DNA of 64,000 nt from an uncultured Methanosarcinales archaeon (GTDB taxonomy: Archaea > Nanobdellota > Nanobdellia > Woesearchaeales > CAXGTL01): contig CAZHVK010000001.1 in assembly GCA_964535955.1 (NCBI GenBank), forward strand, positions 115,542 through 179,541. The letters are read 5' to 3'. The position numbers and the translations under genes are program-made. This document shows, one piece after another, positions 1 to 64,000 of this stretch. Each line of letters opens with the position of its first letter. Position 1 is the first letter of the stretch. Below the pieces are notes generated by a model. It saw only the letters and a list, made by a program, of their open reading frames with translations, searched no databases and was not told where the DNA came from.

Positions 1-204
1 CCAAATATGATAAAAGATATTGGATTTCCTGCTTATTATGCTAAAGATATGATAAAAGGGATACAAAGATTATTAAAAAACAAAAAAATGCAGAAAAAAT
101 TAGGTAAAGAAAGCAGAAAATGGTTTTTAGACAAAGCTGGTGCATGGGAAATTGCTGCTAATAAATATATTAATGCATTTTATAGATATCTAGGTGCAAA
201 ATAA
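1..204 (+). CDS. Glycosyltransferase family 4 (GT1 fold), C-terminal fragment; the 5' end lies outside the window
   Basis: The frame is open from nt 1. The C-terminal motif ...KLGKESRKWFLD..WEIAANKY... is typical of the C-terminus of GT4 glycosyltransferases. Confidence 0.45.
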   Translation, partial: PNMIKDIGFPAYYAKDMIKGIQRLLKNKKMQKKLGKESRKWFLDKAGAWEIAANKYINAFYRYLGAK

Positions 205-207
205 ATC

Positions 208-774
208 ATGAAACAAATCTTTACAATGGATGTTGAAAAAGAAATTAATGCTGGTGTTAAGTTTGCTAAATCATTGGCTAAAAAGAAAATAATTGGAGAG
301 TTTTATGTCTGTGGTTATTTAGTTGAAAAATTTCCTGGCAAAGTCAAACAAATAGCAAAGTTAGGGCACATTATTGGAGGGCATGGTTATAATCATGAAG
401 ATTTTGCAAAACTTAGTTATAGAAAAGCTAAGAAAATAATTAAGAAAACAATAAATGTTTTTGATCTATGTGGTATTAAAATTATTGGTTGGAGATTTCC
501 TGGTTTTAGTTTTAGAAATAATCAACTTAAAATATTAGTCAAATATGGATTGTATGATTCTTCTATAAGGGATAAGCAGTTGAAGAAGTGGGGTAATTTT
601 ATATTTTTGAGGAATTGGTTGAGGAATTTTAAAAGAGGAATCATATTTTGGCCGAGCATATTTCCAAAGAATCTTATAGAAAAACCCTGGAGTCATGCTG
701 ATACTAATGAAAAACAGTTTAAAGATATTAACAAAAAGCAAGGAAGATTAGTTCTTCATTGTTATAATAGGTAA
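208..774 (+). CDS. Polysaccharide deacetylase-like (NodB homology) protein
   Basis: GHIIGGHGYNHEDF fits the NodB H-x-x-x-x-H metal-binding motif and FTMDVE resembles the TFDDG motif. The gene sits inside a glycan-biosynthesis cluster. Confidence 0.45.
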   Translation: MKQIFTMDVEKEINAGVKFAKSLAKKKIIGEFYVCGYLVEKFPGKVKQIAKLGHIIGGHGYNHEDFAKLSYRKAKKIIKKTINVFDLCGIKIIGWRFPGFSFRNNQLKILVKYGLYDSSIRDKQLKKWGNFIFLRNWLRNFKRGIIFWPSIFPKNLIEKPWSHADTNEKQFKDINKKQGRLVLHCYNR

Positions 775-783
775 AACTAAAAA

Positions 784-1722
784 ATGGGATTAAATGAAGT
801 AAAGAAAAATTTTGTATTTTATTATAAAGATGATATGAGGATCTTTCTAGGTTATGTTCTATTTATCATGAGAAGGTTTTTGTCTCTTCCAAAAAGAAAG
901 TTTATGAATCTATTTGTAAGAGATGCTGGTAGTAGCAAATATAAAAAAGTGATAAAAGATAAAGAAAAAGTTATCAGAGATGTACTTGGTAAGAAGATGG
1001 TACTTCCTGTATCTGATAAAGGTTTGTCCAGAGATCTAATCATACATGGAATCAGAGAACCACATTGTGTTGAAATAATGAAAACAATTATTAAAAAAGG
1101 TATGAACATTGTTGAGGTTGGTGCAAACATTGGTTATTTTGTGCTTCAAGAACACATCATACTTGGTAATAGTGGGACAATATATGCAATTGAACCTAAT
1201 CCTCTTTCAATGCAGTATCTAAAGAAAAATGTTAAACTTAATTCTATGAAAAATGTAAAGACATTTAATATAGGTGTTAGTGATAGGATGGGTGAAATGA
1301 CATTTTTAATGTCTAAAAAATGGAACCTGAGTAGGTTTCAAAATGAGAAACAAACTAATACAAGTGATGTGTTAAAACAAGTAAAAGTAAAGATAAAAAC
1401 ACTTGATTCTCTTTTTGCAAATAAAAAAATTGACCTTATTAGAACTGATATTGAAGGATATGAGTATCAAATGATAAAAGGTTCTGAGAAAGTATTGTCA
1501 AATTGTAAAAATTTGATTATATTCCTAGAATTCCATCCATATATGTTAAAGAAAAGTCAAAGAAGAGAGATGGCTGTTATTTTAAAAAAATCTGGGTTTA
1601 AAATAAAGACTGCATTTTTGCAAGATCCTAATAATTGTAGATATCTTAAGAAATTTACTTTTAAAGATATGGCTGGTAAAGCTTATTTTTTTCCTTTACA
1701 TCTTGTGATGGAAAAGAAGTGA
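784..1722 (+). CDS. FkbM-family SAM-dependent methyltransferase
   Basis: VEVGANIGYF...IYAIEPNP...NV matches the FkbM-domain pattern (vDvGAn.G......v.afEP.p). Confidence 0.55.
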   Translation: MGLNEVKKNFVFYYKDDMRIFLGYVLFIMRRFLSLPKRKFMNLFVRDAGSSKYKKVIKDKEKVIRDVLGKKMVLPVSDKGLSRDLIIHGIREPHCVEIMKTIIKKGMNIVEVGANIGYFVLQEHIILGNSGTIYAIEPNPLSMQYLKKNVKLNSMKNVKTFNIGVSDRMGEMTFLMSKKWNLSRFQNEKQTNTSDVLKQVKVKIKTLDSLFANKKIDLIRTDIEGYEYQMIKGSEKVLSNCKNLIIFLEFHPYMLKKSQRREMAVILKKSGFKIKTAFLQDPNNCRYLKKFTFKDMAGKAYFFPLHLVMEKK

Positions 1723-1774
1723 TAGATTTAATCTAAACAATTATCTAGATAATTGAATGATTAAATGGTAATGG

Positions 1775-3010
1775 TTGATTAAAATGTTGATATATTTATA
1801 TTCAAGAAACCTGGGATTACGAGGAGGAGGAGTGATAAGTAGTCTTACAACTAAGAAATATGTTAATCTATTTGGACATGAATGTTTGTCTTTTACAAAC
1901 ATTAATGAGCTGAGGTCTGCAATTATCAGGAAAAGACCAGATCTAATTCTTCATCATAATATTGTTAATATGTATTCTGTTCTAAGAATTTCTAAGAAAT
2001 ATAAGATTCCATTGATTATTACTGTGAATGGATTGATAACGTGCGGCAGAGGGTTTCATTATATGCCTGATAAGTCTGGGTTTGGAAAAGTCTGTAAAAG
2101 ATGTTCTGTTTATCAAATGCTAAAGTGCAGTATAATTGGTGAGAAAGGAATTAAAGATGATCTTTTTTTAAAAATTAAAAAAATATTAAGTGTTGTGTAT
2201 AGGTGGTTGAAGATAAAGCTTAGAATTTATTGTTTGAATAAAGTAGATGCTATTATTGCAATTGATGAAACATTGAAAAAAGTATTGATCAGAGGAGGGA
2301 TCAGGAATAAAATCTATGTATGCCCTCAACCTATTGATGATGATTTTTTAAAAGTGTCTAAGAAGGTTGTAAAAGCAGATGGTGAAGAACTTCAGAGGAA
2401 TGAAAAGGCAATTAATCATTTTTTTAAGACAAAAAAAAAGAAAATAATATTGGGTGCTGGATTGTTTGTTGAAAAAGGTGCTCTTGTTTTTCTTAAAGCT
2501 TTTAATGAATTGCAAAAAGAAGGAGAAAAAGAAAAAAAACAAAAACAAAGTAAAGTGCAGGATGTTGAGGTCTTTGTGATCGGTAAAAAACATGAATATG
2601 TTGATTTGTCTGTGTTTAAACCTTATATGAAGAAAAATGTTTTTGTTACTGGTAAAGTTTCTCTTGATGAAATGAAATTATTCTATAAAAATGCTGATTT
2701 TATGGGATACATCTGTCTATTGCCTGGTGCATTTGGAAGAGTGTGGGTTGAAGCAATAATGCATAAGTGTGCTATATTGTGTGTTAAGAACCGTGGTGGT
2801 CCTAATGATTTTCTTGTTCCTAATAAAGAAGCTCTTTTTGTGAATGAAAATATTGAGGCATTGAAAAAAGGCATTGTCAAGCTGTTAGATGATGATAAAT
2901 TTAGAAAAAAGATTGCAATAAATGGATATAAGTATGCAAAAAATAATCTTGTTGCTTCTGTTGTTGTGAAAAGATTGGATGAGATTTATAAGGATGTTGT
3001 TAAGGATTAA
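1775..3010 (+). CDS. Glycosyltransferase family 4 carrying a Cys-rich and a K/E-rich insertion
   Basis: The C-terminal half (GKKHEYVDL...FVTGKVS...LLPGAFGRVWVEAIMHKCAILC...GYKYAKNNL) is a typical GT4 fold. A low-complexity EKEKKQKQSK insertion is present. Confidence 0.55.
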   Translation: MIKMLIYLYSRNLGLRGGGVISSLTTKKYVNLFGHECLSFTNINELRSAIIRKRPDLILHHNIVNMYSVLRISKKYKIPLIITVNGLITCGRGFHYMPDKSGFGKVCKRCSVYQMLKCSIIGEKGIKDDLFLKIKKILSVVYRWLKIKLRIYCLNKVDAIIAIDETLKKVLIRGGIRNKIYVCPQPIDDDFLKVSKKVVKADGEELQRNEKAINHFFKTKKKKIILGAGLFVEKGALVFLKAFNELQKEGEKEKKQKQSKVQDVEVFVIGKKHEYVDLSVFKPYMKKNVFVTGKVSLDEMKLFYKNADFMGYICLLPGAFGRVWVEAIMHKCAILCVKNRGGPNDFLVPNKEALFVNENIEALKKGIVKLLDDDKFRKKIAINGYKYAKNNLVASVVVKRLDEIYKDVVKD

Positions 3011-4190
3011 TTATCTTGTTGTGCTGTTCATAGAATTCAATAATTGCATTTGTTATATAGTCTAATTCTTCTTCTGTAATATAAGCATCTATTGGTAAGC
3101 TTAGGATCTTGGTTGATATTTGTTCTGCAATTGGAAAATCACCTTGCTGATAGCCTAAGTATTCAAAAGCTTTTTGAAGATGAAGTGGTTTTGGATAATG
3201 GATTGATGTTGGAATCTGTTTTTGTTTAAGATATGACACCAAATTATCTCTATCTTTGACTTGAATTGAATACTGGGCCCAGACTGACTTATTGTTTTCT
3301 TTTATGTATGGAAGTATGATAATATCTTTACCTGATTCTTTATCTGATAATTGTTTTAGTTTTGTATTGTAATAATCTGCTGCTTTGTTTCTTTTGTCTA
3401 TTTCTTGATTTGTGAATGTTTCTAATTTTGCTAATAAGATTGAAGCTTGGATTGTATCAAGTCTTGCATTTGTTCCAATCATTGTGTGATTGTACTTTGT
3501 TATCTGTCCATGGTTGATGATCCTTCTAATATTTTCTGCGAATTCATAATTATTAGTAAAGATCATACCTGCATCTCCATAACAACCTAAAGGTTTTGCT
3601 GGAAAAAATGATGTGGTTGAGATATCACCTGATGAACATGACTTCTTTCCACCGAAATCTGCTCCAAATGATTGGGCAGCGTCTTGGATAACAAACAGAT
3701 CATATTCTTTGGCTATCTCTTTTATCTTATCATAGTCTGCGCATTGTCCAAATAAGTCGACTGCAATGATTGCTTTTATCTTGTTTTTTTGAATTAATTG
3801 TTTTGTCAATTGGTCTGTAGGGTTTTGTAGAAATTGTTTTACCTTATTTGGGTCAATATTATAAGTTTGTGGATCAATGTCTACAAAAATTGGTGTTGCA
3901 CCTAATAATGTGATAACTTCTGCTGTTGCTATAAATGTAAAAGGTGTTGTGATTACATAATCTCCTTTTTTTATGTTTAAAGCAATAAGTGCTATTAATA
4001 ATGCATCTGTGCCTGATGAAACACCGATTGCATTTTTTGTGTTTGTGAAATATTGGCATTTTTGTTCTAGAATCTTTATCTCTGGACCATTGATGAACTT
4101 AGCATGTTGAAGTACTTTGTTGATATTATCATCTATGTGTTGCTTAAGAAATTTGTACTGTCTTTTGAGATTGCAAAATTCGATTTTCAT
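3000..4190 (-). CDS. DegT/DnrJ/EryC1/StrS-family PLP-dependent sugar aminotransferase (WbpE-like)
   Basis: The family pattern runs throughout: GATPIFVDID, DAAQSFGA, and the SFFPAKPLGCYGDAGM lysine motif. Confidence 0.85.
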   Translation of the reverse strand: MKIEFCNLKRQYKFLKQHIDDNINKVLQHAKFINGPEIKILEQKCQYFTNTKNAIGVSSGTDALLIALIALNIKKGDYVITTPFTFIATAEVITLLGATPIFVDIDPQTYNIDPNKVKQFLQNPTDQLTKQLIQKNKIKAIIAVDLFGQCADYDKIKEIAKEYDLFVIQDAAQSFGADFGGKKSCSSGDISTTSFFPAKPLGCYGDAGMIFTNNYEFAENIRRIINHGQITKYNHTMIGTNARLDTIQASILLAKLETFTNQEIDKRNKAADYYNTKLKQLSDKESGKDIIILPYIKENNKSVWAQYSIQVKDRDNLVSYLKQKQIPTSIHYPKPLHLQKAFEYLGYQQGDFPIAEQISTKILSLPIDAYITEEELDYITNAIIEFYEQHNKIINP

Positions 4191-4233
4191 TTTTGCTCTA
4201 CCGATTAATTGGCGGCAGTTTCATTTTTACTTT

Positions 4234-4836
4234 CTAAACTTTTTCTTCAATTGGTGTAAAACTAATTCCTACGAATTTGTATGTGCTGTGACAACTTGTG
4301 CATTCTAGTATCTGTTCTTGTTCTGAAAATGTTTCTTTTGTCAAAACAATGCCACATTTGCAGACCCAGCCTTTATGTTTTGCAGGTGTACCTAAAAATA
4401 ATGCATAATCTGGAACATCTTTTGTGACAACTGCACCTGCTCCTATCAATGAATATCTGCCTAAAGTGTTGCCGCATATAATGGTTGCATTTGCTCCTAT
4501 TGTTGCTCCTTTTTTTACTAGTGTTTTTTTGAACTCATGTTTACGTTCAATAAATGATCTTGGAATAATAACATTTGTAAATACCATTGAAGGACCACAA
4601 AAAACATCGTCCTCTAGTTCCACACATTTGTAAACAGAAACATTGTTTTGTATCTTGCACCTGTTGCCTATTTTTATATCTGGTCCGATTGATACGTTTT
4701 GACCAATGACACAATTATTACCTATTGTTGAACCTGAGAGTATATGAGAAAAGTGCCATATCTTTGTGCCTTTACCTATGTTTACATTATCATCAATGCA
4801 TGATGATTTATGGACAAAGTAATCTTGATTTTCCAT
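4234..4836 (-). CDS. Sugar N-acetyltransferase with left-handed beta-helix hexapeptide repeats and a C-terminal CxxC..CxxC zinc ribbon
   Basis: Repeated [LIV]G-x-x-x-x-I hexapeptides (IGNNCVIGQNVSIGPDIKIGNRCKI). The C-terminal KCGIV...CTSCHSTY motif forms the zinc ribbon. Confidence 0.75.
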   Translation of the reverse strand: MENQDYFVHKSSCIDDNVNIGKGTKIWHFSHILSGSTIGNNCVIGQNVSIGPDIKIGNRCKIQNNVSVYKCVELEDDVFCGPSMVFTNVIIPRSFIERKHEFKKTLVKKGATIGANATIICGNTLGRYSLIGAGAVVTKDVPDYALFLGTPAKHKGWVCKCGIVLTKETFSEQEQILECTSCHSTYKFVGISFTPIEEKV

Positions 4837-4838
4837 TT

Positions 4839-5837
4839 TTAATCTATTGCTCCTTTAAAATTTATATTTTTTAATAAAAATTTATGTGAATTTGGTTTCA
4901 CTCCTATAGGAACTGCTTTTCTTATGTTATAGACTAGTTCAATAGAAGGCCTGGATTCTTTTATTCCAAAACCTTGCCCTTGTAAGATGTTTTGATAAAC
5001 CTTTGTATGCAAGTCTGTAAAGCCTTGTGAAAACTGTACCTCTTCATTGTTTATCTTGATTGATCTGAAGGCTTTGTTTTGTTTGTTTTCCTGATTTTGT
5101 TTTTTATTCTGTTCTGGAAGATCATCTTTGTCTAAAGATAAAAACCATTTGACTTTTGCTTTTTCTAGTTCTAAGTATCCTGACATTTTTTTATTATCTT
5201 TATAATGTACTTCTAAATTAACTGGTTTTCCAAAGATCCAGACCAGCATATCAAAAAAATGAATACCTATGTTTGTTGCAATTCCACCTGACTTTTCAAG
5301 ATGGCCTTTCCATGAAGTAAAATACCATCTTCCTCTTGGTGTGATATAAGTTAGGTCTATGTTATACTTTATCTCATTAAATTCATTGTCAATCTTATTT
5401 TTCAATGCAATTATTGAAGGATGAAGTCTTAACTGAAGCACTGTGTAGACTTTTTGACCATATTCTTTTTCTAATTCTTCTAATTGGTCTAGATTCCAAG
5501 AATTTAAAACCAAAGGTTTCTCACAGATAGGTGTTGCACCAATTCTAAAAGCAAATCTAATATGAGCATCATGAAGATAATTTGGTGAGCATATACTAAC
5601 ATAATGTATTCTTTTTTCATGACCAAGTCTTTTTAATTTTTCAGCATGTCTATCAAATCTTTCAAATTCTGAGAAAAAATGCACATCATCAAAATATCTA
5701 TCAAGGATTCCAACAGAATCAGCAGTATCAAGTGCTGCGATTAGTTTATTCCCTGTTTCTTTTATAGCTTTTAGGTGCCTTGGAGCAATATAACCTGCAA
5801 CACCTATAAAAGCAAAGTTTTTTTGTATGTTTTGCAT
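4839..5837 (-). CDS. Gfo/Idh/MocA-family NAD-dependent sugar oxidoreductase (WbpB/WlbA-like UDP-GlcNAcA 3-dehydrogenase candidate)
   Basis: N-terminal Rossmann motif FAFIGVAGYIAPRHLKA and the Gfo/Idh/MocA fold. It is adjacent to the DegT aminotransferase and the acetyltransferase. Confidence 0.8.
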   Translation of the reverse strand: MQNIQKNFAFIGVAGYIAPRHLKAIKETGNKLIAALDTADSVGILDRYFDDVHFFSEFERFDRHAEKLKRLGHEKRIHYVSICSPNYLHDAHIRFAFRIGATPICEKPLVLNSWNLDQLEELEKEYGQKVYTVLQLRLHPSIIALKNKIDNEFNEIKYNIDLTYITPRGRWYFTSWKGHLEKSGGIATNIGIHFFDMLVWIFGKPVNLEVHYKDNKKMSGYLELEKAKVKWFLSLDKDDLPEQNKKQNQENKQNKAFRSIKINNEEVQFSQGFTDLHTKVYQNILQGQGFGIKESRPSIELVYNIRKAVPIGVKPNSHKFLLKNINFKGAID

Positions 5838-5990
5838 TTTAGAAAAAAAGAGTTATCCTGTGTTTATAAATTTTGTGTAGTTTATTTATTATTATTTTCT
5901 AAAATAGAGATTACAGTACTCATATACTCTATAAAACATGATATTGATAAGCATAATATTAATAAACAAATAGGGTTTCCAAGATACAAA

Positions 5991-6716
5991 ATGATAACTA
6001 TCTTTGTTCCTGTATATTATGAGGAGAATATATTAGAAAAAAACATACTATATCTTAATAATTTTCTTAATAAACATTTTCAATCTTTGAGACAGAAATA
6101 CCAAATAGTGATTTTAGATAGTAATAGCAAGGATAATACACCAAAAATCGCAAAGAATTTAGGAAGGAAATATAAAAATATCAAATATTTGAATAATCCT
6201 AAAAGAGGCAAAGGTATTGCAATTAAAGAAGCATCATTAGGAATCAAATCGGATTTTTATTCTTTTATTGATATTGATGTGCCAATTAAATTAGAAGAAT
6301 ATGCTGCAATTGTTCAGCAAGTTGTTGACTGTAAAACTGATGTATGCATTGGTTCGAAATATGTTAAAGGATCTTTTTATAAAAGACCATTAAAAAGGAT
6401 CATTGGTTCTAAAGTGTTTAATCTTATTGCTAGGACATTTTTGAAATTACCTGTCAAAGATATATACATGGGAGCAAAAGTTTGGAATAAAGATGTAAAT
6501 AATTATGTTTGGAGTAAGGTTGAAGATGATAAGTGGTTTTTTGATATAGAATTTCTTTATTATGCAAATATGAAAGGATTTAAAATCAAGGAAATGCCTG
6601 TAACATATAAAGAAACAAGAATTGATTCAAAGCTTAACTTTTTAAAGGTAAGCACATTATTTTCAAAAAAATTAAGTAAATTGATATTAAAGCACATGAT
6701 GAAAAAAAATAAATAA
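5991..6716 (+). CDS. Glycosyltransferase family 2 (Dpm1-like dolichyl-phosphate hexose synthase type)
   Basis: The GT2 core is ITIFVPVYYEE...VILDSNSKDNT...FIDIDV (DXD). The ORF track begins at 5775, inside the convergent oxidoreductase gene; the internal ATG at 5991 (MITIFV) is the plausible start. Confidence 0.65.
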   Translation: MITIFVPVYYEENILEKNILYLNNFLNKHFQSLRQKYQIVILDSNSKDNTPKIAKNLGRKYKNIKYLNNPKRGKGIAIKEASLGIKSDFYSFIDIDVPIKLEEYAAIVQQVVDCKTDVCIGSKYVKGSFYKRPLKRIIGSKVFNLIARTFLKLPVKDIYMGAKVWNKDVNNYVWSKVEDDKWFFDIEFLYYANMKGFKIKEMPVTYKETRIDSKLNFLKVSTLFSKKLSKLILKHMMKKNK

Positions 6717-6722
6717 AAATAA

Positions 6723-8159
6723 ATGAGAAAGAATAAAATGAATGAAATAATTGACCAAAATCCAAAAATAGGAGAAAGAGAACAGGAAAATAAAATAAGT
6801 GTTAAAAAAGATTTATTTGACAGGATAAAGCAAATGAAAGGGGCTATCCATTTAGTTTTAATAGCTACAAAGCCTGACATAATTAAACAAGCTCCATTGA
6901 TTCTGGAATTGAGAAAAAGGAATGAAAATATTGTAATAGTCCATACTGGGCAGCATTATGATTGGAACTTATCCAAAGGAATGGAACAAGAATTTGATAT
7001 TCACCCTGATGTAAATCTAAATGTTCATGGAAAGACATTATATGAACAACAGTCAAAAATCATAGGCAGGTTTGGAAAAATAGTGGATGAAATTAAGAAG
7101 ATTAATAAAAAAATTGTTCCTTATACATATAGTGATACAACTAGTGCTGTTGCTGGTGGTGTTGCTAGTTTTGCAAATAGGATTGCAGTTGCTCATGTTG
7201 AAGCAGGACTTAGGACAATGAGTCCACCAAGAGAAATCCTTACAAGTTTATTATATAATAGGAATATTGTTGATTATTATGAAGAATTAAAAAATCCTGA
7301 AGGATGGAAAAAAGGAAGTTATGAACCTTATCCTGAACAGTTTGACAGCCGAGCTTCTGCACCATCAGCTGGAGTGCATCTTGCTCCTACTGAGCTTAAT
7401 AAAAATAATTTGATAAATGAGGGATATGATAAAAAAAGAATATTTGTTGTTGGAAATCCTGTTTCAGATGCAATTGGATTTGCAAAAGAAAGAATAGATC
7501 AAAGTCAGATATTCAAGGAATATCCTATATTAAAGCAAGGTAATTTTATAAGATTCTGTGTTCATAGAAGAGAAAATGTTTCATCTAAGCATAGGTTTAA
7601 GTCAATAATACTAGCAATGATTGAATTGATTAAAGAAGGTAAAAATATTCTTTTTATCTCATTAGGTGCAACTGAAAAAGCATTAAAAGCATTTGAATTA
7701 AAAGAAGAGATTGTGGAATTGAACAAAGAATATGAGAATTTTATTTATTCACCTGTATGGCCCAGTTATATTGATGTGATTGCTGCTATGCAAAAATGTA
7801 GTGTAATTGCAACTGATTCTGGGAGTATACAAGAGGAAGCTAACATACTTGGAATTCCAGGAGTCATTTTAAGGTTTAATTCTGATAGACCTGAGACTGT
7901 TTTTGCAGGATCAAATATAATTGCACCTCCTATGAAAAAAGAGATTGTCTACAGAATAATAAAAGAAATTCATGAAAATAGGGAACTTAACAATAAAATG
8001 GCAAATAGTCCTAAACTTTATGGTCAGGATGTTGGTAAAAAAATAGTTGATGTTGTTAATGGTATAATGAGTGAAGGGCCATTGTTTGAACTACTTGAAC
8101 ATGAAAGATTAGGTTTTTCTAAATTTGATATGTGGGAGAAAGGTGGGATTGATTGGTGA
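6723..8159 (+). CDS. UDP-N-acetylglucosamine 2-epimerase (non-hydrolysing, WecB/MnaA family) with insertions
   Basis: Hallmark HVEAGLRT motif plus ATDSGSIQEEANILGIPGVILRFNSDRPE. The protein is about 100 aa longer than usual because of inserts. Confidence 0.8.
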   Translation: MRKNKMNEIIDQNPKIGEREQENKISVKKDLFDRIKQMKGAIHLVLIATKPDIIKQAPLILELRKRNENIVIVHTGQHYDWNLSKGMEQEFDIHPDVNLNVHGKTLYEQQSKIIGRFGKIVDEIKKINKKIVPYTYSDTTSAVAGGVASFANRIAVAHVEAGLRTMSPPREILTSLLYNRNIVDYYEELKNPEGWKKGSYEPYPEQFDSRASAPSAGVHLAPTELNKNNLINEGYDKKRIFVVGNPVSDAIGFAKERIDQSQIFKEYPILKQGNFIRFCVHRRENVSSKHRFKSIILAMIELIKEGKNILFISLGATEKALKAFELKEEIVELNKEYENFIYSPVWPSYIDVIAAMQKCSVIATDSGSIQEEANILGIPGVILRFNSDRPETVFAGSNIIAPPMKKEIVYRIIKEIHENRELNNKMANSPKLYGQDVGKKIVDVVNGIMSEGPLFELLEHERLGFSKFDMWEKGGIDW

Positions 8160-9882
8160 ACACTACAAAATTGTGTTCTTTGTTTTGATATATTGTAAAG
8201 AAACCTATACTGTTAAAGTCTGATTTTGTAATTGTATTAAGATATATAAACTTCTTTGTTTTATTATTGAATATGTTTTGGTTTATGATTATATAATTTA
8301 CATTATATTTTTTTATGATGTTATTGATTGTTTGTAAGTCGTTATCAGGCAGCATTACTGCTTTTCTAGAAGTATAAAAATTAACTTGAGCAGGAAGAGA
8401 TGTCATGATAATATCATCTTGATTTGTATTTTGTAATACCCAATCTGCTTCAGGAGAATAATTTTGGTATGATGGAAGAGTTGATAATCTATAATTCATA
8501 AATGTTATGAAATAAAGACTAAATACAATAATTATAATGATTGTGATTATTAGAATGATATATGAAGATTTGTTAATCAATGTTTTGATTGTGTTTACTA
8601 TTTTTGATTTTGATTTTTTGCAATATCTCAATAAGGTATAAATTATTAGAGGAGTAAGTAAAATCAGGATTGGAGTAAAATATCTTGGTTCATAATGAGA
8701 TCTTATTGTGAAAAAAATTGATAATAAGTAGAATGTGAGGATTGAAAAGTCAAGATATATTCTTATTCCTAATTTAAAGGTTTTTCTTAATCTTAACAAG
8801 ATTAATGATGATATGAATAAAAATAATGTTATAAGATTTGTAAAAAAAAGATAAATTTGGCGTAATGTGAATATAATTATATTATTCCATGAACAAGAAA
8901 GATTTGTATGAGGTAAATATCTGATTATATGTTCTTGTAAAGGAGTTCTAAATCCTGAACATTTATAGATTAAATCAGGAAGTCCTGAATAAGGGGATGA
9001 AACAAAAGTATTGAATAAAAGAGAGTTTCTTAGAAAAAAAGGAAGCAAGATAAGAAAACATGTTAGTAATGTTAATGTTAAAGATATTATGAATCTGTGT
9101 CTGTTTGTTGTTTTGTTTGTTCTTTTGTTTGTTGTTTTGTTTGTTGTTTTGTTTGTTGTTTTGTTTGTTGTTTTGTTTGTTGTTTTTATTCTAAACTTTG
9201 ATAAAGTAAATAAATACATAATAGAAAGACATAGCATTGCAAAGATTGCAAAGATACCTGCATATTTTTGTAAAAAAGTAAATGCCAATATAATTCCTAA
9301 TATGAATGGTATTGTTGTTTTGGATGATGTTGTGCCAATAGTTGTGACAAGTTTTACAAAAAAATAAACACTTAATAATAATAAAATGTAAAACAAAGGT
9401 TCTGTCATTGCGTATAGAAAGTAATAACTAAATAAAAAATAAGGATTAAAGATTATAATTAAGCTTGAGAAAAATGCAATTGTTTCACCAAAAATGTCTT
9501 TTGTAATGAAATAAAAGAGGATTGCAAATATGAGAAATAAAATAATATTAATAATTTTTGTAGAAAAAACACTTATTCCAAAGATTAAATAGCTTAATGA
9601 GATTAATATTGGGAAAAAGATAACTCTTACATCTTCTGGGTGAGTTATGGTGTCATAATCTTCATAGTAATATAAAATAAAGTCATTAGTAATGCCTTTT
9701 CCTGATAATATGTTTTTTGCTGTTGCTGAAAAAATTCCTGGATCGCTTCCAATGCCATTATTGTTTGAAATTATGTTTAAATAAATTGAGAATAAGATTA
9801 GGATAATCAGCAAATATGATAAAAATAATTTGGTATTCTTTTTGTGCTTTTTTCTTTTTTTGTTGTTTTTCAGAGATTTCAT
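8119..9882 (-). CDS. Polytopic membrane protein, putative GT-C-fold (ArnT/PMT-like) glycosyltransferase; carries a (KTTNK)n low-complexity loop
   Basis: More than 10 predicted TM helices in the N-terminal two thirds and a soluble C-terminal domain. A KTTNKTTNKTTNKTTNKTTNKRTNKTTN loop is present. Position within the agl cluster is suggestive, but the family assignment is tentative. Confidence 0.4.
   Translation of the reverse strand: MKSLKNNKKRKKHKKNTKLFLSYLLIILILFSIYLNIISNNNGIGSDPGIFSATAKNILSGKGITNDFILYYYEDYDTITHPEDVRVIFFPILISLSYLIFGISVFSTKIINIILFLIFAILFYFITKDIFGETIAFFSSLIIIFNPYFLFSYYFLYAMTEPLFYILLLLSVYFFVKLVTTIGTTSSKTTIPFILGIILAFTFLQKYAGIFAIFAMLCLSIMYLFTLSKFRIKTTNKTTNKTTNKTTNKTTNKRTNKTTNRHRFIISLTLTLLTCFLILLPFFLRNSLLFNTFVSSPYSGLPDLIYKCSGFRTPLQEHIIRYLPHTNLSCSWNNIIIFTLRQIYLFFTNLITLFLFISSLILLRLRKTFKLGIRIYLDFSILTFYLLSIFFTIRSHYEPRYFTPILILLTPLIIYTLLRYCKKSKSKIVNTIKTLINKSSYIILIITIIIIIVFSLYFITFMNYRLSTLPSYQNYSPEADWVLQNTNQDDIIMTSLPAQVNFYTSRKAVMLPDNDLQTINNIIKKYNVNYIIINQNIFNNKTKKFIYLNTITKSDFNSIGFFTIYQNKEHNFVVFTNQSHLSPTYQI
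9107..9190. repeat. 15-nt tandem repeat (about 5.5 copies of tttgtttgttgtttt) inside a CDS, encoding (KTTNK)n on the minus strand
   Basis: The repeat is directly visible in the sequence. Confidence 0.9.
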
Positions 9883-10024
9883 AATAAATTCATTGCTTTG
9901 ATTAGGTTATATAAAGATTTATAGTCAAAAATGTATATGTTATAATAGAAATGTTTTTATAGTGTGCTCAAGTCTTTTGAAAAAAAGTAATAAAAAAGAA
10001 TAAAAACAATAAAAGTTATGAAAA

Positions 10025-11053
10025 ATGATAAAAAATATTGTTTCAAGTGTTAAGGATAGAGGAATAATAGGGACGGGTAAAAGATTTGTATCTGTCTACC
10101 TAAATAAGATTCTATTAAAATATCCTGATTTAATATGGTATCCTGATGATCTAATGGTTGAACCATCTAGTATATGCAACTTAAGGTGCCCTTTATGTTC
10201 TAATAAAGATATGAAAAGAAAAAAAGGCTCAATGACCTATGAACAATTCAAGTATATTGTTGATAAATATCCTAGAAAAATAAAAAGAATGATTATTGGC
10301 AATAGTGGTGAGCCATTGGTTAATAAAGATGTTTTTAAGATGGTTAAATATGCATCTTCAAAAGGAATAAAAGTTAGTATACCTACAAATGCTACACTAT
10401 TTGATAAATTTAGTGTTGATGAAGTCTTGAATTCTGGTTTATATGGTACAAATATCTCATTTGATGGTGCATCTAAAAAAACATTTGAAGAGTATAGAGT
10501 TGGATCTAATTTTGAAAAAGTTCTGGAAAATGTTACTAAACTTTGTCATGAAAAAAGAAAAAGAGGTTTAAAATATCCAATAATTACTTTGCAGTTTTTA
10601 GTTATGAAACATAATGAGCATGAAGTAGAGGCTATGAGGGAATTATCTAAAAAAATAAAACCGGATTATTTGTTTTTTAAAAGTCCTGCTTTGTGGACTA
10701 CATTAACTGATGATAATAGAGAAGAGTTAGCTGAAAAATGGCTTCCATCTGATAAAAGATTTTGGAGATATAATAAGGATTTGATTATAAAAGATCCTGT
10801 TAAACTGTGTCCTTTTGTATTTGATAAAATAGTTATACTTTGGAATGGAGATGTCTGTTTATGTTGTTTAGATTTTGAAGGTGAATTTATATTTGGAAAT
10901 GTTTTTGAGCAGAGTTTTAAAGAAATACTTTGGGGTAAGAAAATGCGCAGGATCAGGAGATCTGTTGTTGACGGCAAGCTAGATTTCTGCAAAGAATGTG
11001 ATTTAGTCAATAAAAAAACTTTTGGTGAAATTGTTGAGTATAAGGACTTATGA
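10025..11053 (+). CDS. Radical SAM enzyme with a C-terminal SPASM/twitch Cys cluster
   Basis: The CNLRCPLCS motif is the CxxxCxxC radical SAM signature. The C-terminal CPFVFDKIVILWNGDVCLCC....FCKEC is the auxiliary cluster domain. Confidence 0.8.
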   Translation: MIKNIVSSVKDRGIIGTGKRFVSVYLNKILLKYPDLIWYPDDLMVEPSSICNLRCPLCSNKDMKRKKGSMTYEQFKYIVDKYPRKIKRMIIGNSGEPLVNKDVFKMVKYASSKGIKVSIPTNATLFDKFSVDEVLNSGLYGTNISFDGASKKTFEEYRVGSNFEKVLENVTKLCHEKRKRGLKYPIITLQFLVMKHNEHEVEAMRELSKKIKPDYLFFKSPALWTTLTDDNREELAEKWLPSDKRFWRYNKDLIIKDPVKLCPFVFDKIVILWNGDVCLCCLDFEGEFIFGNVFEQSFKEILWGKKMRRIRRSVVDGKLDFCKECDLVNKKTFGEIVEYKDL

Positions 11054-11082
11054 TTATGATTGATCTGGGATTGATTTAAGAT

Positions 11083-12729
11083 TCAGAACTTTAATAAACT
11101 TTTAATTCTATTTTTAACATCTTTTAGTATTTCATAATCTTCTTTATTCAAGCATCTAAATATAAGAATAAAGCTTACATAAAGAAATAAAAATAGTATA
11201 AATAATGCAGAAAGATTAAAAACAGTTCTTTGATCAATCATAGTAAATAAATAATAAACAATTGTGAATGTAACAGCACCTACAAATATAGTTTTAATCT
11301 GTTTTATTTGGAAAGGACTTATCTTTGTAAAATAATAAGATTGAATGCCACACAAGAATCCATAAATTAACAGACTAACAGATGTGGAAATTGCTCCTCC
11401 AACAATACCTCCAAATGAATCTGTTCTTGGAATCAACCAGTAGCTAAGGATTATGTTTACTACTGCAGCAATTGCTAAATTGATCATTAAATGTTTTGAT
11501 TTTTTAAGAACTTTTAATGTTTGTGCAGAGATATTAAAAATATGATAAATGAAATAACTTGCTGCTAAGATTATTAAAGGAATATAACCGGGAATATATT
11601 CAGAACCAAATAATATTTTTATAATTTGTCTTGCAAAAATTATTATTATTAAAACTAGTGGTAAATTAAAAACAAACACCCAATTAATACTTGTTTTGAA
11701 TGTTTTTTTAAATGAAGCAAAATCTTTTTTAGCTAATAATTCAGTCATCACAGGCAAAAATAGCACGACAATTCCTCCAGGAATTATAGAGATTAATGTT
11801 GCTGTAGGTAATGCTGCATTATATATTCCTACTTCTGCCTCTGTTCTAAAATAACCCATAATAAGTGTAGCTGTCCAAACCATTACTTGAGTTATTAATG
11901 TGCACATCATTAAAGGAAAAGAATATGATAAAATAGGATTCATTCTAAAATCTTTTATCTTGAAATGAGTTTGTGTTTTATTTGATTTTATTGATTTTAA
12001 ATCTTTTTTAGATTTCTTAGAGATAGGATCTAATAATTTGTTTTTAATAATATAAAATGAAATGATTGCTGTTGAGGCAATTGCAACTACATATCCAATT
12101 GCTGCACCAATTACTCCTAAACCAAAAAATAATAATATTAATGTAAACAAGACTTTAACAAAATTCTCATTGATGTTTTTTGTAAAAGAAAATGACTTTG
12201 CGTCTTTGATAGCTCTGATTGCTGCTAAAAATACATTACTTATAACTAGTAAGGGTATTGTGAGAGCAAGAATCTTTAAAATAGGTATTAGATTTGAGTT
12301 TTTGAAAAAATAAATAGAGATTTCATTAGAAAAAATGTATACTATACCTGCCATTATTACTGAAAAAATTACAGATATTCTTAGTGAATTGATAATAAGT
12401 GCTCTGATCTTGTTAATTTGTTTTTTGCCAAGATAATAAGAAACATATCTCAAAACACCTTCATCTAAGCCTAACAAAGAAATAAAACTTACAATTCCTG
12501 TTACTGCTAATGCTAAAGAAATAAGACCATATTCTTCTGTGCCTATCCTTGCAACAATCATACGATAAATATAACTTAATAATTTAGAAATAACCATTCC
12601 AATAAATACATAAAAAGCTCCTTTAGCAATGGTTTTAGATGCATGATTATGTTGATCTTTGCTTTGCTTGTCTTTGCTTTGCTTGTCTTTGCTTTGCTTG
12701 TGCTTTTGTTTATACTTTGTATTGGTCAT
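11083..12729 (-). CDS. Wzx-like oligosaccharide flippase (MOP/polysaccharide biosynthesis protein family) with an N-terminal (KQSKD)3 repeat
   Basis: About 12-14 TM helices of Wzx/MATE-like architecture. The start is conserved as AKGAFYVFIGMVISKLLSYIYRMIVARIGTEEYG. Confidence 0.7.
   Translation of the reverse strand: MTNTKYKQKHKQSKDKQSKDKQSKDQHNHASKTIAKGAFYVFIGMVISKLLSYIYRMIVARIGTEEYGLISLALAVTGIVSFISLLGLDEGVLRYVSYYLGKKQINKIRALIINSLRISVIFSVIMAGIVYIFSNEISIYFFKNSNLIPILKILALTIPLLVISNVFLAAIRAIKDAKSFSFTKNINENFVKVLFTLILLFFGLGVIGAAIGYVVAIASTAIISFYIIKNKLLDPISKKSKKDLKSIKSNKTQTHFKIKDFRMNPILSYSFPLMMCTLITQVMVWTATLIMGYFRTEAEVGIYNAALPTATLISIIPGGIVVLFLPVMTELLAKKDFASFKKTFKTSINWVFVFNLPLVLIIIIFARQIIKILFGSEYIPGYIPLIILAASYFIYHIFNISAQTLKVLKKSKHLMINLAIAAVVNIILSYWLIPRTDSFGGIVGGAISTSVSLLIYGFLCGIQSYYFTKISPFQIKQIKTIFVGAVTFTIVYYLFTMIDQRTVFNLSALFILFLFLYVSFILIFRCLNKEDYEILKDVKNRIKSLLKF
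12654..12705. repeat. 15-nt tandem repeat x3 (gctttgcttgtcttt) encoding (KQSKD)3 at the flippase N-terminus
   Basis: The repeat is directly visible in the sequence. Confidence 0.9.
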
Positions 12730-12794
12730 AATATTGCTAGAGAATAAGAAACAGTTTATAAATATTTAGTAAGTCAAAGCTTGGCAAAACCCTT

Positions 12795-13532
12795 TCAAAC
12801 CTCAAGCAAAAAGAAATAATGATATCTGTTTAAAGGGTTATTGTAAGTTTTTATTATATTAAATCCTTGTCTTTTGAATTCTTTTTTTATTCTTTTTAAT
12901 GAATTCCCTTTTCTACCAATTTCCCAATAATGATCTCCTTTAAATTTGTGTTTTTTATAGAGGGCAAATTGGAATTTTAGAAATTTCCTACCAATAATTG
13001 GCAAATCTGTGAAAAAGACAAATCCAATATGAGAATAAGGTAATGAAATTAAGACATATTTTTTTGCTACTTTTTTTATCCCTTGTAATGCTTTTGAAAA
13101 ATCAGAAAATGGTATATGTTCAAGTACTTCACAACATGAAACAAGATCAAATTTCTTATTTTTTAATTTTGTATTACTAATATTTCTTACATCACAAACA
13201 ATGTCTGGATCTAAAACTTTATTGATGTCTGCTGTAGTTACTTTTATATTTCTTTTTTTTAAATAATCTGAAACTGTTTTATTTCCACAGCCTATTTCTA
13301 AGACTGTTTTTAGTTTGTGTTTTGGTTTTGTTTTGGATTGTAGTTTTGTTTTTTGTTTGGTTCTTGTCTCTAGAATCAACCTAATTTGGTCATAATAAGA
13401 AATAAACCTTACTAAACTATCATAATTATCATAGTATGTTGATTTGTTATTGACTATGTTTTTATCTAGATTTTTAAATTGATTTTTACTTATGTTTTTG
13501 TATTTATTTTTAGATTTCATCATTAAAATCAT
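12795..13532 (-). CDS. Class I SAM-dependent methyltransferase
   Basis: Motif I is VLEIGCGNKTVSDYL with an acidic motif II downstream. A K-rich low-complexity insertion is present. The 5' end overlaps the AglB stop by 4 nt (ATGA). Confidence 0.6.
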   Translation of the reverse strand: MILMMKSKNKYKNISKNQFKNLDKNIVNNKSTYYDNYDSLVRFISYYDQIRLILETRTKQKTKLQSKTKPKHKLKTVLEIGCGNKTVSDYLKKRNIKVTTADINKVLDPDIVCDVRNISNTKLKNKKFDLVSCCEVLEHIPFSDFSKALQGIKKVAKKYVLISLPYSHIGFVFFTDLPIIGRKFLKFQFALYKKHKFKGDHYWEIGRKGNSLKRIKKEFKRQGFNIIKTYNNPLNRYHYFFLLEV

Positions 13533-16500
13533 ATCACAGTAACGTCTGTTAGATTAGCATGAACATAACTTTTTAACAAATACTCTGGTCTTTGAGTCAG
13601 GTTTTCTGGATAATCAATTTCCCAAATTTTTAGTGGGCCTAATAATCTTCCATTGTATGAAACAACATTGCCCAAATTCATTCCTGATTGTTGATTAATG
13701 CTTTCAATTGCTGGATGTTGTTGGCTTAAAGCTAGTTTGAATCCATCTGTAGAATATCTTGGATTTTGTTGTTCAAATAAGAAAAGATTAACCCATAATG
13801 AATGCAAAGCATCATGACCAAGATAAAGACCAGCACCATTAGGATTAAATCCATTGTTATTTATAGTTGGGATAATCATAAAACAATTATCTAATCCTGG
13901 TTCATCGAAATAAATTATGTTTCCCTGATAATAAAGACATTGTATTGGAACCTGAACAGGCTGTTGACCATCTTGAAAAAGTAATGTATATGGTTGAAGA
14001 ATTTGCATATCTGTTTTAGTTTGTCCATCACTTGTTGTTAATTTAATACTCTTAGTAGGAATATAAACATCTTTCACTGCAGAGACTCTTGCCGAATATT
14101 TGAAACCATTCCATTCAATATCTTCATCATTTGCTGCAATTCCTTCATAAATCATTGTTACCCCATCCCTTGTTTCTTTTGTTAATTGTGGATTATTATT
14201 AAAAGTAGGTATCCAAGTATATCTATCATAATCTGCATCTGAACCAATTGATGAATAAGCTCCTATTTTTCCTATTTCATCTGTTATAACCAAGAAGTGT
14301 GTTGCATTGTGCATGTTTAAAAATTCTAATGCTTCTGTTTGATCTTGTGCCATTAATGCATGCCTACCCATAAGATGGTTCCAATATCCAATCCAATTTC
14401 CACCATCTGTTACAGTGGTTCTTTCACCACCTGTCTGAACCCAATAACCATAATCCCACCAATGTGTGAATACTGCGTCTTCTGAAGTATTTTCCCTCAT
14501 CCATTTTCCTGCTAATTGCCATTGTTGATCATAGCTTGGTCCTGTAATCCTTGCCTGGCCCATGCTTTGTGCTGCATAATTAATTACAAAACCATTTTTA
14601 TTAATAAAAGGTGCTTTGTTAATAAGAGGGATTGCATTAACAGTAGATGCAAAAGGCCAAAATACTATGATTAATATAACAACTAAAAAAATCACTGCAG
14701 TAATTTTATATACCTTATCCTTACTATTCTCTAATAATTTTTTTGTTTGAGATATTAAGAAGAAAATAGAATAGCCAACCAAGATTGAAGTAATTGGTGC
14801 AAGCATCAAAATAAGTCTTAAAGCACTTCTTGCTGCAACTAACATCATAATAAACCAAATCATAATAAAAATATATTTTTTGTCAATGAGTTTAATTCTA
14901 CTATATTTTTGTTTGTCAAAATAGAATAAATAAAAATAAGATAATAATATTAAAATCACAAATGCTATAAAAGAACCAATATAAACTGTTTTTGATAAAT
15001 AGGTTTCACCATTCCAAACAGGGCTTTCTCTTCTATATCTACTCATTGTAAATAAAATTAAAAATAAACCATAGATAGTTGTGTAAACTAATGAATGAAC
15101 GCATAATGATTCCTTTTTAAGAATAGGTTTTAAAGTATAATAAAATAAAATTAATGCTCCTACAAAAAATAAAAGTATGAAAGGCCAAGTGAATTCACCG
15201 ATCCAATTGGTAAAATAAGGCTGATGAGATTCTGCAACTGTTAATCCCCATCTTGATTTTCCAAAAGGGTTTATCATGTCTGTAAAAACAGCATTGATTT
15301 TCATCCAGACAAAAGCAGGGTTAAAAATAATAGAAGTGCCTATTATTGATAATATTGCTGAGATTATTATACTAAAAATACCCACAGGTAGTTTTCTGCT
15401 TATTTTTTCTTTTATTTTGAGAAGATCTAATTTAAACAAAAGGAAATCAAGAATAGCAATTAATGAAACAAAAATGGCAAAGCTTGCACTAAATGATTTT
15501 ATTAATCCATAGATTCCACCAAATTTGTTTGTTATAAATCCCATCAATATAATCATTGGTATTACCCAAGACATTGATAAATAAAAATCTTTTTTAGTAA
15601 ATTTATTTAATAAAATCTCAACAAGAATAAAACCTGCAAATAACATCAAAGTAAAGTTAACACCACCCCAAGTTAAACCCATAAGGCCTGTTGCTATACC
15701 TGAAAATAGTCCTAATAAGATTATTTTCCAAAAAACCTTAGATTTCCAACCAATAATGAAAAAATAAAATGCCATGTACATAAGCATAAGACCAAGAGAT
15801 TCTTTATCAGAAAAACCAGCCATTGTTCTGTAAAGATAAGTTGGAATCACTGTAAGTATTAATGTTGAAATAAGTGCTACTTTTTTGTTGAATAAATTCT
15901 TTATAATTAAGAAAAAGAATATTAAACTAACAGCAAAACAAATAGGTGGGTAAAGTATATCTGCAAATTCAATTGTTATATTTGAATTGAATAAATTAAG
16001 AAATTTGTATAAATAAACAATAAATTTTGAAAGAAATACTGTTTCTCTATTCATATCAGCACCAAAAGGATAATATCTCATTACATCCATAGCATAAAGT
16101 TGTCCATATTCTACTATATATTTTGCATATCTTAAAAATAAGTGTGGATCTAAAGCTAAAGGTATATATTTATTTGTTGTTATATCTCTTAATAAAGGAA
16201 GATTCTGTAGTCTAACTGCAAGTCCTGAATTAATTATGTATAATAATGCAATGTAAAAATATTTTTTATAATAAATTAGAATAAATGATATTATTGGCAA
16301 TATAATAAAAAATGAAATATAACTAAATTTTGTTAATGGTAATGGTATAAAGATATCAAAAAAAAATAAACTTGTTTTTTGAAACTTATACAAATAATAA
16401 CCATATAAGATAATTAGAAAAAATAATGAATAAAATAAATTTCTTGAGTCTTTTTTGATGAATTCAACTAATTGTGCTTTTCTTTGATTAAAATCTAATT

Positions 16501-16738
16501 GTTTTGATTCTTTGCCTGATTTTTGGCTTTGTGATGTTTCTGATGACTCAATCGTTGGGACTATTTCCTCTTCAACTTCTTTTGTAAAGAAGTTTTTGAT
16601 TGAAGAGACAAGTTTTTCTTTTTTTTGGTTTATTGCTTGGTCTGATTTATCTATGATTGTATCTTTTTCTTTGTTTTCTTGTTTGTCTTCTTGTATATTT
16701 CCCATATTTTCTGTTTTTATTTCTTTATTTTCTTCCAT
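13529..16738 (-). CDS. aglB: Archaeal oligosaccharyltransferase AglB (STT3 family)
   Basis: 13 or more N-terminal TM helices, the catalytic WWDYG motif (THWWDYGYWVQTGGERTTVTDGGNW), and a large C-terminal periplasmic domain. Confidence 0.9.
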   Translation of the reverse strand: MEENKEIKTENMGNIQEDKQENKEKDTIIDKSDQAINQKKEKLVSSIKNFFTKEVEEEIVPTIESSETSQSQKSGKESKQLDFNQRKAQLVEFIKKDSRNLFYSLFFLIILYGYYLYKFQKTSLFFFDIFIPLPLTKFSYISFFIILPIISFILIYYKKYFYIALLYIINSGLAVRLQNLPLLRDITTNKYIPLALDPHLFLRYAKYIVEYGQLYAMDVMRYYPFGADMNRETVFLSKFIVYLYKFLNLFNSNITIEFADILYPPICFAVSLIFFFLIIKNLFNKKVALISTLILTVIPTYLYRTMAGFSDKESLGLMLMYMAFYFFIIGWKSKVFWKIILLGLFSGIATGLMGLTWGGVNFTLMLFAGFILVEILLNKFTKKDFYLSMSWVIPMIILMGFITNKFGGIYGLIKSFSASFAIFVSLIAILDFLLFKLDLLKIKEKISRKLPVGIFSIIISAILSIIGTSIIFNPAFVWMKINAVFTDMINPFGKSRWGLTVAESHQPYFTNWIGEFTWPFILLFFVGALILFYYTLKPILKKESLCVHSLVYTTIYGLFLILFTMSRYRRESPVWNGETYLSKTVYIGSFIAFVILILLSYFYLFYFDKQKYSRIKLIDKKYIFIMIWFIMMLVAARSALRLILMLAPITSILVGYSIFFLISQTKKLLENSKDKVYKITAVIFLVVILIIVFWPFASTVNAIPLINKAPFINKNGFVINYAAQSMGQARITGPSYDQQWQLAGKWMRENTSEDAVFTHWWDYGYWVQTGGERTTVTDGGNWIGYWNHLMGRHALMAQDQTEALEFLNMHNATHFLVITDEIGKIGAYSSIGSDADYDRYTWIPTFNNNPQLTKETRDGVTMIYEGIAANDEDIEWNGFKYSARVSAVKDVYIPTKSIKLTTSDGQTKTDMQILQPYTLLFQDGQQPVQVPIQCLYYQGNIIYFDEPGLDNCFMIIPTINNNGFNPNGAGLYLGHDALHSLWVNLFLFEQQNPRYSTDGFKLALSQQHPAIESINQQSGMNLGNVVSYNGRLLGPLKIWEIDYPENLTQRPEYLLKSYVHANLTDVTVI

Positions 16739-16744
16739 ATAAAA

Positions 16745-17305
16745 TCAACTCATTACACCTAAAAATTGATAAACAAATCTTTCTCTTAGTACTGTTAAAT
16801 CATAATTGTTTTGACTTTGAATAATATAACACATATTCTGTTTAAATATCTTTGATTCATTTCCACTTCTGATTAAAATAACTTCTGCAGAAGCGTCATC
16901 ACAATTAACCAAAGGAAGTTCATTATCTGGACAAGCCTTTTCTTTTATGCATGAAAATTGTGGCCGAATATTGTTTTGGTAAAACAAAGAAGCTAAATAG
17001 TTCATTGTAAAGCTTTTGTCAAGTTCTTTGTCCTCTTGATCATAAGCAAGATATATTTTTTGTCCTGTTATTGAAATAGGAGTTGAGTTCATCATTTCAA
17101 TATCTTTTGGCAGATAGTTAAATACCATCTTTTGATTGTTTATTGTCACATCCCAACCATTTTGTGAAGGGATGAATTTAAAACCATTATATTCTTCTTC
17201 ATTAGTTCCTGATGCTTTCCACATTCCAAAAACACTAAGTACCATAAGAATTAGAATAAATAATGCAACATTCTCTTTTCTTAAGATTAATCTTTTTTTT
17301 CCCAA
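16745..17305 (-). CDS. Hypothetical membrane-anchored protein encoded immediately upstream of aglB and probably co-transcribed with it
   Basis: N-terminal TM or signal anchor (LFILILMVLSVFGMW). No recognisable domain. Confidence 0.4.
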   Translation of the reverse strand: MGKKRLILRKENVALFILILMVLSVFGMWKASGTNEEEYNGFKFIPSQNGWDVTINNQKMVFNYLPKDIEMMNSTPISITGQKIYLAYDQEDKELDKSFTMNYLASLFYQNNIRPQFSCIKEKACPDNELPLVNCDDASAEVILIRSGNESKIFKQNMCYIIQSQNNYDLTVLRERFVYQFLGVMS

Positions 17306-17378
17306 ATTCTTTCCACCTAATAAAGTATTTGTTAAGTGTTGGAAGTATGATTTCTTTATAAAGTTTACTTTTTACAGT

Positions 17379-17487
17379 ATGTGCATGGTTCGTTCGTACT
17401 TTCAATGTGATACTATCTGCAATAGAAAGTCCTGACAGTCTTACGAAATAGCAGGTACTCTCTAGTCTTAACAGACACCATGCACAT
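17379..17487. repeat. Intergenic inverted-repeat-closed structured element, copy A (putative ncRNA or MITE-like)
   Basis: An 11-bp perfect terminal inverted repeat, ATGTGCATGGT ... ACCATGCACAT. Internal conserved motifs TCGTTCGTACTTTCAATGTG and GTCTTAACAGAC. The element is flanked on both sides by the direct repeat ACTTTTTACA. Confidence 0.6.
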
Positions 17488-17492
17488 ACTTT

Positions 17493-18743
17493 TTACAATA
17501 TGTTTTTTATAAAATATAAATACTTTGGTTCTTTTAATAGTATTTTTATCAGCAGAGTTGTTATGTAATCTCTGTCATATTTACTTAATAGTTTCTTTAT
17601 CTTAGGCTGATTTGTTAGTTTGAATAAATAATCATAATCCTTGTTTGTGAATTTGTCAAGTGTTTTTCTTATGATAAGGTGAAGTAATAAATCTTTGTTT
17701 AATAGCTGATTGCATAATTTTAGATAGGATTTATTATTTTTGATTGATTTTGCTAAAGCTTGTGCTGCTAATAATGACTGAATTATACCACCTGCTGTGG
17801 TTGCTTTGATTTGGGTTGCTGCATCTCCTATAAGATATAATTGTAGATTTCTCTTTTTCCTGTAAATCAGGGCTCTTGGATTGTATATAGGTATAAGCCC
17901 TGCTTGGTAGTCTATGATTATACTATTTTGTTTGTTTTGTTTGTTTTGTTTGTTTTGTTTGTTGTTTATTAATCTTTTTTTGTTATTGATTTTGATATTG
18001 TGTGTTTTCTCAATTTTATTGATAAAATCATTGAAGACTTTTTTTTGATTCTTATAACAAGCAATTCCAACTCTTGCAATTGTGTCTGATTCTGGGACAA
18101 ACCATGCAAAACCTTTTTTAAGAGGGTAAAATTCAAGAGTATTCTTATTTTTTATATTTATTTTTATCCTAACTTGGATACCTATGAGGAATTTAGGATA
18201 TAATTTATGATTAATTGCCTTTGAAACTATACTTTGTGGACCGTCTGCTCCAATGAGATGATTGGTTGTGCATAATAGATTTTTGTTCTTGGTCTTTAGA
18301 ACAATTGTTTTATGATGTGTATTTTGTAGACGATGAAACCCTTGAAAATTGTGATTTAAGTAAATTTTTACTCCCAAATCTTGTGCTTTTTTAGATAAAA
18401 ATTGGTCGAATTTAGCACGATCCAGGACCAAATTTGGTTGATTTAGTTTAATTGTGATATATTGAGTGTTTGGTGAAACAATCTTTGCAAATTTAATCTT
18501 ATTTTTAATTAAGTTTTTTGGTAATTTTATAATTTTATTAATAGAATTCGTCACCAAACCAGTACATTTGACAGGAATTCCAATATTATTGTGTTCTTCA
18601 AATACTGAAATCCTGTGATTTGTATTTTTTGCTAGTAAATATGCAGTATACAATCCAGCAGGTCCTGCTCCAATAATTGCTACATCTGTTTTTAATGTTT
18701 TAGATATTCTTGTTCTTGGTTTTTTTAATGGTTTTTTATACAT
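17493..18743 (-). CDS. Geranylgeranyl reductase family FAD-dependent oxidoreductase (archaeal lipid saturation) with an (NKQ)n insertion
   Basis: FAD-binding motif VAIIGAGPAGLYTAYLLAK and the GGR-family fold. The NKQNKQNKQNKQN insert is encoded by a 9-nt microsatellite. Confidence 0.8.
   Translation of the reverse strand: MYKKPLKKPRTRISKTLKTDVAIIGAGPAGLYTAYLLAKNTNHRISVFEEHNNIGIPVKCTGLVTNSINKIIKLPKNLIKNKIKFAKIVSPNTQYITIKLNQPNLVLDRAKFDQFLSKKAQDLGVKIYLNHNFQGFHRLQNTHHKTIVLKTKNKNLLCTTNHLIGADGPQSIVSKAINHKLYPKFLIGIQVRIKINIKNKNTLEFYPLKKGFAWFVPESDTIARVGIACYKNQKKVFNDFINKIEKTHNIKINNKKRLINNKQNKQNKQNKQNSIIIDYQAGLIPIYNPRALIYRKKRNLQLYLIGDAATQIKATTAGGIIQSLLAAQALAKSIKNNKSYLKLCNQLLNKDLLLHLIIRKTLDKFTNKDYDYLFKLTNQPKIKKLLSKYDRDYITTLLIKILLKEPKYLYFIKNIL
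17928..17966. repeat. 9-nt tandem repeat (tttgttttg) x about 4 encoding (NKQ)n within the GGR gene
   Basis: The repeat is directly visible in the sequence. Confidence 0.85.
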
Positions 18744-18772
18744 AGAGCATGGGTAAAAGAAAGAATATATAA

Positions 18773-21712
18773 TTATTTCTCTTTATTTGTTATTTTACTT
18801 CTTTTTTTATCTATTATAATCAGAATAATCAGAATAGTAATTCCAAGTCCTATAAAATATAAATATTCTTTAATGTAATCAATAAAATAGATTATAGTAT
18901 AGATAATTGCTGCAAGTAATATTATCCAAATAAGAATTTTAAACAAATTTGTTTTTTTTGTTGATTTGTTTGATTTCTCAGGCTTTTTTTCTTTTTTTGA
19001 CTTTTTTATTTTTTTTGTTTTTAATTCTTTTCTTGCTTTTTTTTTCATGTTCTTTTGTTTTACTTTTTCTTTTGATTTTTTTTCTTTTTCTTTACTTTTT
19101 TTGCCTTTTTGTGTCTTTGAAGTTTTTCTTTGTTTGTTTGTAATAAAATTAATAATTAAGATTAATACTACCAAAATAACAAAACCAAGAATAACATAAT
19201 AAAGATAAGATGAGTAAGAAGAACTATATTTAAAAAAGAATTGCTTAATAGAGGTTGCATTTAATTTAGGCTCAGTTGTTCTTATTAGAGATTGTCCAAA
19301 CTCTGTTTCTTTTGTTGTCTTTGTTTCTTCGCCTGTGTCTAATTCTTCTCCTGTGTCTAATTCTTCTCCTGTGTCTAATTCTTCACCTGTGTCTAATTCT
19401 TCACCTGTGTCTGGTTCAAAGACATCCTTGGTAACATCGTCTGTAACATTGTCGGCAATACCTAATCCTTTCTGAGTATAAGAAGAAAAATTTAACACTT
19501 TATTTATATTAACTATTACATGGGAACTAGAAAAATACAAACCAATTAGAATTAGTAATATTATTACAAAAAAAAGAATTATCTTAAGATATTTCCAAAA
19601 TTTTCCTGTTTTTTTAGGTTTTTCTAATTCTAATCTATATCCTTGCCCAAGATGTTTGTCATTAAAACTTAATTCTAGGTCAGACATAAAACCTTTTGGT
19701 TTTTGTTTGGGTTTCTGTTTTGATTTCTGTTTTAATTTCTGTTTGGGTTTTTGTTTAAGTTTTGATTTAGGTTTTAATTTCTGTTTGGGTTTTTGTTTAA
19801 ACATTAATTTCAGTTTAGCTATTATTAGGCTGATTATGTTTTTTCCTTTCCTTTTTTGTGTTTTTCCTGCTTTGTGTTGTAATTTTTTCTTGTCTTCTTT
19901 TGATTTTGTTTTTCCTTTTATTTTTTCCTTTTCTTTACCTTTTCCTTTTATTTTTGGTTTTTGTTTTTCTTCTCTAATAAAATATGTTGTTGAACCTATA
20001 ATGATCAGGATTATAATGACAATAATTATTATTAAAACCAAGATGTCTGCTCTACTTAATCCTGCTTCTTTTTCCATAATTAATTTAGTTGAATAAGTGA
20101 AATTGTTTGTGTTTGCTAAAAATAAAGCTTCAAACTTGTCTTGAGAAGTATTTGTAGGAAGGATGACATTTATGTTAACAGTTGAATTTTCATTAGGATT
20201 TATTGTTACTTCATCTTGTTCTAATGAAAACATATCACTTGGTTCAATTGCAAGATCATATGTTGATTTTAAAACACCTGTGTTCTGAATATCTAATGCT
20301 AAAGATGTTGTATTTTCATTTATTATGAACTTATCTTTAAGAGGTGTAATATCATAACATTGATCATCTGAAATTGTTTTGATAGTTATGCTTTTCTTTA
20401 TTTCTAAGTCTGGATTTGATTTTGATTTTATTATGACTTTATTAGAAGTATAATAATTTTCTTCAGGAGTTGTTATTATGTTAAATTCTGCTTCTGAATT
20501 CTTTGGAACAGAAATAGATTCTTTTTCAAGTTTAGATGAATTGTCACCTTCTAATTCTAATTCAAAATCAGTATCTAAATCAGCATTATTGATTATTTTT
20601 ATTGGTATACTTGTTGGTACCTTGTTGCAAGCTTTTAGACCTTCCGGAACAATAATATTAAAATCATAACATTCATTTATGGTTAGATTTGTATTAAATG
20701 TTTTTTTAAAAGAAGCTTTATCTAATTTAATTGTGAATGTTGTAGGATATACTCCTTTTGAATCTTTACTTGGGTGAGAAGTAAAATTAAGTTCATATCC
20801 TGTTTTAGGGCCTAAAGTGATTTTTTTAAATGGTATATCTATAAAATTTGGACCTTCAACAGAAAGAATAAATGATGCTTCACTATCTTCATTATTTTTT
20901 ATTTGTATGAGTTCTGTGTATTTTTGTTGTTCACAAAAACTGTATTCTTCATCAATGTCTGCTGAAAAATCAAACTTAGGGATTACATTTGTCTGAAAAT
21001 AAGTGGCCGCTTTTAGTTTTGTCTTATCTGTTTTTATAATTAATTTAACAGTTTCAGTTCCAAAATAATCACAAGATGGTTTAAAATAGACTATTAATGA
21101 TTCCTCTTTACCTGGTTGTAAGGTGAAAGATTTCTTGTTTATTGAAAAATATTCCTTTATCCACCACCGAGGTTTTATTTGAATATCAAAATTTTCTGAA
21201 AAAGAACCAATATTTTTGATTTTAAACTCATAAATCAAAGACCCGCATGAAGAGATTGTTTGATTAGAGTTTATTGGTGTTACTTTTATATTACTGCATC
21301 TGTTGATATTGACAGTTTTAGTCAACCTTTTTTTATAATTATTCTCATCTGAAACAATAGTATCTAATATAAAGGATCCTTGCTTGTCACAAGGGGCCTG
21401 TATAACATTATATATTATTTGCTCTTTTCCTGACCCTAACAAAATGGTCTTAGGATTAATATTTGAGAATTCAGCAGCTTTATTCTGATTAGAAATTTTA
21501 TAAGTATGGCTTAAATATCCTTTGTTTTTTATTTTTAGTTCTTCTACTATATCTGAACATTGGCAGAGGTTGATTTCCTTGTCCTTTGAGGTTAATAAGA
21601 AGTCTTCTGATGCTAAAATTAGTGAAGAAAATGAAATTAATGTAATAAAAGATAGGATTATAATTAAATAAAAACTAGAAATTCTATTTAGTCTACCAAC
21701 CCCATAACTCAT
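18773..21712 (-). CDS. Large (979 aa) cell-envelope protein: signal/TM anchor, multiple beta-rich extracellular domains, internal TM helices separated by very K-rich loops, and a (DTGEEL)5 acidic repeat
   Basis: N-terminal hydrophobic segment. Repeated beta-sandwich-like segments (CARDB/DUF11-like patterns such as NIKVTPINSNQTISSCGSLIYEFKIKN). Several TM helices are flanked by KxK-rich stretches. Confidence 0.5.
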   Translation of the reverse strand: MSYGVGRLNRISSFYLIIILSFITLISFSSLILASEDFLLTSKDKEINLCQCSDIVEELKIKNKGYLSHTYKISNQNKAAEFSNINPKTILLGSGKEQIIYNVIQAPCDKQGSFILDTIVSDENNYKKRLTKTVNINRCSNIKVTPINSNQTISSCGSLIYEFKIKNIGSFSENFDIQIKPRWWIKEYFSINKKSFTLQPGKEESLIVYFKPSCDYFGTETVKLIIKTDKTKLKAATYFQTNVIPKFDFSADIDEEYSFCEQQKYTELIQIKNNEDSEASFILSVEGPNFIDIPFKKITLGPKTGYELNFTSHPSKDSKGVYPTTFTIKLDKASFKKTFNTNLTINECYDFNIIVPEGLKACNKVPTSIPIKIINNADLDTDFELELEGDNSSKLEKESISVPKNSEAEFNIITTPEENYYTSNKVIIKSKSNPDLEIKKSITIKTISDDQCYDITPLKDKFIINENTTSLALDIQNTGVLKSTYDLAIEPSDMFSLEQDEVTINPNENSTVNINVILPTNTSQDKFEALFLANTNNFTYSTKLIMEKEAGLSRADILVLIIIIVIIILIIIGSTTYFIREEKQKPKIKGKGKEKEKIKGKTKSKEDKKKLQHKAGKTQKRKGKNIISLIIAKLKLMFKQKPKQKLKPKSKLKQKPKQKLKQKSKQKPKQKPKGFMSDLELSFNDKHLGQGYRLELEKPKKTGKFWKYLKIILFFVIILLILIGLYFSSSHVIVNINKVLNFSSYTQKGLGIADNVTDDVTKDVFEPDTGEELDTGEELDTGEELDTGEELDTGEETKTTKETEFGQSLIRTTEPKLNATSIKQFFFKYSSSYSSYLYYVILGFVILVVLILIINFITNKQRKTSKTQKGKKSKEKEKKSKEKVKQKNMKKKARKELKTKKIKKSKKEKKPEKSNKSTKKTNLFKILIWIILLAAIIYTIIYFIDYIKEYLYFIGLGITILIILIIIDKKRSKITNKEK
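19330..19420. repeat. 24-nt tandem repeat x5 (cctgtgtctaattcttc[a/t]...) encoding (DTGEEL)5
   Basis: The repeat is directly visible in the sequence. Confidence 0.9.
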
Positions 21713-21807
21713 TTGTTGTACCTTTCATTCTTTTTTGATTTATCAAATAATTAAATAATAAAAATGTTTAAAAAAAGAAAATAAAAAAAAAATTAAAAGA
21801 TCAAAGC

Positions 21808-23169
21808 TTAGTAATAACTTTTGTCTTCTTCTTCTAGGTCTTCTTCATCTTCTCTTAATTTATTGAAACCAATGATTAAACCTAAAAGCACTAACAAAAT
21901 CACTAAAACAATTAATCCTATTTCTAGCACTCTTCTGAAGCTTACTTTTTGTTTAGCTGCACTAGCAATACTTAGTTCAGCTGCTTCTTCTTTAACAACT
22001 TTTCCTTCAGAGTCTTTTACTTTGATTGAAACTAATTGTTTTCCTGAAGGTGCATCTTCTCTTGCAGTTGCAAGTACTAAAACAGTTTTTGTTTTTCCAG
22101 CTTCAACAACAACTGAAGTTTCTTGTGCTTTTACTTCGGATGCCCAATCTCCTAATGCTTCAGTACTTATAACAAATGCTTTTGAAGTATCAGCATTATT
22201 GCTTATAACTACTGGGAATGTTGCAACTCTTTGTGATTCAGTTAAAACTTGCATTCCACTGATAACATTAACAGCTGTTTCTTTTGCTTGAGCTTCTTCC
22301 TTACACAAGTCTAAGTCTGACTCAACAACAGTGATTGTTCTTTCTTCTGTTTCTGATTCATCACCATCATCAAACTTAACTTCAACTTCTACTGTGTATT
22401 CTCCTGCTTTTGTGCATGGATCAACTTCGAATGTAAGTGGTTCTGTTGATGCATCTTCATCATACTTAAGTTCTGATAATAACCATGTTGAATCCATTGC
22501 ATTATCTAAACCTGGTATTCTTGCAATAACTTTGATGTCATCTTCTACTGAATCAAATTCACCGATGTTTTCTAGTCTCACCTGAACAGTTAATAGATCT
22601 CCTGCCATTACTCTTGACTCAGGGTGTAACATGATATCTTTGATCTTTATCATGTGATCTTCTTTTGGTGAAACAACTATCTTGAATGTTCCGTCTAGTG
22701 CTTTACCTTCATTATTGAATAATTCCATTTTTTGATTTTCTTGGAACAAATCAATAAATAATGTAGCTTCTGGAACTTCCAAATCTAAATCATCTGGTAG
22801 AGTTAATCTTGCTACTACGTTTTCTACACCACCATTTGCTTTTATATCAAGCTTCATTGTGTCTTCAATTCCTTCTTCGTCATCATCATACCAAATGTAA
22901 ACTCTCATAGTTACATCTTCTACGTCTACATTGTCAGTATTTTCTAAAGTCATTTCTATTTCTATTTCTTCCCCTCTATCAACGTGTGCAGTACGTTCTC
23001 TATCTGATCCTAGTTTCATATCTACTCCGTCAATTAATAGTTCATCTAAAATTAATTTTCCGGATAGACTTGTTGTTTCTGCAGCTGATTCATCAGCGAT
23101 TGCAAAAACACTTAGTACAAAAATGCTTATTAGCAAAATTGTCAATCCTAAAATGTTTTTTATCTTCAT
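21808..23169 (-). CDS. Acidic secreted surface protein (S-layer/surface glycoprotein-like) with an N-terminal signal peptide and a C-terminal TM anchor
   Basis: Signal peptide MKIKNILGLTILLISIFVLSVFAIA. Very acidic beta-rich body. C-terminal anchor IGLIVLVILLVLLGLIIGF plus an acidic tail. I chose the start at 23169 because a GGAGGG SD lies 8 nt upstream; the ORF track extends to 23247. Confidence 0.55.
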   Translation of the reverse strand: MKIKNILGLTILLISIFVLSVFAIADESAAETTSLSGKLILDELLIDGVDMKLGSDRERTAHVDRGEEIEIEMTLENTDNVDVEDVTMRVYIWYDDDEEGIEDTMKLDIKANGGVENVVARLTLPDDLDLEVPEATLFIDLFQENQKMELFNNEGKALDGTFKIVVSPKEDHMIKIKDIMLHPESRVMAGDLLTVQVRLENIGEFDSVEDDIKVIARIPGLDNAMDSTWLLSELKYDEDASTEPLTFEVDPCTKAGEYTVEVEVKFDDGDESETEERTITVVESDLDLCKEEAQAKETAVNVISGMQVLTESQRVATFPVVISNNADTSKAFVISTEALGDWASEVKAQETSVVVEAGKTKTVLVLATAREDAPSGKQLVSIKVKDSEGKVVKEEAAELSIASAAKQKVSFRRVLEIGLIVLVILLVLLGLIIGFNKLREDEEDLEEEDKSYY

Positions 23170-23495
23170 TTTTAATATCCCTCCAACACGAGTTTTAAAG
23201 ATCTTAAATCTTTTCAAACCATATATTATAAAAGTAAACATACCCAATATTTAAACTTTTCTATTTTAAAGTAATTACTTTTAATAACCATTTAGGAGTT
23301 ACTATTGACATAATATGTATTATTTGATCTTTCAATCAATTAATAATCCCCTGGCAATATATAGTTATTATCTTACACCTCATTTTTGTGTGATTGATAA
23401 TCATGATTCTGATTATTCTTTTCCTCTTTTTTTTATTTTTTCTTTGTTTTTTGTTTTTGTGTAATCAATGAAAAAATAATAATAAAATAATGAAA

Positions 23496-25397
23496 TTAAA
23501 TAACTTTTATTCTTCTTATCTTAACTCTTTGATCAGTTCCTGTTGAGATAATTATCCTCATTTCATATGTTCCTGGCATTGTTTTTTCAGGTATTTTAAG
23601 GACAACTTCTTTTGTTAACATGTCGTCATCATCTATTTCAAATGGACCCATTTCTTCTACAAACCCTAATTTTGGTGCTATAATGTGAAGAACTGCTTGA
23701 TCAATGTCTTTTGCTCTTTCTTTTGCAAAATTAACTGAAACATCTACTTTGTCTCCAGGTTTGAAATAAACTTGATTATCATTAGTCTTTATTCTACCTA
23801 CAAATAAATCTCTTTTAGCTGAATCAACAGCAGTGATTGTTACTGTATCTGAAGAAGTTAATTCTCCATCTGAAACTGTTAATTTAAAGACATATTCTCC
23901 TGTTCTTTCTGGTGTAAAAGATGCACGAGCTTGGTCAACATTGTTCATAGTCACTGTTTCTGGACCATCTTCAAATGTCCATTCATAAGTTAACATTGGA
24001 TCAAAAGGATTTGGATCGTATGAACCTGTACCATCTAATTTAAACAATACATCAACTACAGCTTCTTTATCATTTCCTGCATCTGCTACAGGTCTTGTGT
24101 TAATTGCATCCTCACCTGTAACTACAACATTAAACTCAGCCACACCTGCTAAACCTTGGTCATCAAAAGCAACTATTTGCAAAAGATGTGTGCCTGCTTT
24201 TGTGTAATAATGAGATTTATCAAAGTTGTATGATGCTGAGTTAGGAGTAAATTCTTCTGATTCACCATCTCCATAATAAATTATAACTGCCTCAATTAAT
24301 GTATCATCTGTAACTTGACCATTAAATGAAACTTCTAAAGGAGCATCTCCTTCTAAAGGACCTGCTGTTGCAGTAACTTCTGGTCTTTGATTATCTGGAT
24401 CAATTGAAACTAGAAAGTTTGTTACATAAACAACTGCGCCTTCTTGATCAGGTGCATATTCAAATCTTTCTGTTTTACCATTATTAATAACTTCACATTC
24501 CCAATGTTTTACTGCTGCATTATAATTACAAGTAGTATCAAATTGATTATTATGTTCATTTTGTCCTGATAAAGTACATGTACTTTTTTCTATATCACAG
24601 ACATTTAAATTTCCATCTAAAAAGAAATAATCTTTGTCTTTGTGATAACCTTCTGCTGAATGTTCAACTGCATAAGCCCTATTAGCATTAACTACAAAGT
24701 TTGCATTAGGTGTTCCTGTCTTAACAATACCACCTAAATCAACTGTTACTGGTTTTATGAATGCTTCTGTATTATAATCTTTTGCAGATGTTTTAACAGT
24801 GAATTGTGTTATAGCAGGAACTGATGTTTGTGCATCATCTGTTGGTTCTTGTGTATCTTCTTCTGTTTGGTCATCTGTTTGTTCGTCTGTTTGTTCGTCT
24901 GTTTCTTCTCCTGTTAAAGGTACTAAGAAATTTGTTACATAAACAACTGCGCCTTGGTCAGGTGCATATTCAAATCTTTCTGTTTTATCATTATTAACAA
25001 CTTTGCATTCCCAATGTTTTACTGCTGCATTGTAATTGCAAGAAGTAACATAATTATGATTATGATCATCATTACCTGTTAATGAACAAGTTGCTTGTTG
25101 TATATCACAAGTATCAAGATCACTGTCTAAAAAGAAATAATCTTTGTCTGATTTATAATTATCTGCTGAGTGTGTGACTGCATAAGCTCTGTCAGCACTA
25201 ACAGCGAAATTTGCATTAGGATTTCCTACTGCTTTAATTCCACCTAAATCAATATCACACGGTTTAATGAATTGTTCTGTGTTATAGTCTTTTGCAGATG
25301 TTTTAACAGTAAAAGTTGAGTATGCTGCTAATGCACCTGAAGCAATGACTATTGAAATCACAAGAAACATAAAAATCATATATTTTAGTTTTGCCAT
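23496..25397 (-). CDS. Secreted protein with two tandem copies of a novel domain of about 140 aa, separated by an acidic T/E/D/Q linker, followed by two PKD-like domains
   Basis: Signal peptide present. An internal duplication runs FTVKTSAKDYNTE.FIKP...NYNAAVKHWEC.V.NN.KTERFEYAPDQ...VVYVTNFLV. PKD motifs include WTFEDG...GEYVFKLTVSDG. The start at 25397 has a GAGAGGT SD upstream. Confidence 0.55.
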   Translation of the reverse strand: MAKLKYMIFMFLVISIVIASGALAAYSTFTVKTSAKDYNTEQFIKPCDIDLGGIKAVGNPNANFAVSADRAYAVTHSADNYKSDKDYFFLDSDLDTCDIQQATCSLTGNDDHNHNYVTSCNYNAAVKHWECKVVNNDKTERFEYAPDQGAVVYVTNFLVPLTGEETDEQTDEQTDDQTEEDTQEPTDDAQTSVPAITQFTVKTSAKDYNTEAFIKPVTVDLGGIVKTGTPNANFVVNANRAYAVEHSAEGYHKDKDYFFLDGNLNVCDIEKSTCTLSGQNEHNNQFDTTCNYNAAVKHWECEVINNGKTERFEYAPDQEGAVVYVTNFLVSIDPDNQRPEVTATAGPLEGDAPLEVSFNGQVTDDTLIEAVIIYYGDGESEEFTPNSASYNFDKSHYYTKAGTHLLQIVAFDDQGLAGVAEFNVVVTGEDAINTRPVADAGNDKEAVVDVLFKLDGTGSYDPNPFDPMLTYEWTFEDGPETVTMNNVDQARASFTPERTGEYVFKLTVSDGELTSSDTVTITAVDSAKRDLFVGRIKTNDNQVYFKPGDKVDVSVNFAKERAKDIDQAVLHIIAPKLGFVEEMGPFEIDDDDMLTKEVVLKIPEKTMPGTYEMRIIISTGTDQRVKIRRIKVI

Positions 25398-25566
25398 TTT
25401 TATATTACCTCTCATAGTTTTTCATTATATTAATTTATGATTGTAAATTGTGTTGATTTTTGTTGTTTTATTTAAATTTTATGTTATTGCTTTTATTCTT
25501 TGTTGTTCTGTTGTTGCTATATTATAATAATACTATTATATTAAATAAATCAAAAAAATAAAAAAA

Positions 25567-26283
25567 TTAAAATGGATACTTTAAGTCTCCATCTCCTTTA
25601 CCTGAATCTGAACCAAAATCTGGTACTGTTGCAGGTGTTGTTGTTCCTGGGTCATTATCCTTATCAAAGAATATTTTATAAATACCCCAAGCACCTAGGA
25701 CTCCTACTCCTATTTTTTCTCCATCTGACAAATTATCCCAAAATGAACCTTTCTTGTCTGGTCCTGGAGTACTTGTTGAAGCAGATGAACCACTTGTACC
25801 ATAGCCCATTGTTTTTATTAATAAACCCATTTCTGTGTAAAGGTCATCTTGAAAATCTTCACCGATTTCAAAAGTATATGAAAACATTCCTGGAGCATTA
25901 GTTTTTTTATCATCTTCTAAACATGAAACATTGATTTCTTCACCATCATATTCAAAGTTTCTTGATCTTAGAATTTTCTTTTTCATTTTAGCAAAATCTG
26001 TTAATTTCAAACCTAAATAATGAGGTATTCTTGCTCCTTGTGCATTTGTTACAAATGTTCTATATTTAGCATTAGACATTAATCCAACAATTCCTTGAAG
26101 AACTTTTTCTTCTTTGTCTTCTATTTCTCTTGTTTGGTTTTCAACCTTAATAGATCCATTTTCTGCTGCTTTTGCTGGTGTTATATAACCAAGCATAGGA
26201 GCTACTAACATTGATAATGCTAGACCATAACCTAATATTGTATTTTTTATTCCTTTTGTATATTCCATATATTTCCCCTCCAC
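25567..26283 (-). CDS. Secreted hypothetical protein with a Gly/Ser/Thr-rich C-terminal tail
   Basis: N-terminal signal peptide (LGYGLALSMLVAPMLGYITPAKAA). No recognisable domain. Confidence 0.45.
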   Translation of the reverse strand: MEGKYMEYTKGIKNTILGYGLALSMLVAPMLGYITPAKAAENGSIKVENQTREIEDKEEKVLQGIVGLMSNAKYRTFVTNAQGARIPHYLGLKLTDFAKMKKKILRSRNFEYDGEEINVSCLEDDKKTNAPGMFSYTFEIGEDFQDDLYTEMGLLIKTMGYGTSGSSASTSTPGPDKKGSFWDNLSDGEKIGVGVLGAWGIYKIFFDKDNDPGTTTPATVPDFGSDSGKGDGDLKYPF

Positions 26284-26557
26284 ATAAATTACTATTTCAA
26301 TATACTATATTCTCTATCTCAAATCTCTTTTTAATAACTCCCCCTTCTTTTATAAAATTAGCATGAACATATTTTGATATATGCTGAAACGTGCTATTTA
26401 GGAAGTAAATCAAATGTAATATATAAAGCTTTCGGTATGTTAGTATGCAAGAGTAGTTAATATGTGGTTAAATTTTATTACTGAAATCATGTAACACTAT
26501 GAAAATATGCCATTTAAATGTGATTTAAAGCAGCTTAAAAAGCCATTTTAAAGCCAT

Positions 26558-28873
26558 TTAAAGAGCTATTGAAGACCTTTTATTAGATGAAGGCTTTGTG
26601 AAATCAATATGAACTACTTTTTCTTGTGAAGATAAGATTAATTTTTCTAATGAGGTTTTGTAATGATCTAATAATCTAATTCCATGTTCACGAGGATTTT
26701 CTTTATAGTCATCAAGAATAATTGAATATAAATCTGATAATGATTCATAATCCTTATCTTTATTGTTTGAAAAGAATAATATTTTTGATAAAAATCTTCT
26801 AAAGATGTTTGTAAATGGTAATTCTGAAAATGTTCTTTCTACTTCTTTTGGATCAATCTGTTTTTTTACTTCAAGGTATAATTCTCTTAAAACATCAGAG
26901 TCTATTTGTTTATTTAATTCAAAAAATAATCCTTTGAATTCATCTTGATCTGTTGTTTTTAATAATTCTGCGAATTTATCTGAACCAAGAACTCTGTTCA
27001 TTGCAATGATTTGTTCGTCTGTTTGTTTTATTCTTTTTTTTGCTTCATCTATCATTTCTTGTTTTGTTTGTTCATCATCTAAATTATTGTTTGAAGAATT
27101 TGTTTGATTTTTTTTTGATTTAAACACATTAAAGATTTTATTAAAAAATTTTGATTCTTCTCTATTTTCAACAAGGTCTTTTAAATTTGTTAAATATGTC
27201 TGTTTTTGTTTAAACAAATTATTTATTATTGGAAGAGCTTTATGCCAATAAGAAGATGAAATTTTTGACAATCTTCTAATTTCTTCACAGTATTCAATTT
27301 CCCCAAGATCAAAAGCTGAAAATCCTAATTTTGTTTTAATGTGTTCAATAGTAGAAACTCTATCTTCTTCACAATCAGGTTTATATTTTTCTTCAACCCT
27401 TCCACTCATGATAAGAAACTTAGGATCAAATTTATTTCTTAATTTGAGTATGGTATTTATCATTGTTCTTCCTTTTATTGATTTTTCTAAATAAGACATC
27501 AAACTAAGATTGACTATATTATTGGAATATTTATAAGCAATTTCACCATCTTGTTTTATTATATTAACTAAATTTGATTTAAAATCTTGATATTTTTTTT
27601 CAGGGTCATTTTGTGTAGTTATCAAGGCATAATTATTCTCTTCATAATAGGCATTACTATTACTATTATTATTGGTTTCAATTACTGATTTAAGATAAAT
27701 AATTATCTTTGAAAGAAGTTGAGAGGAATAATTTCTATTTTGTATTACTTTAGATAATTTAGTCATATTGTCTTTATGAAATTCTTCTAGCAAAAATCTG
27801 ATAAGGAATGGCGATTCCTCATAAGTTTGTTCTTTTTCATGCAATCTAAATATATTTTTTACTATCAAATTCTTTTTATCAAAATCTCCTAAATACTTTT
27901 TGATGATTTTAGTAGAAAAACCTAGTTCGAGTAAAGCTTCAATCTTTTCAGAATTATCATAATCCACTGATTTAACAGTATTCATTGTCTGATCAAAAAA
28001 TTCCTTTGAAACTGCTTTTGTTTTTTTTAATAATATCTCATCTAGTGATGAAATTTCTAACTCAGCACTTAGATTTTCATTCTCAGAAACCTTATTATAA
28101 TGGTGAACAAAAAAATCTGTTAATGATTGAGCATTGTTTATCATTAAATAAGATTTAATCTCTGAAATCATAAATAATTGAATTAAGGTTTTTATTGAAT
28201 CTTTTTCTTTATCAAAAAGAGATTTATCTTTATGTAGAAAATAACAATAATTATCCTTCAAAGGTTCTTTTTTTGCAAGTTCCTCAAGTGTTGATCTTTG
28301 ATTGTCTTTGTAATTTTTAATGTCAAAAACAGATGAACAATATTTATTATAATGTTTCTTATGTGTTCCCATAATAGAAGTTATTGTTTTATCTTTTCTG
28401 TCTGCAAAAACAAAGTATAAATCAGCAAAAATATCTGTACTTGGTGGCAAACCACCTTGAAAAGTTAGTAAAAAAGTAATGTTTTTATTTTTTCTTTCTC
28501 TAGCTGTATATTCTATTTCTTTTTGCATAATACTTTCTAATTTTTCTGAATTGCCCATCCTAATTGTCTTTGCACCTGCAATATATTCTATTTTAGGTTC
28601 TGCATTAGGATTGTCTAAATCAAGATGTGCTAAATCAACATCAATTGAAACAAAATAAGGAAGAAGTTCTTTTCTTACATTACATCCTGCATCTTTAAAA
28701 TCAGGATTATTTAGACAATAATTATAACAATCAGAAGTTATTGTCCTAACAGTGTTTTCTGCTGTAACTGTTTTTCCTTTATCACCATCACCAGCAATAA
28801 TAACAGTTGTAACTTTAACATCATTAGAATTAATATAATCAGTATTTGTTTGTGATGATGCATAGTCTAACAT
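26558..28873 (-). CDS. Large (771 aa) hypothetical protein with a putative N-terminal P-loop (GDGDKGKT)
   Basis: VTTVIIAGDGDKGKTV fits beta-strand plus Walker A GxxxxGKT. A possible Walker B follows at FVSIDVD. The rest is alpha-rich with no recognisable family. Confidence 0.4.
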   Translation of the reverse strand: MLDYASSQTNTDYINSNDVKVTTVIIAGDGDKGKTVTAENTVRTITSDCYNYCLNNPDFKDAGCNVRKELLPYFVSIDVDLAHLDLDNPNAEPKIEYIAGAKTIRMGNSEKLESIMQKEIEYTARERKNKNITFLLTFQGGLPPSTDIFADLYFVFADRKDKTITSIMGTHKKHYNKYCSSVFDIKNYKDNQRSTLEELAKKEPLKDNYCYFLHKDKSLFDKEKDSIKTLIQLFMISEIKSYLMINNAQSLTDFFVHHYNKVSENENLSAELEISSLDEILLKKTKAVSKEFFDQTMNTVKSVDYDNSEKIEALLELGFSTKIIKKYLGDFDKKNLIVKNIFRLHEKEQTYEESPFLIRFLLEEFHKDNMTKLSKVIQNRNYSSQLLSKIIIYLKSVIETNNNSNSNAYYEENNYALITTQNDPEKKYQDFKSNLVNIIKQDGEIAYKYSNNIVNLSLMSYLEKSIKGRTMINTILKLRNKFDPKFLIMSGRVEEKYKPDCEEDRVSTIEHIKTKLGFSAFDLGEIEYCEEIRRLSKISSSYWHKALPIINNLFKQKQTYLTNLKDLVENREESKFFNKIFNVFKSKKNQTNSSNNNLDDEQTKQEMIDEAKKRIKQTDEQIIAMNRVLGSDKFAELLKTTDQDEFKGLFFELNKQIDSDVLRELYLEVKKQIDPKEVERTFSELPFTNIFRRFLSKILFFSNNKDKDYESLSDLYSIILDDYKENPREHGIRLLDHYKTSLEKLILSSQEKVVHIDFTKPSSNKRSSIAL

Positions 28874-28973
28874 TTTTTTTTGACATTTTTTGTAATTTTT
28901 AGTTATTGTTTTTGTTTATTTGTTAATCAAAAATAAATTATAAAAAAAATAATAAAATAATAAAATAAAAAAA

Positions 28974-30956
28974 TTACTCCATAATGCTTTCTTCTAAAGC
29001 TTTGTAAGCTTCTTCACATTCATTGATTAATTCTTTGTTGTCTGCTTTTTTCTGTTCTAGTTCAGTGCTTACTTGTTGTAGTTCTACTGTTGTTTCTCCA
29101 AGTTCTGTTTCTACTTCCTCTGTTCTTTTTTCAAGTTCTTGTAAACTAATCTTTCCTTGGTCATACAATCTTCTATTTTTGTCTCTTTCTTTTCTTAATG
29201 TAGTTGTTTGTTTTTCAAGTGTTTGTTTTGCTCCTTGGAGTTCGCCTACATTTGCTGCTAATTGTTTTTCTTGTTCTTTTAGTGCATCTATGTCAGTTTG
29301 TAAAACATCAATTTTTTCTTCTTGTGTTTTCTGAATACCTTCAACTCCAGTTCCAACTTTAGTAACAGCAGTACCAACACCTGCAACCTTAGTACCTACA
29401 CCCTCAACCTTAGTACCTACACCAGAAACTGCAGTAGAAACTTTTCCTGTTTCTGTTGTTACAGTTGTTACAACTTTTTCTTGAACATTTTTTTGTCCTT
29501 GTGCTAGTTCTGTTTTTGTTTTTCCTAATGAACTTAAGAAACTAGGACCATAGATTATACCAGCAGTCAATAGTACTCCTGATAGAACCAAACCTGCTCT
29601 TCCAAAATACTTAACAATTGTGCTATTTTCTTTAACTTCTCCAACAACTTTTTCCTCAGAATCAATAACTTGTTCTTTTGTTTCTTCTTCCTGGACAGAA
29701 ACTTCACCAAGTACATTTACTAATCCACCAAGATCTTCTAAACCATTAAGTCTAGCTTGTTTGAATTCTTTTTCTCTTTGTTTGCCTTGTTTTTCTTTTT
29801 TTACTTGTTCTGTTTCTTCTTGTCCATCATATTCTAATAAATTTTGATTAAGTGCAGTTATCTGTTCAATTAATAATTGCTTTTTTTGGACATAATTCAT
29901 ATTAATTGTAGCTAATCTTCCAAACCTATCTTCTAAAACTTCTAAATTCTGATGTGTTCTTATCTTGTGTTTATCTTGTTCAAAATATTCAACTCCATCT
30001 TTACTTGTACTGTTTTGTGGAAGATTTTTTGCGATTAGCTTTAATCTGTCATCAAACTTATATTTTGATGTTTTAAATGCATCAATCATGTGTTTGATTG
30101 GATCTTTTTTAATCTCCTTAACCATTTTCTTTGTTATCTCTTGGCCAGGATTCAAGATCTCTGCAACAGACATTACTAATGCTTCTGCTTTTTCTGGGTT
30201 ATCCTTTTTAAGTTCTTTGAATTTATCTTCAAGTCTTTGTGTTTCATCTGTTTTAAATCCATCATAAACCTTAACATATGTTTTATTAAGATTGTCTTCA
30301 TATAATCCAGAGAAATCTGTTCGAAGATCATCAATTGTTTTATCTCTTTCCATTATATCAACAAGACCTGGCTTATTCATTGGATCTTTTTCATCACCAA
30401 GATAAACAGTTAGATCACTTGCTAATTTGCTTAATCCTTTGTCTTTATATAATTGTGCATAATCACTTACTAGATCATTAACACCTTCTGTATATCCATT
30501 TTCTTTTCTATAAAGAAGTAATGATACTGCTGTTCTTAATCCTGTTTCATCTTTTCCAATGCCTTTAAATTTACTCGCTAAGAATTTAAGTGCTTTATAC
30601 CAAGGATCTGTTTTAAGTGTTTTTAATATTGTTTCATTATCAGCACTTTCACAAAGTTTTTTTCTTTTTTCCATGTCTATAAAATTTTCTTCTGGAAAAT
30701 ATTGCATGCTAATTGCATTTGCAACTTGTTTTTGAATAACTTCATCAACATTTGCATCTTTGTACAAAGCTTTTGCAAATAATTCATTGAATCTGATTCT
30801 GTCGTATGGTTCTCTTTCTGGTGTGCCCAAACCTTGTGCTACTTTTCTTTGTGTATCTTTATCTGTGTTTTTTAATATTTTTAAAATTTTGTCTGCTTCA
30901 CTAGAAGCATATTTTGTTTTCTTCTTTCCTAATCCTAACATATTAATCCCTCCCAC
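28974..30956 (-). CDS. Membrane-anchored coiled-coil protein with N-terminal annexin-like repeat(s), a (VGTKV)-type G/V/T repeat and a C-terminal coiled coil
   Basis: KGIGKDETGLRTAVSLLLYRKEN...DYAQLYKDKGLSKLASDLTVYLGDE matches the annexin repeat pattern (KGxGTDE..L..IL..R ... Y..lY...L...I..e..Gd). GLGTPE is also present near the N-terminus. A TM helix is VLSGVLLTAGIIY. A heptad-rich tail follows. Confidence 0.45.
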   Translation of the reverse strand: MGGINMLGLGKKKTKYASSEADKILKILKNTDKDTQRKVAQGLGTPEREPYDRIRFNELFAKALYKDANVDEVIQKQVANAISMQYFPEENFIDMEKRKKLCESADNETILKTLKTDPWYKALKFLASKFKGIGKDETGLRTAVSLLLYRKENGYTEGVNDLVSDYAQLYKDKGLSKLASDLTVYLGDEKDPMNKPGLVDIMERDKTIDDLRTDFSGLYEDNLNKTYVKVYDGFKTDETQRLEDKFKELKKDNPEKAEALVMSVAEILNPGQEITKKMVKEIKKDPIKHMIDAFKTSKYKFDDRLKLIAKNLPQNSTSKDGVEYFEQDKHKIRTHQNLEVLEDRFGRLATINMNYVQKKQLLIEQITALNQNLLEYDGQEETEQVKKEKQGKQREKEFKQARLNGLEDLGGLVNVLGEVSVQEEETKEQVIDSEEKVVGEVKENSTIVKYFGRAGLVLSGVLLTAGIIYGPSFLSSLGKTKTELAQGQKNVQEKVVTTVTTETGKVSTAVSGVGTKVEGVGTKVAGVGTAVTKVGTGVEGIQKTQEEKIDVLQTDIDALKEQEKQLAANVGELQGAKQTLEKQTTTLRKERDKNRRLYDQGKISLQELEKRTEEVETELGETTVELQQVSTELEQKKADNKELINECEEAYKALEESIME

Positions 30957-31206
30957 TATAATTATTTATTATTTATTCAGTCTTTAGACTAAACCTAAAT
31001 ATTGTCTAACACCTATTTTGTAGAATACTAATATTACAATATCATATGGGAATATGTACTAGTTTATAAATATTTCTATATTCACTACTGGCCAATAAAG
31101 ATAAAAATCTTGAAATATAGGCAAATTTATAAATATAACATACACATACTATATAGTATAGGTATTAATTAGATGTTTGGAATAAATATATGTAGGGGTT
31201 GAGTTA

Positions 31207-31343
31207 AAGGAGGAAGACAAAAATGATGCCAGGAATGAATATAAACAAACTTTTACAAAGTTTGATCAAAGGTAGTGAGGCATTACGCTTTGCTTCAGCC
31301 ACACAAGGAGGAAGACAAAAATGATGCCAGGAATGAATATAAA
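31207..31343. repeat. Direct duplication of a 39-nt translation-initiation segment (AAGGAGGAAGACAAAAATGATGCCAGGAATGAATATAAA) at 31207-31245 and 31305-31343
   Basis: The two 39-nt copies are exactly identical and lie 98 nt apart. Confidence 0.9.
31223..31324 (+). CDS. Putative 33-codon upstream ORF (MMPGMNINKLLQSLIKGSEALRFASATQGGRQK). It shares its first 7 codons with NAC, and its TGA stop overlaps the NAC ATG (ATGA)
   Basis: Created by the duplicated SD-plus-start segment. It has the same strong SD (AAGGAGG) as the downstream gene. Confidence 0.3.
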   Translation: MMPGMNINKLLQSLIKGSEALRFASATQGGRQK

Positions 31344-31665
31344 TCCACGTATGATGAAGCAAGCTATGAAAAAGATGGGTATGAAGCAAGAAGAAGTTGA
31401 TGCTAAAGAAGTTATCATAAAATTAGAAGATAAAGAATTAGTATTTCATAATCCAAGTGTGAGTAAAGTGAATGTTATGGGGCAGGAATCGTACCAAGTT
31501 TCAGGTGATTTTGAGGAACGTGGTTTAGATACAAAAGCTGAAATTAATGAAGATGATATAAAGGTTGTTATAGAACAATGTGGTTGTAGTGAAGAAGATG
31601 CTGAGAATGCAATTAAAGAAGCTGAAGGTGATCTTGCTAAAGCAATTATGAGCCTAAAAGGATGA
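31321..31665 (+). CDS. nac: Nascent polypeptide-associated complex protein (archaeal NAC alpha)
   Basis: Typical archaeal NAC N-terminus MMPGMNINPRMMKQAMKKMGM, the NAC domain, and a C-terminal UBA-like tail (EEDAENAIKEAEGDLAKAIMSL). Confidence 0.85.
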   Translation: MMPGMNINPRMMKQAMKKMGMKQEEVDAKEVIIKLEDKELVFHNPSVSKVNVMGQESYQVSGDFEERGLDTKAEINEDDIKVVIEQCGCSEEDAENAIKEAEGDLAKAIMSLKG

Positions 31666-31710
31666 TAAGTAAAGAAAAGAAAATAAAGATTAAATAAAAA
31701 AATAAAGATA

Positions 31711-32226
31711 ATGGAACAACATAATTTGTCAAAAGAAGAAGCAAAAAAGTATCTTAAGTCTGCTGATAGAATCTTGTTTACTACTTATCCCTTGGTTAAT
31801 GATCCTAAGTTACTACTAAAAGTTATGGATAATATCTTTTTAGGCATTACAAAAACAATTGCTGCATTGCTTTATTATGAAAAGATGAAAAATAGAGTTC
31901 CAGAATTCAAAGATACTTTTGACTCAAAAATGGATATATTCAGAAGAAAATGTCTGCTGCACTATAACTTAGATCCAAATTATGTTAAATTTATTTTGGA
32001 TGTGAAAGGAATAATAGTACAACATAGGAAAAGTCCTGTCGAATTTGTTAAAAATGATAAATTTGTCATATGTTCGAATGATTATAACATGAAGTCAATT
32101 AGTTATGAAGATGTGAAAATCTTCTTAAAAAAAGCAAAAGTTTTTTATGGTAGAATAGAAAATATATTATTAAAAGACAAAAAAACAATAAAAAAGAGTA
32201 TTATTAGAGGTATGCAATATGATTGA
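31711..32226 (+). CDS. Hypothetical protein
   Basis: ORF with coding-like composition. No recognisable motif. Confidence 0.35.
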   Translation: MEQHNLSKEEAKKYLKSADRILFTTYPLVNDPKLLLKVMDNIFLGITKTIAALLYYEKMKNRVPEFKDTFDSKMDIFRRKCLLHYNLDPNYVKFILDVKGIIVQHRKSPVEFVKNDKFVICSNDYNMKSISYEDVKIFLKKAKVFYGRIENILLKDKKTIKKSIIRGMQYD

Positions 32227-32713
32227 ATCATTTTCAGATGCAAATGAAGAACTAAAAAGAGTAGATCACATGATCTTTGTTAGTTTAAAATATACAAGGA
32301 CCATGGATGTAATTGTTAATATAATAAGGAGAATGATTAATTGTACCGATTCTTTGATTTCTCTTTATCTTAAATATGCAGAAGAAAATAATATGTTAGA
32401 TGAAAAGATTCCTAAAAATAAAGCATTAAAAGCTGAGTTATTGAAAAATACTTTTTCTCAAGATAAAAAAATAATAGAAATGACTGATTTTTATATGTGG
32501 CTAAGAAAAATATTAAGGGCTAAACATGATAAAGTTAAAGAGTTTAAAAGGCATGTGGCTTTAGTGACTCAAATCAAACACAATAATCAAATAGAAGAAA
32601 TACAAATAGGTATAGACCAATTAGAAGAATTATATATCACAAAATTAAAACAATATATGAAAATGGCAAGTGAGTTGATAAAAAATGGTTCAAAAAAAGA
32701 GGAAAAAAAATAA
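32219..32713 (+). CDS. Hypothetical protein (alpha-helical, K-rich C-terminus)
   Basis: The ORF overlaps the upstream gene by 8 nt, which is an operon-like arrangement. Confidence 0.35.
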   Translation: MIESFSDANEELKRVDHMIFVSLKYTRTMDVIVNIIRRMINCTDSLISLYLKYAEENNMLDEKIPKNKALKAELLKNTFSQDKKIIEMTDFYMWLRKILRAKHDKVKEFKRHVALVTQIKHNNQIEEIQIGIDQLEELYITKLKQYMKMASELIKNGSKKEEKK

Positions 32714-33224
32714 ATCAAAAAAAATAAGAACAAAGAAAAAGGCTAAAAAAATAAAAACAAAGATAGTAAAGATGAATAAACCTTTTAAAGTCAAAAGTGA
32801 TTTTAAAGTAAAACTTAAGACAACACCATTAAAACAATATAAACAACAAGCAAATAAAGTAACTTACTGGTGTGCTCTTGTTGTAATAACTACATGTAAT
32901 TTGTTAGCAGCAATGTTCTTGGTTCCATTCTTGATGTTATTATCACAATGGCCTATGTATATCTTAGTTGTATCTATTGCATTGGTGTTTGGTTTGTTGT
33001 TTAATCTGATAATAAGAGATATTGATATTGAAAAGAGTCACCATGTGTTAGCTGTTGTATTTATTCCAATAGTTACAATTATTAATTTGTTTTTGATGAC
33101 AGTCATTGCTAATAAGATGGATATTGTTTTGAGTTTGGGTATTAGACATAATCCATTTGTGATAAGTTTATTGTATGCAGTAGTGTTTTTATTGCCTTAT
33201 GCATGGAGTATGAGGAAAAAGTAG
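32685..33224 (+). CDS. Hypothetical small membrane protein (K-rich N-terminus followed by about 4 TM helices)
   Basis: Hydrophobic segments such as VTYWCALVVITTCNLLAAMFLVPFLMLL. The true start may be internal (MNKPFKV). Confidence 0.35.
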   Translation: MVQKKRKKNKSKKIRTKKKAKKIKTKIVKMNKPFKVKSDFKVKLKTTPLKQYKQQANKVTYWCALVVITTCNLLAAMFLVPFLMLLSQWPMYILVVSIALVFGLLFNLIIRDIDIEKSHHVLAVVFIPIVTIINLFLMTVIANKMDIVLSLGIRHNPFVISLLYAVVFLLPYAWSMRKK

Positions 33225-33315
33225 AAGGAGTAGTGAACTCACAAACTTCTGCCTAACTAACAAGAGTGGGTGGAGGGGAAGTGGGTTTGGTGGGTTATAA
33301 TAGTAACAATCACAT

Positions 33316-33482
33316 GGCGGCAATGGTGTAGCCTGGGACCTTGCCTTTGACCTTATCTAAGGTATTGGTGGGTAACAGCACAGGGGACTGTGGACTATCA
33401 TTGGATAGATATCCCCTAGGCCGAGTTCAAAATAAATAATCAGATAATGAAGATTAATATGAAAGTCTCGGTTGCCGCCCCA
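33316..33482 (+). tRNA. tRNA-His (anticodon GTG) carrying three putative introns (D-loop about 33339-33377; canonical 37/38 at 33394-33410; T-loop 59/60 at about 33432-33465). G-1 and CCA are genomically encoded
   Basis: Spliced exons give a 74-nt cloverleaf. Acceptor is GCGGCAA/TTGCCGC with the His-specific G-1 (33316) opposite discriminator C73. U8 is present. D-stem is GTGT/GCAC with loop AGCCTGGGA. Anticodon stem is GGGGA/TCCCC with loop CTGTGGA (U33, GUG, G37). T-stem is CCGAG/CTCGG with the canonical T-loop TTCAAAT. The 3' end is CCA followed by a T-run. A TTATAATA TATA-like box lies upstream. Intron boundaries are approximate. Confidence 0.7.
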
Positions 33483-33502
33483 TTTTTTAAAATTTAGTTT
33501 TT

Positions 33503-33922
33503 GTGAAAATGCAAATAACAATCAGTATTAATACAAAAGAAAAACAGCAGTTTGTTGATGTTACTTCTCATGTTCAGAAATTTGTTGAAGATTCTAAAAT
33601 AGATGCAGGAATCTGTCATGTTTTTACACCGCATGCAACAGCTGCGATAGGTGTTAATGAAAATGCTGATCCAAATATTGCCTCTGACTTTTTTGTGGCT
33701 TTGAACAAGATGATTATTCCTAATGATAATTATCTGCATGATAAAATAGATAATAATGCTGCTGCTCATATTGCAGCAATTATTATAGGGCCTAGTGAGA
33801 CTTTTCCTGTAAAAGATGGGAAATTAGTGCTAGGAACATGGCAAAATGTGTTTTTAATTGAATTAGATGGTGGAAGAAAAAGAAAAGTTATTATTGATTT
33901 GATTAAAGGGCAAGTGAAATAG
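33503..33922 (+). CDS. YjbQ/UPF0047-family protein (secondary thiamine-phosphate synthase-like)
   Basis: The family pattern runs full length (VDVTSHVQKFV...GICHVFTPHATAAIGVNENADP...NAAAHIAA.IIGPSETFPV.DGKLVLGTWQ.VFL.ELDG). Confidence 0.8.
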   Translation: MKMQITISINTKEKQQFVDVTSHVQKFVEDSKIDAGICHVFTPHATAAIGVNENADPNIASDFFVALNKMIIPNDNYLHDKIDNNAAAHIAAIIIGPSETFPVKDGKLVLGTWQNVFLIELDGGRKRKVIIDLIKGQVK

Positions 33923-33927
33923 AGTGG

Positions 33928-34416
33928 GTGAAATATATGACAACATGCAATATGTGTGGTTTGAATGCTGAAATGCTATATGTTATTTCCTTAGAAGGAA
34001 GTGATTTGAAAGTATGTAAAGGTTGTAGTTCTTATGGAAAAATTAAAACAATTATTGAACCTGTTGTTAAAGAAAAAAAGAAAAAAAAACTGGAAAAAGA
34101 AAGATTTGAAAAACCAGAAATAGAACTAATTCAAATGGTTGTTTCTAATTATAGTGTACTTGTTAAAAATGCTAGAGAAAGAAAAGGGTTGAAACAAAAG
34201 GAAATTGCAAAACTAATAAATGAAAAAGAATCTGTTATTCATAAGATAGAATCTGGAAATCTAAAACCTTCAATTAAGCTTGCAGAGAAATTAGAAAGAT
34301 TTTTTAGAATTAAACTAATTGAACAGCATGAAGAGATTCATGCTTCAAAAACTAAAAAAGCTGAAGCAGGAGAAGGATTGACAATAGGAGATATGATCAA
34401 GATTAAGAAAAAGTAA
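33928..34416 (+). CDS. mbf1: Archaeal multiprotein-bridging factor 1 (aMBF1): N-terminal zinc ribbon plus C-terminal XRE-type HTH
   Basis: Zinc ribbon CNMCG...CKGCSSYGK. HTH ARERKGLKQKEIAKLINEKESVIHKIESGN. Confidence 0.8.
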   Translation: MKYMTTCNMCGLNAEMLYVISLEGSDLKVCKGCSSYGKIKTIIEPVVKEKKKKKLEKERFEKPEIELIQMVVSNYSVLVKNARERKGLKQKEIAKLINEKESVIHKIESGNLKPSIKLAEKLERFFRIKLIEQHEEIHASKTKKAEAGEGLTIGDMIKIKKK

Positions 34417-34479
34417 ATAATTAGTGTTTTTGTTTATGTTGATTTTTGTTTGTTCTTATTGTGTGTTTTGTGCTTTTGT

Positions 34480-35205
34480 TTATTGTTTTTCTTCTCCACA
34501 TTCTTCATTATCTATTTGTAGTTTGTTTTGTTCTATTAATCTATTGACTAAACCTTGAATTTGATCATAAGATTGAACATCTTCTAGTTTTATTTCCTCA
34601 TCCACCAAGATTGTTGGTGTTTCTTCTATTTCAAATTGTTTTATAAAAATATTAATCATAGAAACATTCATATCTATTGGCAAAGGTATTAACATAACTT
34701 GGTGCCCATAATCTTCTTTGATTTCTCTTAAAATGTCTGATTGTGTGAATTGTTTTTGTTTTTCTTCTATGTCAGGCTCATTCCTAAAAAAATAAACAAG
34801 ATTAATATAATCTGGATTGCACTTTTCTTTTAAGACCATGTTGTTAAGCCAAAACTGCGTCTTTAGTAAAGCATGTCTTTTTTTTTCAAATGTCATTTCA
34901 CCTGTTAAAGCATTTGAATCCTCATAAGAGTCTATTTTTTTACCTAGTTCATATATTTCATCTGAAAATATTATGTTTTCTTTTATTGCGAGACCACACT
35001 CTTCTTGTTCTATGTTTTGATAATACATGCTTTGGATTCTTGCATCCTGCCATTGAAGTTCTATATCCTGGTATCTTTCTTCAATAGAAGAAATTCTTTG
35101 CTCCTCTAAAATATAACCCAATAAAATACCTAACATAAAAATTACTAAAGTGTATATGGCAGCTTTGATGAATATTGGTTTATAATTTTTTGTCATTGTT
35201 CTCAC
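34480..35205 (-). CDS. Hypothetical membrane-anchored extracytoplasmic protein, the first gene of the second GT cluster
   Basis: Single N-terminal TM (AAIYTLVIFMLGILLGYIL). No recognisable domain. Confidence 0.4.
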   Translation of the reverse strand: MRTMTKNYKPIFIKAAIYTLVIFMLGILLGYILEEQRISSIEERYQDIELQWQDARIQSMYYQNIEQEECGLAIKENIIFSDEIYELGKKIDSYEDSNALTGEMTFEKKRHALLKTQFWLNNMVLKEKCNPDYINLVYFFRNEPDIEEKQKQFTQSDILREIKEDYGHQVMLIPLPIDMNVSMINIFIKQFEIEETPTILVDEEIKLEDVQSYDQIQGLVNRLIEQNKLQIDNEECGEEKQ

Positions 35206-36443
35206 CAGGTTATGTCTCTAATTATTATTTTGTAAATTGAATGAATCAATAAAATTGGGAAAAGTGCAACATATATAAAAAGATATAGAAAAAAGCTCAT
35301 GCTTATTACAGGAATCTTTGTATGAACCTTCATTGTCTTTAGTGCGTAATAAAGTGTTATAATAACAATTATTAAAAATACAATTGCAAAAAAAGTAAAA
35401 CTATTAGGCAAGATTACAAACTCACCAAAATAAAAAGGATTATTCTGTGTGATTATTGAATTTTTTGTTAAAAAATAAATTGATACAAATTTCATAGAAA
35501 ACATATAAACTATTACTGAAAGGCCCATTAGACTTAAGATTAATGACCCTAAAAAAAAAGGAGCTACAAACATTCCCATCATACCATATATTCTTCTAAA
35601 AATTAAATCTCTATGTTTATATGCTGTTTGCAAACCACCAATATCCCACCTAATTCTTTGGTTCCACCATTTTTTTATTGTCTTTGGAACAATTGTAAAA
35701 GATCTTGCACTTAAACACATCTTGATATCATAACCTTTTTTTAACAAACGCCATGCTATCTCAATATCTTCAGTGATATTGCTTGAATCAAAACCTCCAG
35801 AAGCCAGAAAAGTTGTTTTTCTGTACATACTAAGTCCACCAGGAGTAACATAGACGCTACTAATATATTGTAATAATTTTCTTCCCCACGCAATTAAAGT
35901 ATATTCTATTGCTTGAAGCTTTTCTAAAATGTTTTTTGGACTTTTAACTAATACTGATGCTGTAACAGCTGCCACAGTTGGGTCTTCAAAATAAGGTATC
36001 ATCTTTAAAAAAGCATTTTTATCTACATAAGAATCTGCATCAATTACTGCTAAAATATTACCTTTTGCAATCTTTGCTGTTTGATTAAGAGAATCTGCTT
36101 TACCACTATTCTTCTTTGAAATTATTTTTAGATTTGTTATTTTTTTTTGATCTTTAAATTTTTGTATTCTTTTTAAAGTGTCGTCTGTTGAACCATCATC
36201 AATGGCAATTACTTCTAATTTATTTTTAGGGTAATTACATGAAAGAATGTTTTTGATTGTCCCTACTATTGTATCTTGTTCATTATAGGCAGTTGTAAGT
36301 GTTGTGATTTTTAGAAATGTTTTTTTGGCAACAGGATCGTCGAATAATTGATCTTTTCTTTGGAAAAATAAAATTAAAAATATAAAAGAAAGATATAATG
36401 ATACTAATATGAAAAATAAATATATAATTGTAATTATTTCCAT
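35202..36443 (-). CDS. Processive family-2 glycosyltransferase (cellulose/chitin synthase-like) with C-terminal TM helices
   Basis: DXD motifs (AIDDGSTDDT, VIDADS) and the Q-x-x-R-W motif (WNQRIRWDIGG). N-terminal TM plus four or more C-terminal TM helices. Confidence 0.75.
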   Translation of the reverse strand: MEIITIIYLFFILVSLYLSFIFLILFFQRKDQLFDDPVAKKTFLKITTLTTAYNEQDTIVGTIKNILSCNYPKNKLEVIAIDDGSTDDTLKRIQKFKDQKKITNLKIISKKNSGKADSLNQTAKIAKGNILAVIDADSYVDKNAFLKMIPYFEDPTVAAVTASVLVKSPKNILEKLQAIEYTLIAWGRKLLQYISSVYVTPGGLSMYRKTTFLASGGFDSSNITEDIEIAWRLLKKGYDIKMCLSARSFTIVPKTIKKWWNQRIRWDIGGLQTAYKHRDLIFRRIYGMMGMFVAPFFLGSLILSLMGLSVIVYMFSMKFVSIYFLTKNSIITQNNPFYFGEFVILPNSFTFFAIVFLIIVIITLYYALKTMKVHTKIPVISMSFFLYLFIYVALFPILLIHSIYKIIIRDITW

Positions 36444-36659
36444 GTTATCAACCTGTTTTTATTGAAAATGTATATTATTTATGATGGAAGTATTCATGAC
36501 ATATAAACTTTGTTACATAAATCTATATAAGGTGTTTTGTTTTCATAAGTATAAAATATAGAGGATTAGGGACATTAAATTATAGAGTTTGCAAAATAGA
36601 TATTAGAATGAATGTTATTTAAAAGGAAATTATTAAAATAAATATTATAAGGTGATTAA

Positions 36660-37373
36660 TTGATATCAATAATTATTCCAACATTAAATGAAGAAAGATT
36701 TATCCAAAGATTATTAGAATCAATAAAGAAACAGAGTTTTAAAAAATTCGAAGTTGTAGTTGTTGATTCAAGTGATAATAACAAAACTATCAATATTGTA
36801 AAAAAATACTCAAAATTCTTTAAATTGAAGATAATTAAATCAAAAAAAAACACTTCTTTTCAAAGAAATATAGGAGCTAAAAAATCATTGTATGACCTGC
36901 TTGTATTTGTAGATGCTGATTCTATTTTAAAAAAGAATGTTATTAAGAATATTGTAAAAGAGGTAAAATATAAAAAAATAAGTTCTGGAGCAGCATATAC
37001 TTACGCTTTAAGTAACAAGATTTTATATAAATTATATTATTTTATATTTAGAATCTATACAACTATTTTTTACAGACTTGATGGAGTAAATGGGGGCTTA
37101 ATTTTCTGCGAGAAATCAATTCATAATAAGGTTGGAGGATTTGATGAATCAATAGTACTTGCAGAGGATTATGAATATACAAAGAAATTAATCAGAAACT
37201 CAAAATTCAAATTAATGAATAATCTAGTGGTAAAAACATCAATAAGAAGATTTGATCATGAAGGTAAATTAGTTTTACCAATTAAATTGATTGCAGCAGG
37301 ATTATATAGAATACTTTTTGGAGACATAAAAAATGACATATTTAGATACAAATTTGGAATGTTTAATAAATAA
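36660..37373 (+). CDS. Glycosyltransferase family 2
   Basis: IIIPTLNEE...VVVVDSSDNNKT...FVDADS GT2 motifs. The track start is a TTG preceded by a GGTGA SD. Confidence 0.7.
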   Translation: MISIIIPTLNEERFIQRLLESIKKQSFKKFEVVVVDSSDNNKTINIVKKYSKFFKLKIIKSKKNTSFQRNIGAKKSLYDLLVFVDADSILKKNVIKNIVKEVKYKKISSGAAYTYALSNKILYKLYYFIFRIYTTIFYRLDGVNGGLIFCEKSIHNKVGGFDESIVLAEDYEYTKKLIRNSKFKLMNNLVVKTSIRRFDHEGKLVLPIKLIAAGLYRILFGDIKNDIFRYKFGMFNK

Positions 37374-38187
37374 TAAAAAAATAATCAGAAAAGAAATAAC
37401 TAGTTTTGATAATGTCAGAATTTCTTATTTGTTTAAGAAAAGTAAGAATAAAAAATCATATTTAATATTTATCCATGGTTTGACAGGTAGTTTTAATTCA
37501 TGGAGGAAAATTATCCCTTATTTTATCAACAAAGATTATGGAATTATTGCTCTTGATTTAAGAGGGCACTTTAGTTCTGAAAATTATCCTAATGATTATA
37601 GTTATTCTGCTTGTGCAAAAGATATTAATGAAATCATGAAAAAGGAAAAGATTGGAAAGGGTGTGTTTGTAACTCATTGTTATGGTAGCTTTATTGCATT
37701 TGAATTTCATAAGATGTTTAGTAAAAAGATTAAAGCATTAATATTATGTTCTAGTGATTATAAACATGTATTAAAAAGTATGTATGGTATAAATACTCAT
37801 ATTTTTAGAAAAAAAATAATGATAATCTTAAAATTTGTTGGTAAATTATTTAGAAAAAAAGTAAAATATAATCCTTTGAAAATGTCAAGAACTAAAAGAA
37901 AATATTATGAATTTAGGAATCATTGGCAAACTGTGATTAATATGCTTCAAGAGTCTTTTGATTGTAATTATGAAGAAATACTAAAAAATGTGGATGTTCC
38001 TACAACAATAATGGTTGGAAAGTATGACATAATAGCATGTAAAAAAAGATCAAGACAAATGCATAAATTGATTAAAAATTCTAAATTTAAAATTATAAAA
38101 AATGGTGAACATTTTATAATTACATTAGCAAGTGAAACTGTTAATAGGATTGTTGATGATTTTATAGAAAAGAATGGGCTAAATTAG
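37333..38187 (+). CDS. Alpha/beta hydrolase fold protein
   Basis: The HG motif is FIHGLTGSFNSW. The nucleophile elbow THCYGSF may carry a Cys nucleophile. A C-terminal catalytic His lies in GEHFII. Confidence 0.55.
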   Translation: MTYLDTNLECLINNKKIIRKEITSFDNVRISYLFKKSKNKKSYLIFIHGLTGSFNSWRKIIPYFINKDYGIIALDLRGHFSSENYPNDYSYSACAKDINEIMKKEKIGKGVFVTHCYGSFIAFEFHKMFSKKIKALILCSSDYKHVLKSMYGINTHIFRKKIMIILKFVGKLFRKKVKYNPLKMSRTKRKYYEFRNHWQTVINMLQESFDCNYEEILKNVDVPTTIMVGKYDIIACKKRSRQMHKLIKNSKFKIIKNGEHFIITLASETVNRIVDDFIEKNGLN

Positions 38188-38281
38188 AAATGTTAAAAAA
38201 TTACTGAAAAAATTACTGAGAAAGTTATTAGCAAAATTGCCAAAAATGTTGTTTTAAATATTGGTCTGATTATTATGCTAA

Positions 38282-39694
38282 TTATACTTGTTCTGGTTGT
38301 TCTATTTCTTGTATTACTTGCCATATACCAAATTCATTTGTTACATATATTTTTTTAAATTTTCCTTGAAATGGAAGTAAAAACAATAAACCTTCTTCAT
38401 CAGATGTCCAAAGCTTTTGTTTCATTCTGGAACTAATATAAATATAATCAATATCATTTTTATCTAATAATTCAGATACTTTTGAAAAGTCTCTTGATAA
38501 AAAAAGAATTTCTGTATCTGGATTCAAAGTGTAGAGATCATTAATTGTTTTTCTTTCTGCAAAATATTGAACCCAAAGACCACTTTCAACATCTGAAAGT
38601 ATTATTGAATCTACAGATGTTCTTTTCTCAATTTCAAATATTGCTGATTTTATTTCTTGGTTAGGTAAAGATTGACTTAGCCTATTTGTATAAGAGATTG
38701 TTGTAAACAGCAGACCACAGATTAAAACAATCAATGTTAAATCCCTAACAATTTCAAGGTTCCAATCATATTTTATTAGTTCGTTTAGGGCAATTGCTGC
38801 AAAATAACATAAAATGAAGTTAAGAAAAATATTAGAATATTGTCCTAAGTAAATAAAACTTAAAAATAATAAGAAAATTACAAAATATAAAGAAAGATAT
38901 TTTTTTTTATTTTTCCAAGTGAAGGTGAGTCCTATTGCAAAAAGTAATAATATAAAAATACTATGGCCTAGTTCTGCTCCAAACCCAATTATAAATTTTA
39001 AGATGAATATTTTATTTTCTAAAATATCTAGATTTTTAACAGGGAAATAAAATAATGTGGCGAACATTATAAAACAAATGAAAATGATTTTCTTAGTTCT
39101 TTTATCATCTTTGTAATATATAAAATATAATAATAGAATTATCATACTTAAAATTGTTTCAAATATGCCTAAAAAAGGGACAATTATGAATGATATTAAT
39201 GGTAAAAATGAATTATTGAATTTTATAAGAACATATATTAAAAGAAGAAGAATTAGTGTAGACAAAATATATTGATTAGATATAGTTGAAATAAAGATAT
39301 AAATAGGAGATAGAACAACCAATATACAAGTAGTGAAATTAAGAGATCTTTTAATTTTTATTAAATCTAATGTTTTAAAAAAGATTATTATTGTTATTAA
39401 ACCCAAAATGACTGGTAAAATCTGGGATGTGAATTCTAGATTATTGAATATTTTATCTACAATTGATAATAAAATCTGGTAAGGAGAGGAATTGTATATA
39501 AATAATGGATTGAATGATTTTGCTTTTATTGCGTGAAAATAAGAACTGTTCCCAATCATTATGCCTTCATATTTTATTGATCTTACTAAAAAAATAATAG
39601 ATGATATAATTACCTGAAATAGGATAATTATTTTAAGTGAATGATTTTCTATAATTTTTGGAATTGTATTTTCTTTTGTCATGTTAGCCTGCAA
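38282..39694 (-). CDS. Polytopic membrane protein, putative GT-C-fold glycosyltransferase (N-terminal multi-TM plus C-terminal soluble domain)
   Basis: About 11 TM helices followed by a soluble domain of about 120 aa. A paralogous gene sits next door. Placement is in the GT cluster. Confidence 0.4.
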   Translation of the reverse strand: MQANMTKENTIPKIIENHSLKIIILFQVIISSIIFLVRSIKYEGIMIGNSSYFHAIKAKSFNPLFIYNSSPYQILLSIVDKIFNNLEFTSQILPVILGLITIIIFFKTLDLIKIKRSLNFTTCILVVLSPIYIFISTISNQYILSTLILLLLIYVLIKFNNSFLPLISFIIVPFLGIFETILSMIILLLYFIYYKDDKRTKKIIFICFIMFATLFYFPVKNLDILENKIFILKFIIGFGAELGHSIFILLLFAIGLTFTWKNKKKYLSLYFVIFLLFLSFIYLGQYSNIFLNFILCYFAAIALNELIKYDWNLEIVRDLTLIVLICGLLFTTISYTNRLSQSLPNQEIKSAIFEIEKRTSVDSIILSDVESGLWVQYFAERKTINDLYTLNPDTEILFLSRDFSKVSELLDKNDIDYIYISSRMKQKLWTSDEEGLLFLLPFQGKFKKIYVTNEFGIWQVIQEIEQPEQV

Positions 39695-41193
39695 TTTAAA
39701 AATTTGTATACTTTGATTTGATCTTCATTATAAACAAGTTCGAAACATTCTTTATCATCTTTATAATGGATATCCTTAATTTGATAATTATCCCTTTCTT
39801 CTGATGTAATAATAATATATTTTATTTTATATTTATTAATTAATCTAATCGCTTCTATTTCCATGTTTGTTTGATAAATTGTTTTTATATCATTTATTAC
39901 TATTTCAGGATTTTCTATGTAAAGAAAATTATTATCAAACACATTTTTTCTTTCTGAAATTGAATTAATAGCATGACCAAACTTTAAGCCTGATAATATT
40001 ATATCTCTGCTTTTAGTGGAATTATTTACCCATTTAAATAGCCTTATTTCCTCCTCAGATGGAAGGTTATTCAATTTTGAGTTGGAAAGATTTATTGTTG
40101 AAATTAAAGAAGTTAAAAGAAAAATAAGAATTATTAATGTAAAAATTTGTTTCTTAAATTTTGCTGCTTTTGTTTTATCTATATATTTTGATATGTGAAG
40201 TAAGATTTTACTTGAAAGAATCACCATAATAATTCCAATATATGAAACACCCAAAGCAGGACTTATTAATTTGAATACAAGCAATAAGAAAATTGAAATG
40301 GCAAAACTTATAAGTTTATAAGAATCTACATCCTTTTGTTTTAATACTTGTTTTGATATTGACCATATACCAAAAATCAAAGGAATTATGCCAATATAAT
40401 AAATGTATTTCAAGATATCTAAGCTTGTAAATTTAATATTTAGTATATTTTGAGGAAGATTATACCATATAATCAAAGGACCATGAAGGAGGATTGCTTT
40501 TTTGTATATTAGAAATAAAGTCCATGCAATAAAGAATACTGAAAATAAAATTATTTCTATTTCTGATTTTTTAAGTTTGATGCTTTCTATCTTTGTTAAA
40601 AAAAGATAAAATAATAATCCAATTACTAATAATAAAGAAGTTCCATGCACTAAAGGAAGAATTATTGTTATGATAAGAAAAAGATTAATATACTTTTCTT
40701 GATTTATCTTCATCAGACAGTAAAATGCAAGAAGAATAAGTAAAAAAGAAATTAATTCTGGTGATAATGTAAATAAAGATAATGAGAAAAAAATAGGAAT
40801 CAAAATTGAAATAAAAGCTGTTAATAAAGAAATATTTTTATCTCTTGTTAAATGAAAACTGATTAAATAAACAATAAAGACAATGATGGAAAGTAAAATG
40901 CTTGGTATTATCTTGCCTACTAATGTAATTGGTATAACTAGACCAAATAAAGCTAGAAAGTAGTAATACAAAGGTGTTGAAATGATTATTCTGCCTGAAT
41001 AACTAAGATCATCATGGATCAAGGGTCTTAGGGTTTGTTTTATGTGTTCTATTTGTCTTAAGTCTTGGTATGAATCATAATCAAAGTTAGGATTCTGGAA
41101 TGAGAAATAAAGTCTTAAGCTTAATGATAATAGAAATAAGAATAGTAAGATATATTTATATTTGTGTTTCTTGAAATGGTTGCTTTCCCCCAT
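39679..41193 (-). CDS. Polytopic membrane protein, putative GT-C-fold glycosyltransferase (paralogue of the upstream gene)
   Basis: Same architecture as the neighbour. The two genes overlap by 16 nt. Confidence 0.4.
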   Translation of the reverse strand: MGESNHFKKHKYKYILLFLFLLSLSLRLYFSFQNPNFDYDSYQDLRQIEHIKQTLRPLIHDDLSYSGRIIISTPLYYYFLALFGLVIPITLVGKIIPSILLSIIVFIVYLISFHLTRDKNISLLTAFISILIPIFFSLSLFTLSPELISFLLILLAFYCLMKINQEKYINLFLIITIILPLVHGTSLLLVIGLLFYLFLTKIESIKLKKSEIEIILFSVFFIAWTLFLIYKKAILLHGPLIIWYNLPQNILNIKFTSLDILKYIYYIGIIPLIFGIWSISKQVLKQKDVDSYKLISFAISIFLLLVFKLISPALGVSYIGIIMVILSSKILLHISKYIDKTKAAKFKKQIFTLIILIFLLTSLISTINLSNSKLNNLPSEEEIRLFKWVNNSTKSRDIILSGLKFGHAINSISERKNVFDNNFLYIENPEIVINDIKTIYQTNMEIEAIRLINKYKIKYIIITSEERDNYQIKDIHYKDDKECFELVYNEDQIKVYKFLNCRLT

Positions 41194-41237
41194 ATATATA
41201 GAGAATAAGGTTGAGAGTTTATATAGTTTTTGGGTTT

Positions 41238-41825
41238 TTAAGATATATCTCTTTTTCTTTGTTTTATTAGATGTTTGAAATATTGTTTTATTTTTTTTGA
41301 ATAGAATTTCCTACCACTATCTTTAAAATCTTTGTAAAAGATCAATGACTGTTTATAAAAATCTTTTTTATTTTGTTTTGTGAATTTCCTTACAATATCA
41401 AAACCTTTTTTTGTATAAATCCAAATAAAATCAAAATTATTGAATATTTGGAGAACAGGTTCATCTAAGAAATTCTTACCAAATGCCCAATCATCATGCC
41501 TTTTTATTAGTTTTTTTATTGTTTTTATCTTGTTTTTAGAGTATTTTAGTTGAGTTAAGATTTTTTCAGCTATTTTTGCTCCTTCTAAAGAATGTAGTTT
41601 TCTTATGTTTAAATTGAATGGGTCTGAATTTTTTGGAACTTTTGAATAACCAACATCATGTAATATTACAACTGGCATAAGGATGTCAAGATCTATTTGT
41701 TTATCATGTTTGTCTATGAACTTAGGCACTGTTTTGTATAACCATTTAATGTGTTCAATATCACCTTTTCTGCCTTTTTTGTAGTATGGCAGTGCTTTTT
41801 GTAAGAGTTTTTTGTATTTTTTCAT
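41238..41825 (-). CDS. HD-domain metal-dependent phosphohydrolase
   Basis: H..HD motif (VVILHDVGY) with downstream HSLEGAKIAE and HDDWAF. Confidence 0.6.
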   Translation of the reverse strand: MKKYKKLLQKALPYYKKGRKGDIEHIKWLYKTVPKFIDKHDKQIDLDILMPVVILHDVGYSKVPKNSDPFNLNIRKLHSLEGAKIAEKILTQLKYSKNKIKTIKKLIKRHDDWAFGKNFLDEPVLQIFNNFDFIWIYTKKGFDIVRKFTKQNKKDFYKQSLIFYKDFKDSGRKFYSKKIKQYFKHLIKQRKRDIS

Positions 41826-41909
41826 TTTATGTTAACATTTTTTGTTTTATCATTTATATAGGTTTTGATTATAGAAATCAATAAATAGTAGTGATTTTTC
41901 TTTTTATGT

Positions 41910-42575
41910 ATGTCTTATACTAAAATAATATCTTCAGGAAGTATTGTGGTAGATGATTTGTTAGATGGTGGTCTTGATAAAGATAAGATTACTTGTGTGT
42001 ATGGGGAAGCTGCTGCTGGCAAGACAACATTGGCAATATTAGCTGCTGTTGAGTGTGCTGCTTTAGGAGGCAAAGTTTTGTTTATTGATTCTGAAAATGG
42101 GTTTAGTACTGAAAGATTTAAACAGCTAAGCTGTGATAATTTGGAACTATTAAAGAATGTGTTTGTTGTTAAGATTAAATCTTTTTATGATCAATTACAG
42201 AAATTAAAGTTATTGGGTGAAAGTTTTTCTAAGTTTAGTTTGATAATTGTTGATACTATTGGTAATTTTTATCGTAAAGAGGTTGTTAAGGATATATTTG
42301 CTAATAAACAATTGGTTCATCAGTTCAATATATTAAAACAGATCGCTGATGAAAAAATTCCAGTGTTAATCACTAACCAAATCTATACTGACCCCAAAGA
42401 TAAAAGTGTGCAAGTTGTTGGTGGTAAAATTGTTAAGAATAATGTTGATTGTTTGATTCAATTGGTTAAGTTGAGTTCTGGTAATCGTTGTTGTGTGTTA
42501 AGAAAGCATCATGTGATTAAAGAAAAAAAAGAAAAAGGATTTAAGATTGTTGAAAAGGGGTTTATTCCATTATAA
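41910..42575 (+). CDS. radB: RadB-type recombinase paralogue (RecA/RadA superfamily, KaiC-like core)
   Basis: Walker A is GEAAAGKTTLAI and Walker B is LIIVDTI. The 221-aa size is typical of archaeal RadB. Confidence 0.7.
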   Translation: MSYTKIISSGSIVVDDLLDGGLDKDKITCVYGEAAAGKTTLAILAAVECAALGGKVLFIDSENGFSTERFKQLSCDNLELLKNVFVVKIKSFYDQLQKLKLLGESFSKFSLIIVDTIGNFYRKEVVKDIFANKQLVHQFNILKQIADEKIPVLITNQIYTDPKDKSVQVVGGKIVKNNVDCLIQLVKLSSGNRCCVLRKHHVIKEKKEKGFKIVEKGFIPL

Positions 42576-42577
42576 AT

Positions 42578-43135
42578 TTATGCTTCTGTGACTGCTTCAG
42601 TTAAGTCATCTTCTTTTTGTACAATGAATTCCAAATCATCCATATGTTCAAGAAGTTTTATAGAGGCTTCTGTTTTTGATGCATCTTCTACTCCTTCATA
42701 TGCTTTTTGTGCTACTGCTTTTATCCTAACACAATCATAAGGATAATCTCTTTCATCATAAAAATCTAGAACAGTGTAAATAAAAATTGGAGAACCAGCA
42801 ATAGTTTTTTGAAAAGTTCTTCCTTTTGCTCCGCCTTCAAGCATATAATCTTTTAATGTTTTTGGTCCTTGTTTTAGTTTATCTTTATCAAGTATTAGTT
42901 TTGCTTTAAGTATGCCTAAAGCAAGTTTGTCAGGATCTTTTATTCCTTCAACTACTGCAACTAGTTTTGAATGTTCACCGCCTTCACCACCACCATAATT
43001 ACTATAATGCCAAGTGTAAACATAATGACCATCTACTTCTTCATGAACCACTGACATACGATTACCATCTTCTAAAGTAATTCCATAACCATTTTGTCTT
43101 TTTTCTATTTTTCTAGCTTCTGTTTCTTGCTCCAT
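42578..43135 (-). CDS. Conserved hypothetical protein
   Basis: I chose the ATG at 43135 because a GGAGGT SD lies 7 nt upstream; the track start at 43150 would place the SD inside the CDS. Confidence 0.4.
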   Translation of the reverse strand: MEQETEARKIEKRQNGYGITLEDGNRMSVVHEEVDGHYVYTWHYSNYGGGEGGEHSKLVAVVEGIKDPDKLALGILKAKLILDKDKLKQGPKTLKDYMLEGGAKGRTFQKTIAGSPIFIYTVLDFYDERDYPYDCVRIKAVAQKAYEGVEDASKTEASIKLLEHMDDLEFIVQKEDDLTEAVTEA

Positions 43136-43203
43136 TTTAATAACCTCCAAAATAATCTAAGAACCTCTTTTTAATAAAAGAAAATAAATAAAATATATAA
43201 ACC

Positions 43204-43809
43204 TTACTCTTCAGTAAACTCTTCCAATCCTGGAAACTTGTCTCCTTCTTTAATCAAACCTTTTCTTGTCATGTATTCTTTTGCAATTATGTAAAATATT
43301 AATCCTAATGACTTTTTACCTTTGTTATTGCATGGAATGACTAAATCAACATTATTAGATTGGTTATTTGTGTCACATAATGCAATTATTGATATGCTCA
43401 TTCTAACTGCATCTTCGACAGCATTTCTGTCTGGCCAAGGATCTGTTGAGAATAAGATCTTTGGTTCTGTAAATCCATCTAATAAAGGGTTTGTTAAGAT
43501 TCCAGGAGGATACCTGCCTGGATAAGCTTTTGTGCCTATTAAATCTGCAAACTTGTTAATAGCTTTCCAACCATTCTCTCTTCTTGAAATAAGCATTATT
43601 TCATTTGGTTCAAATTGTGTTAGAAAATTTATGGCTAATCTAATTCTTTCATCTATTTTTTGAAGATTTAAAACTGATAAACCATCTGGTCTTGTTTTGT
43701 ATATGAATTTTTCCATATATTTTGTTTTGAATTTTGTTCCAATATGAATACCTGCTTTTAGGTATTGATCAGATGGTACTAAAAATTGTCTTTGTTGTTG
43801 AGCTGCCAT
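43204..43809 (-). CDS. rps2: 30S ribosomal protein S2 (uS2)
   Basis: The archaeal uS2 pattern runs throughout (QFLVPSDQYLKAGIHIGTKFKT..., GRYPPGILTN). Confidence 0.9.
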   Translation of the reverse strand: MAAQQQRQFLVPSDQYLKAGIHIGTKFKTKYMEKFIYKTRPDGLSVLNLQKIDERIRLAINFLTQFEPNEIMLISRRENGWKAINKFADLIGTKAYPGRYPPGILTNPLLDGFTEPKILFSTDPWPDRNAVEDAVRMSISIIALCDTNNQSNNVDLVIPCNNKGKKSLGLIFYIIAKEYMTRKGLIKEGDKFPGLEEFTEE

Positions 43810-43836
43810 GTTAATTTCACCTTTTATATTTTATTA

Positions 43837-44000
43837 CATGTGTATGGTTCGTTCAAACTTTCCATGTGTCATATCATTGCTTGGAAGGCCTTGTAGTTTT
43901 ACAATTTGTGTGGGTTTTCACTTGTCAGAAATGGGACATTTCTGATCATGCTCATGAATCTACGATTCATGACAGGCCTTAACAGGCACCATACACATGT
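43837..44000. repeat. Intergenic inverted-repeat-closed structured element, copy B
   Basis: A 13-bp perfect terminal inverted repeat, ACATGTGTATGGT ... ACCATACACATGT. Internal motifs are TCGTTCAAACTTTCCATGTG and GGCCTTAACAGGC. Three internal perfect hairpins are present. Both sides carry the flank TTTTATTAC. Confidence 0.6.
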
Positions 44001-44133
44001 TTTATTACAGTAGAATCATATTCATACTGTATTTATTATCAGCCAATACAGTGTTTGTCTTAAGTCCACGTATGTGCTTTACTTAAGATAGGCTAATGTA
44101 TGTTGGTAGAGGGGTTTGGTTTATAAATGTAAC

Positions 44134-45204
44134 TCAGAATTCACTCAACTTCTTTTCCTTCTCTTTAAAAGTGATTATCTTTGTTGAGCCACCATATCCT
44201 TGGAGTTTTTCAACCTTTATGAAATGACCTTTTTCTAGTTTATCAATGTGTCTTGTGAAGGATTTATAAGATAAGTTTCCACCTGTGTCTTCATAGATCT
44301 TGTATAGATTGCCTATCTTTGAATTAGGGTTTTCTTTTACAATGTTTAATATGAACTGAGTGTTGTCAACTAAATCTTTTTTATTTTTTACAGAAAATTC
44401 ATCTAATTTTCTTATTGCTTCTTTGACATGTTCTATGGTTATTGTTTTACTACTTTTGTCTTCTGCTGAATTACCAGATTCTCTCATTAGATATAAACCA
44501 GACCTTATGTCCTGCATTAACCATGTTTTTTCTGCAATCAAATTAAATGCACCATCATTCCAAACATTGCTTACAAATGCATATTTTAATCTGTTTTTTA
44601 ATATGCCTACTGTTTCTGATTCATTATATGATTTGAATTCAAGAAATTCACCTGTTAATCTTGATTTTAATCTTGAGTCTAAGTTGTTGAGATATGTCTT
44701 GTAATTGCTTATCAATATTAAACATGATCTGTAGATGTTTTCTAATATAAAGTATAAAAAGTCAAAATCATCTAATTTGTCTATCTCATCAAAACAAAAT
44801 ACTGTACCTACTTTGTTTAGCTTTTCTTTGATAATTTTAAAAAGTTCATGTGTTTTTTTATTTTGTATGAATTTGTAATCTAGTTGGTCGCAAATCTGGC
44901 AGATTATCTTATGTGATGAATTGTGTGTCCAACAATTTATGTAAATTGGTATGATTTCATCTGTTTCCTGTTCTAATTCTTTGAGAACATGTTTTGTTGC
45001 AACTGTTTTGCCAACACCTGGTAACCCATATAACATTAAGTTTCTTGCATTTCTTTTCTGAAATAATGGTTTTATTGAATTTGCTATCTTGTGCTGTTCT
45101 TTTTCTCTGTATGGTAAAAGTTTTGGAATATAGTCATAGTCAAGTGCAACTGTGTTTAAGAAAAGTGATTCATTGTCCTTTAACATGTTGTCGAATAAGC
45201 CCAT
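44134..45204 (-). CDS. orc1/cdc6: Orc1/Cdc6 replication initiator (AAA+ plus C-terminal winged helix)
   Basis: Walker A is LMLYGLPGVGKT, Walker B is FCFDEID, and a wH domain follows. Confidence 0.9.
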   Translation of the reverse strand: MGLFDNMLKDNESLFLNTVALDYDYIPKLLPYREKEQHKIANSIKPLFQKRNARNLMLYGLPGVGKTVATKHVLKELEQETDEIIPIYINCWTHNSSHKIICQICDQLDYKFIQNKKTHELFKIIKEKLNKVGTVFCFDEIDKLDDFDFLYFILENIYRSCLILISNYKTYLNNLDSRLKSRLTGEFLEFKSYNESETVGILKNRLKYAFVSNVWNDGAFNLIAEKTWLMQDIRSGLYLMRESGNSAEDKSSKTITIEHVKEAIRKLDEFSVKNKKDLVDNTQFILNIVKENPNSKIGNLYKIYEDTGGNLSYKSFTRHIDKLEKGHFIKVEKLQGYGGSTKIITFKEKEKKLSEF

Positions 45205-45255
45205 TTTATGTTTGGTAGAAGTTTATGGTTTATAATAATTTTGGTGATTTAGCAA

Positions 45256-45371
45256 TAATAAAACCCTTTCGTTCGCATGCTCAATGCAATTATTATGATA
45301 ATTTGAGCAACTGTTATATTCTTATGAATTGAACTCATGCTCACTGGCCTTAACAAGCAAGGGTTTTATTA
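45256..45371. repeat. Intergenic inverted-repeat-closed structured element, copy D
   Basis: A 13-bp perfect terminal inverted repeat, TAATAAAACCCTT ... AAGGGTTTTATTA. Internal motifs are TTCGTTCGCATGCTCAATG and GGCCTTAACAAGC. It lies directly upstream of the orc1/cdc6 start. Confidence 0.55.
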
Positions 45372-45374
45372 GAA

Positions 45375-45692
45375 TTATTGCACTCTTCTACCACAAAATG
45401 GACAGAAGTGATAGTTCATAGGCATGTGAACTTTGCAGTCATAGCAATATACTGTTTTTTTTCTTGCTAAATGTGCTTTGTGTGGTTTATGTGGTTTTTT
45501 GGATTTTTCTTTTTTGTGTCTTCTGGATTCTTTCATGCCTGTTATAAACCATTTTGCAATCCCATAAACAACAAAAATAATCCCTAAATAGAAAAATGCA
45601 GAATAATTAAATTGATCTGTTGTAATAAAGTGAGAAATAATTGTAACAATTGCTCCTATTATTATGAATGCAAGTGGGTGGATTGAGACCAT
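45375..45692 (-). CDS. Small membrane protein with a C-terminal zinc ribbon (CxxC...CxxC)
   Basis: Two TM helices followed by CYDCKVHMPMNYHFCPFCGRRV. Confidence 0.5.
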   Translation of the reverse strand: MVSIHPLAFIIIGAIVTIISHFITTDQFNYSAFFYLGIIFVVYGIAKWFITGMKESRRHKKEKSKKPHKPHKAHLARKKTVYCYDCKVHMPMNYHFCPFCGRRVQ

Positions 45693-45715
45693 ATATTTTT
45701 TCCTCTTTTTTTTAA

Positions 45716-45759
45716 ACGCACAGACTTCCGAAGAAGTCTATGCGCATCACCTTTTTTTT
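45716..45759. promoter_or_regulatory. GC-rich imperfect hairpin (12-bp stem, CGAA loop) followed by a 9-T run, about 25 nt upstream of the Zn-ribbon gene start
   Basis: ACGCACAGACTTC-CGAA-GAAGTCTATGCGC followed by TTTTTTTTT. This is hairpin-plus-T-run terminator-like geometry on the plus strand. Confidence 0.4.
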
Positions 45760-45800
45760 TAAAAAATTACCTCGAGGTAAGTGTGAATTAATAATCTTTT

Positions 45801-45913
45801 ATGAAACTCCTTCGCTCAAACTTTCCATGTGTTGTATTCTTTGCTTGGAAAGTCCTGATCTTTTGACAATAAGATTGGTTTTCGCTGGCCAGTAATACTG
45901 GCAGGAGTTTCAT
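45801..45913. repeat. Intergenic inverted-repeat-closed structured element, copy C
   Basis: A 10-bp perfect terminal inverted repeat, ATGAAACTCC ... GGAGTTTCAT. The internal motif is TTCGCTCAAACTTTCCATGTG. An internal hairpin is GCCAG-TAATA-CTGGC. Confidence 0.55.
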
Positions 45914-45923
45914 TACTATTTTG

Positions 45924-47207
45924 TTATTTTTTCTTAATAACTTTTTTTCCATTCATATAATTCCACAAAGCTTTTGGAATCTTTATTGAGCCATCTTTTT
46001 GCTGATTGTTTTCAAGTATTGAGACTAAAGCCCTGGATGTTGCAATCACTGTATTGTTCAGTGTGTGTGCATAATATTTATTGTCTTTGTCTTGGATCTT
46101 TATGTTTAATCTTCGTGCTTGTGATTCTTCCATGTTTGTTAATGAACCTGCTTCTATGTATTTCTCTTGTCTTGGTGACCAAACTTCTAAATCGCATGAT
46201 TTTGCTTTTAAATCTGCTAAATCACCTGAACACATTTCTAATATTCTGAATGGAATTTTGAATTCTTTGTAAAGGTCTATAACAAAGTTAAGCATTTTAT
46301 CATACCATTTATAAGAATCTTCTGGTTCGCAAATAACAATCATCTCCTGCTTATTGAATTGGTGTGTTCTAAATATTCCTTTTTCATCAATACCATGTGA
46401 TCCTATCTCTTTTCTAAAACACATAGAATAAGCTGTTTGTTTTACTGGAAGATCTTTTTTATCTAAAGTTTTGTTAATGAATTGTCCTATAAGCGGATGT
46501 TCTGATGTTGCTATCATGAACAAGTCTTCACCTTCAATCTTATAAGACATTTGTTCTATCTCTGCATGAGAATATACACCTGTTAAAATGCATTCTCTTA
46601 TCATTAATGGAGGCTCCACATATAAAAAATCATGTTTAAGCATAAAGTCTCTTGCAAAATTAACTAATGCCATGTTTAATAATGCAATATCACCTTTCAT
46701 ATAATAGAAACCTTTGCCAGATGTTTCTGCTGATGTGTCAAAGTCAAGCATGCCTAATTGTTCTCCTAATTCTACATGGCTCTTTACTTGGAATGAAAAT
46801 TTCTTTGGCTCCAGAAACCTTTGAATTTCTACATTCTGAGAATCATCTTTGCCAATTGGAACACTTTTATGTATTATGTTTGGTATTTTATACATAAATT
46901 CTTTGATTTGTGTCCTTAGTTCTTTTTCTTTGAATTCTATTTTTTCTATTTCTATTGGAATTTGTTTTGCTTTTTTTTTTAATTTTTGAAATTCTGATTC
47001 TTTTTTGTCTTTTTTTGCTTTATTGATAAGTTCTGAGACTTTATTTCTCTCATGCCTTAATTTGTCTAATTTTTGTTTTAAAGAACGCCATTCTTTGTCT
47101 AATTTTTGTACTTTGTCAACAAAAGGAAGTCTATCATCTTGAAACTTTTTCTTAATATTGTCTTTAACTGTTTTAGGAGTATTTCTTATAAGATTGATAT
47201 CAATCAT
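45924..47207 (-). CDS. serS: Seryl-tRNA synthetase (class II)
   Basis: N-terminal coiled-coil arm and class II motifs (FRKEIGSHGIDEKGIFRTHQFNKQE; GSLTNMEESQARRL). Confidence 0.9.
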   Translation of the reverse strand: MIDINLIRNTPKTVKDNIKKKFQDDRLPFVDKVQKLDKEWRSLKQKLDKLRHERNKVSELINKAKKDKKESEFQKLKKKAKQIPIEIEKIEFKEKELRTQIKEFMYKIPNIIHKSVPIGKDDSQNVEIQRFLEPKKFSFQVKSHVELGEQLGMLDFDTSAETSGKGFYYMKGDIALLNMALVNFARDFMLKHDFLYVEPPLMIRECILTGVYSHAEIEQMSYKIEGEDLFMIATSEHPLIGQFINKTLDKKDLPVKQTAYSMCFRKEIGSHGIDEKGIFRTHQFNKQEMIVICEPEDSYKWYDKMLNFVIDLYKEFKIPFRILEMCSGDLADLKAKSCDLEVWSPRQEKYIEAGSLTNMEESQARRLNIKIQDKDNKYYAHTLNNTVIATSRALVSILENNQQKDGSIKIPKALWNYMNGKKVIKKK

Positions 47208-47268
47208 TTATCTATCACCAATGTTATGTTGTATGCTATTATATATAAATGTTATTGTAGAAAGTGTG

Positions 47269-47318
47269 TTGGTAGTATTGGTAGTGTTTGTACAGTTTGT
47301 TGGTAGTTTATTGATAGT
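47269..47318. promoter_or_regulatory. Three direct TTGGTAGT repeats (plus a TTGATAGT variant) in the divergent serS/hypothetical intergenic region
   Basis: Seen at 47269, 47278 and 47300. This is a possible transcription-factor site array. Confidence 0.3.
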
Positions 47319-47419
47319 ATATTGTTATAATATGCATATTTGTATTTGTTTGTATTGAAAATACCATTGTTTTTTAGGAATGTTTATAAATTTGATTAAA
47401 CTATTAAATTACTATTAAA

Positions 47420-48109
47420 ATGGTAAAAAAACTTGAAGAAGTATTGTGTTGGGATGATTTTAAAGAGATTAATAGAAAATTAAATAATTTTTCTAGATTT
47501 GATCTTAGTAATTTCTGTGTTCATCTTCTTGTCACCTATGGTAAACATCGTTCTGTTGAACTTGAGACAAAGAAAACACTTGATAATGAATTTGCAGAAT
47601 CATTTGAAGGTTCAAGAAATGGAAATAAAAATTATCAGATCCTTAATAATGGAGATAGAACTAAAGTTCTTAGAAGAGCATTTCAGATGAGAAATGAACA
47701 TATATCAAAAAATAGATACTTTTTATCAAAAATATATGGAGATGTTGGATGGGTATATGCTGCTGGAAACTGGCTTTTAGCATATGGTGATGATTTTTAT
47801 AAAGATGTAGAAGATGGTCTAAAATCTAAAGGAATTATATTTAGGTTTATAGGAAATGAAAAATCTATTTTTTTAGAATGTTATAATGGTTCTAAGAAAA
47901 GAGATTATTGTGAAATTACAACTCATAATTGTTTAGATCCTGAAGAAATTCTTGCTGAAAAAGATATTATTGTTGAAAATTTTAAAAAACCTGAATTTTT
48001 TCCTTTTTGTGAAAAAATAAGACATTTATTTGAAAACTATGAAAAAATGCATTGTATTATGTTAAAAGGTAAATCTAAACCCTTAACTCAAGATTGTCAT
48101 TATTCTTGA
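47420..48109 (+). CDS. Hypothetical protein
   Basis: ORF with coding-like composition. No recognisable domain. Confidence 0.35.
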   Translation: MVKKLEEVLCWDDFKEINRKLNNFSRFDLSNFCVHLLVTYGKHRSVELETKKTLDNEFAESFEGSRNGNKNYQILNNGDRTKVLRRAFQMRNEHISKNRYFLSKIYGDVGWVYAAGNWLLAYGDDFYKDVEDGLKSKGIIFRFIGNEKSIFLECYNGSKKRDYCEITTHNCLDPEEILAEKDIIVENFKKPEFFPFCEKIRHLFENYEKMHCIMLKGKSKPLTQDCHYS

Positions 48110-50006
48110 TTGCTTGTGAAATTATTTTACCAGGCTCTGAATTCCTTTTTAATCTTATTATTCCTTTTTTATTGACTTTTACTGATAAAACATATTCATC
48201 ATCAACATAAACATCAATGTTTTCATTAGAAAAATCAGAATCTATTTTTAAAACTAAGTTTCTTTTGGCAAATCTTGGTTCAAAATCTATTACTTGTTTA
48301 TTATTCTTATTTTCTTTTCTCTTTTTCCCAGCAAGTTCTTGTATATCTATGCTAAGTCCTAATGATCTTTCTAATTTTTCAATATTTTTTCCATCTTTGC
48401 CAATTATTCTTGCAATATTTTTTTTAGGTATAAAAATCTGGCACCTATTTTGGTTTATTAGTTCAACTTCTGCATCATCTACATATGCTAAGATATATCT
48501 TTTTATTGAATCTTCAACTAACCTTGTCACACCTGATTTTTGTTTTTGTTCTTGAACAGGTATAACCATTGTGTGTTCACCATATGAATATATCTCGAAT
48601 TCTAGTTTGCCTGTTTCAAAATCATTAACAACAACTACTGGTCTTGCAAGATCAGCTTCTGTCATACCTGACGGTACTTTGACAGTCATCTTAAGGTTTA
48701 GTACTTTTTCTACTTGACCATTTTTTATGAACACTACTGTATCAACTACTTGAGGAATAACACCCATTTCTATTCTGCCAATGAATCTTTGAATTGCATC
48801 AATTGGATTTGTTGCATGAACAACACCCACCATGCCAACACCTGCTAATCTCATGTCTGTAAATAATGCAAAATCCTTTGTATTACGCATCTCATCAAAC
48901 ATTGTGTAATCTGGTCTTGAGAGGAGAAGTATGTCATGTATTTCTTCTGATGTTCCTCTTGTTATGGAATATTGAGTTATTGAATCTGAAAGCATTAAGT
49001 CTCTAGGTGCTTCAACTGTTTTTACTATTTTGTCTTTTGATGCAAAATATTCTGCTAATGCTTGTGTAAATGTTGATTTTCCCATTCCTGGTGATCCTGC
49101 TATCAACATACCTTCTGCTTGTTTTGCAATTCTTTGTTTTAATTTTTCACTTAGTTTGTAATCTTTTAATTCTAGTTTTTTTACTGGCCGAACTGCAGTG
49201 ATTTCCCATGAATCTGAAAATGAAGGTTTTGTGATAACTATTCTATAATTAGCTAACTGTACTATTGTTGAACCTTTTCTTGAAATCTCTATAAAACCAT
49301 CTTTTCTCATGCCTGTCTGTTCAACAATTTCATTTGCTATTTCTTTAACTTGGTCTCTATCTAGTACTGTTTTGTCTGCTATTAGAAATTCCCAATTACC
49401 TGGCATACCTTTTTTTGCATATGTTGGCAGGTTTTCCCTTATATGAATACTCATTGTTGTTTTGTCAAAATATTTTTCTAGTATGATTGGTTTTTCTGTT
49501 TTTTCAAATTCTATGAATATTGTGTTAATTCCTTTTGATTGTGCTACTTTGCTCTGGACTTTATCAGCTGTGATCAATGTAGCTTTTTCTTCAAATGCTA
49601 AGCTTCTGATCATTGCATCTATTTCACCTGACTTTGCTCTGCTGATTGCAAACTCCTGCGGTCTTTTGCCTTTATATATTATCTTAAATTTGTGTTTTGT
49701 TGATAGTTTTCTTAGTTTGCTTATCTCTTCAAGCCCTAAATAACCTGTTTCTCTGTTCTGGTTTGCTTGGTGTTCAAGTTCTGCTAGCACTGCTTCGTGA
49801 AATATTAGGTTTGTTATCTTTATCTTTTTGTTTTTTAGTTTTTTTGAGAGAATTCCTTCTATTATGACCGAAGTATCTGGAACTAGTTTGTTTATGATTA
49901 GTTTTTTAGTTTTAGTTTGTTTTGTGTTCTGGTTTTTTTGTTTTGATTTTGTTTTTTTCATTTTATCTTTATTTTCTTGTTTTGATTTTGTTTTTTCATT
50001 TTTCAA
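48075..50006 (-). CDS. PIN-domain P-loop ATPase with a C-terminal KH domain (PilT/PhoH-like archaeal family), K-rich N-terminus
   Basis: PIN domain (LVPDTSVIIEG...E..). Walker A is LIAGSPGMGKST. KH motif is RIIGKDGKNIEKLERSLGLSI. Confidence 0.7.
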   Translation of the reverse strand: MKNEKTKSKQENKDKMKKTKSKQKNQNTKQTKTKKLIINKLVPDTSVIIEGILSKKLKNKKIKITNLIFHEAVLAELEHQANQNRETGYLGLEEISKLRKLSTKHKFKIIYKGKRPQEFAISRAKSGEIDAMIRSLAFEEKATLITADKVQSKVAQSKGINTIFIEFEKTEKPIILEKYFDKTTMSIHIRENLPTYAKKGMPGNWEFLIADKTVLDRDQVKEIANEIVEQTGMRKDGFIEISRKGSTIVQLANYRIVITKPSFSDSWEITAVRPVKKLELKDYKLSEKLKQRIAKQAEGMLIAGSPGMGKSTFTQALAEYFASKDKIVKTVEAPRDLMLSDSITQYSITRGTSEEIHDILLLSRPDYTMFDEMRNTKDFALFTDMRLAGVGMVGVVHATNPIDAIQRFIGRIEMGVIPQVVDTVVFIKNGQVEKVLNLKMTVKVPSGMTEADLARPVVVVNDFETGKLEFEIYSYGEHTMVIPVQEQKQKSGVTRLVEDSIKRYILAYVDDAEVELINQNRCQIFIPKKNIARIIGKDGKNIEKLERSLGLSIDIQELAGKKRKENKNNKQVIDFEPRFAKRNLVLKIDSDFSNENIDVYVDDEYVLSVKVNKKGIIRLKRNSEPGKIISQAIKNNDNLELRV

Positions 50007-52018
50007 TACAACCTCAACAAATGCACAAAGAACAACTTAAACTTGCCCCAACCTGTCACATTTTCTAGATTAATAGTGATTTGTTCCTGAGTTTTATAAA
50101 CATTGCCTTTATCATCTTTGTATTCGACAATGATGTTGATTATGTTTTCTTCTGCACTTAGTTCTTTTGCTAAGATGTTATTAAAATTCATATTTATATC
50201 TGTTTTTGCTATGTTTATCTGTGTTTCACGTTCTAGATGTTTTCCTTTGATGAAAATATTAACATCTTCTGGGTCTGAAAATGACATCTTTTTCACCGAG
50301 ACCCCGATGTTGAATACATCATCAATGTTTGCTGTTGTGGGGTGTTCAATGTTAGTGATTTCTAATTGAGGTTTGTCTAATAAAATATATTTTATATCTT
50401 GTTTTTTGAAAACATCATTATTTCTTAATGTTATTGTTAATTCTTTATTACCTGGTTTTTTGTTTTCATTATTAAGTATGAATTCTTCTGTGTGTTCTTG
50501 TGTAATGCCTAGGTCAAAGGTTTTACAATCTTTTTCTAGGCAAAGGTTTAAGTTTTTCAGAATTGTGTTACCTATGTTTTTTATTTTACAACTTGCTTTT
50601 GCTGTTTGATCATTATAAAATTTATCTTTTTCCAATTCACAAAGTAATTCTACATTTGTTGAATATGTTTTTTGTTTTTCCTCTTCAAATTCATCTACTA
50701 TTTCTTGTATTTTTGATTTAGTGAAAACAGGATCGTCTTCTGTTGATTCAAAATATGTTGAAGAACTGCTACCACTTGTTGTAATTACTGTTATTGGATA
50801 TTTATAGATTGTTCTTGCTTTTATTGTTTTTGGGGTTTTCATTACAAAACCGATTGTTTTTTGTTCATATGGTTTGAGAATGACTGTTTTTCTATCATTA
50901 TCAACTTCAAGTTCTTTTGGTCTTGAGATTAATAATTCTGTTGCAACATAATATTTTTTTCTATTCTTAATATTAACTCTCACAAGGTTGTATGAGTCAG
51001 GACCAATATTTTCTTTTTCAGGTAAAGCATCCATATAAAAAAGATTAAGATGATTTTCTTCTATATTTTCAATATCTGTTTCTATATTCAGTTTTGTTGT
51101 CTCAATATCCAAGCCATAAGATAACCATGAATAAGAAACAGATGATTTGTTAGTATTAACAGAATCTCCTAATTTAATATGAGATGGATCAATATAACCA
51201 AATTGGCCATAAGTTACATCAAATGGTACCCAACCATATTCAGGGAAATAAACTTCTGCCCATGCATGAGATACAAAATCTTCATACTGAGGAAGATTAG
51301 AATAAGCAACACCATATGAATATTTTGCAGGAATGTTTAATGACCTTAACATTGAGAGAAATAAGGTAGTTAGTTCATCACACACACCTCTTTTATTTTT
51401 TAACACCCATAAAGCATCTTGTGTTCCTTCTGCAGTTAGTGTGTCAAGATCATAATTGATGTTGTCTTTTATCCAGTCTGCAATCTTAACAGAAACAATG
51501 TATAAATCATCTTCACCTTCAATTATTTCTGATGCTTTTTGTATTATCAACTTGTTATCTGATTTAATTGTTTGTGTTGGCTGTAAATACATATGAACTT
51601 CTTTTTGTATATCATCCTGGTCCAATGGAAAATCTATTTTCTTTGTTATTTGTTTTATTTGATTACTTGTTCTTATTTTTGCTTTTATATAAAAATCAAG
51701 CTCTTTTTCTTTAGTATCTTTCCAAGTAAAAGCCATACTATCAGCAGATTCTTTACCATTAGAAGGTATATCAGAACTAATTATTAGTTGCTGAAAACTT
51801 TCATAAGGTTTTAGTTTTAATATAGCATTTAACTCTGAAACTTTGTGGTTTTCTTTTTCAGGAATAATGTTTATTGATGAATAAATATATAAGTTAGAGG
51901 TAATAATTGAGTTCTCAAAGTCATATGCTTCTGCTTCTTCTTCTGCTGTAACTGATAAGGCTAAAGCTAATAGAATTATTAAAATAAATAAAAGTAATGA
52001 TTTTTTAAATTTTATCAT
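50003..52018 (-). CDS. Secreted transglutaminase-like (Cys-His-Asp) domain protein
   Basis: Signal peptide present. Core residues are GVCDELTTLF (Cys), HAWAEVYFPEYGW (His) and VPFDVTYG (Asp). Confidence 0.7.
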   Translation of the reverse strand: MIKFKKSLLLFILIILLALALSVTAEEEAEAYDFENSIITSNLYIYSSINIIPEKENHKVSELNAILKLKPYESFQQLIISSDIPSNGKESADSMAFTWKDTKEKELDFYIKAKIRTSNQIKQITKKIDFPLDQDDIQKEVHMYLQPTQTIKSDNKLIIQKASEIIEGEDDLYIVSVKIADWIKDNINYDLDTLTAEGTQDALWVLKNKRGVCDELTTLFLSMLRSLNIPAKYSYGVAYSNLPQYEDFVSHAWAEVYFPEYGWVPFDVTYGQFGYIDPSHIKLGDSVNTNKSSVSYSWLSYGLDIETTKLNIETDIENIEENHLNLFYMDALPEKENIGPDSYNLVRVNIKNRKKYYVATELLISRPKELEVDNDRKTVILKPYEQKTIGFVMKTPKTIKARTIYKYPITVITTSGSSSSTYFESTEDDPVFTKSKIQEIVDEFEEEKQKTYSTNVELLCELEKDKFYNDQTAKASCKIKNIGNTILKNLNLCLEKDCKTFDLGITQEHTEEFILNNENKKPGNKELTITLRNNDVFKKQDIKYILLDKPQLEITNIEHPTTANIDDVFNIGVSVKKMSFSDPEDVNIFIKGKHLERETQINIAKTDINMNFNNILAKELSAEENIINIIVEYKDDKGNVYKTQEQITINLENVTGWGKFKLFFVHLLRLY

Positions 52019-52020
52019 AA

Positions 52021-53853
52021 TTAACCCTTTTTAAATAATAGTTTATCTTTTTGTTTGTCTTCCTTTATCTTGCTTCTTTTTAAAAGCTTCTTTTGCTGTA
52101 GAAGTATTAATTTAGTTAAAAACTTTTTGGAAATTAATTTTTGTAAAACTATTATTAAGACCAATAAGATAATTACATAAATAGAAATATAATATAATTG
52201 GCTCAATACTGGTTGAATTCCATACTTTAATCCTATCTTTAAAAAATTAGCACTCAATATCAAAGGAGAATATCTTATTATATTTCTTATTGCTTCAGGC
52301 ATCATACCAATAGGAATTATTATATCTGATAAAAATAAGAATATCGTGCTGATTGAAACTGCAGCAATTGCAGATGTTTCTTCTGTTTTAAACATTTGTC
52401 CAATAATAATCCCTATAAAAGAAAATAAAGAGATTATCAAAATAATATAAGGTAGCATCTTTAAAGTAGGAATAATTATTTGAATATTAAATAATATAGA
52501 TGAAATAATTACAATAACAAAGATCTGTAATAATACAATAAGAAGGCATGTTAAGTAATAACCCAATAAAAATATAATATCATCAACAGGAGTAATCTTG
52601 TTTCTGAAAAAAGCAGGGCTTTTCTTTTCCATCATGACTAAACTAGTGGAAAGAAGAATGCTAATAAACATAATAATTATCACTAAAAGATTTGGAAATA
52701 ATCCTTCTAAATAAGTGATCTCACTTTCAACCCCTCTGATGTCTGTTTTTATAGGACTTACGATCTTGTCTGCATCTGTTATCTGGATGCTTCCTATATT
52801 TTCATCTATTTTTTTAAAAGATTTATCTATTTCATTGATGTTTTCATTTACAGAATTTATTTTTTCTTTAATTTTATCTAGTTTGTCAGTAATTTTGCTT
52901 CTTGATGAAGCAACATCATTTATCTTATTTTTTGTTTTTTCAATGTTTAGATTGATATCTTTTATAAGTAACTTTAGTTCTGTGATTTTTTTGTCTGTAT
53001 TTGTTTGTTGATCTTCTATTAATGTATTTGCTTCATTGACTTTTGATTGAGTAGTATTTATTAGATCTTTTATGTCTGAAATTGATGCTGAATTTTCTTC
53101 TGATTCTAATGATTCTACATCTGATTCTATATCTTCTAGATGAGATGATATATCTACAAAATATGCTCCTGCTTTTTCTATTTCATTATTTTGTTTTTCT
53201 ATCTCATCTAATTTTGTGCTTGTTTCAGTTGTCTTAAAATCATTTGTGTTTATACTAATGTCCAAAGAATTAAGATCAATTTTTATTTGTTCTAGCTTAT
53301 CTGTGGAATCTTTGTTTAATTTTTTTATTTCAGATAACAAAGGTTTTTTATTGAATATTTCAACCCTTGTACTTTCAAGTTTTTGAAGAAGTGTATTTGT
53401 AAGATCCATTGAGATTTCTTTTGATTTCTCAGAAAATTTACTTGATAATGCTTCAATTATAATAAAGACCATATTAATTCTTGAATTATCAACATAAAAT
53501 GTTAAAGTATTGTTGCCAATACCTTTTTCTAAGTCAAGGTTTGGTGGAAAAATAACACAAGCATTTAGTTTGTTTATTTTTATCTTATTTATACAATCAA
53601 GTTCAGAAGATGTTTTTTCAACATTGTACTGTTTTTCACTTAATTTATCAGTAAAGATATTAACAGTATCTGTGTACTCTTCTGAATAAACACCAATGTT
53701 CAATGCCATTGAATTTGTATTGTTGAATGCAATGCCTAATAATAATATTAAGAATAATGGGCCAAGTATTATAATAAGTGATGAAAATTTAGATCTTAAA
53801 AGTAGTTTGAAGTTTTTTTGAATAATTTTGATGAGTGGAGTGATTTGTTTCAT
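52021..53853 (-). CDS. ABC-2-type transporter permease with a large extracytoplasmic coiled-coil domain (YhgE/Pip-like)
   Basis: N-terminal TM, a coiled-coil domain of about 300 aa, then 5 C-terminal TM helices. It is paired with the upstream ATPase. Confidence 0.7.
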   Translation of the reverse strand: MKQITPLIKIIQKNFKLLLRSKFSSLIIILGPLFLILLLGIAFNNTNSMALNIGVYSEEYTDTVNIFTDKLSEKQYNVEKTSSELDCINKIKINKLNACVIFPPNLDLEKGIGNNTLTFYVDNSRINMVFIIIEALSSKFSEKSKEISMDLTNTLLQKLESTRVEIFNKKPLLSEIKKLNKDSTDKLEQIKIDLNSLDISINTNDFKTTETSTKLDEIEKQNNEIEKAGAYFVDISSHLEDIESDVESLESEENSASISDIKDLINTTQSKVNEANTLIEDQQTNTDKKITELKLLIKDINLNIEKTKNKINDVASSRSKITDKLDKIKEKINSVNENINEIDKSFKKIDENIGSIQITDADKIVSPIKTDIRGVESEITYLEGLFPNLLVIIIMFISILLSTSLVMMEKKSPAFFRNKITPVDDIIFLLGYYLTCLLIVLLQIFVIVIISSILFNIQIIIPTLKMLPYIILIISLFSFIGIIIGQMFKTEETSAIAAVSISTIFLFLSDIIIPIGMMPEAIRNIIRYSPLILSANFLKIGLKYGIQPVLSQLYYISIYVIILLVLIIVLQKLISKKFLTKLILLQQKKLLKRSKIKEDKQKDKLLFKKG

Positions 53854-53858
53854 TTTGA

Positions 53859-53898
53859 TTTGTCAAAAACATCTGTTTTTGATCATGATCAAAATTCC
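53859..53898. promoter_or_regulatory. Conserved palindromic upstream element TTTGTCAAAAAC-N9-TTTTTGATCATGATCAAAA, copy 1, about 33 nt upstream of the permease start
   Basis: Perfect 12-bp palindrome TGATCATGATCA. An element matching at 32 of 34 positions lies upstream of dnaG. Confidence 0.5.
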
Positions 53899-53912
53899 AT
53901 TAGAAGTATTGG

Positions 53913-54842
53913 TTACTTCTTATGACATTTTGACATTTCTAAAGCTTTGAAAAGTGTTGTTAAATTTGCATGTTTGGATGGTAATGATTTTTTTATGTCT
54001 TTAACAGAAGCGCATTTTATGATCCTTCCATTCTTAATAATAGCAACCCTATCACAAATCTCTTCCATGTCGTCCAAGAAATGAGAAGCTATGATGACTG
54101 TAATCCCTTTTTTTTTAATCTTTAATATTAAACTAAGAATTTCCTCTCTTAAGATTGGGTCAAGATCTGCAGTTGGTTCATCAAGTATAATAAGTTCTGG
54201 TTTATGTATCAAAGCGCAAATTATACCTAAACGTTTCTGCATTCCAAATGAAAGTTCTTGTGCTAAAGTATGTTTACTTTGTTCTAATCTTGTTAATTTA
54301 AGTAATGCATTTGCATTTGCTAGTATAACAGAATGAGAAATATTATACAAAGAACCAAAATGTTCTAGATTTTCTAATGCTGTTAGTTTAGGATAAAAAC
54401 TTGGTTCTTGAGGGGCAAAACCTATTTTTTGCCGCATTAATGCTAAATCCTTGTTTGATTCAATCAGTTTATTTCCGTGATTATAATATATTTTCCCAAA
54501 ATCTGCATAATGAAAACCTATGATAAGATTTAGCAAAGTTGTTTTACCTGAACCAGACATACCGATTAATCCAAAGATTTCTTTTTTTTTAATGCTTAAG
54601 TTGATGTTCTTAAGAATTTCTTTGTTATGAAACTGTTTGTTTAGGTTTTGTATTTTGATTATTATGTTTTTGTCTGCTTTTGATGTTTGTTTTTTTAGTG
54701 TTGTTTTCTTTGTTTTGTTTTGTTTACGATTTCTTTTTGTTTCTTTTTTTGTTTTTTTAGTTTTTAATCTTTTGTGTTTTGTTTTAGACTTCTTTTTAGA
54801 ATTACTACTACTAAGATTCCTCTTTTTTCTTTTCTGTTTCAA
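53913..54842 (-). CDS. ABC transporter ATP-binding protein with a K/R-rich N-terminal extension
   Basis: Walker A is GMSGSGKTTLL, the signature is LSFGMQKRL, and Walker B is LIILDEPT. Confidence 0.85.
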   Translation of the reverse strand: MKQKRKKRNLSSSNSKKKSKTKHKRLKTKKTKKETKRNRKQNKTKKTTLKKQTSKADKNIIIKIQNLNKQFHNKEILKNINLSIKKKEIFGLIGMSGSGKTTLLNLIIGFHYADFGKIYYNHGNKLIESNKDLALMRQKIGFAPQEPSFYPKLTALENLEHFGSLYNISHSVILANANALLKLTRLEQSKHTLAQELSFGMQKRLGIICALIHKPELIILDEPTADLDPILREEILSLILKIKKKGITVIIASHFLDDMEEICDRVAIIKNGRIIKCASVKDIKKSLPSKHANLTTLFKALEMSKCHKK

Positions 54843-54994
54843 TCTAATATATATTTTAGTGTCTATATATATAAAGGTTTCTTAAGATAATTGTCCCCTA
54901 CTTATAATAAAAAAACATACAAAAGCTTTATTTAGTGTGAAATTTATCATATATGATATATATTAAACTATTATTATGCTAGGAGGTGTATTTG

Positions 54995-56098
54995 ATGGAA
55001 GATTATATTGAGATAATGCCAAAAACAGAGACTGTTTCTGACAAAACAGAAGTTTCTGTTGAACCTAAACAGGTATTGGATAAACCAAAAAGAAAAAGAA
55101 AGATAAAAGTTAGTAGGATTCTTATGGTTATTGTGGTTGTATTGATTTTATTTGCAGGAGTTTATTATGATCAAACTGTTTCTTATGCTAATAAATTAAT
55201 GAAAACAACTGGATTAGCAGGAATAACTATGGTAGAAGGTGATGAAAATACTGCTGCTATTGTTGGTGATGCAATAATATCAATGGATGAACTTAATGAG
55301 GAATATAATAAGATTCCAGAAATGGTGCAGGCGTTTACACCAAAATCAAGGATATTAGAGAGTATGGTTAGTCAAAAAATGTTGTTAAAAGAAGTTGAAG
55401 AAAAAGGAATTAATGTTGATGATGAAAAAATCAATGAAAGAATTAATGAAATCAAGCAAACAAATAATTTAAATGATGAAGAATTTGAAGCAGCATTATT
55501 AGAAATAAACCTAGCTCTGGAAGAATATATAGCAAAAACAAAAGATATAATTGCTATTGAAAATTATCTGGATGATTTTGTTTTCAAAGAGATTATAACA
55601 GGAGATGAAGAAATAAAAATATATTATAATGAAAATATAAATCTTTTTGAAAAAAATGAAGAAGTAACAGCTGCGCATGTATTAATCTCATCAAGCGATA
55701 GAAGTGAAGAAGAAGCTTTAGCAATTATACAAGCATTAAAACAAAGAGCTGAGAAAGATAATTTTACATTTATTGTTAAAGAATATTCAGAAGATCCTAG
55801 CAAAGAAATGAATAATGGTGTTTTAGTATTTGAAAAAGGTCAAATGGTTGCAGAGTTTGAACAAGCTGCTTTTAATTTAAATGTTGGGGAAGTTAGTGAA
55901 CCTGTAAAAACAGTTTATGGTTATCATTTAATCAAATTATTAGGTAAGGAAGATGCTAGAACACTGGAATTAGAAGAAGTTAAGGATGAGATTAAAGATT
56001 TGATAGAAAATGAAGAAAAGGAAGAAGCATTAATAACATATTTAGAAGCTTTAAAAGAAAAATATGATGTTGAAATCTTTTATTCTGATGAAATTTAA
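54995..56098 (+). CDS. Membrane-anchored parvulin-type peptidyl-prolyl isomerase (PrsA/SurA-like)
   Basis: N-terminal TM followed by the PpiC domain (AAHVLISS...GYHLIKL). The ATG at 54995 has an AGGAGGTG SD 6 nt upstream; the track used a GTG at 54986. Confidence 0.75.
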   Translation: MEDYIEIMPKTETVSDKTEVSVEPKQVLDKPKRKRKIKVSRILMVIVVVLILFAGVYYDQTVSYANKLMKTTGLAGITMVEGDENTAAIVGDAIISMDELNEEYNKIPEMVQAFTPKSRILESMVSQKMLLKEVEEKGINVDDEKINERINEIKQTNNLNDEEFEAALLEINLALEEYIAKTKDIIAIENYLDDFVFKEIITGDEEIKIYYNENINLFEKNEEVTAAHVLISSSDRSEEEALAIIQALKQRAEKDNFTFIVKEYSEDPSKEMNNGVLVFEKGQMVAEFEQAAFNLNVGEVSEPVKTVYGYHLIKLLGKEDARTLELEEVKDEIKDLIENEEKEEALITYLEALKEKYDVEIFYSDEI

Positions 56099-56149
56099 TT
56101 TTTTATTTATTCTTTTTTTTATTTGATTTTTATTTATTATACCATCAGA

Positions 56150-56515
56150 TTAATTAGTCTTTGCTCTGAATGCATCGATCAAATAAATTAGAATAATTGG
56201 AACTAGGCCAAAAGCCAGATGGCTGATAACATCGTGAGGAATGTGTTCTATAAATGAGATATAAGGAATCTCAAATATTGTATTAAATGCTGGTGAAAGT
56301 AGTATAATTCCACAACAAATTACAATTACAGACTCTATTGTTTCTCTCCATTCAACCATTTTTATGCCTTTTTTGTAAAAGATTTGAACATCATGAACAA
56401 ACCATGAAGTACTGAATAACCTCCAAATATAACACATATTATTGAAAATTCTGATTCGTAAAAAAATGAAAATATATTTGTGAAGAATGTATAATGTTTT
56501 GATAACATAATGCAC
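56150..56515 (-). CDS. Hypothetical small membrane protein
   Basis: Two or three hydrophobic segments. Weak call. Confidence 0.3.
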   Translation of the reverse strand: MHYVIKTLYILHKYIFIFLRIRIFNNMCYIWRLFSTSWFVHDVQIFYKKGIKMVEWRETIESVIVICCGIILLSPAFNTIFEIPYISFIEHIPHDVISHLAFGLVPIILIYLIDAFRAKTN

Positions 56516-56688
56516 ATTGTAAAAACTAGGATAATAAATTGTATAAACTCAAGCCATGTGAATTTACTGTCTGAAGGTGTGGTTGAACCAAACATTGTTT
56601 AATTTATGTGGCAAGTATATTTAAAATTAACTTAAATTATTGCTAAAAAGTAAGAAAAAATAAGAAAAAAAAGTAAAAAAAATAAGAT

Positions 56689-57966
56689 CTACAATTCATT
56701 TAATGTAACAATATTCAGTCTAGTATCTCTCTTATTGATTCTTGAGTCCATTGCTACTACAAACTTAATGTTTTTATTCTGCTCTAATCCTTTTATTAAA
56801 GCTCTATCAATGCTACCATCAAATACAACTGCAAAAACATTTGTACCTAAGTTACTTATTGTAGATGAGATTTCTGATATAGGAACCTTACCTAAAATAT
56901 TTAACTTATCATCAAGTATGTAACTACCCCTTGTACCTATTAAATCTTCTAGCATTTGTTTAAATGATTTTTTTTGTTTATCATCTAAACTAATTTTAGC
57001 TGCTGGAGGTCCTGCTTGAGATCTTTGTTGATAACTAGATCTTTGATAACTTGATTTTTGGTAAGGTTTTCTTGAATCTTGTCTTCTGTATGACTGTCTT
57101 TTACCACCATTCATTGACTCTGTTGTTGCATCTAGATTGAATTCCATTTTTGCTTGTTCTGCTGCTACTTTGCTTCTCAATGCTTTATGAATTTCTTTCT
57201 TAGTTATTTCTTCAACTTCTTTTCCGTCAGGTGCTTTTGTTACAAAATCAATGTCTGCGACATTTAAGATTTCTTTTATGATAAGGTTACCTCCCCTATC
57301 TCCATCTGTAAAAACAGTCATAATCTTTTCTTTACTTAGACCAATAATTGATTCTGGTATTGATGTTCCATTTATTGCTATTACATTCTTAAAACCATGT
57401 TTTAATAAATTAAGAACATCTGCTCTTCCTTCAACAATTATAATATCATCACTTTCATCAACACTAGGACCTGCAGGTAGCCTGTCTTTACCATATTCTT
57501 GTATTTCCATTACTCTTACAGAATATGCTACTTCATCTGCTAGTTCTTGAGAATCTGGCATTACTTTGTCCATTAGGTTTTTTAGTAATATTTTTGCTCT
57601 GTCAATAACAAACTGTCTTTTGCTAACTCTAACATCTTCAATGTTTTGTACTTGAATCTTAGCATTACAAGGTCCAATTCTTTGAATAATTTCTAATGAA
57701 GCAGCTACAATAGATGTTTCTGCTTTATCTAAAGAACTCGGAATTAATATTGTACCTGTTGTTTTACCTGATCTTGTTTCAGCTGTTACTTCTATTCTAC
57801 CGATTCTACCTGATCTTTGAAGTTCTCTAAGTTCTAAATCTGCTCCTAACAAGCCTTCTGTTTGACCAAATACTGCTCCTATTACATCTGGTTTGTCTAC
57901 AACTCCTTCTATTTGGATGTTTGCATGAACAATATATTTTGCTGATACTGGGCTAATTTTAGCCAT
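56689..57966 (-). CDS. dnaG: Archaeal DnaG-type primase (TOPRIM)
   Basis: TOPRIM motif [28 protein letters not shown] and [10 protein letters not shown] chose the ATG at 57966 (MAKISP...); the track used a GTG at 57975. Confidence 0.85.
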
Positions 57967-57983
57967 TTTTATCACTCTCCTAG

Positions 57984-58036
57984 TTTGTCAAAAACTTTGT
58001 TTTTGATCATGATCAGAAATCCTTGATTTCTGACAA
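57984..58036. promoter_or_regulatory. Conserved palindromic upstream element, copy 2: TTTGTCAAAAAC-N8-TTTTTGATCATGATCAGAAA ... TGACAAA, about 44 nt upstream of dnaG
   Basis: The same 12-bp palindrome TGATCATGATCA with 32/34 conserved flanks. The outer arms TTTGTCA/TGACAAA are also symmetric. Confidence 0.5.
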
Positions 58037-58592
58037 ATTTGATAGAAAAAGCTCTCTAACTTGATTCCAAATAATGTGTTTTGTGAATAAGTAAACATGA
58101 TTTTGCCTTTTCTATCTATTTAAGAACAAGTTTTAAACCGTAATTTTAACTAATTTCCAACTCTTTTTTTGCTTTTAAATGATTAAATGAATATGATTTG
58201 CGGTTTTTTTGACTTGTTCTATTGTTTTTAAGCCTATTTTGACTTTCTTTGTTCTTTTTAAACTTAATTTATGATTTAATAAGCATAAAAGGTTTGTTGC
58301 CTGAAGCACTAACTCCCAGGGTTCATTGCTCGCCTTATGCGTTAGCTCCATTGAGCACTCTCGTGTCAGGCTGTATTATGCAAGAGTATCTTTAAATCAC
58401 TGTTGTTCTTTGTTGAACAGCTCATAAAAGGACCCATTTGCATAAATTGTGCGATGATATATGGTAGGTAGAGGTGGTTAATAAATGTTTGGTTTTTTGT
58501 GGTTTTTGTCATCACTTGAAGGTAATGACTTATAGAAAGATTTATATAGTGGTGTGTGTTGCTTTTTACTATATAATTATATAGTGAGGTAA

Positions 58593-59006
58593 TTGAAGAT
58601 GAAAGACACATATAGAGTTAATGAAGATGGTGAAACATTAAGTGCTAGGCTTGTTAAAGGTGATGAGGGTAAAACTATTGAGATAATGTATACAAAAAGA
58701 AATGGTGATTATCAAGTTGGTTTGTATAAAGGTGGAGTTGAACAAAGTACAAGAGCAGTATTTGCAGATGAAAGTCAACCTATGCAGAATTCTGATGGTA
58801 ACAGTTTTTTACAAATGTATATAGCTGCTTATGATAAGTTAGGTCCTAAGTTAAGGGAACAATTACCAGCTGAATGGTGCAGTATTCTTGGTTCATGGCT
58901 TAAGAAGAGTGGTTATAGAAAAGCAATTGATTCTATGAAAAAAGAAGTTGGTGAAGATGGTGCACAAATATTAGAAAATTTGCCAAAGATTATTTTTGGG
59001 TTGTAG
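58593..59006 (+). CDS. Hypothetical protein, first gene of a compact 4-gene plus-strand operon
   Basis: A GAGGT SD lies upstream. Local GC is higher than in the neighbouring genes. Confidence 0.4.
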   Translation: MKMKDTYRVNEDGETLSARLVKGDEGKTIEIMYTKRNGDYQVGLYKGGVEQSTRAVFADESQPMQNSDGNSFLQMYIAAYDKLGPKLREQLPAEWCSILGSWLKKSGYRKAIDSMKKEVGEDGAQILENLPKIIFGL

Positions 59007-59024
59007 TTAGGAGGTTTTTAGAAA

Positions 59025-59429
59025 ATGATAATAAAAAATGGATTTAAGAAGTTTGGTAGTTATGAATTAGATGTTGTAAATGAAGGTTCTAATAATCACA
59101 GAGGATTAATAGGCACAGTTGTTGCAAAAGGTGCTTATGCTGAAGATTCTGAACCTAATGTTGGTTCTGCATATAATTTTGGTCTTAATCAACCTAATCT
59201 AAAGAGAAAGATTTCAAAATGGGCTAAAAAAAATTGTGTTGTAATGGATGAAGATAATAAATATGAATGTGCTCTTGTTGATGGTTTAGTTGATCTTGTT
59301 CAACAAGGTAGTAAAGAAGGAGCAAGGATTGCTGTTATAAAAGGGTTTTCATTTGATAGTCAAAAGATACCTGCTCGTGTTGATGATTCAAGGTATTATG
59401 CATTAATACATGCTGAGTTGTATAAGTAG
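59025..59429 (+). CDS. Hypothetical protein, operon gene 2
   Basis: A GGAGG SD lies 9 nt upstream. The gap to gene 1 is 18 nt. Confidence 0.4.
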   Translation: MIIKNGFKKFGSYELDVVNEGSNNHRGLIGTVVAKGAYAEDSEPNVGSAYNFGLNQPNLKRKISKWAKKNCVVMDEDNKYECALVDGLVDLVQQGSKEGARIAVIKGFSFDSQKIPARVDDSRYYALIHAELYK

Positions 59430-59441
59430 ATTTGTAATAAA

Positions 59442-59756
59442 ATGACAGACAAAATAAAAATCTATAAAGAAGAAATTCAACATGGTGATAAAGTATGTTC
59501 TTGTGTTATTATTGAGCATAGTGATGGAGCAGATAGGTTTGATATTGCTAAACAAGCTGTTGATAGTGGTTTGATTGATTATTCTAGTGATTCTGAGAAA
59601 GAACAGATATATCAATTGATTCTTCAGGAAAGAAGGGTTGAGCCTAAGAAACAAAGTAATGATAAAAAAGATATAAGTCTTACTGAAAGGCTTAAACAGA
59701 AAAGGCAAAAAAGAATTAAGGAAAAACCCCAGAGAAATTTTGATTATAAGGGATGA
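59442..59756 (+). CDS. Hypothetical protein, operon gene 3 (acidic N-terminus, K/R-rich C-terminus)
   Basis: The gap to gene 2 is 12 nt. Confidence 0.4.
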   Translation: MTDKIKIYKEEIQHGDKVCSCVIIEHSDGADRFDIAKQAVDSGLIDYSSDSEKEQIYQLILQERRVEPKKQSNDKKDISLTERLKQKRQKRIKEKPQRNFDYKG

Positions 59757-59772
59757 AGGATGGAAGATAAAA

Positions 59773-60501
59773 ATGATCCCACTCTTCCTTAAAAAACACA
59801 AAATCTCTAAGTTCTTTAGTGAATTGTTTAACACAAAAAGAAGTAAAAAAGTAAAAAAAACATTAGACAGATTCATCCAACAAATATATTGGGGAGATGA
59901 TTTAACAGTTGAACAGTCTAGAAAGAATCTTGGCAAAGGGTTGGTAGAGATTGTTAAATATGGACAGCATTCTTCAAATGGAATATTGATTACTGGTGAT
60001 GGGTATTTCTTGACTGCTGAACATTGTGTTACAGATGGATTAGTAGGTGCACAGATAAGATTGTTTAATGGTAATCTGTATCCTGTTGAAAAGATTTGTG
60101 GATATGTTCCTAAAGAAGATATTGCTCTTGCAAAAGCAGATATTCCATATAAATGTATTCCAATGGAATACAGAATCTATAATACTAATAAATTAGGAAA
60201 AATGGCTGTTGCTACAATGACCAGAAGATATGGTAAACTGATTGTAAAGTATGGTTTTGTTACAAGAGAATGGAACCCTACTCCTACATACAAAGGTGGT
60301 CTTGAAGCTGTTATGTATCCTAACCAGTTTACAATGGATATTGAAGCTATACCTGGTGATTCAGGAGGGATAATTGTTAGTGAAGATGGAAGATTGGTTG
60401 GTATTTTAAGTGGTGGCCATGAGAAAATATTAACTGGTGCTGGTGTAAAGATAATAAGTGCTTTGGAATTAGTTGATAGGTATAAGAGGAAGTTGAGATG
60501 A
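59773..60501 (+). CDS. Trypsin-like (S1/chymotrypsin fold) serine protease, apparently cytoplasmic
   Basis: Catalytic triad: His in LTAEHCV, Asp in DIALAKAD, Ser in GDSGGII. No signal peptide. I used the ATG at 59773; the track used a TTG at 59740. Confidence 0.65.
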   Translation: MIPLFLKKHKISKFFSELFNTKRSKKVKKTLDRFIQQIYWGDDLTVEQSRKNLGKGLVEIVKYGQHSSNGILITGDGYFLTAEHCVTDGLVGAQIRLFNGNLYPVEKICGYVPKEDIALAKADIPYKCIPMEYRIYNTNKLGKMAVATMTRRYGKLIVKYGFVTREWNPTPTYKGGLEAVMYPNQFTMDIEAIPGDSGGIIVSEDGRLVGILSGGHEKILTGAGVKIISALELVDRYKRKLR

Positions 60502-60553
60502 ATGAATTTTTATTAACAAACCTTTAAATACACTTATTCTATTATAACTTTGT

Positions 60554-61255
60554 ATGACAAAGAAAACCAAAGAAATATGGAAAGTTTACAAAAATGTATT
60601 TTCAGAGTTTACACTTAGGACTGTTTTTAAACTTAGTTCTGAAGGACATTTTGATGAATTAAAGTCGCCGATTTCAATTGGTAAAGAAGCTAATATATTT
60701 ACAGCTTCGAAGGGAAGGGGTTTGGTTATTGTTAAGATCTATAGGTTGGAAAGTTGTAATTTTAACCAGATGTATAATTATATTAAACAAGATGTAAGAT
60801 ATGTTGGATTGAAAAAGCATAGAAGACAGATAATATTTTCCTGGGTGCAAAGAGAGTTTAGGAATTTGTTGATTGCTCGTGATGCTGGTTGTAATGTGCC
60901 TAAACCAATTGCTTTTAAGAATAATGTTATTGTTGAAGAATATTTAGGTGATGATAATCCTGCACCTATGCTAAAAGATTCTCATGTTAAGAATAAAAAG
61001 AAATTCTTTGATGAAGTTGTTAAAAATATGAAAAAGATGTATAAAAAAGGATTAGTTCATGCTGATTTATCAAAGTTTAACATTTTAAATTGTAGAAATA
61101 AACCTTATTTTATTGACTTTTCTCAAGCAACTACATTAAGAGCTTCTGAAGCTGATATGTATTTGAAAAGAGATATAAAGAATGTATGTAACCATTTTAA
61201 GAGATTGGGTTTGAAAGTTGATGTTGATAAGGTTTATAAAAAAATCACTAAGTGA
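60554..61255 (+). CDS. RIO-type serine/threonine protein kinase (Rio1-like, short form)
   Basis: The STGKEANxY-type ATP-binding loop appears as ISIGKEANIF. The catalytic loop is LVHADLSKFNIL. The metal-binding motif is IDFSQA. Confidence 0.7.
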   Translation: MTKKTKEIWKVYKNVFSEFTLRTVFKLSSEGHFDELKSPISIGKEANIFTASKGRGLVIVKIYRLESCNFNQMYNYIKQDVRYVGLKKHRRQIIFSWVQREFRNLLIARDAGCNVPKPIAFKNNVIVEEYLGDDNPAPMLKDSHVKNKKKFFDEVVKNMKKMYKKGLVHADLSKFNILNCRNKPYFIDFSQATTLRASEADMYLKRDIKNVCNHFKRLGLKVDVDKVYKKITK

Positions 61256-62105
61256 TTTCATATAATTTTCTCAATACTCTTAATTTTTTATAACCATCTG
61301 CATCTAAGAATTGGTTTAGAAAATTAACATATTCATTGTCTTTGTTTAATATTTCATGTTTTCTAGAAGCACTGCCAATTATTGTATCTAAACCATTTTT
61401 CATTGCTAATGTTAAGAATGCATTTTGCAAAGGTAATTTTGTTTTTTTAGGTAATTGTTGTGTTAGGTTTGATAACCCTACTAACATATGTGTTTGTTGT
61501 AATTCTGGATCTAAGTTTATCATTTTTATTGTATCTAAAACAATGTTTATCTTGTTTTCATAATCAGATGCAAGAACTATTGCGCCTGGGTCAAAGAATA
61601 TATGTTCTGGTTTAAAATCATAGTCAAGTGCTTTATTATACAATCTTTTTGCTGTTTGATATGATTCTTTTGCTGTTGTGTTTGTGTGAAGGCGTGAATT
61701 TTCTAATCTTTCTGAAATAAGAATAACAACTTGACAAGGTTTCTTTTTTCTTAAAGAAAATACAGCATCTGATCTTGCTTCTGTTGCAGAATTTAAGATT
61801 GGTAAACCATTTGATTTGTCAATATTATATGCATCTAAGCCTGCTTGTAGTTTCAAAGGATTTGCATCATCTATTGACAATGGTATTGTTGTTATTGATT
61901 GTATTGATTTAATTATTATTTCTAATTCTTGTTTAGGTGATAATCCAACATTAACATCAATATAATGTGCACCTTTTATTGCTTGTTTTTTAGCAATTCT
62001 TTGTATTTTTGCATAATCATGTGATTTTAGAATCTTTTCTATTTTTGATAGACTTGCATTGATTTTTTCACCTATTATTGTTAATCCTTTTAATGGCATT
62101 ATCAA
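61248..62105 (-). CDS. Pterin-binding domain protein (MtrH/MetH pterin-binding-like methyltransferase)
   Basis: IIGEKIN (the GERIN motif), GAHYIDVNVGL and IPLSIDDANPLKLQAGLDAY...ILNSAT match the pterin-binding (DHPS-like) TIM-barrel pattern. Confidence 0.6.
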   Translation of the reverse strand: MIMPLKGLTIIGEKINASLSKIEKILKSHDYAKIQRIAKKQAIKGAHYIDVNVGLSPKQELEIIIKSIQSITTIPLSIDDANPLKLQAGLDAYNIDKSNGLPILNSATEARSDAVFSLRKKKPCQVVILISERLENSRLHTNTTAKESYQTAKRLYNKALDYDFKPEHIFFDPGAIVLASDYENKINIVLDTIKMINLDPELQQTHMLVGLSNLTQQLPKKTKLPLQNAFLTLAMKNGLDTIIGSASRKHEILNKDNEYVNFLNQFLDADGYKKLRVLRKLYEIT

Positions 62106-62187
62106 GAATTGGTTTAATATTCAATATATAAGGATTATTAGGATATAATAGTTAGATTTAAAAAAACATCCTACTTCTACCTATATC

Positions 62188-62733
62188 ATGGAAGAATTCA
62201 TATTCGAACTAAAGATACCAAAAGAAAGAATAGCTGTTTTAATAGGTAAGAATGGCGAGATAAAGAAAGAGATAGAGGAATCTACAAAAACAACATTGGA
62301 AATTGATTCTAAAGAAGGAGATATTTTTATTACTGGTAAAGATGGTTTGAATATATTTACTGCAAAGCAGATAATAAGAGCAGTTGGGAGAGGTTTTAAT
62401 CCTGAAATCGCTTTATTTTTATTAAAACATGATTATGCATTTGAATTAGTTGATATAGGAAAATTTGCAAAATCAAAGAGCTCAGCAAAAAGATTAAAAG
62501 GGAGAGTTATTGGTAAGGAAGGAAAGTCAAGAAAAACAATTGAAAAATTAACAGATTGTTACATAAGTGTTTTTGGAAAAACAATTGGTATAATTGGTAA
62601 GGTTGAAGAATCAAAAAATGCAAAAAGAGCTGTTGAAAGTTTGTTGAAGGGTTCGAATCATTCTAATATTTTTAGGTGGTTGGAGAATAAGAGAAGACAG
62701 TTGAAGCAAAGAGAGTTTGAAGATAAAGTTTAA
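62188..62733 (+). CDS. aDim2/Pno1-like KH-domain protein (small-subunit rRNA maturation factor)
   Basis: Two KH modules: RIAVLIGKNGEIKKEIEE and KGRVIGKEGKSRKTIEKLT. Size and layout are typical of archaeal Dim2. Confidence 0.75.
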   Translation: MEEFIFELKIPKERIAVLIGKNGEIKKEIEESTKTTLEIDSKEGDIFITGKDGLNIFTAKQIIRAVGRGFNPEIALFLLKHDYAFELVDIGKFAKSKSSAKRLKGRVIGKEGKSRKTIEKLTDCYISVFGKTIGIIGKVEESKNAKRAVESLLKGSNHSNIFRWLENKRRQLKQREFEDKV

Positions 62734-63668
62734 TAATTCTTTTTTATTATCAATGTTGTTATCTTTTTAATAAAATCAAAATTATTTCTAATATCATCGA
62801 CTAGTTCATAAAATTCATTAATATCCTTCACATCAAAGTCTAGATGGATGTCATATTTGCCTACTTGTTTTATAAAATAATTTATTTGTCTTTTGTTTTT
62901 ACAATAATTTACTAATCTATTGTAATCTTCTTGTTTATGTTTTTGTAGTGTGATAAGTGCTGTGCATGGTTGAAGATTGAGTTTGGCTAGGTTAAGTGTT
63001 GTCTTAAACCCAGAGATTACTTTTTTTTGTTTTAATGACTTTATGTTCAAGATTACTGATTTTGATGTTGTGTTGAGCTTTGCTGCTAGAGTGATAATTT
63101 TGTTTCTTGAGTTAGTTCTTAATAGTTCAATTAATTTAAAATCTTTCTCTGATAATGATTCTTTTACATGGTCTAAATTAACTGTTGTAAAAAATTCCCT
63201 ATCTTTTGTTTGTTCTAAAAAAGATTTGCTAATTGCAAATGCATTGGTGACCATTGAAACATCTTTTTCAAGAATATGTGGTGAGAGTTCTAGAAGTGCA
63301 TCATACATATCTAGTTTCTCTTTGTGATCAAGAATCTTAAAACTTAATAAAAGATCATATTCACCTTCTGCAAAAGTGTTCCAAACACAGCATTTGTATT
63401 TTTTTAATGTGTTTTTTATCTGATCTGCTATTTCTTTGTTTAATTTGTTTAGTTTTATATGAACAGGATTAATACTATAACCTATTTTTGTATAATTTAT
63501 CTTTGTATTGAATTTAATGATTATCTTTTTTTTAATTAATCTATTAATTATCTTGATAACTCCTTGTGTTGAAAGTCTTGCTTTTTTTGCAATCTGTCTT
63601 GATGATATTCTGCAATCTTGTTCTAACAAAGATATTACTTTTTTTTCTGACTTGTTTAATTTGTACAT
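62730..63668 (-). CDS. Transcriptional regulator with two tandem Lrp/AsnC-type modules (HTH plus RAM, twice)
   Basis: The N-terminal HTH is KVISLLEQDCRISSRQIAKKARLSTQGVIKIINRL. A second HTH at FKLIELLRTNSRNKIITLAAKLNTTSKSV is followed by a RAM-like domain. Confidence 0.6.
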   Translation of the reverse strand: MYKLNKSEKKVISLLEQDCRISSRQIAKKARLSTQGVIKIINRLIKKKIIIKFNTKINYTKIGYSINPVHIKLNKLNKEIADQIKNTLKKYKCCVWNTFAEGEYDLLLSFKILDHKEKLDMYDALLELSPHILEKDVSMVTNAFAISKSFLEQTKDREFFTTVNLDHVKESLSEKDFKLIELLRTNSRNKIITLAAKLNTTSKSVILNIKSLKQKKVISGFKTTLNLAKLNLQPCTALITLQKHKQEDYNRLVNYCKNKRQINYFIKQVGKYDIHLDFDVKDINEFYELVDDIRNNFDFIKKITTLIIKKNY

Positions 63669-63774
63669 ATTATTGAATTATGTTTAAATTATATATAAAT
63701 GTTTTGATATTTAGTTAATAATGTCTACTTTTTATGTAAAAAGGTTGATATAGTTAGTTTAGTATCTATATTAT

Positions 63775-64000
63775 ATGAAAATAGAACTTAAACAAAAATT
63801 AATAGAAATTGCAAAACAAAGAATAAGCAATAAAGATCCTTCACATGATTTTGGACATACAATGCGTGTATTAGATAATGCCTTGTTGATTGCCAAATAT
63901 GAAGGAGGTGATCTAGATGTAATCATACCAGCTGCATTGTTTCATGATTTGGTTGTTTATCCTAAGAATTGTCCTAGATCTAAGTTTGAAGAAATTGAAA
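63775..64000 (+). CDS. HD-domain phosphohydrolase, N-terminal fragment; the 3' end lies outside the window
   Basis: MKIELKQKLIEIAKQRISNKDPSHDFGHTMRV...AALFHDL is the H..HD signature. The frame is open to the window end. Confidence 0.5.
   Translation, partial: MKIELKQKLIEIAKQRISNKDPSHDFGHTMRVLDNALLIAKYEGGDLDVIIPAALFHDLVVYPKNCPRSKFEEIE

Follow-up and report, generated by a model that had tools for sequence, protein, structure and literature searches.

The 64,000-nt stretch of archaeal DNA analysed here, referred to throughout as the window, carries near its middle a tRNA-His(GUG) gene that is divided into four exons of 21, 18, 21 and 17 nt, together amounting to 74 nt plus an encoded CCA (window 33316-33482, forward strand; Table 1). 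The gene is interrupted by 39 nt in the D-loop (19/20), by 17 nt at position 37/38 and by 34 nt in the T-loop (59/60). The exons have GC contents of 52-71%, the three interruptions 44%, 29% and 18% in the same order, and the whole window 28%. The host is a low-GC DPANN, Woesearchaeota-like archaeon.

Table 1. Coordinates of the tRNA-His gene, its parts and other features in the window
Feature	Position	Strand	Content
G-quadruplex motif	33268-33294	+	GGGTGGAGGGGAAGTGGGTTTGGTGGG
Exon 1, 21 nt	33316-33336	+	G-1, GCGGCAA acceptor 5' strand, U8 G9, D-stem 5' GTGT, D-loop A14-G19 (AGCCTGG)
Intron 1, 39 nt, D-loop between G19 and C20	33337-33375	+	Relaxed BHB, HBh'-like
Exon 2, 18 nt	33376-33393	+	C20 A21, D-stem 3' GCAC, A26, GGGGA anticodon stem 5', C32 U33 G34 U35 G36 G37
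Anticodon	33390-33392	+	GTG
Intron 2, 17 nt, canonical 37/38	33394-33410	+	Strict hBHBh'
Exon 3, 21 nt	33411-33431	+	A38, TCCCC anticodon stem 3', variable loop TAGG, CCGAG T-stem 5', T-loop T54-A59 (TTCAAA)
Intron 3, 34 nt, T-loop 59/60	33432-33465	+	Strict hBHBh'
Exon 4, 17 nt	33466-33482	+	U60, CTCGG T-stem 3', TTGCCGC acceptor 3' strand, discriminator C73, encoded CCA
Oligo-T run (TTTTTT) directly 3' of CCA	33483-33488	+	Probable archaeal transcription terminator
YjbQ/UPF0047 gene	33509-33922	+	Between tRNA-His and the MBF1-like gene
GC-rich island	58295-58379		About 50% GC, in a 630-nt intergenic gap

The acceptor stem is formed by pairing of GCGGCAA (33317-33323) with TTGCCGC (33472-33478), and beyond it lies an encoded G-1 (33316) opposite C73 (33479), a combination that is invariant across all orthologues. 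The anticodon loop, CTGTGGA, is made up of 33388-33393 and 33411, with U33 and the purine G37 present. An encoded G-1:C73 together with the anticodon GUG is the HisRS identity set in archaea and bacteria. A first-pass annotation of this DNA had named the gene tRNA-His(GUG) on the strength of such elements, each of which was found in its place, and had anticipated a mature species of 74 nt plus CCA, the same figure that the final model gives; the spliced form is likewise called tRNA-His by ARAGORN.

In its genomic form the gene escapes standard tRNA finders. ARAGORN returned no tRNA anywhere in the intact 64 kb and none in the region even with its intron options, and Rfam credibly matched neither a tRNA nor any other RNA in the intact window, whether at the gathering threshold or at E<=10. 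Once the three segments were removed, ARAGORN reported tRNA-His(gtg) for almost every D-loop boundary tried, as well as for the final model, with a cloverleaf comprising a 7-bp acceptor stem, a 4-bp D-stem, a 5-bp anticodon stem and a 5-bp T-stem. Among the orthologous genes described below, the Rfam tRNA model gave three intronless copies 53-59 bits (gathering score, 29) and missed every disrupted copy; the intronless copies so scored differ from the window gene only by compensated stem changes. A custom T-arm/acceptor scan for other disrupted tRNAs in the window recovered tRNA-His alone, and no second tRNA gene was found in positions 1-64000 by ARAGORN, Rfam or that scan. Since both ARAGORN and Rfam miss the gene, MAGs of this clade will appear to be without a tRNA-His.

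Relatives of the gene were sought with GGCGGNNNTGGTGTAGCCTGG in one genome per GTDB species. The scan yielded 65 loci (designated here by L numbers), of which 28 are archaeal tRNA-His(GTG) genes, in MAGs labelled almost without exception Woesearchaeota, Nanoarchaeota or Nanobdellota. Fifteen of the 28 are intronless and 74-75 nt long (L019, L021, L027, L028, L034, L039, L048, L050, L053, L055, L056, L057, L060, L062 and L070), with a D-loop of the form A-GCCTGG-(C/T)A or A-GCCTGG-(C/T)TA. Three contain an intron at 37/38 only (L009, L013 and L022), three at 59/60 only (L029, L068 and L071), one at 53/54 only (L023) and two at both 37/38 and 59/60 (L010 and L032). Finally, four genes possess all three introns at the window's positions (L016, L040, L066 and L067). 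An additional scan of metagenomes for tRNA-His genes with a D-loop intron gave one true match, L077, which is identical to L067; the seven other matches were rejected as unrelated coding sequence.

The genomic surroundings of these genes are also shared. The order NAC, hyp171, hyp164, TM179 (a membrane protein), tRNA-His and MBF1 is common to the window, L040, L066 and L067, and the next two genes, hyp241 and GT2, have matches in L040 and L066 only. TM179 additionally lies upstream of tRNA-His in L016, L023, L032 and L068. The tRNA-His loci are orthologous, because this gene order is common to L040, L066 and L067 at protein identities of 57-81% over the eight window proteins compared. The YjbQ/UPF0047 gene that follows tRNA-His in the window is confined to the window's lineage, MBF1 coming directly after tRNA-His in L040, L066 and L067.

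Several further features of the orthologous loci deserve mention in their own right. The single 26-nt insertion of L023 lies between the T-stem and the T-loop (53/54) and not at 59/60, and the 59/60 introns of L010 (85 nt, structured) and L032 (roughly 80 nt) are unusually long. When the 3' ends of L016, L040, L066, L067, L019 and L032 were compared with those of the other tRNA-His loci, CCA was found to be encoded in all three-intron genes and absent in 14 of the 15 intronless orthologues, which end in CCCTT or similar. An 18-nt near-copy of the tRNA-His 5' exon (GGCGGCAATGGTGcAGCC) occurs at L067 3515-3532 on the reverse strand, equivalent to L077 6121-6138 on the reverse strand; some 85 nt separate it from the real three-intron gene downstream, two small hairpins follow it, and it may have been left behind by a local duplication or by integration at the tRNA. 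Genes for archaeal RNase P RNA (118 and 152 bits) were found at L034 2196-2493 (reverse strand) and L053 4276-4570 (forward strand), both in Woesearchaeota MAG loci and within about 2 kb of the intronless tRNA-His. Lastly, L040 (CAZYAB010000001.1, a 275-kb contig) is labelled as an uncultured Methanosarcinales MAG; its locus has a GC content of 27% and is in synteny with that of the window. The contig has probably been put in the wrong bin or given the wrong label.

The archaeal bulge-helix-bulge (BHB) motif consists of two 3-nt bulges on opposite strands with a 4-bp helix between them (PMC5829648). In the strict form (hBHBh') this core has helices on both sides, and HBh', hBH and BHL are recognised as relaxed forms. 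The cut rule applied here, cleavage after the second bulge nucleotide, was calibrated internally on the anticodon intron, since the 7-nt loop CUGUGGA arises from that cut only, and the same rule applied to the T-arm gives the T-loop UUCAAAU. Every pair of cut sites in the region was then enumerated in both orientations, with a 4-bp central helix required, and only 33393/33411 and 33431/33466 combined an outer helix of at least 5 bp with an inner helix of at least 2 bp. These two pairs are exactly cloverleaf positions 37/38 and 59/60. At 37/38, the anticodon stem serves as the outer helix, the central helix is CUGU/AUAG, the bulges are GG^A and AU^A, and the inner helix has 3 bp (c=4, h=6, h'=3); at 59/60, the T-stem serves as the outer helix, the central helix is UUCA/UGAA, the bulges are AA^A and AG^U, and the inner helix is AU-rich (c=4, h=7, h'=2). 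When the introns were shuffled in place, the observed BHB quality, judged on the central and inner helices, was matched in 49 of 20000 shuffles at 37/38, 80 of 20000 at 59/60 and 23 of 20000 at the D-loop. The AU-rich central helices did not always form part of the thermodynamic MFE fold.

The junctions recur among the orthologues. Nine 59/60, seven 37/38 and five D-loop introns, those of the window included, were compared. The 37/38 intron occupies the same position in L010, L013, L016, L040, L066 and L067, and the pattern TTCA/AA^N...TGAA/AG^T is common to all nine parsed genes with a T-loop insertion (eight orthologues and the window), with inner helices that differ in sequence. In L066, the T-loop intron of 13 nt has room for a loop only and is thus of the BHL form.

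The D-loop junction is of a more relaxed kind. Both of its cut sites were slid across the five three-intron genes (the window, L016, L040, L066 and L067), and the best register, ...CCTGG^N ... AA^CA..., gave 19 of 20 central pairs, and in each of the five an inner helix begins immediately behind the GG^N bulge. In the window this corresponds to a central helix GCCU/GGGU, a 5' bulge GG^G, an inner helix ACC/GGU and a 3' cut AA^C. Both in the register comparison and in constrained folds the inner helix covaries, being ACC/GGU in the window, L066 and L067, ACUUG/CAGGU in L040 and UGU(U)GCC/GGCACA in L016. Splicing in this register would leave the 9-nt D-loop AGCCUGGCA, a loop that many intronless orthologues have in precisely this form. 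The neighbouring +1/-1 register ranked second, with a central helix nearly as good, and all other registers, together with BHBs in the mirror orientation, performed worse over the five genes. An arrangement in which the 3' GGG run supplies G18/G19 was also rejected; it needs a central helix of GU and AU pairs only that competes with the D-stem, and it misfits L016. Because the motif is relaxed and the +1/-1 register almost equal, the D-loop cut is the least certain of the three, its exact sites being uncertain by about 1 nt.

A conceivable alternative is that only the 37/38 and 59/60 introns are spliced, the 39-nt D-loop insertion being retained as an expansion or removed without EndA. Such partial splicing draws on the irregularity of the junction, where the 3' cut falls within a 1x4 internal loop (A14 opposite AACA) that adjoins the D-stem beside an A14.A21 mismatch, so that there is neither a clean 3-nt 3' bulge nor an adjoining outer helix (h=0), and on L016, in which only three of the four central pairs form. 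It is nevertheless improbable, since the geometry is common to the five genes, in which the inner helix covaries and GG^N and AA^C are conserved, since removal restores the exact D-loop of the intronless orthologues, and since the insertion ranges in length from 22 to 39 nt while its junctions stay fixed. In established tRNA architecture, G18 and G19 contact the T-loop. An insertion between G19 and C20 would disturb these contacts, and relaxed HBh' introns of the D-loop are known EndA substrates, as in the tRNA-Glu of Methanopyrus kandleri (PMC5829648). Removal of all three introns is therefore the preferred reading, with a BHB-like motif at each junction, strict at 37/38 and 59/60 and relaxed in the D-loop. 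The three introns of the first-pass annotation, including the 17-nt canonical one at 37/38 and those in the T-loop (59/60) and D-loop, are thus borne out by BHB analysis, by in-silico splicing and by orthologues with and without each of them.

The exons of this gene are conserved to a degree that its introns are not. Over the 74 positions of the spliced exons, L066 and L067 match the window throughout, L040 has one difference and L016 has seven, and exon 1 is identical to the 5' part of the intronless orthologues. In the order window, L066, L067, L040 and L016, intron lengths are 39, 39, 27, 22 and 34 nt in the D-loop, 17, 17, 17, 59 and 14 nt at 37/38, and 34, 13, 40, 18 and 29 nt at 59/60; the junction helices are kept while intron length and sequence vary, and with a single cut rule, splicing reproduces the intronless orthologues exactly in their D-, anticodon and T-loops. 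Among seven distinct spliced intron-containing genes, cloverleaf pairing holds in 154 of 154 cells, compared with 39-55% when the 3' partners are slid by one to three columns. Both partners have changed in seven pairs, of which the acceptor and anticodon stems contribute three each and the T-stem one, and the acceptor halves covary though they lie 100-170 nt apart in the genes. The targets of selection are the exons and the junction geometry and not the sequences of the introns.

Such a pattern speaks strongly against the view that the locus is a decaying pseudogene riddled with insertions, with a working tRNA-His encoded elsewhere in the genome. The failure of the tRNA finders to match the gene, the lack of an obvious promoter and the confinement of the inspection to a 64-kb window would all suit a pseudogene. 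However, the window, L066 and L067 have identical exons, against no more than 57-81% identity in the neighbouring proteins and introns that have diverged; none of the 22 cloverleaf pairs is lost, and the intron-containing orthologues show compensatory changes; the BHB motifs, the CCA and the terminator T-run are conserved; and the gene holds the syntenic place of tRNA-His in intronless relatives. A pseudogene is accordingly very unlikely, even more so than partial splicing. The notion that assembly artefacts, transposable elements or self-splicing introns (group I or II) account for the insertions is effectively refuted. Nothing specific speaks for it beyond the general chance of insertions in AT-rich metagenome assemblies. 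The gene was found to be identical in six independent metagenome assemblies (ENA, JGI and Logan) and so is not an assembly artefact, and its intron positions and BHB geometry recur in related versions from GTDB MAGs and from a Tara Oceans contig. Moreover, at 17-39 nt the insertions fall far below the size of group I or II introns or IS elements, and they combine BHB geometry with the absence of any Rfam match. Taken together, these observations favour, with a probability of roughly 0.88, a functional tRNA-His gene at 33316-33482 that would be spliced at three BHB introns.

If this is correct, transcription would produce a precursor of about 167 nt with three protein-spliced BHB introns. EndA would cut after the second nucleotide of each 3-nt bulge, an RtcB-type ligase would join the four exons, and RNase P would leave the encoded G-1 in place. 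The predicted product is a 74-nt tRNA with G-1:C73, the D-loop AGCCUGGCA, the anticodon loop CUGUGGA, the T-loop UUCAAAU and an encoded CCA. Transcription, EndA cleavage, ligation, the order of intron removal and the type of EndA are all steps that we infer from the sequence.

An oligo-T run is the usual archaeal terminator, and a CCATTT(T) run comparable to the one in the window is also present 3' of the gene in L016, L040, L066 and L067. On the 5' side, no canonical TATA box was found at the expected distance in the window, where that position is taken by a G-rich tract. In more distant relatives, TTTATAAA lies about 28-35 nt upstream of tRNA-His, and the only TATA-like element in the window, TTATAATA, lies 14-21 nt upstream. 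Only one canonical G-quadruplex motif (Table 1) was found on either strand of the 64 kb (0.01 expected in shuffles). This motif is on the same strand as tRNA-His and 22 nt upstream of it, at a place where relatives are AT-rich and promoter-like, and it is absent from the orthologous tRNA-His loci. A 9-mer, TTGGTGGGT, is common to the motif and to the 3' end of the D-loop intron (33365-33373).

Elsewhere in the window, a GC-rich island (Table 1) is situated between a gene for a Toprim-domain (DnaG-like) protein and three small ORFs without a Pfam match. It has no Rfam match, and it folds no better than shuffles on either strand. The first 17 kb of the window form a glycosylation cluster that encodes GT2 and GT4 transferases, a DegT aminotransferase, a flippase and AglB/STT3.

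The enzyme that would process such a precursor is of particular interest. Neither EndA nor RtcB was found in the window by Pfam searches of its 55 ORFs (five via precomputed contig annotation), and tblastn with the M. jannaschii EndA, a query checked against PDB 1a79, likewise found no EndA there. A search with the same query beyond the window returned many single-unit proteins of 170-211 aa, each with an N-terminal and a catalytic domain. Those labelled Candidatus Woesearchaeota (P0096) or Nanoarchaeota (P0044, P0048, P0052 and P0095) had 36-43% identity over 81-98% of the query, and no epsilon-type protein of about 390 aa was present among the matches with these labels. Two other homologues, P0045 and P0067, come from samples other than the window's. 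Alpha4-type EndAs with an L3 loop have been reported from several lineages of DPANN whose tRNA genes are heavily disrupted, and subunit type is held to contribute least to EndA substrate range (Kaneta et al. 2018, PMC5829648).

By an older rule, introns at non-canonical positions call for a heterotetrameric or epsilon2 enzyme, and the first-pass annotation had predicted one of these. Such an enzyme is not compelled here, because two of the three junctions are strict BHBs, because alpha4 enzymes have been reported in DPANN (PMC5829648) and because the EndA homologues with Woesearchaeota or Nanoarchaeota labels are single-unit proteins. Only the D-loop junction, together with L066's BHL intron, calls for relaxed specificity; a non-canonical position by itself does not. 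The relatives' proteins suggest that the likely enzyme is a single-unit alpha-type EndA, although a separate beta subunit may also be encoded. More tentatively, and as a possibility that we would not favour on present evidence, an alpha4-type EndA in the Woesearchaeota clade would process the three-intron precursor, including its relaxed D-loop motif, as well as the 13-nt BHL intron of L066, and the locus, with its zero to three introns, would record recent and repeated gain or loss.

It is well documented that tRNA genes of archaea may hold one to three introns, at non-canonical as well as canonical sites; three is the recorded maximum, and most cases belong to Thermoproteales (PMC4033280, PMC3218864, PMC3239211, PMC8450103). 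The Thermoproteales genes (Pyrobaculum and Thermofilum; Sugahara et al. 2007/2008, as cited in PMC4033280, PMC3218864 and PMC8450103) resemble the one described here in that, by these accounts, they have up to three BHB introns each, at non-canonical sites in the D- and T-arms as well as at 37/38, with a mix of strict and relaxed BHBs whose removal is attributed to EndA. [quoted passage not shown] The non-canonical positions proposed in the first-pass annotation stood, and the Thermoproteales setting that it mainly associated with them did not, the host being a DPANN (Woesearchaeota-like) lineage.

A closer parallel is ARMAN-2 (Ca. Micrarchaeum acidiphilum; Fujishima et al. 2011, PMC3239211), likewise a member of DPANN with 59/60 introns. 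Its pre-tRNA-Cys has a 13-nt 59/60 intron of the BHL/hBH type, which, though relaxed, was cleaved in vitro, and its pre-tRNA-Pro has introns at 53/54 and 59/60 (PMC3239211); the 13-nt 59/60 intron of L066 and the 53/54 insertion of L023 look like direct counterparts. The differences are that ARMAN-2 possesses a three-unit epsilon2 EndA of about 390 aa, for which no equivalent was seen among the Woesearchaeota- and Nanoarchaeota-labelled matches, and that the passages of that report drawn on here describe at most two introns per tRNA and no three-intron tRNA-His (PMC3239211). The tRNA-Glu of M. kandleri provides another parallel, with a relaxed D-loop intron and a strict 37/38 intron in the same precursor, but it has two introns, its D-loop site is adjacent to A21 and not at 19/20, and its enzyme is a euryarchaeal (alpha-beta)2 without the specific loop (PMC5829648). 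Introns in the same three arms, with BHB-like junctions, also occur in a eukaryotic nuclear tRNA gene; it differs in relying on a Sen-type endonuclease, and in that G-1 and CCA are encoded here. In eukaryotes, the G-1 of tRNA-His and the CCA end are added post-transcriptionally.

Since multi-intron tRNAs, as well as 59/60 and D-loop introns, have already been described, including in DPANN, the tRNA-His gene is of a known type, and it reveals no new mechanism. A full-text literature search on tRNA introns in Woesearchaeota returned no description of this gene. What is new is a three-intron tRNA-His in a Woesearchaeota-like clade, together with an orthologous series of genes that have zero to three introns at the same sites and in the same synteny; the recorded maximum of three introns per tRNA is now found in a mesophilic DPANN lineage. 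There is a practical side to the finding as well. Training of the BHB models in tRNAscan-SE 2.0 drew on Crenarchaeota/Euryarchaeota and Thaumarchaeota and did not include DPANN (PMC8450103), and incomplete tRNA sets in DPANN have been noted and their manual curation urged (Kaneta et al. 2018, PMC5829648). The tRNA-His gene described here is a concrete and well-supported case for such curation. Finally, the orthologous series is useful for the study of intron gain and loss and of the substrate range of DPANN splicing endonucleases, and if the tentative alpha4 reading proves true, it would constitute a natural series on which to test the spread of archaeal tRNA introns and the accompanying evolution of endonuclease specificity.

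Follow-up and report, generated by a model that had tools for sequence, protein, structure and literature searches.

The repeated elements that surround the orc1/cdc6 gene in the window analysed here, a stretch of 64 kb, belong to a previously undescribed family of small hairpin-forming elements. This family is probably a lineage-specific, non-coding and dispersed palindromic DNA repeat of the MITE- or REP-like kind. A total of 20 copies was found, all intergenic and limited to one clade of marine Woesearchaeota. As far as can be read from the sequence, nothing marks the cdc6 spot as a replication origin, and with this a tempting but wrong origin call is removed.

Element copies and the orc1/cdc6 locus

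Using a covariance model of the family, exactly four copies were found in the window, even with the speed filters off, with E-values of 1e-12 to 1e-20 and the next best match at E > 1. A first-pass annotation had reported that three of the four copies bracket orc1/cdc6 and that all are in direct orientation. The model and the coordinates of copies B, D, and C agree with the former, these copies occupying the three short spacers around the gene, one each, and all four copies do lie on the plus strand. The features of the region are as follows:

17376..17490, plus strand: copy A (covariance-model match of 102 bits)
43836..44000, plus strand: copy B (covariance-model match of 66 bits, the score being reduced by a nested insert)
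43925..43973, plus strand: nested 49-nt two-hairpin unit inside copy B, of a second small repeat family
44000..44128, minus strand: conserved promoter and structured 5' leader of rpS2 (TATA box at 44120-44128)
44134..45204, minus strand: orc1/cdc6 gene, 356 aa
45227..45238, minus strand: putative TATA box of cdc6, flanked by the gene and copy D, ~28 nt before the ATG
45256..45371, plus strand: copy D (covariance-model match of 100 bits)
45375-45692: small ORF of 105 aa, upstream of cdc6, between copies D and C
45716..45745, minus strand: GC-rich hairpin outside the repeat family, just upstream of the small ORF
45801..45913, plus strand: copy C (covariance-model match of 92 bits)

The identification of the gene as orc1/cdc6 was upheld by matches to the Pfam domains Cdc6_lid and AAA_22 and to NCBIfam TIGR02928, the latter over the full length of the ORF (E = 4e-53, 180.7 bits against a cut-off of 181.3), and its homologues carry the JGI name archaeal cell division control protein 6. 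It is found within a compact minus-strand housekeeping block of SerRS, a small membrane ORF, orc1/cdc6, the rpS2 leader and rpS2. The sole conserved non-coding block adjoining cdc6 is the rpS2 promoter/leader, which is kept in the related loci L001, L003, L004, and L032, where its pairs covary and G-U pairs occur on the sense strand of S2. S2 and this block have remained together in L004, at a distance of 4.4 kb from cdc6. The putative TATA box (GTTTATAWT, kept in L001, L003, and L004) would be a promoter element of cdc6, and the GC-rich hairpin is kept in L001 and L003, its stem with compensatory changes.

Copy A lies 26 kb from the other three and has 14-bp arms and a flanking direct repeat, TTTTAC. 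Copy B is located 135 nt past the cdc6 stop codon, within the 5' leader of rpS2, where it separates the conserved structure from the Shine-Dalgarno sequence, with terminal arms of 13 bp (43836-43848 and 43988-44000) and the flanking direct repeat TTTATT. The unit nested within it splits an otherwise invariant segment between CACTKG and GCC; this unit is present at the same position in L032, and relatives of it occur in L003 and at 58005-58034 of the window. Copy D has 13-bp arms and begins 5 nt past the small ORF's stop codon; it is upstream of cdc6, 53 nt from the ATG and beyond the TATA box. Copy C, with 11-bp arms, is found ~430 bp further upstream, past the 105-aa ORF, and starts 10 nt past the SerRS stop codon.

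Pairing of the element is kept at the DNA level

The element is ~110 nt in length, ranging from 106 to 116 nt across copies and reaching 165 nt in copy B with its nested insert. Its terminal stem (P1) is perfect, 11–14 bp in the window copies and locus-specific in sequence, and encloses a 3-bp helix (P1b), the hairpins P2, P3 (variable) and P4, and two invariant unpaired strands, TCGTTC and TCACTGG. In the structural model these parts jointly form a three-way junction. In nearly every copy of the family the inverted termini are perfect over 10–14 bp, with only the outermost (AGT)ATG...CAT(ACT) in common. Between core identity and P1 identity there was no correlation (r = -0.05); unrelated arms are found on cores of 90% identity, and the arms of the orthologues L031 and L004a are identical. 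Reading frames were inconsistent among the copies.

This pairing is kept in the DNA, on both strands. In the family alignment standard pairs were present in 95.7% of cells, with changes on both sides at 20 of the 25 pairs, values that were reached by none of 500 shuffles, and sliding the partner columns by 1–3 positions gave pairing of only 30–45%. Watson-Crick pairs made up 413 of the 425 scored, with two A-C and two G-T pairs, and DNA folding was equally good on both strands (z-scores -4.1 to -5.2).

The strong covariation, the tightly held length and the invariant junction strands are also arguments for functional structured RNAs, be they small RNA genes or cis-acting 3' or 5' UTR modules co-transcribed with their neighbours, such as stabilising stem-loops or terminators. 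To these may be added that 11 of 19 copies begin 5–20 nt after a stop codon and that copy B would lie within the predicted S2 leader transcript. We nevertheless consider RNA function unlikely, as G-U pairs are nearly nil in a genome of 28% GC and both strands fold equally well, while the orientation of copies to neighbouring genes is variable, with the same copy found both ways at one site. Inspection of the flanking sequences revealed no promoter or TATA box at a fixed distance, the same site can hold the element in one genome and lack it in a close relative, and no Rfam family matched it at the gathering threshold or up to E = 10.

The question of an origin at orc1/cdc6

The first-pass annotation had taken GTTCAAACTTTCCATGTG as the conserved core of the elements, likened it to the core of origin recognition boxes (ORBs) and proposed as one alternative that the elements are Orc1-binding ORBs at an origin. 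Sharing of this sequence by copies B and C was borne out, with three matches in the window against 0.13 expected by chance, but conservation across the family was not, the sequence being exact in B only, with one mismatch in C and three in A, and absent from D within three mismatches. The likeness was lost when the elements were compared with ORB patterns, to which they were no closer than random 115-nt windows. None of the elements lay within two mismatches of TTCCAGTGGAAA, the ORB core with its TTCC...GGAA dyad, for which the whole window has 7 hits against 8.4 expected. From the Pyrococcus 13-mer the elements are 4–6 mismatches away, random windows averaging 5.3. The Pyrococcus mini-ORB needs conserved TTCC and GAA motifs (PMC1904270), and these are not retained in most element copies.

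Nor is the ORB-like stretch itself supported as a candidate. It consists of TCGTTC and the 5' arm of P2, an arm which belongs to a covarying internal hairpin. In copy D and five other copies this arm is replaced, in compensatory fashion, by TGCTCAA/TTGAGCA, leaving copy D without the ORB-like GGAAAG. When set beside ORBs and mini-ORBs (PMC1904270, PMC5333045), the elements are alike in being repeated and near orc1/cdc6, with TTCCA / TGGAAAG contained in B and C; they are unlike them in having no contiguous dyad, in a motif that is unconserved in the family, in copies that are not kept at the locus, in the direct orientation of all copies, and in the absence of both a skew switch and an unwinding element.

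It could still be argued from sequence that the spacers of cdc6 are a non-canonical origin, in which the hairpins would act as Orc1/Cdc6-binding or cruciform origin repeats, since archaeal origins commonly adjoin orc1/cdc6 (PMC5333045) and recognisable ORBs are missing in some archaea (PMC3089459). Copies B and C do come within two mismatches of the 10-mer given in the first-pass annotation, a closeness that only 5% of random windows reach. Clustering of the copies is also a point for such an origin: if they are dropped at random among 34 spacers, the probability of at least three of four falling in the three cdc6 spacers is ~0.001–0.003, and that of any three falling within 2.2 kb is ~0.03–0.05. 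In L004, L031, and L032, too, copies are found at most 1.5 kb from cdc6.

The occupancy of the individual sites speaks against it. At site B, L001, L003, and L004 have no copy, and L032 has one with the core inverted. Site C is empty in L001 and L003, the closest relatives, and holds another core type in L004 and L031. Site D is empty in L001 (a 44-nt spacer), retains a single arm in L003, and in L004 holds a copy of the same type as copy D. A genome pattern scan made without reference to cdc6 identified ten loci with copies in relatives, none of which has cdc6; genes beside copies in relatives are unrelated housekeeping genes and include those for Hsp70, aIF5B, a dCTP deaminase-like protein, prefoldin, and PolX. 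The element behaves as dispersed DNA that is gained and lost, and not as a conserved protein-binding site. No AT-rich unwinding element was found between the window copies, where genes and promoters fill the space, and the spacers beside cdc6 in relatives, at just 3–170 nt, are too short for an arrangement of ORB, unwinding element and ORB.

Skew analysis, which had been put forward as a check, gave no sign of an origin either. Strand asymmetry keeps its sign across cdc6: the GC skew corrected for gene orientation was strong (+0.33) and alike on both sides, with a GC3 strand component of +0.31 ± 0.03 to the left and +0.35 ± 0.04 to the right, a strand component at four-fold degenerate sites of 0.36 and 0.34 on either side, and one of +0.24 in intergenic DNA. 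There is therefore no polarity switch here, and none was seen at cdc6 in L001, L003, and L072. A replication origin, if marked by a skew switch, lies outside the 64-kb window. Taking the covarying arm, the empty sites and the constant skew together, we regard even a non-canonical origin at this spot as very improbable. The other alternative that had been offered, insertion of a repeat family, was essentially right, and for the place of clustering being an origin there was no evidence. By its sequence context, orc1/cdc6 of this Woesearchaeota clade appears to lie within one replichore, the DNA next to it leaving no space for a canonical origin, and placed in this way it would make origin annotation by cdc6 adjacency misleading here.

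Dispersal, strand polarity and known repeats

The dispersed palindromic repeat that we favour has much in common with prokaryotic MITEs such as QMITE2 of Coxiella, Correia, ERIC, and RUP (PMC10969869). It is ~110 bp in size, non-coding and multi-copy, it is found in AT-rich intergenic DNA, and it has inverted termini, a stable stem-loop fold, nested insertions and a presence that varies among close relatives. Flanking direct repeats of 6–9 nt were found at 4 of the 20 copies (A, B, L008, and L009), compared with 3.2% in mismatched-flank controls, and the remaining 16 have none of at least 6 nt. Unlike MITEs, it has arms that are locus-specific, not a shared family sequence, and that vary independently of the core, a length held at 106–116 nt, no known parent insertion sequence, and a conserved part that is internal, a three-way junction containing two single strands of invariant sequence. 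That the terminal arms differ among copies, unlike classical MITE terminal inverted repeats, counts against a repeat, as do the restriction of direct repeats to a subset of copies and the absence of a transposase or autonomous parent element from the loci fetched (up to 21 kb in relatives). The strictness with which length and shape are conserved could instead reflect a host function.

With REP/BIME sequences and their RAYTs and with repeats derived from IS200/IS605 (PMC3333891, PMC5027513) the element shares hairpins that matter as single-stranded DNA, intergenic and multi-copy occurrence, and an orientation biased to replication direction, if the strand asymmetry is assumed to be replicative. 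It is much larger than these, branched, and its ends pair together; direct repeats are present at some copies and no Y1/HUH transposase was identified in loci of up to 21 kb. A fixed target tetranucleotide before the insertions is also absent, left flanks ending in varied sequences, which is a further difference from the IS200/IS605 family and a point against a repeat. The family represents an archaeal repeat that is unusual in reaching a branched fold through near-pure Watson-Crick compensation, in its locus-specific terminal arms, and in an orientation that follows local strand asymmetry. As far as a search of the literature shows, repeats derived from REP/RAYT or IS200/IS605 are not known from DPANN archaea.

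The succession of gene and palindrome, three times over in one orientation and with palindromes just past stop codons, is reminiscent of integron attC sites, in which case the intervening genes would be a cassette array. Sequence varies while structure is kept in both, the ends pair, RAAAC...GTTTY is seen in several arms, and orientation tied to replication is reported for attC arrays as well (PMC5371416). Such an array is hardly credible, given that what the palindromes flank are housekeeping genes, conserved and syntenic, which relatives have without elements, and that the gene calls for the loci retrieved around cdc6 include no integrase. The terminal stem, moreover, is perfect with no extrahelical bases, and the R'' and R' core sites are missing, with RYYYAAC/GTTRRRY lacking in most arms.

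As a dispersed repeat, the element most likely folds as a single-stranded DNA hairpin and may have been spread, flipped or retained via the replication fork, like REP or IS200/IS605-derived repeats. Local re-insertion, or else gene conversion, could have built the cluster at cdc6, filling some of the scarce insertion-tolerant spacers. This local origin is suggested by copies B and C, the only two to have P1b in its AAA/TTT version together with the same P2 arm; the P1b/P2 sequence AAA-CTTTCCATGTGT is unique to them, and they match over 22 nt at 95% identity. Across the clade at least three separate sites near cdc6 are occupied, an enrichment that is in this way only partly explained and that counts against a repeat.

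Orientation of the element tracks local strand asymmetry and not the orientation of neighbouring genes. The locally G-rich strand carries 19 of the 20 copies, or 11 to 1 at loci with an absolute r of at least 0.13, a bias drawn from ~12 informative loci and partly confounded with gene orientation. In L032, where the skew of cdc6 and S2 is reversed, the element core is reversed too. Assuming that the asymmetry has a replicative source, this suggests a link to replication direction. A much more speculative proposal, to which we give little credence, is that the element is not merely selfish and serves DPANN archaea as a structured DNA signal with replication polarity, forming a three-way-junction hairpin at the fork on one of the template strands. 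Selection would then hold its orientation relative to fork direction, the element would flip when surrounding genes switch replication strand, as in L032, and its repeated build-up beside orc1/cdc6 would reflect some part played in controlling replication or handling the fork. Should complete genomes bear out the link to replication direction, archaea would have in this family a rare case of repeat DNA coupled to the replication fork, and the copies would offer a convenient way to tell replichore orientation in fragmentary DPANN assemblies.

Repeat copies at orc1/cdc6 and their anatomy

The window has a GC content of 28% and comes from a marine Woesearchaeota (DPANN) genome. An ENA scaffold (SUTE22-1_SAMN10231904 scaffold_4494) carries the same cdc6 protein and an identical local gene order, and Cdc6 homologues are annotated as Woesearchaeota or Nanoarchaeota. 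A covariance model of the hairpin-forming repeat family, run on the window also with filters off, identified exactly four copies (A to D), all on the plus strand, in agreement with the direct orientation reported in the first-pass annotation.

Repeat copies (covariance-model matches, with the sequence of the terminal stem P1) and genes of the cdc6 locus, in window positions
17376-17490, plus strand, copy A, P1 AGTATGTGCATGGT
41910-42575, plus strand, RadB gene
43204-43809, minus strand, ribosomal protein S2
43836-44000, plus strand, copy B, P1 ACATGTGTATGGT
44134-45204, minus strand, orc1/cdc6
45256-45371, plus strand, copy D, P1 TAATAAAACCCTT
45375-45692, minus strand, 105-aa ORF, probably a membrane protein
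45801-45913, plus strand, copy C, P1 ATGAAACTCCT
45924-47207, minus strand, seryl-tRNA synthetase (SerRS)

Copies B, D and C fill three spacers beside orc1/cdc6, at the positions first described for them. The core motif proposed at that stage is exact in B, with one mismatch in C and three in A, giving three matches in the window against 0.13 expected by chance. With random placement among 34 spacers, at least three of four copies would fall in the three cdc6 spacers with p ~0.001-0.003. Both the cluster and the repeat family, which is undescribed, are genuine. The gene order SerRS, small ORF, cdc6, S2 is kept across relatives whose loci were fetched using the Cdc6 protein, except in locus L004, where an ABC-transporter gene block lies between cdc6 and S2. 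A GC-rich hairpin just upstream of the 105-aa ORF (45716-45745; GCGCATAGACTTC-TTCG-GAAGTCTGTGCGT on the minus strand) is kept in L001 and L003, the loci of the closest relatives, with compensatory stem changes.

Each copy is closed by a perfect stem, P1, of 11-14 bp, whose sequence is unlike in each copy. Inside it follow TCGTTC (invariant and unpaired), a 3-bp helix P1b (GCA/TGC, GTA/TAC, AAA/TTT or ACC/GGT), the hairpin P2 (CTTTCAA/TTGAAAG, CTTTCCA/TGGAAAG or TGCTCAA/TTGAGCA), the variable hairpin region P3, an invariant TCACTGG, and the small hairpin P4 (GCCT/AGGC, GTCT/AGAC or GCCA/TGGC). Across 20 copies, pairing is standard in 95.7% of cells and both partners vary in 20 of the 25 pairs; these pairing values were not attained in any of 500 shuffles, and sliding the partner columns by 1-3 positions lowered pairing to 30-45%. 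Element length is confined to 106-116 nt. From this anatomy the proposed core comprises TCGTTC and the 5' arm of P2, that is, the B/C variant of a hairpin arm and no conserved box.

Of the 425 pairs in the 17 best copies, 413 are Watson-Crick and only two each are G-T and A-C, and the two strands fold equally well (z-scores -4.1 to -5.2). An RNA read from one strand of so AT-rich a genome would be expected to use G-U pairs freely. A search of the elements against Rfam returned no family, whether at the gathering threshold or with E relaxed to 10, no promoter was found at a fixed distance upstream in the element flanks, and open frames are inconsistent between copies. These results lead us to the view that pairing is kept, or arises, at the DNA level, or else equally on the two strands.

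Several RNA and peptide readings were considered and rejected. Many copies begin with ATG, as a small peptide gene might, with frames running from 1 to 80 codons; some copies have no start codon, and none has a ribosome-binding site. The order of junctions on the minus strand (hairpin, CCAGTGA, helix, GAACGA, closing stem) is reminiscent of a type III hammerhead-like ribozyme, a reading rejected for the absence of the invariant CUGAUGA and GAAA core and of any ribozyme family in the Rfam search. The RNase P-like GGAAAGTCC in copies A and C is simply the 3' arm of P2, and ARAGORN detected no tRNA-like genes in the window.

Origin recognition boxes and strand asymmetry

It had been proposed that the element core is loosely like an origin recognition box (ORB) and that the cdc6 spacers form a candidate replication origin. 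No element contains TTCCAGTGGAAA within two mismatches, and the window as a whole holds seven such matches against 8.4 expected, i.e., chance. Elements differ from the Pyrococcus mini-ORB 13-mer at 4-6 positions, where random 115-nt windows average 5.3. The proposed 10-mer core occurs within two mismatches only in B and C, and also in 5% of random windows; copy D has four mismatches to it. At the P2 position of TTCC, 10 of the 20 aligned copies have TTTCAA and six have TGCTCAA. With mismatches at chance level and TTCC replaced in most copies, the ORB likeness of the core is not supported. No ORB arrays that might supply a lineage-specific consensus were found near cdc6 in more distant Woesearchaeota, in which the spacers around the gene measure 3-76 nt with no repeat arrays nearby. 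The closest ORB-like dyad in the window is a perfect palindrome, TTCCATTGGAAT, at 60157-60169, isolated and ~15 kb from cdc6.

The only conserved non-coding block beside cdc6 (44000-44128, minus strand) comprises a TATA box followed by a folded S2 leader, in which pairs covary and, on the S2 sense strand, include G-U. ORBs were also considered for this block, which has a TTACAGTAGAAT dyad inside, and were rejected since it is a structured leader RNA that stays with S2 in L004, 4.4 kb from cdc6. In the leader, of ~100 nt, a long-range helix is combined with an internal hairpin that covaries and with a second hairpin (TACAGTATGAAT...ATTCTACTGTA); together with the TATA box the leader is conserved across five genomes. 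It had no match in Rfam and may be an autoregulatory ribosomal-protein leader.

Composition provided the strongest test of the origin. GC skew at third codon positions was split into a coding-strand part (c = 0.21 in the window) and a strand part (r = +0.33 for the plus strand). The strand part is strong and constant in sign and size, with no sign change anywhere in 1-64000. It amounts to 0.31 +/- 0.03 left of cdc6 (35 genes) and 0.35 +/- 0.04 right of it (16 genes), values that do not differ from each other (p = 0.46) and each differ from zero (p < 1e-7); at four-fold degenerate sites the corresponding values are 0.36 and 0.34. Intergenic DNA across the window has a skew of +0.24. The plus strand is G-rich independently of gene orientation, and the C-rich strand carries about 60% of the genes. 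In L001, L003 and L072 the sign likewise stays the same across cdc6. Strand asymmetries of this kind usually reflect replication; if this one does, the whole window lies on one replichore. Within the 64 kb the skew agrees with an extremum elsewhere, and with ORB matches at chance and no skew switch at cdc6 the proposed origin is not supported.

Distribution and behaviour in related genomes

A degenerate family pattern was scanned against 185,579 species genomes and a metagenome collection. The genuine copies all came from three MAGs belonging to a single clade, from Tara Oceans contigs of those organisms, or from one additional contig. Pattern matches in bacteria were attributed to chance, having no score with the covariance model. 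The family is absent from viral contigs, among which a single 20-mer match, in a stretch of 59% GC, was taken as chance.

Genes adjoining copies in relatives encode Hsp70, aIF5B, a dCTP deaminase-like protein, prefoldin, PolX, a thymidylate-kinase-domain protein and others, and cdc6 was in none of the 10 loci from the genome scan. Sites C and D, the places of those copies at the cdc6 locus, are empty in L001/L002 (Cdc6 87% identical) and in L003 (79%), where cdc6 lies no more than 44-78 nt from the small ORF; both sites are occupied in L004, and site C in L031. The reductase gene beside copy A has homologues of at most 59% identity, too distant for an empty-site comparison. In L032 the S2 leader has, where B lies in the window, an orthologous copy whose arms are almost those of B and which contains the same nested unit of 49 nt; its core is inverted with respect to the genes. 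Four copies, including A (TTTTAC) and B (TTTATT), are flanked by direct repeats of 6-9 nt, such repeats being found in 3% of mismatched-flank controls. Core and arm identities are uncorrelated (r = -0.05): L009 and L016 have 90% identical cores and unrelated arms, and the orthologues L031 and L004a have identical arms and cores 78% identical. Through its unrelated neighbour genes, empty sites, inverted core, direct repeats and independence of arm and core, the element behaves as a dispersed, gain-and-loss repeat, unlike a conserved initiator-binding site.

The terminal arms might themselves derive from the target, through a pre-existing palindrome or an inverted duplication. In favour of such an origin, arm sequences are specific to each locus, a short imperfect palindrome persists at site B in L001, and a single arm is left at site D in L003; against it, the ATGTGYATGG arm is found again at loci that are unrelated. 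A complete element in L011 has, shortly upstream of it (4801-4880, minus strand), one isolated arm, ATGTGTATGGT, and a truncated element start, ATGTTTATGGG-TCGCTCGTGCTTTCTATG, which suggest nested or aborted insertions.

A second small repeat family was also observed, with a unit of ~49 nt forming two hairpins, TCAGAAAT..ATTTCTGA then TCATGA..TCATGA. It is nested in copy B (43925-43973) and its L032 orthologue (~1515-1565), and elsewhere also stands alone; further sites are window 58005-58034 and L003 ~9440-9500.

Orientation, clustering and classification

Of 20 copies, 19 have the model strand of the element, the one carrying TCGTTC, on whichever strand is locally richer in G; among loci whose local estimate has a magnitude of 0.13 or more, 11 agree and one does not (binomial p ~0.006). 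Orientation relative to neighbouring genes is more mixed. Element orientation follows local strand asymmetry, which explains the common direction of the four window copies. L032 is a natural experiment in this respect. GC3 skew there (226-2218) is +0.56 for cdc6 and +0.81 for S2, against -0.31 and -0.15 in the window (43204-45204), which suggests that the cdc6-S2 block has moved to the other replication strand; the element core, too, has turned round with respect to the genes and so remains on the G-rich strand.

Transposition of the IS200/IS605 family proceeds via single-stranded DNA, with orientation tied to the replication fork (PMC5027513), and a single-strand hairpin mechanism would therefore be the best, albeit incomplete, analogy. 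Unlike those elements, the repeat has no fixed target tetranucleotide, some copies are flanked by direct repeats, and no transposase has been identified for it.

Two features are common to B and C and to no other copies, the AAA/TTT form of P1b and an identical P2 arm (22 nt, 95% identity), a likeness suggestive of local copying, or of gene conversion between adjacent copies. Copy D belongs to a different type, shared with the L004 copy at site D. Across the clade at least three separate sites are occupied in the 2-kb cdc6 neighbourhood, and this occupancy exceeds that predicted from an even spread of roughly ten copies per genome. The enrichment is explained only in part and is the basis for a further, improbable reading of the element as a structured DNA signal with replication polarity. 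We file the family, not described before, with palindromic intergenic repeats of the MITE/REP kind; its unusual features are the branched junction, locus-specific arms and apparent replication-strand polarity.

Three further features of the window were recorded. A perfect 39-nt direct repeat (31207-31245 and 31305-31343) gives a small gene, apparently NAC (nascent polypeptide-associated complex), a second copy of its ribosome-binding site and first codons. The longest non-coding stretch (57976-58592, 618 nt) had no Rfam match at E up to 1 and includes a GC-richer block at 58290-58420 that looks structured. Within the ORF at 23496-25415, a 275-nt segment occurs twice (24443-24717 and 24953-25227, 510 nt apart, 79% identity) and probably encodes an internal protein repeat.

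Follow-up and report, generated by a model that had tools for sequence, protein, structure and literature searches.

The window, the whole 64,000-nt stretch of DNA analysed here, comes from a tiny groundwater archaeon of the Woesearchaeota (DPANN) and holds four intergenic elements, A (17379-17487), B (43838-43998), C (45801-45913) and D (45258-45369), which are copies of one non-coding family of about 110 nt. All four lie on the + strand between genes of the - strand, and their neighbours include the genes for S2, Cdc6, a 105-aa membrane protein, SerRS, a geranylgeranyl-reductase-like protein and glycosyltransferases. Two further copies, E (L173 6435-6542) and F (L173 1-46), are found just outside the window on the same strand of the same genome, which amounts to six copies in 74 kb and a density in this lineage of about one copy per 12 kb. 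A covariance-model search of related loci also returned copies in L008 (two), L011 and L019; the original observation that A to D are a single family is confirmed. Pairwise identity between copies is 46-77%, and the absence of near-identical copies gives no sign of recent activity. The 21-nt core TTCGYTCRWACTTTCMATGTG has exactly three occurrences, one each in A, B and C, where 0.01 would be expected by chance. According to the direct reading of the sequences, the units of 109-165 nt share no conserved ORF.

The family had not been recognised when it was first noticed. Rfam gave no match to the window or to L173 at gathering score, and none on the elements at E<=10. ARAGORN found no tRNA, and BLAST against phages and plasmids returned no match. 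Viral contigs searched with the A-type core gave nothing, and with the D-type core they gave 24 matches, all of them in unrelated coding sequence of higher-GC phages. In JGI metagenome contigs the A-type core had 60 matches, none with a terminal stem, although this is a weak negative because the search also missed a conspecific JGI contig known to carry element A, which was retrieved by another tool.

All copies have a common four-way fold, in which an 11-bp closing stem (P1) is followed by a 5' junction TCGYTCR, the two hairpins P2 and P3, the motif YTCACTG as 3' junction and the small hairpin P4 (GCCT-TAAC-AGGC), and this order of helices and junctions recurs in independent minimum-free-energy folds. 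The outer bases ATG...CAT are common to most copies. In most copies the first bases are ATG, with the variable bases of TCGYTCR at third codon positions. The perfect terminal repeats that had been described were confirmed, with lengths of 11-14 bp, except that the repeat of B starts at 43836 and not at 43837.

Element A (109 nt; covariance-model score 104 bits, fold and core match) is closed by the perfect repeat ATGTGCATGGT/ACCATGCACAT, with P1 at 17379-17389/17477-17487 that reaches 14 bp with the flanking bases. Inside it are J1/2 TCGTTCGT (17390-17397), P2 (17398-17406/17422-17430), P3 (17431-17434/17452-17455), J3/4 (17456-17464) and P4 GTCT-TAAC-AGAC (17465-17476), and 5 nt separate the end of the element from the stop codon of 17493-18743, a gene of the - strand. 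Element B (161 nt; fold and core match) has a perfect 13-bp repeat, ACATGTGTATGGT, that reaches 43836-44000 and contains the 11-bp P1 at 43838-43848/43988-43998, followed by J1/2 (43849-43857), P2 (43858-43864/43882-43888), a P3 region (43889-43913), J3/4 GTTTTCACTT (from 43914) and P4 GCCT-TAAC-AGGC (43976-43987). Element C (113 nt; 94 bits, fold and core match) is bounded by ATGAAACTCCT/AGGAGTTTCAT, also perfect, and consists of P1 (45801-45811/45903-45913), J1/2 TCGCTCAA (45812-45819), P2 ACTTTCCA/TGGAAAGT (45820-45827/45846-45853), P3 CTGATCTT/AAGATTGG with two G-U pairs (45855-45862/45871-45878), J3/4 TTTTCGCTG (45879-45887) and P4 (45888-45902), with the SerRS stop codon (45924) lying 10 nt beyond the end of the element. 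Element D (112 nt; 104.5 bits) has the perfect 13-bp repeat TAATAAAACCCTT at 45256-45268/45359-45371, so that its inverted repeat reaches 45256-45371, with P1 ATAAAACCCTT (45258-45268/45359-45369), J1/2 (45269-45277), P2 (45278-45284/45303-45309), P3 (45313-45321/45326-45334), J3/4 ending in GCTCACTG (45335-45346) and P4 GCCT-TAAC-AAGC (45347-45358). Its end is 3-5 nt away from the stop codon of the gene 45375-45692, and its beginning lies 52 nt upstream of where cdc6 starts. The conserved 5' core that had been assigned to all four elements is exact over 21 nt only in A, B and C, whereas D keeps only TTCGTTCG..A....TCAATG, and its P2 TGCTCAA/TTGAGCA replaces ACTTTCCA/TGGAAAGT. Likewise, A (in variant form), B and D carry the proposed 3' motif G(G)CCTTAACARGC, which C lacks, having at the same place the longer hairpin GCCAG-TAATA-CTGGC.

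The claim that the stems differ between copies and yet stay complementary is well supported. Across nine copies, which carry seven different stem sequences, 98 of 99 P1 cells hold Watson-Crick pairs and none is G-U (0/99), and both sides change between copies in 9 of the 11 P1 pairs. As MAFFT columns failed to keep P2 and P3 in register across subtypes, the P2-P4 pairs were counted from hand-delimited strands, which gave 135 Watson-Crick pairs, 6 G-U, 1 A-C and 1 other mismatch, so that pairing in these three helices is also kept through compensatory changes. There are at least five compensated versions of P2 (including ACTTTCCA/TGGAAAGT, CTTTTCAT/ATGAAAAG, TGCTCAA/TTGAGCA and TGCTCGAA/TTCGAGCA), and P3 differs in sequence in nearly every copy, whereas the junction motifs stay conserved. 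In the 8-copy alignment, P1 and P4 positions are paired in 96.7% of cases compared to 72% in shuffled alignments, and none of 500 shuffles reached the observed value. Furthermore, A to D fold far below shuffled controls (z -3.4 to -5.6), and the stability of the fold is about equal on the two strands. Helices that are kept while their sequence changes are the signature of a selected single-strand structure, in agreement with what had been proposed. The arms also do not resemble conserved transposase-binding terminal repeats, as had been argued, since 9 of their 11 positions are variable and there is no conserved consensus.

However, the contrast with mobile DNA that this argument implied is not supported. 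Element A is directly adjoined on its left by ACTTTTTACAGT (17367-17378), which matches at 11 of 12 positions (empirical p about 3.5e-4) the sequence ACTTTTTACAAT on its right (17488-17499), the latter overlapping the stop codon of the gene 17493-18743. Element B is flanked by TTTTATTAC at 43829-43837 and 44000-44008, a 9/9 match with an empirical p of about 6.5e-4. Target-site duplications are clear only at A and B; they are weak at C, D, L8D and L19 (p 0.08-0.2), and none was seen at several of the copies in relatives. Three intergenic spacers of 231, 170 and 324 nt in this genome measure 109, 44 and 168 nt in L005, whose Cdc6 is 87% identical, and the syntenic sites in the close relatives L005, L007 and L008 are empty or hold arm-only deletion remnants. 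The site of B is empty in L007 and L008, with L005 and L009 keeping only an arm remnant; the site of C is empty in L005 and L007, and in L008 the same spot has a variant with a different P2 type; the site of D is empty in L005, contains the arm remnant GACAGTTT in L007 and in L008 has a different element a few nucleotides away. C and L8C, like D and L8D, are different variants inserted a few nucleotides apart. The empty sites in L007 and L008 lack both arms, so we rejected the possibility that the elements had inserted in the loop of a pre-existing host palindrome. In the case of A, no homologue of the adjoining gene closer than 59% turned up, and the element itself is the same or almost the same in seven contigs from different samples, being fixed in 7/7 population contigs. 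Taken together, the duplications, the presence/absence pattern, the remnants, the recurrence of variants at nearly the same spot and the copy number (at least six in 74 kb) indicate that these are MITE-like mobile elements with a conserved fold.

The position of the elements is also biased. A stop codon lies 0-20 nt away for 12 of 14 elements, and 8 of 10 covariance-model matches are less than 600 nt from cdc6, within a search space made of loci spanning cdc6 +-10 kb. That the elements are intergenic and share one orientation is true in this genome (6/6) and in all contigs of the species from several samples, but not in relatives, as the copies in L011 and L019 point the other way with respect to the genes beside them.

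Element B deserves separate consideration. The cdc6-side duplicate is ancestral and present in all relatives, while the S2-side duplicate is found only in this genome and is missing from L011 and L009, which makes the origin of the B duplicate ambiguous. L011 holds an orthologous element (L11B) that is inverted relative to its flanks and shares with B both the cdc6-side junction and a nested insert. The two are 79% identical, with changes mostly in loops, compared to 73% for the cdc6 coding sequence, and this points to selection in place, for which a purely selfish element would offer no explanation. The further perfect hairpins that had been noted in B are indeed present, but they belong to the nested insert, a separate 50-nt double hairpin on the + strand (43924-43973; GTCAGAAATG-GGA-CATTTCTGA TCATG C TCATGAAT-CTACG-ATTCATGA C) that represents a second small element family with other copies in the window (57987-58034, - strand), L007/L010, L008, L011 (likewise nested) and L021. 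A module similar to this double hairpin was also seen in L041, inside an element bounded by inverted repeats.

Several known systems were compared to the family. IS200/IS605-derived elements have subterminal hairpins without terminal repeats and insert 3' of a fixed tetra- or pentanucleotide without duplication; the present elements have terminal repeats and duplications and no fixed target tetranucleotide in their flanks, so this identity was discarded. To our knowledge, the known single-strand transposons (IS200/IS605 and REPIN) leave no target duplication. REPIN/RAYT and IS200/IS605 systems are nevertheless alike in being non-autonomous single-stranded DNA hairpin units with frequent stem compensation and asymmetric ends that are read as structure (PMC3116915). 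A REPIN, however, consists of two inverted REP palindromes in one long hairpin, produces no target duplication and depends on a RAYT gene, whereas here we found a four-way junction instead of a REP doublet, duplications of 9-12 bp (at A and B) and no RAYT/TnpA in the window or neighbouring sequence, which excludes membership of that family. For a miniature transposon, end-stems that change in sequence but stay paired are uncommon, yet there is precedent: bcr1 and REPIN are both mobile bacterial elements that keep hairpins by compensatory changes (PMC3184786, PMC3116915), and bcr1 of the Bacillus cereus group is similar in length (about 155 bp), in its mobile traits, short flanking direct repeats and patchy distribution among close strains and in a multi-stem 'cruciform-like' structure maintained by compensatory changes (PMC3184786). 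It is, however, bacterial, with a 5-bp duplication and no similarity in sequence, and a long, strictly Watson-Crick closing stem with a four-way junction distinguishes our elements, which are not members of the bcr1 family. Transcription of bcr1 itself is established. The Correia/NEMIS (Neisseria), ERIC (enterobacterial) and BOX/RUP (pneumococcal) repeats are also small, intergenic and co-transcribed with neighbours into stable RNA folds (PMC3184786), but they have conserved terminal repeats, form essentially a single long hairpin, are bacterial and show no sequence similarity. Integron attC sites are likewise recognised as a folded single strand, by structure more than sequence, with one site after each gene of an array in one orientation; however, their outer R boxes (RYYYAAC/GTTRRRY) are conserved and their interior is variable, the opposite of what is seen here. 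Since the ends ATGxxx...xxxCAT vary, the flanking SerRS, Cdc6 and S2 core genes are syntenic without the elements and there is no integrase, attC sites or gene cassettes were rejected.

Other identities were also discarded. Retron ncRNAs (msr-msd) have a terminal a1/a2 stem and an adjacent downstream reverse transcriptase gene, and no reverse transcriptase is found among the neighbours. By eye, the motif order is reversed with respect to 5S rRNA, the CUGA..GAAA..GUC motifs of the hammerhead are out of register, and H/ACA and C/D sRNAs were rejected, again with no Rfam match. The CR-I-like string GGAAAGUCC of RNase P in A and C is a coincidence at a length of 110 nt, and replication-origin ORB boxes share only the hexamer TGGAAA with the A-type P2, the D type lacking it. 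A riboswitch or leader would need a downstream + strand gene, which does not exist, and the orientation varies in relatives. Finally, micro-ORFs or type I toxins do not fit because the peptides, of 14-35 aa, have nothing in common beyond about 8 residues, even in the orthologous pair of B and L11B, and because a start codon is missing from D and E.

We consider, with about even confidence, that the best explanation is a MITE-like non-autonomous family of about 110 nt that needs a folded single strand in order to spread or be retained. Its functional form would be this folded strand rather than paired, sequence-specific double-stranded ends. P1 would bring together two unlike junctions, TCGYTCR inside the 5' arm and YTCACTG plus GCCT-TAAC-AGGC inside the 3' arm, with P2 and P3 as hairpins of free sequence. 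We infer that recognition is of the single strand, and that an enzyme encoded elsewhere could read the stem-closed junction on single-stranded DNA (for instance at replication) or on an RNA copy, whichever strand acts, the element then being inserted with a staggered 9-12 bp target duplication. If only copies with intact P1 and junction propagate or persist, stem substitutions would survive only when compensated. The surviving insertions are found a few nucleotides past stop codons, with a concentration around cdc6, and the retention of some copies over long divergence suggests that the host has put them to a second use, for instance as structures of the 3' UTR. A stronger version, which we put forward tentatively and think rather unlikely, is a novel structure-guided DPANN mobile element whose four-way junction would be read as single-stranded DNA or RNA by a candidate enzyme, which would make a 9-12 bp staggered duplication, a combination that single-strand transposons are not known to show, and home to post-stop nucleotides and the cdc6 area (possibly a replication origin), with host purifying selection acting at some loci on an RNA or DNA module.

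A different explanation, unlikely but the one among the rivals that best survives, is that the elements are genes for trans-acting small RNAs, with a + strand transcript of about 110 nt closed by P1, junctions and loops that would bind a protein or target, and copies arising through duplication or retroposition. The multi-helix fold, the covariation in all four helices and the conserved unpaired motifs would be expected of such RNAs, as would the identity between B and L11B above that of cdc6 DNA with changes concentrated in loops; moreover, the G-U pairs favour the + strand (6 G-U against 2 A-C), T-runs follow the + strand copies and TATA-like boxes are found about 25 nt upstream of D and L8D. 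However, there is no conserved upstream promoter, and the TATA near D is the cdc6 promoter, kept in relatives without the element. The absence of G-U in all 99 P1 cells is unusual for an RNA helix, the two strands fold about equally, the copies in L011 and L019 are turned differently with respect to the adjacent genes and there is no Rfam family match. Furthermore, elements that are present or absent among genomes with 87% identical Cdc6, and lost by deletion, are dispensable.

It is improbable that the family is a conventional MITE moved by cut and paste through a DDE insertion sequence, with terminal repeats that the transposase binds as double-stranded DNA and an apparent covariation that merely reflects several subfamilies from different parents. 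Small size, intergenic location, multiple copies, terminal repeats with duplications and the outer ATG...CAT of most copies would fit this, and a duplication of 9-12 bp fits IS4-type elements. Nevertheless, at least seven perfectly complementary arm sequences, differing at 9 of 11 positions, in 74 kb and close relatives would require an equal number of matched transposases; the conserved motifs inside the arms lack symmetry, the 5' and 3' ones not being inverted copies; and covariation extends to the internal helices. Neither a parent element nor a transposase turned up: the window and neighbouring sequence contain no transposase, HUH/Y1 enzyme, recombinase, integrase or reverse transcriptase, and about 1.4 Mb of related Woesearchaeota loci contain no longer element with the same ends. 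Small non-coding units with terminal repeats, in dispersed copies that are present in some genomes and absent from others, agree with the definition of MITEs, but terminal repeats shared with an autonomous insertion sequence were not seen in these sequences. Prokaryotic MITEs, among them the ones listed for archaea (PMC11602168), are similar in being small, non-coding, intergenic and multi-copy, with terminal repeats, target duplications (clear here at A and B) and presence/absence among relatives, whereas in the present family 9 of 11 arm positions vary without loss of complementarity, conservation resides in asymmetric junctions and no parent insertion sequence is known.

To much the same degree, we doubt that the elements serve the host in cis at mRNA 3' ends, stabilising, processing or terminating the upstream gene's transcript in either orientation, and spread because they are useful. 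With 12 of 14 copies 0-20 nt after a stop codon the upstream mRNA must enter the element, the fold of either strand is similarly stable, both orientations occur relative to the upstream gene and structure is kept in place at the B site. In contrast, the same genes in close relatives have no element, an orientation-independent stabiliser leaves the asymmetric junction motifs unexplained, no sense-direction U-tracts follow the elements in this genome, and the post-stop position could also be explained by selection against promoter insertions in very short spacers. Finally, invertible DNA switches flipped between the inverted repeats by a site-specific recombinase are most improbable: B and L11B share the nested insert and one junction while being flipped relative to their flanks, and the flanking repeats are perfect, but all six copies have one orientation on which contigs from several samples agree, no recombinase gene is nearby, a single recombinase would need one site while the arms vary between copies, and at 90-140 bp the segments would be very small for inversion by a recombinase.

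DPANN archaea have tiny genomes and are usually called poor in mobile DNA and known non-coding RNAs. The family described here combines transposon-like behaviour with an evolution like that of structured RNAs, and it is placed after stop codons and around a replication-initiator gene. Perfect covarying terminal stems alone fail to tell an RNA gene from a mobile element, and in this case it was the comparison of syntenic sites that settled the matter. A census of MITEs places a Woesearchaeal genome with the most MITE-dense ones of archaea (PMC11602168). Should a mobilising enzyme read the fold, hairpin-dependent single-strand transposition would be extended to archaea, and with target duplications; if the host uses the fold, the family would be a source of ready-made 3'-end or small-RNA modules in organisms where regulatory RNA is hardly known.

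All four intergenic elements of the plus strand, A (17379-17487), B (43836-44000), C (45801-45913) and D (45256-45371), were found in the sequence as first described, minor corrections aside, and their observation is statistically solid. B starts at 43836, one nucleotide before the 43837 initially reported; the shared 21-nt core occurs three times (0.01 expected), D matching it only in part; the 3' motif described as conserved is without its TTAACA hairpin in C, which has GCCAG-TAATA-CTGGC there instead; and B's two additional perfect hairpins do exist but form a 50-nt element of their own, nested inside B. Each strand of each element folds 3.4-6.1 standard deviations under shuffled controls.

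The genes flanking the elements are archaeal. On the minus strand lie those for ribosomal protein S2 (43204-43809), Orc1/Cdc6 (44134-45204), a 105-aa membrane/zinc-ribbon protein (the small ORF, 45375-45692) and seryl-tRNA synthetase (SerRS, 45924-47207), with RadA and the STT3/AglB oligosaccharyltransferase among the further genes around the elements. Because the source names of the Cdc6 homologues are Woesearchaeota or Nanoarchaeota, the host is a DPANN archaeon; the Cdc6 protein had an exact match on SCRA20-1 scaffold_33, a groundwater metagenome scaffold of 182.6 kb. The GC content of the window is 28%. Neither a tRNA (ARAGORN) nor an Rfam family at threshold was found in the 64-kb window and 10 kb more of scaffold, a tRNA/Rfam count in the window below expectation for a genome of ~1 Mb; the absence of tRNAs from the window may mean that the tRNA genes of this lineage are atypical (split or with introns). 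Elsewhere in it, a perfect 39-nt direct repeat (AAGGAGGAAGACAAAAATGATGCCAGGAATGAATATAAA; 31207-31245 and 31305-31343, 98 nt apart) includes a Shine-Dalgarno and a start codon, and since its copy 2 is the beginning of a NAC-domain gene (31321-31665), the 5' end of this gene has apparently been duplicated. A GC-richer patch at 58290-58380, within an AT-rich 390-nt spacer, may be an unannotated RNA; it matched nothing in Rfam at E<=1 and was not called as a tRNA.

A covariance model search, as suggested in the original prediction, was made with a model from six copies on the window and on cdc6-centred Woesearchaeota loci totalling ~1.25 Mb, and it recovered A-D together with copies in relatives: two in L008 (Cdc6 87% identical), one in L011 (73%) and one in L019 (~59%), with weaker matches in L058 and L073. 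A further 10 kb of this scaffold, upstream of the window, contained another two copies, both on the strand of A-D: E (6435-6542 of the upstream locus L173, P1 stem ATTCAACTCTT) and F (1-46, truncated by the locus end, 3' arm AACAGTTTCAT). This makes six copies (A-F) in 74 kb of the host genome. As the copies are only 46-77% identical, the family is old and without a recent burst. Elements in L032, L073, L077, L041 and at ~2706-2826 of L173 are likewise bounded by inverted repeats, with terminal stems of 11-17 bp and junction strings that are similar in part (GCTCCGTTC..., ...TTCACTAGG); their homology to the A-F family is uncertain. The one in L173, intergenic and ~7 kb before the window start, ends in an inverted repeat of 17 bp that has a single bulge (ACTTAATTCAAAAATCC / GGATATTTTGAATTAAGT), around an interior of ~85 nt that includes GCTCGCTTTGCTCAC and CTGGCC. 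In two other Woesearchaeota, an orthologous conserved intergenic sequence (L058 18685-18798, L068 ~17680-17790) has the junction strings of the family (TCGTTAGC..., GTTCACTRGCC) and P2- and P3-like hairpins without a terminal stem, and would be a related element closed differently, or else a copy that has decayed.

Independent folds of the copies gave one common layout: an 11-bp terminal stem (P1); a single strand of 8-9 nt that starts TCGYTCR (J1/2); a hairpin of 7-9 bp with a 15-18 nt loop (P2); a hairpin of 2-9 bp whose loop frequently carries TCTTACGAA or a variant (P3); a second junction, YTCACTG in most copies (J3/4); and, directly against the 3' arm of P1, a hairpin of 3-5 bp that mostly reads GCCT-TAAC-AGGC (P4). 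Because its two junction motifs are unlike, the element has a polarity. P2 is of type ACTTTCCA/TGGAAAGT in A, B, C and E and of type TGCTCAA/TTGAGCA in D and in the L008 copies at the C and D sites (L8C and L8D), the L019 copy (L19) having the latter helix with one extra pair. Across the nine complete copies, 98 of the 99 P1 cells hold Watson-Crick pairs, the sole mismatch being in the L011 copy, with zero G-U pairs and 7 distinct stem sequences rather than the one identical TIR consensus that would be expected of a simple MITE. When 5' and 3' arms of different copies were combined, a mean of 6.7 pairs out of 11 formed, and none of 10,000 arm permutations reached the observed total. In an 8-copy alignment, where 9 of the 11 P1 pairs differ on both sides between copies, pair counting showed 96.7% paired vs 72.1% in shuffles (0/500 at the observed value), and all slid registers stayed below 48%. 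The inner helices P2-P4, delimited by hand because MAFFT lost their register, contain 135 Watson-Crick pairs, 6 G-U, 1 A-C and 1 other mismatch. The pairing of P1-P4 has been kept through sequence change, and the selected structure originally proposed was therefore correctly recognised. On the plus strand, G-U pairs outnumber A-C mismatches (6 vs 2, not significant), which leans towards this being the folded strand; the elements may also represent a small-RNA gene family. The lack of any G-U in P1, unlike the ~4% in the inner helices (expected ~4, chance of zero ~0.02), hints at a stricter, possibly DNA-level, requirement on P1.

The structure had implicitly been contrasted with mobile DNA, and this part of the interpretation is not supported, as target duplications at A and B and empty sites in relatives indicate that the elements are mobile. 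A is flanked by ACTTTTTACAGT and ACTTTTTACAAT, its right duplicate overlapping the stop codon of the neighbouring gene, and B by TTTTATTAC on both sides; only 3.5e-4 (A) and 6.5e-4 (B) of random position pairs in the window score as high. At C, D, L8D and L19 there are only degenerate candidates. Furthermore, the gene order SerRS, small ORF, cdc6, S2 is kept in L005, L007 and L008, and the three spacers measure 231/170/324 nt in the window vs 109/44/168 nt in L005, the differences matching the element lengths. L007 and L008 have an empty B site, and in L005 and L009 ATGTGTATGGT-G-TATACAT is left, that is, both arms with the interior gone; the D site is empty in L005, and L007 retains GACAGTTT, the beginning of an L8D-type 3' arm. 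Sites have also been re-used: C and L8C have an identical right junction (|TACTA...), different P2 types and 57% identity; a few nucleotides separate D from L8D in their common 44-nt spacer; and L19 is found upstream of cdc6 in a genome where the neighbour genes are others.

The L011 copy and B share the nested double hairpin and are 79% identical (cdc6 coding sequence 73%, shared spacer 75%), with differences mostly in the P2 and P3 loops. Changes in P2 (CTTTCCA/TGGAAGG to CTTTTCAT/ATGAAAAG) and in the second nested hairpin (TCATGAAT/ATTCATGA to TCATAAATGC/GCATTTATGA) are compensated. Their cdc6-side junctions are at the same position, 10 nt from AGTAGAAT, the S2-side junctions differ and the polarity to the flanks is opposite, a reversal that could be due either to arm-arm recombination or to a second insertion at the same point. 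For orthologous copies, the similarity would mean that selection has maintained the structure at this locus; for separate insertions, it would reflect selection on the lineage that propagates. In 7 contigs from different samples, element A is fixed. The nested element (43924-43973, plus strand) belongs to a second family of ~50-nt double hairpins, with another copy at 57987-58034 (minus strand) and further copies in L007 (~9437-9490), L008 (from 14168), L011 (from 1523) and L021 (from 3950). Its layout is GTCAGAAAT-loop-ATTTCTGA, TCATGATC, TCAnnnnn-loop-nnnnnTGA, C, hairpin 1 being conserved in sequence and hairpin 2 variable and compensated. One copy is in the 5' leader of the gene at 56689-57975, directly upstream of the Shine-Dalgarno, and the L041 element bounded by inverted repeats (3676-3795) has a similar pair of modules inside.

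When more distant elements are included, 12 of 14 lie 0-20 nt past a stop codon. The 3' end is towards the stop codon in the host genome and L008, so that element and gene converge there, and the 5' end in L019, L032 and L077. The position may come from selection against hitting the next promoter in such short spacers; the cdc6 TATA box, for example, is 25-32 nt upstream of the ATG and conserved in relatives. The elements may also be a 3'-UTR module. In addition, 8 of 10 covariance model matches are within 600 nt of cdc6, a zone of ~6% of each cdc6 +-10 kb locus, and the other genomes alone give 5 matches near vs at most 1 far. Archaeal origins often adjoin cdc6, and no origin signature was found around cdc6 in the window. 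The non-coding stretch from the cdc6 stop codon to B (44001-44133) is conserved in L009, L010, L011 and, ahead of S2, in L008. It has three ACAGT(A/G) repeats, a compensated stem (TCTTAAG/CTTAAGA vs TTTTCAG/CTGAAAA) and no Rfam match, and may encode a small RNA or serve for protein binding. The SerRS/small-ORF spacer (~45700-45790) contains a palindrome (TACCTCGAGGTA) and a hairpin rich in GC (GCGCATAGACTTC-TTCG-GAAGTCTGTGCG as read on the minus strand); L005, L007 and L008 conserve both, the hairpin with compensatory changes. The spacer's single Rfam match, snoR111, is weak and sub-threshold.

Finally, the A-D family had no Rfam, tRNA, phage or plasmid match, and no reverse transcriptase, integrase or transposase was found near the elements. 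Short coding frames were rejected as they are not conserved between copies, and attC, retron, IS200/IS605 and REPIN because the elements fail a defining feature of each. The elements fit the descriptive definition of a MITE and may be an ordinary one with many subfamilies. Sequence conservation is located in two unlike junction motifs joined by the P1 helix, and the terminal repeats behave like a helix and not a binding-site consensus; the most economical reading is a non-autonomous element recognised as a folded single strand. There are bacterial precedents for elements with compensated structure: bcr1 is mobile and transcribed, with a compensated cruciform-like structure (PMC3184786), and REPINs form single-stranded-DNA hairpins with compensatory changes (PMC3116915). 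The A-F family differs from both by its four-way architecture, strictly Watson-Crick closing stem, 9-12 bp duplications and archaeal host. Since a computational census had flagged one Woesearchaeal genome as MITE-dense (PMC11602168), miniature mobile elements are not new per se in this group, and the present elements belong to a generally known kind of mobile DNA, of which they are an unusual form.
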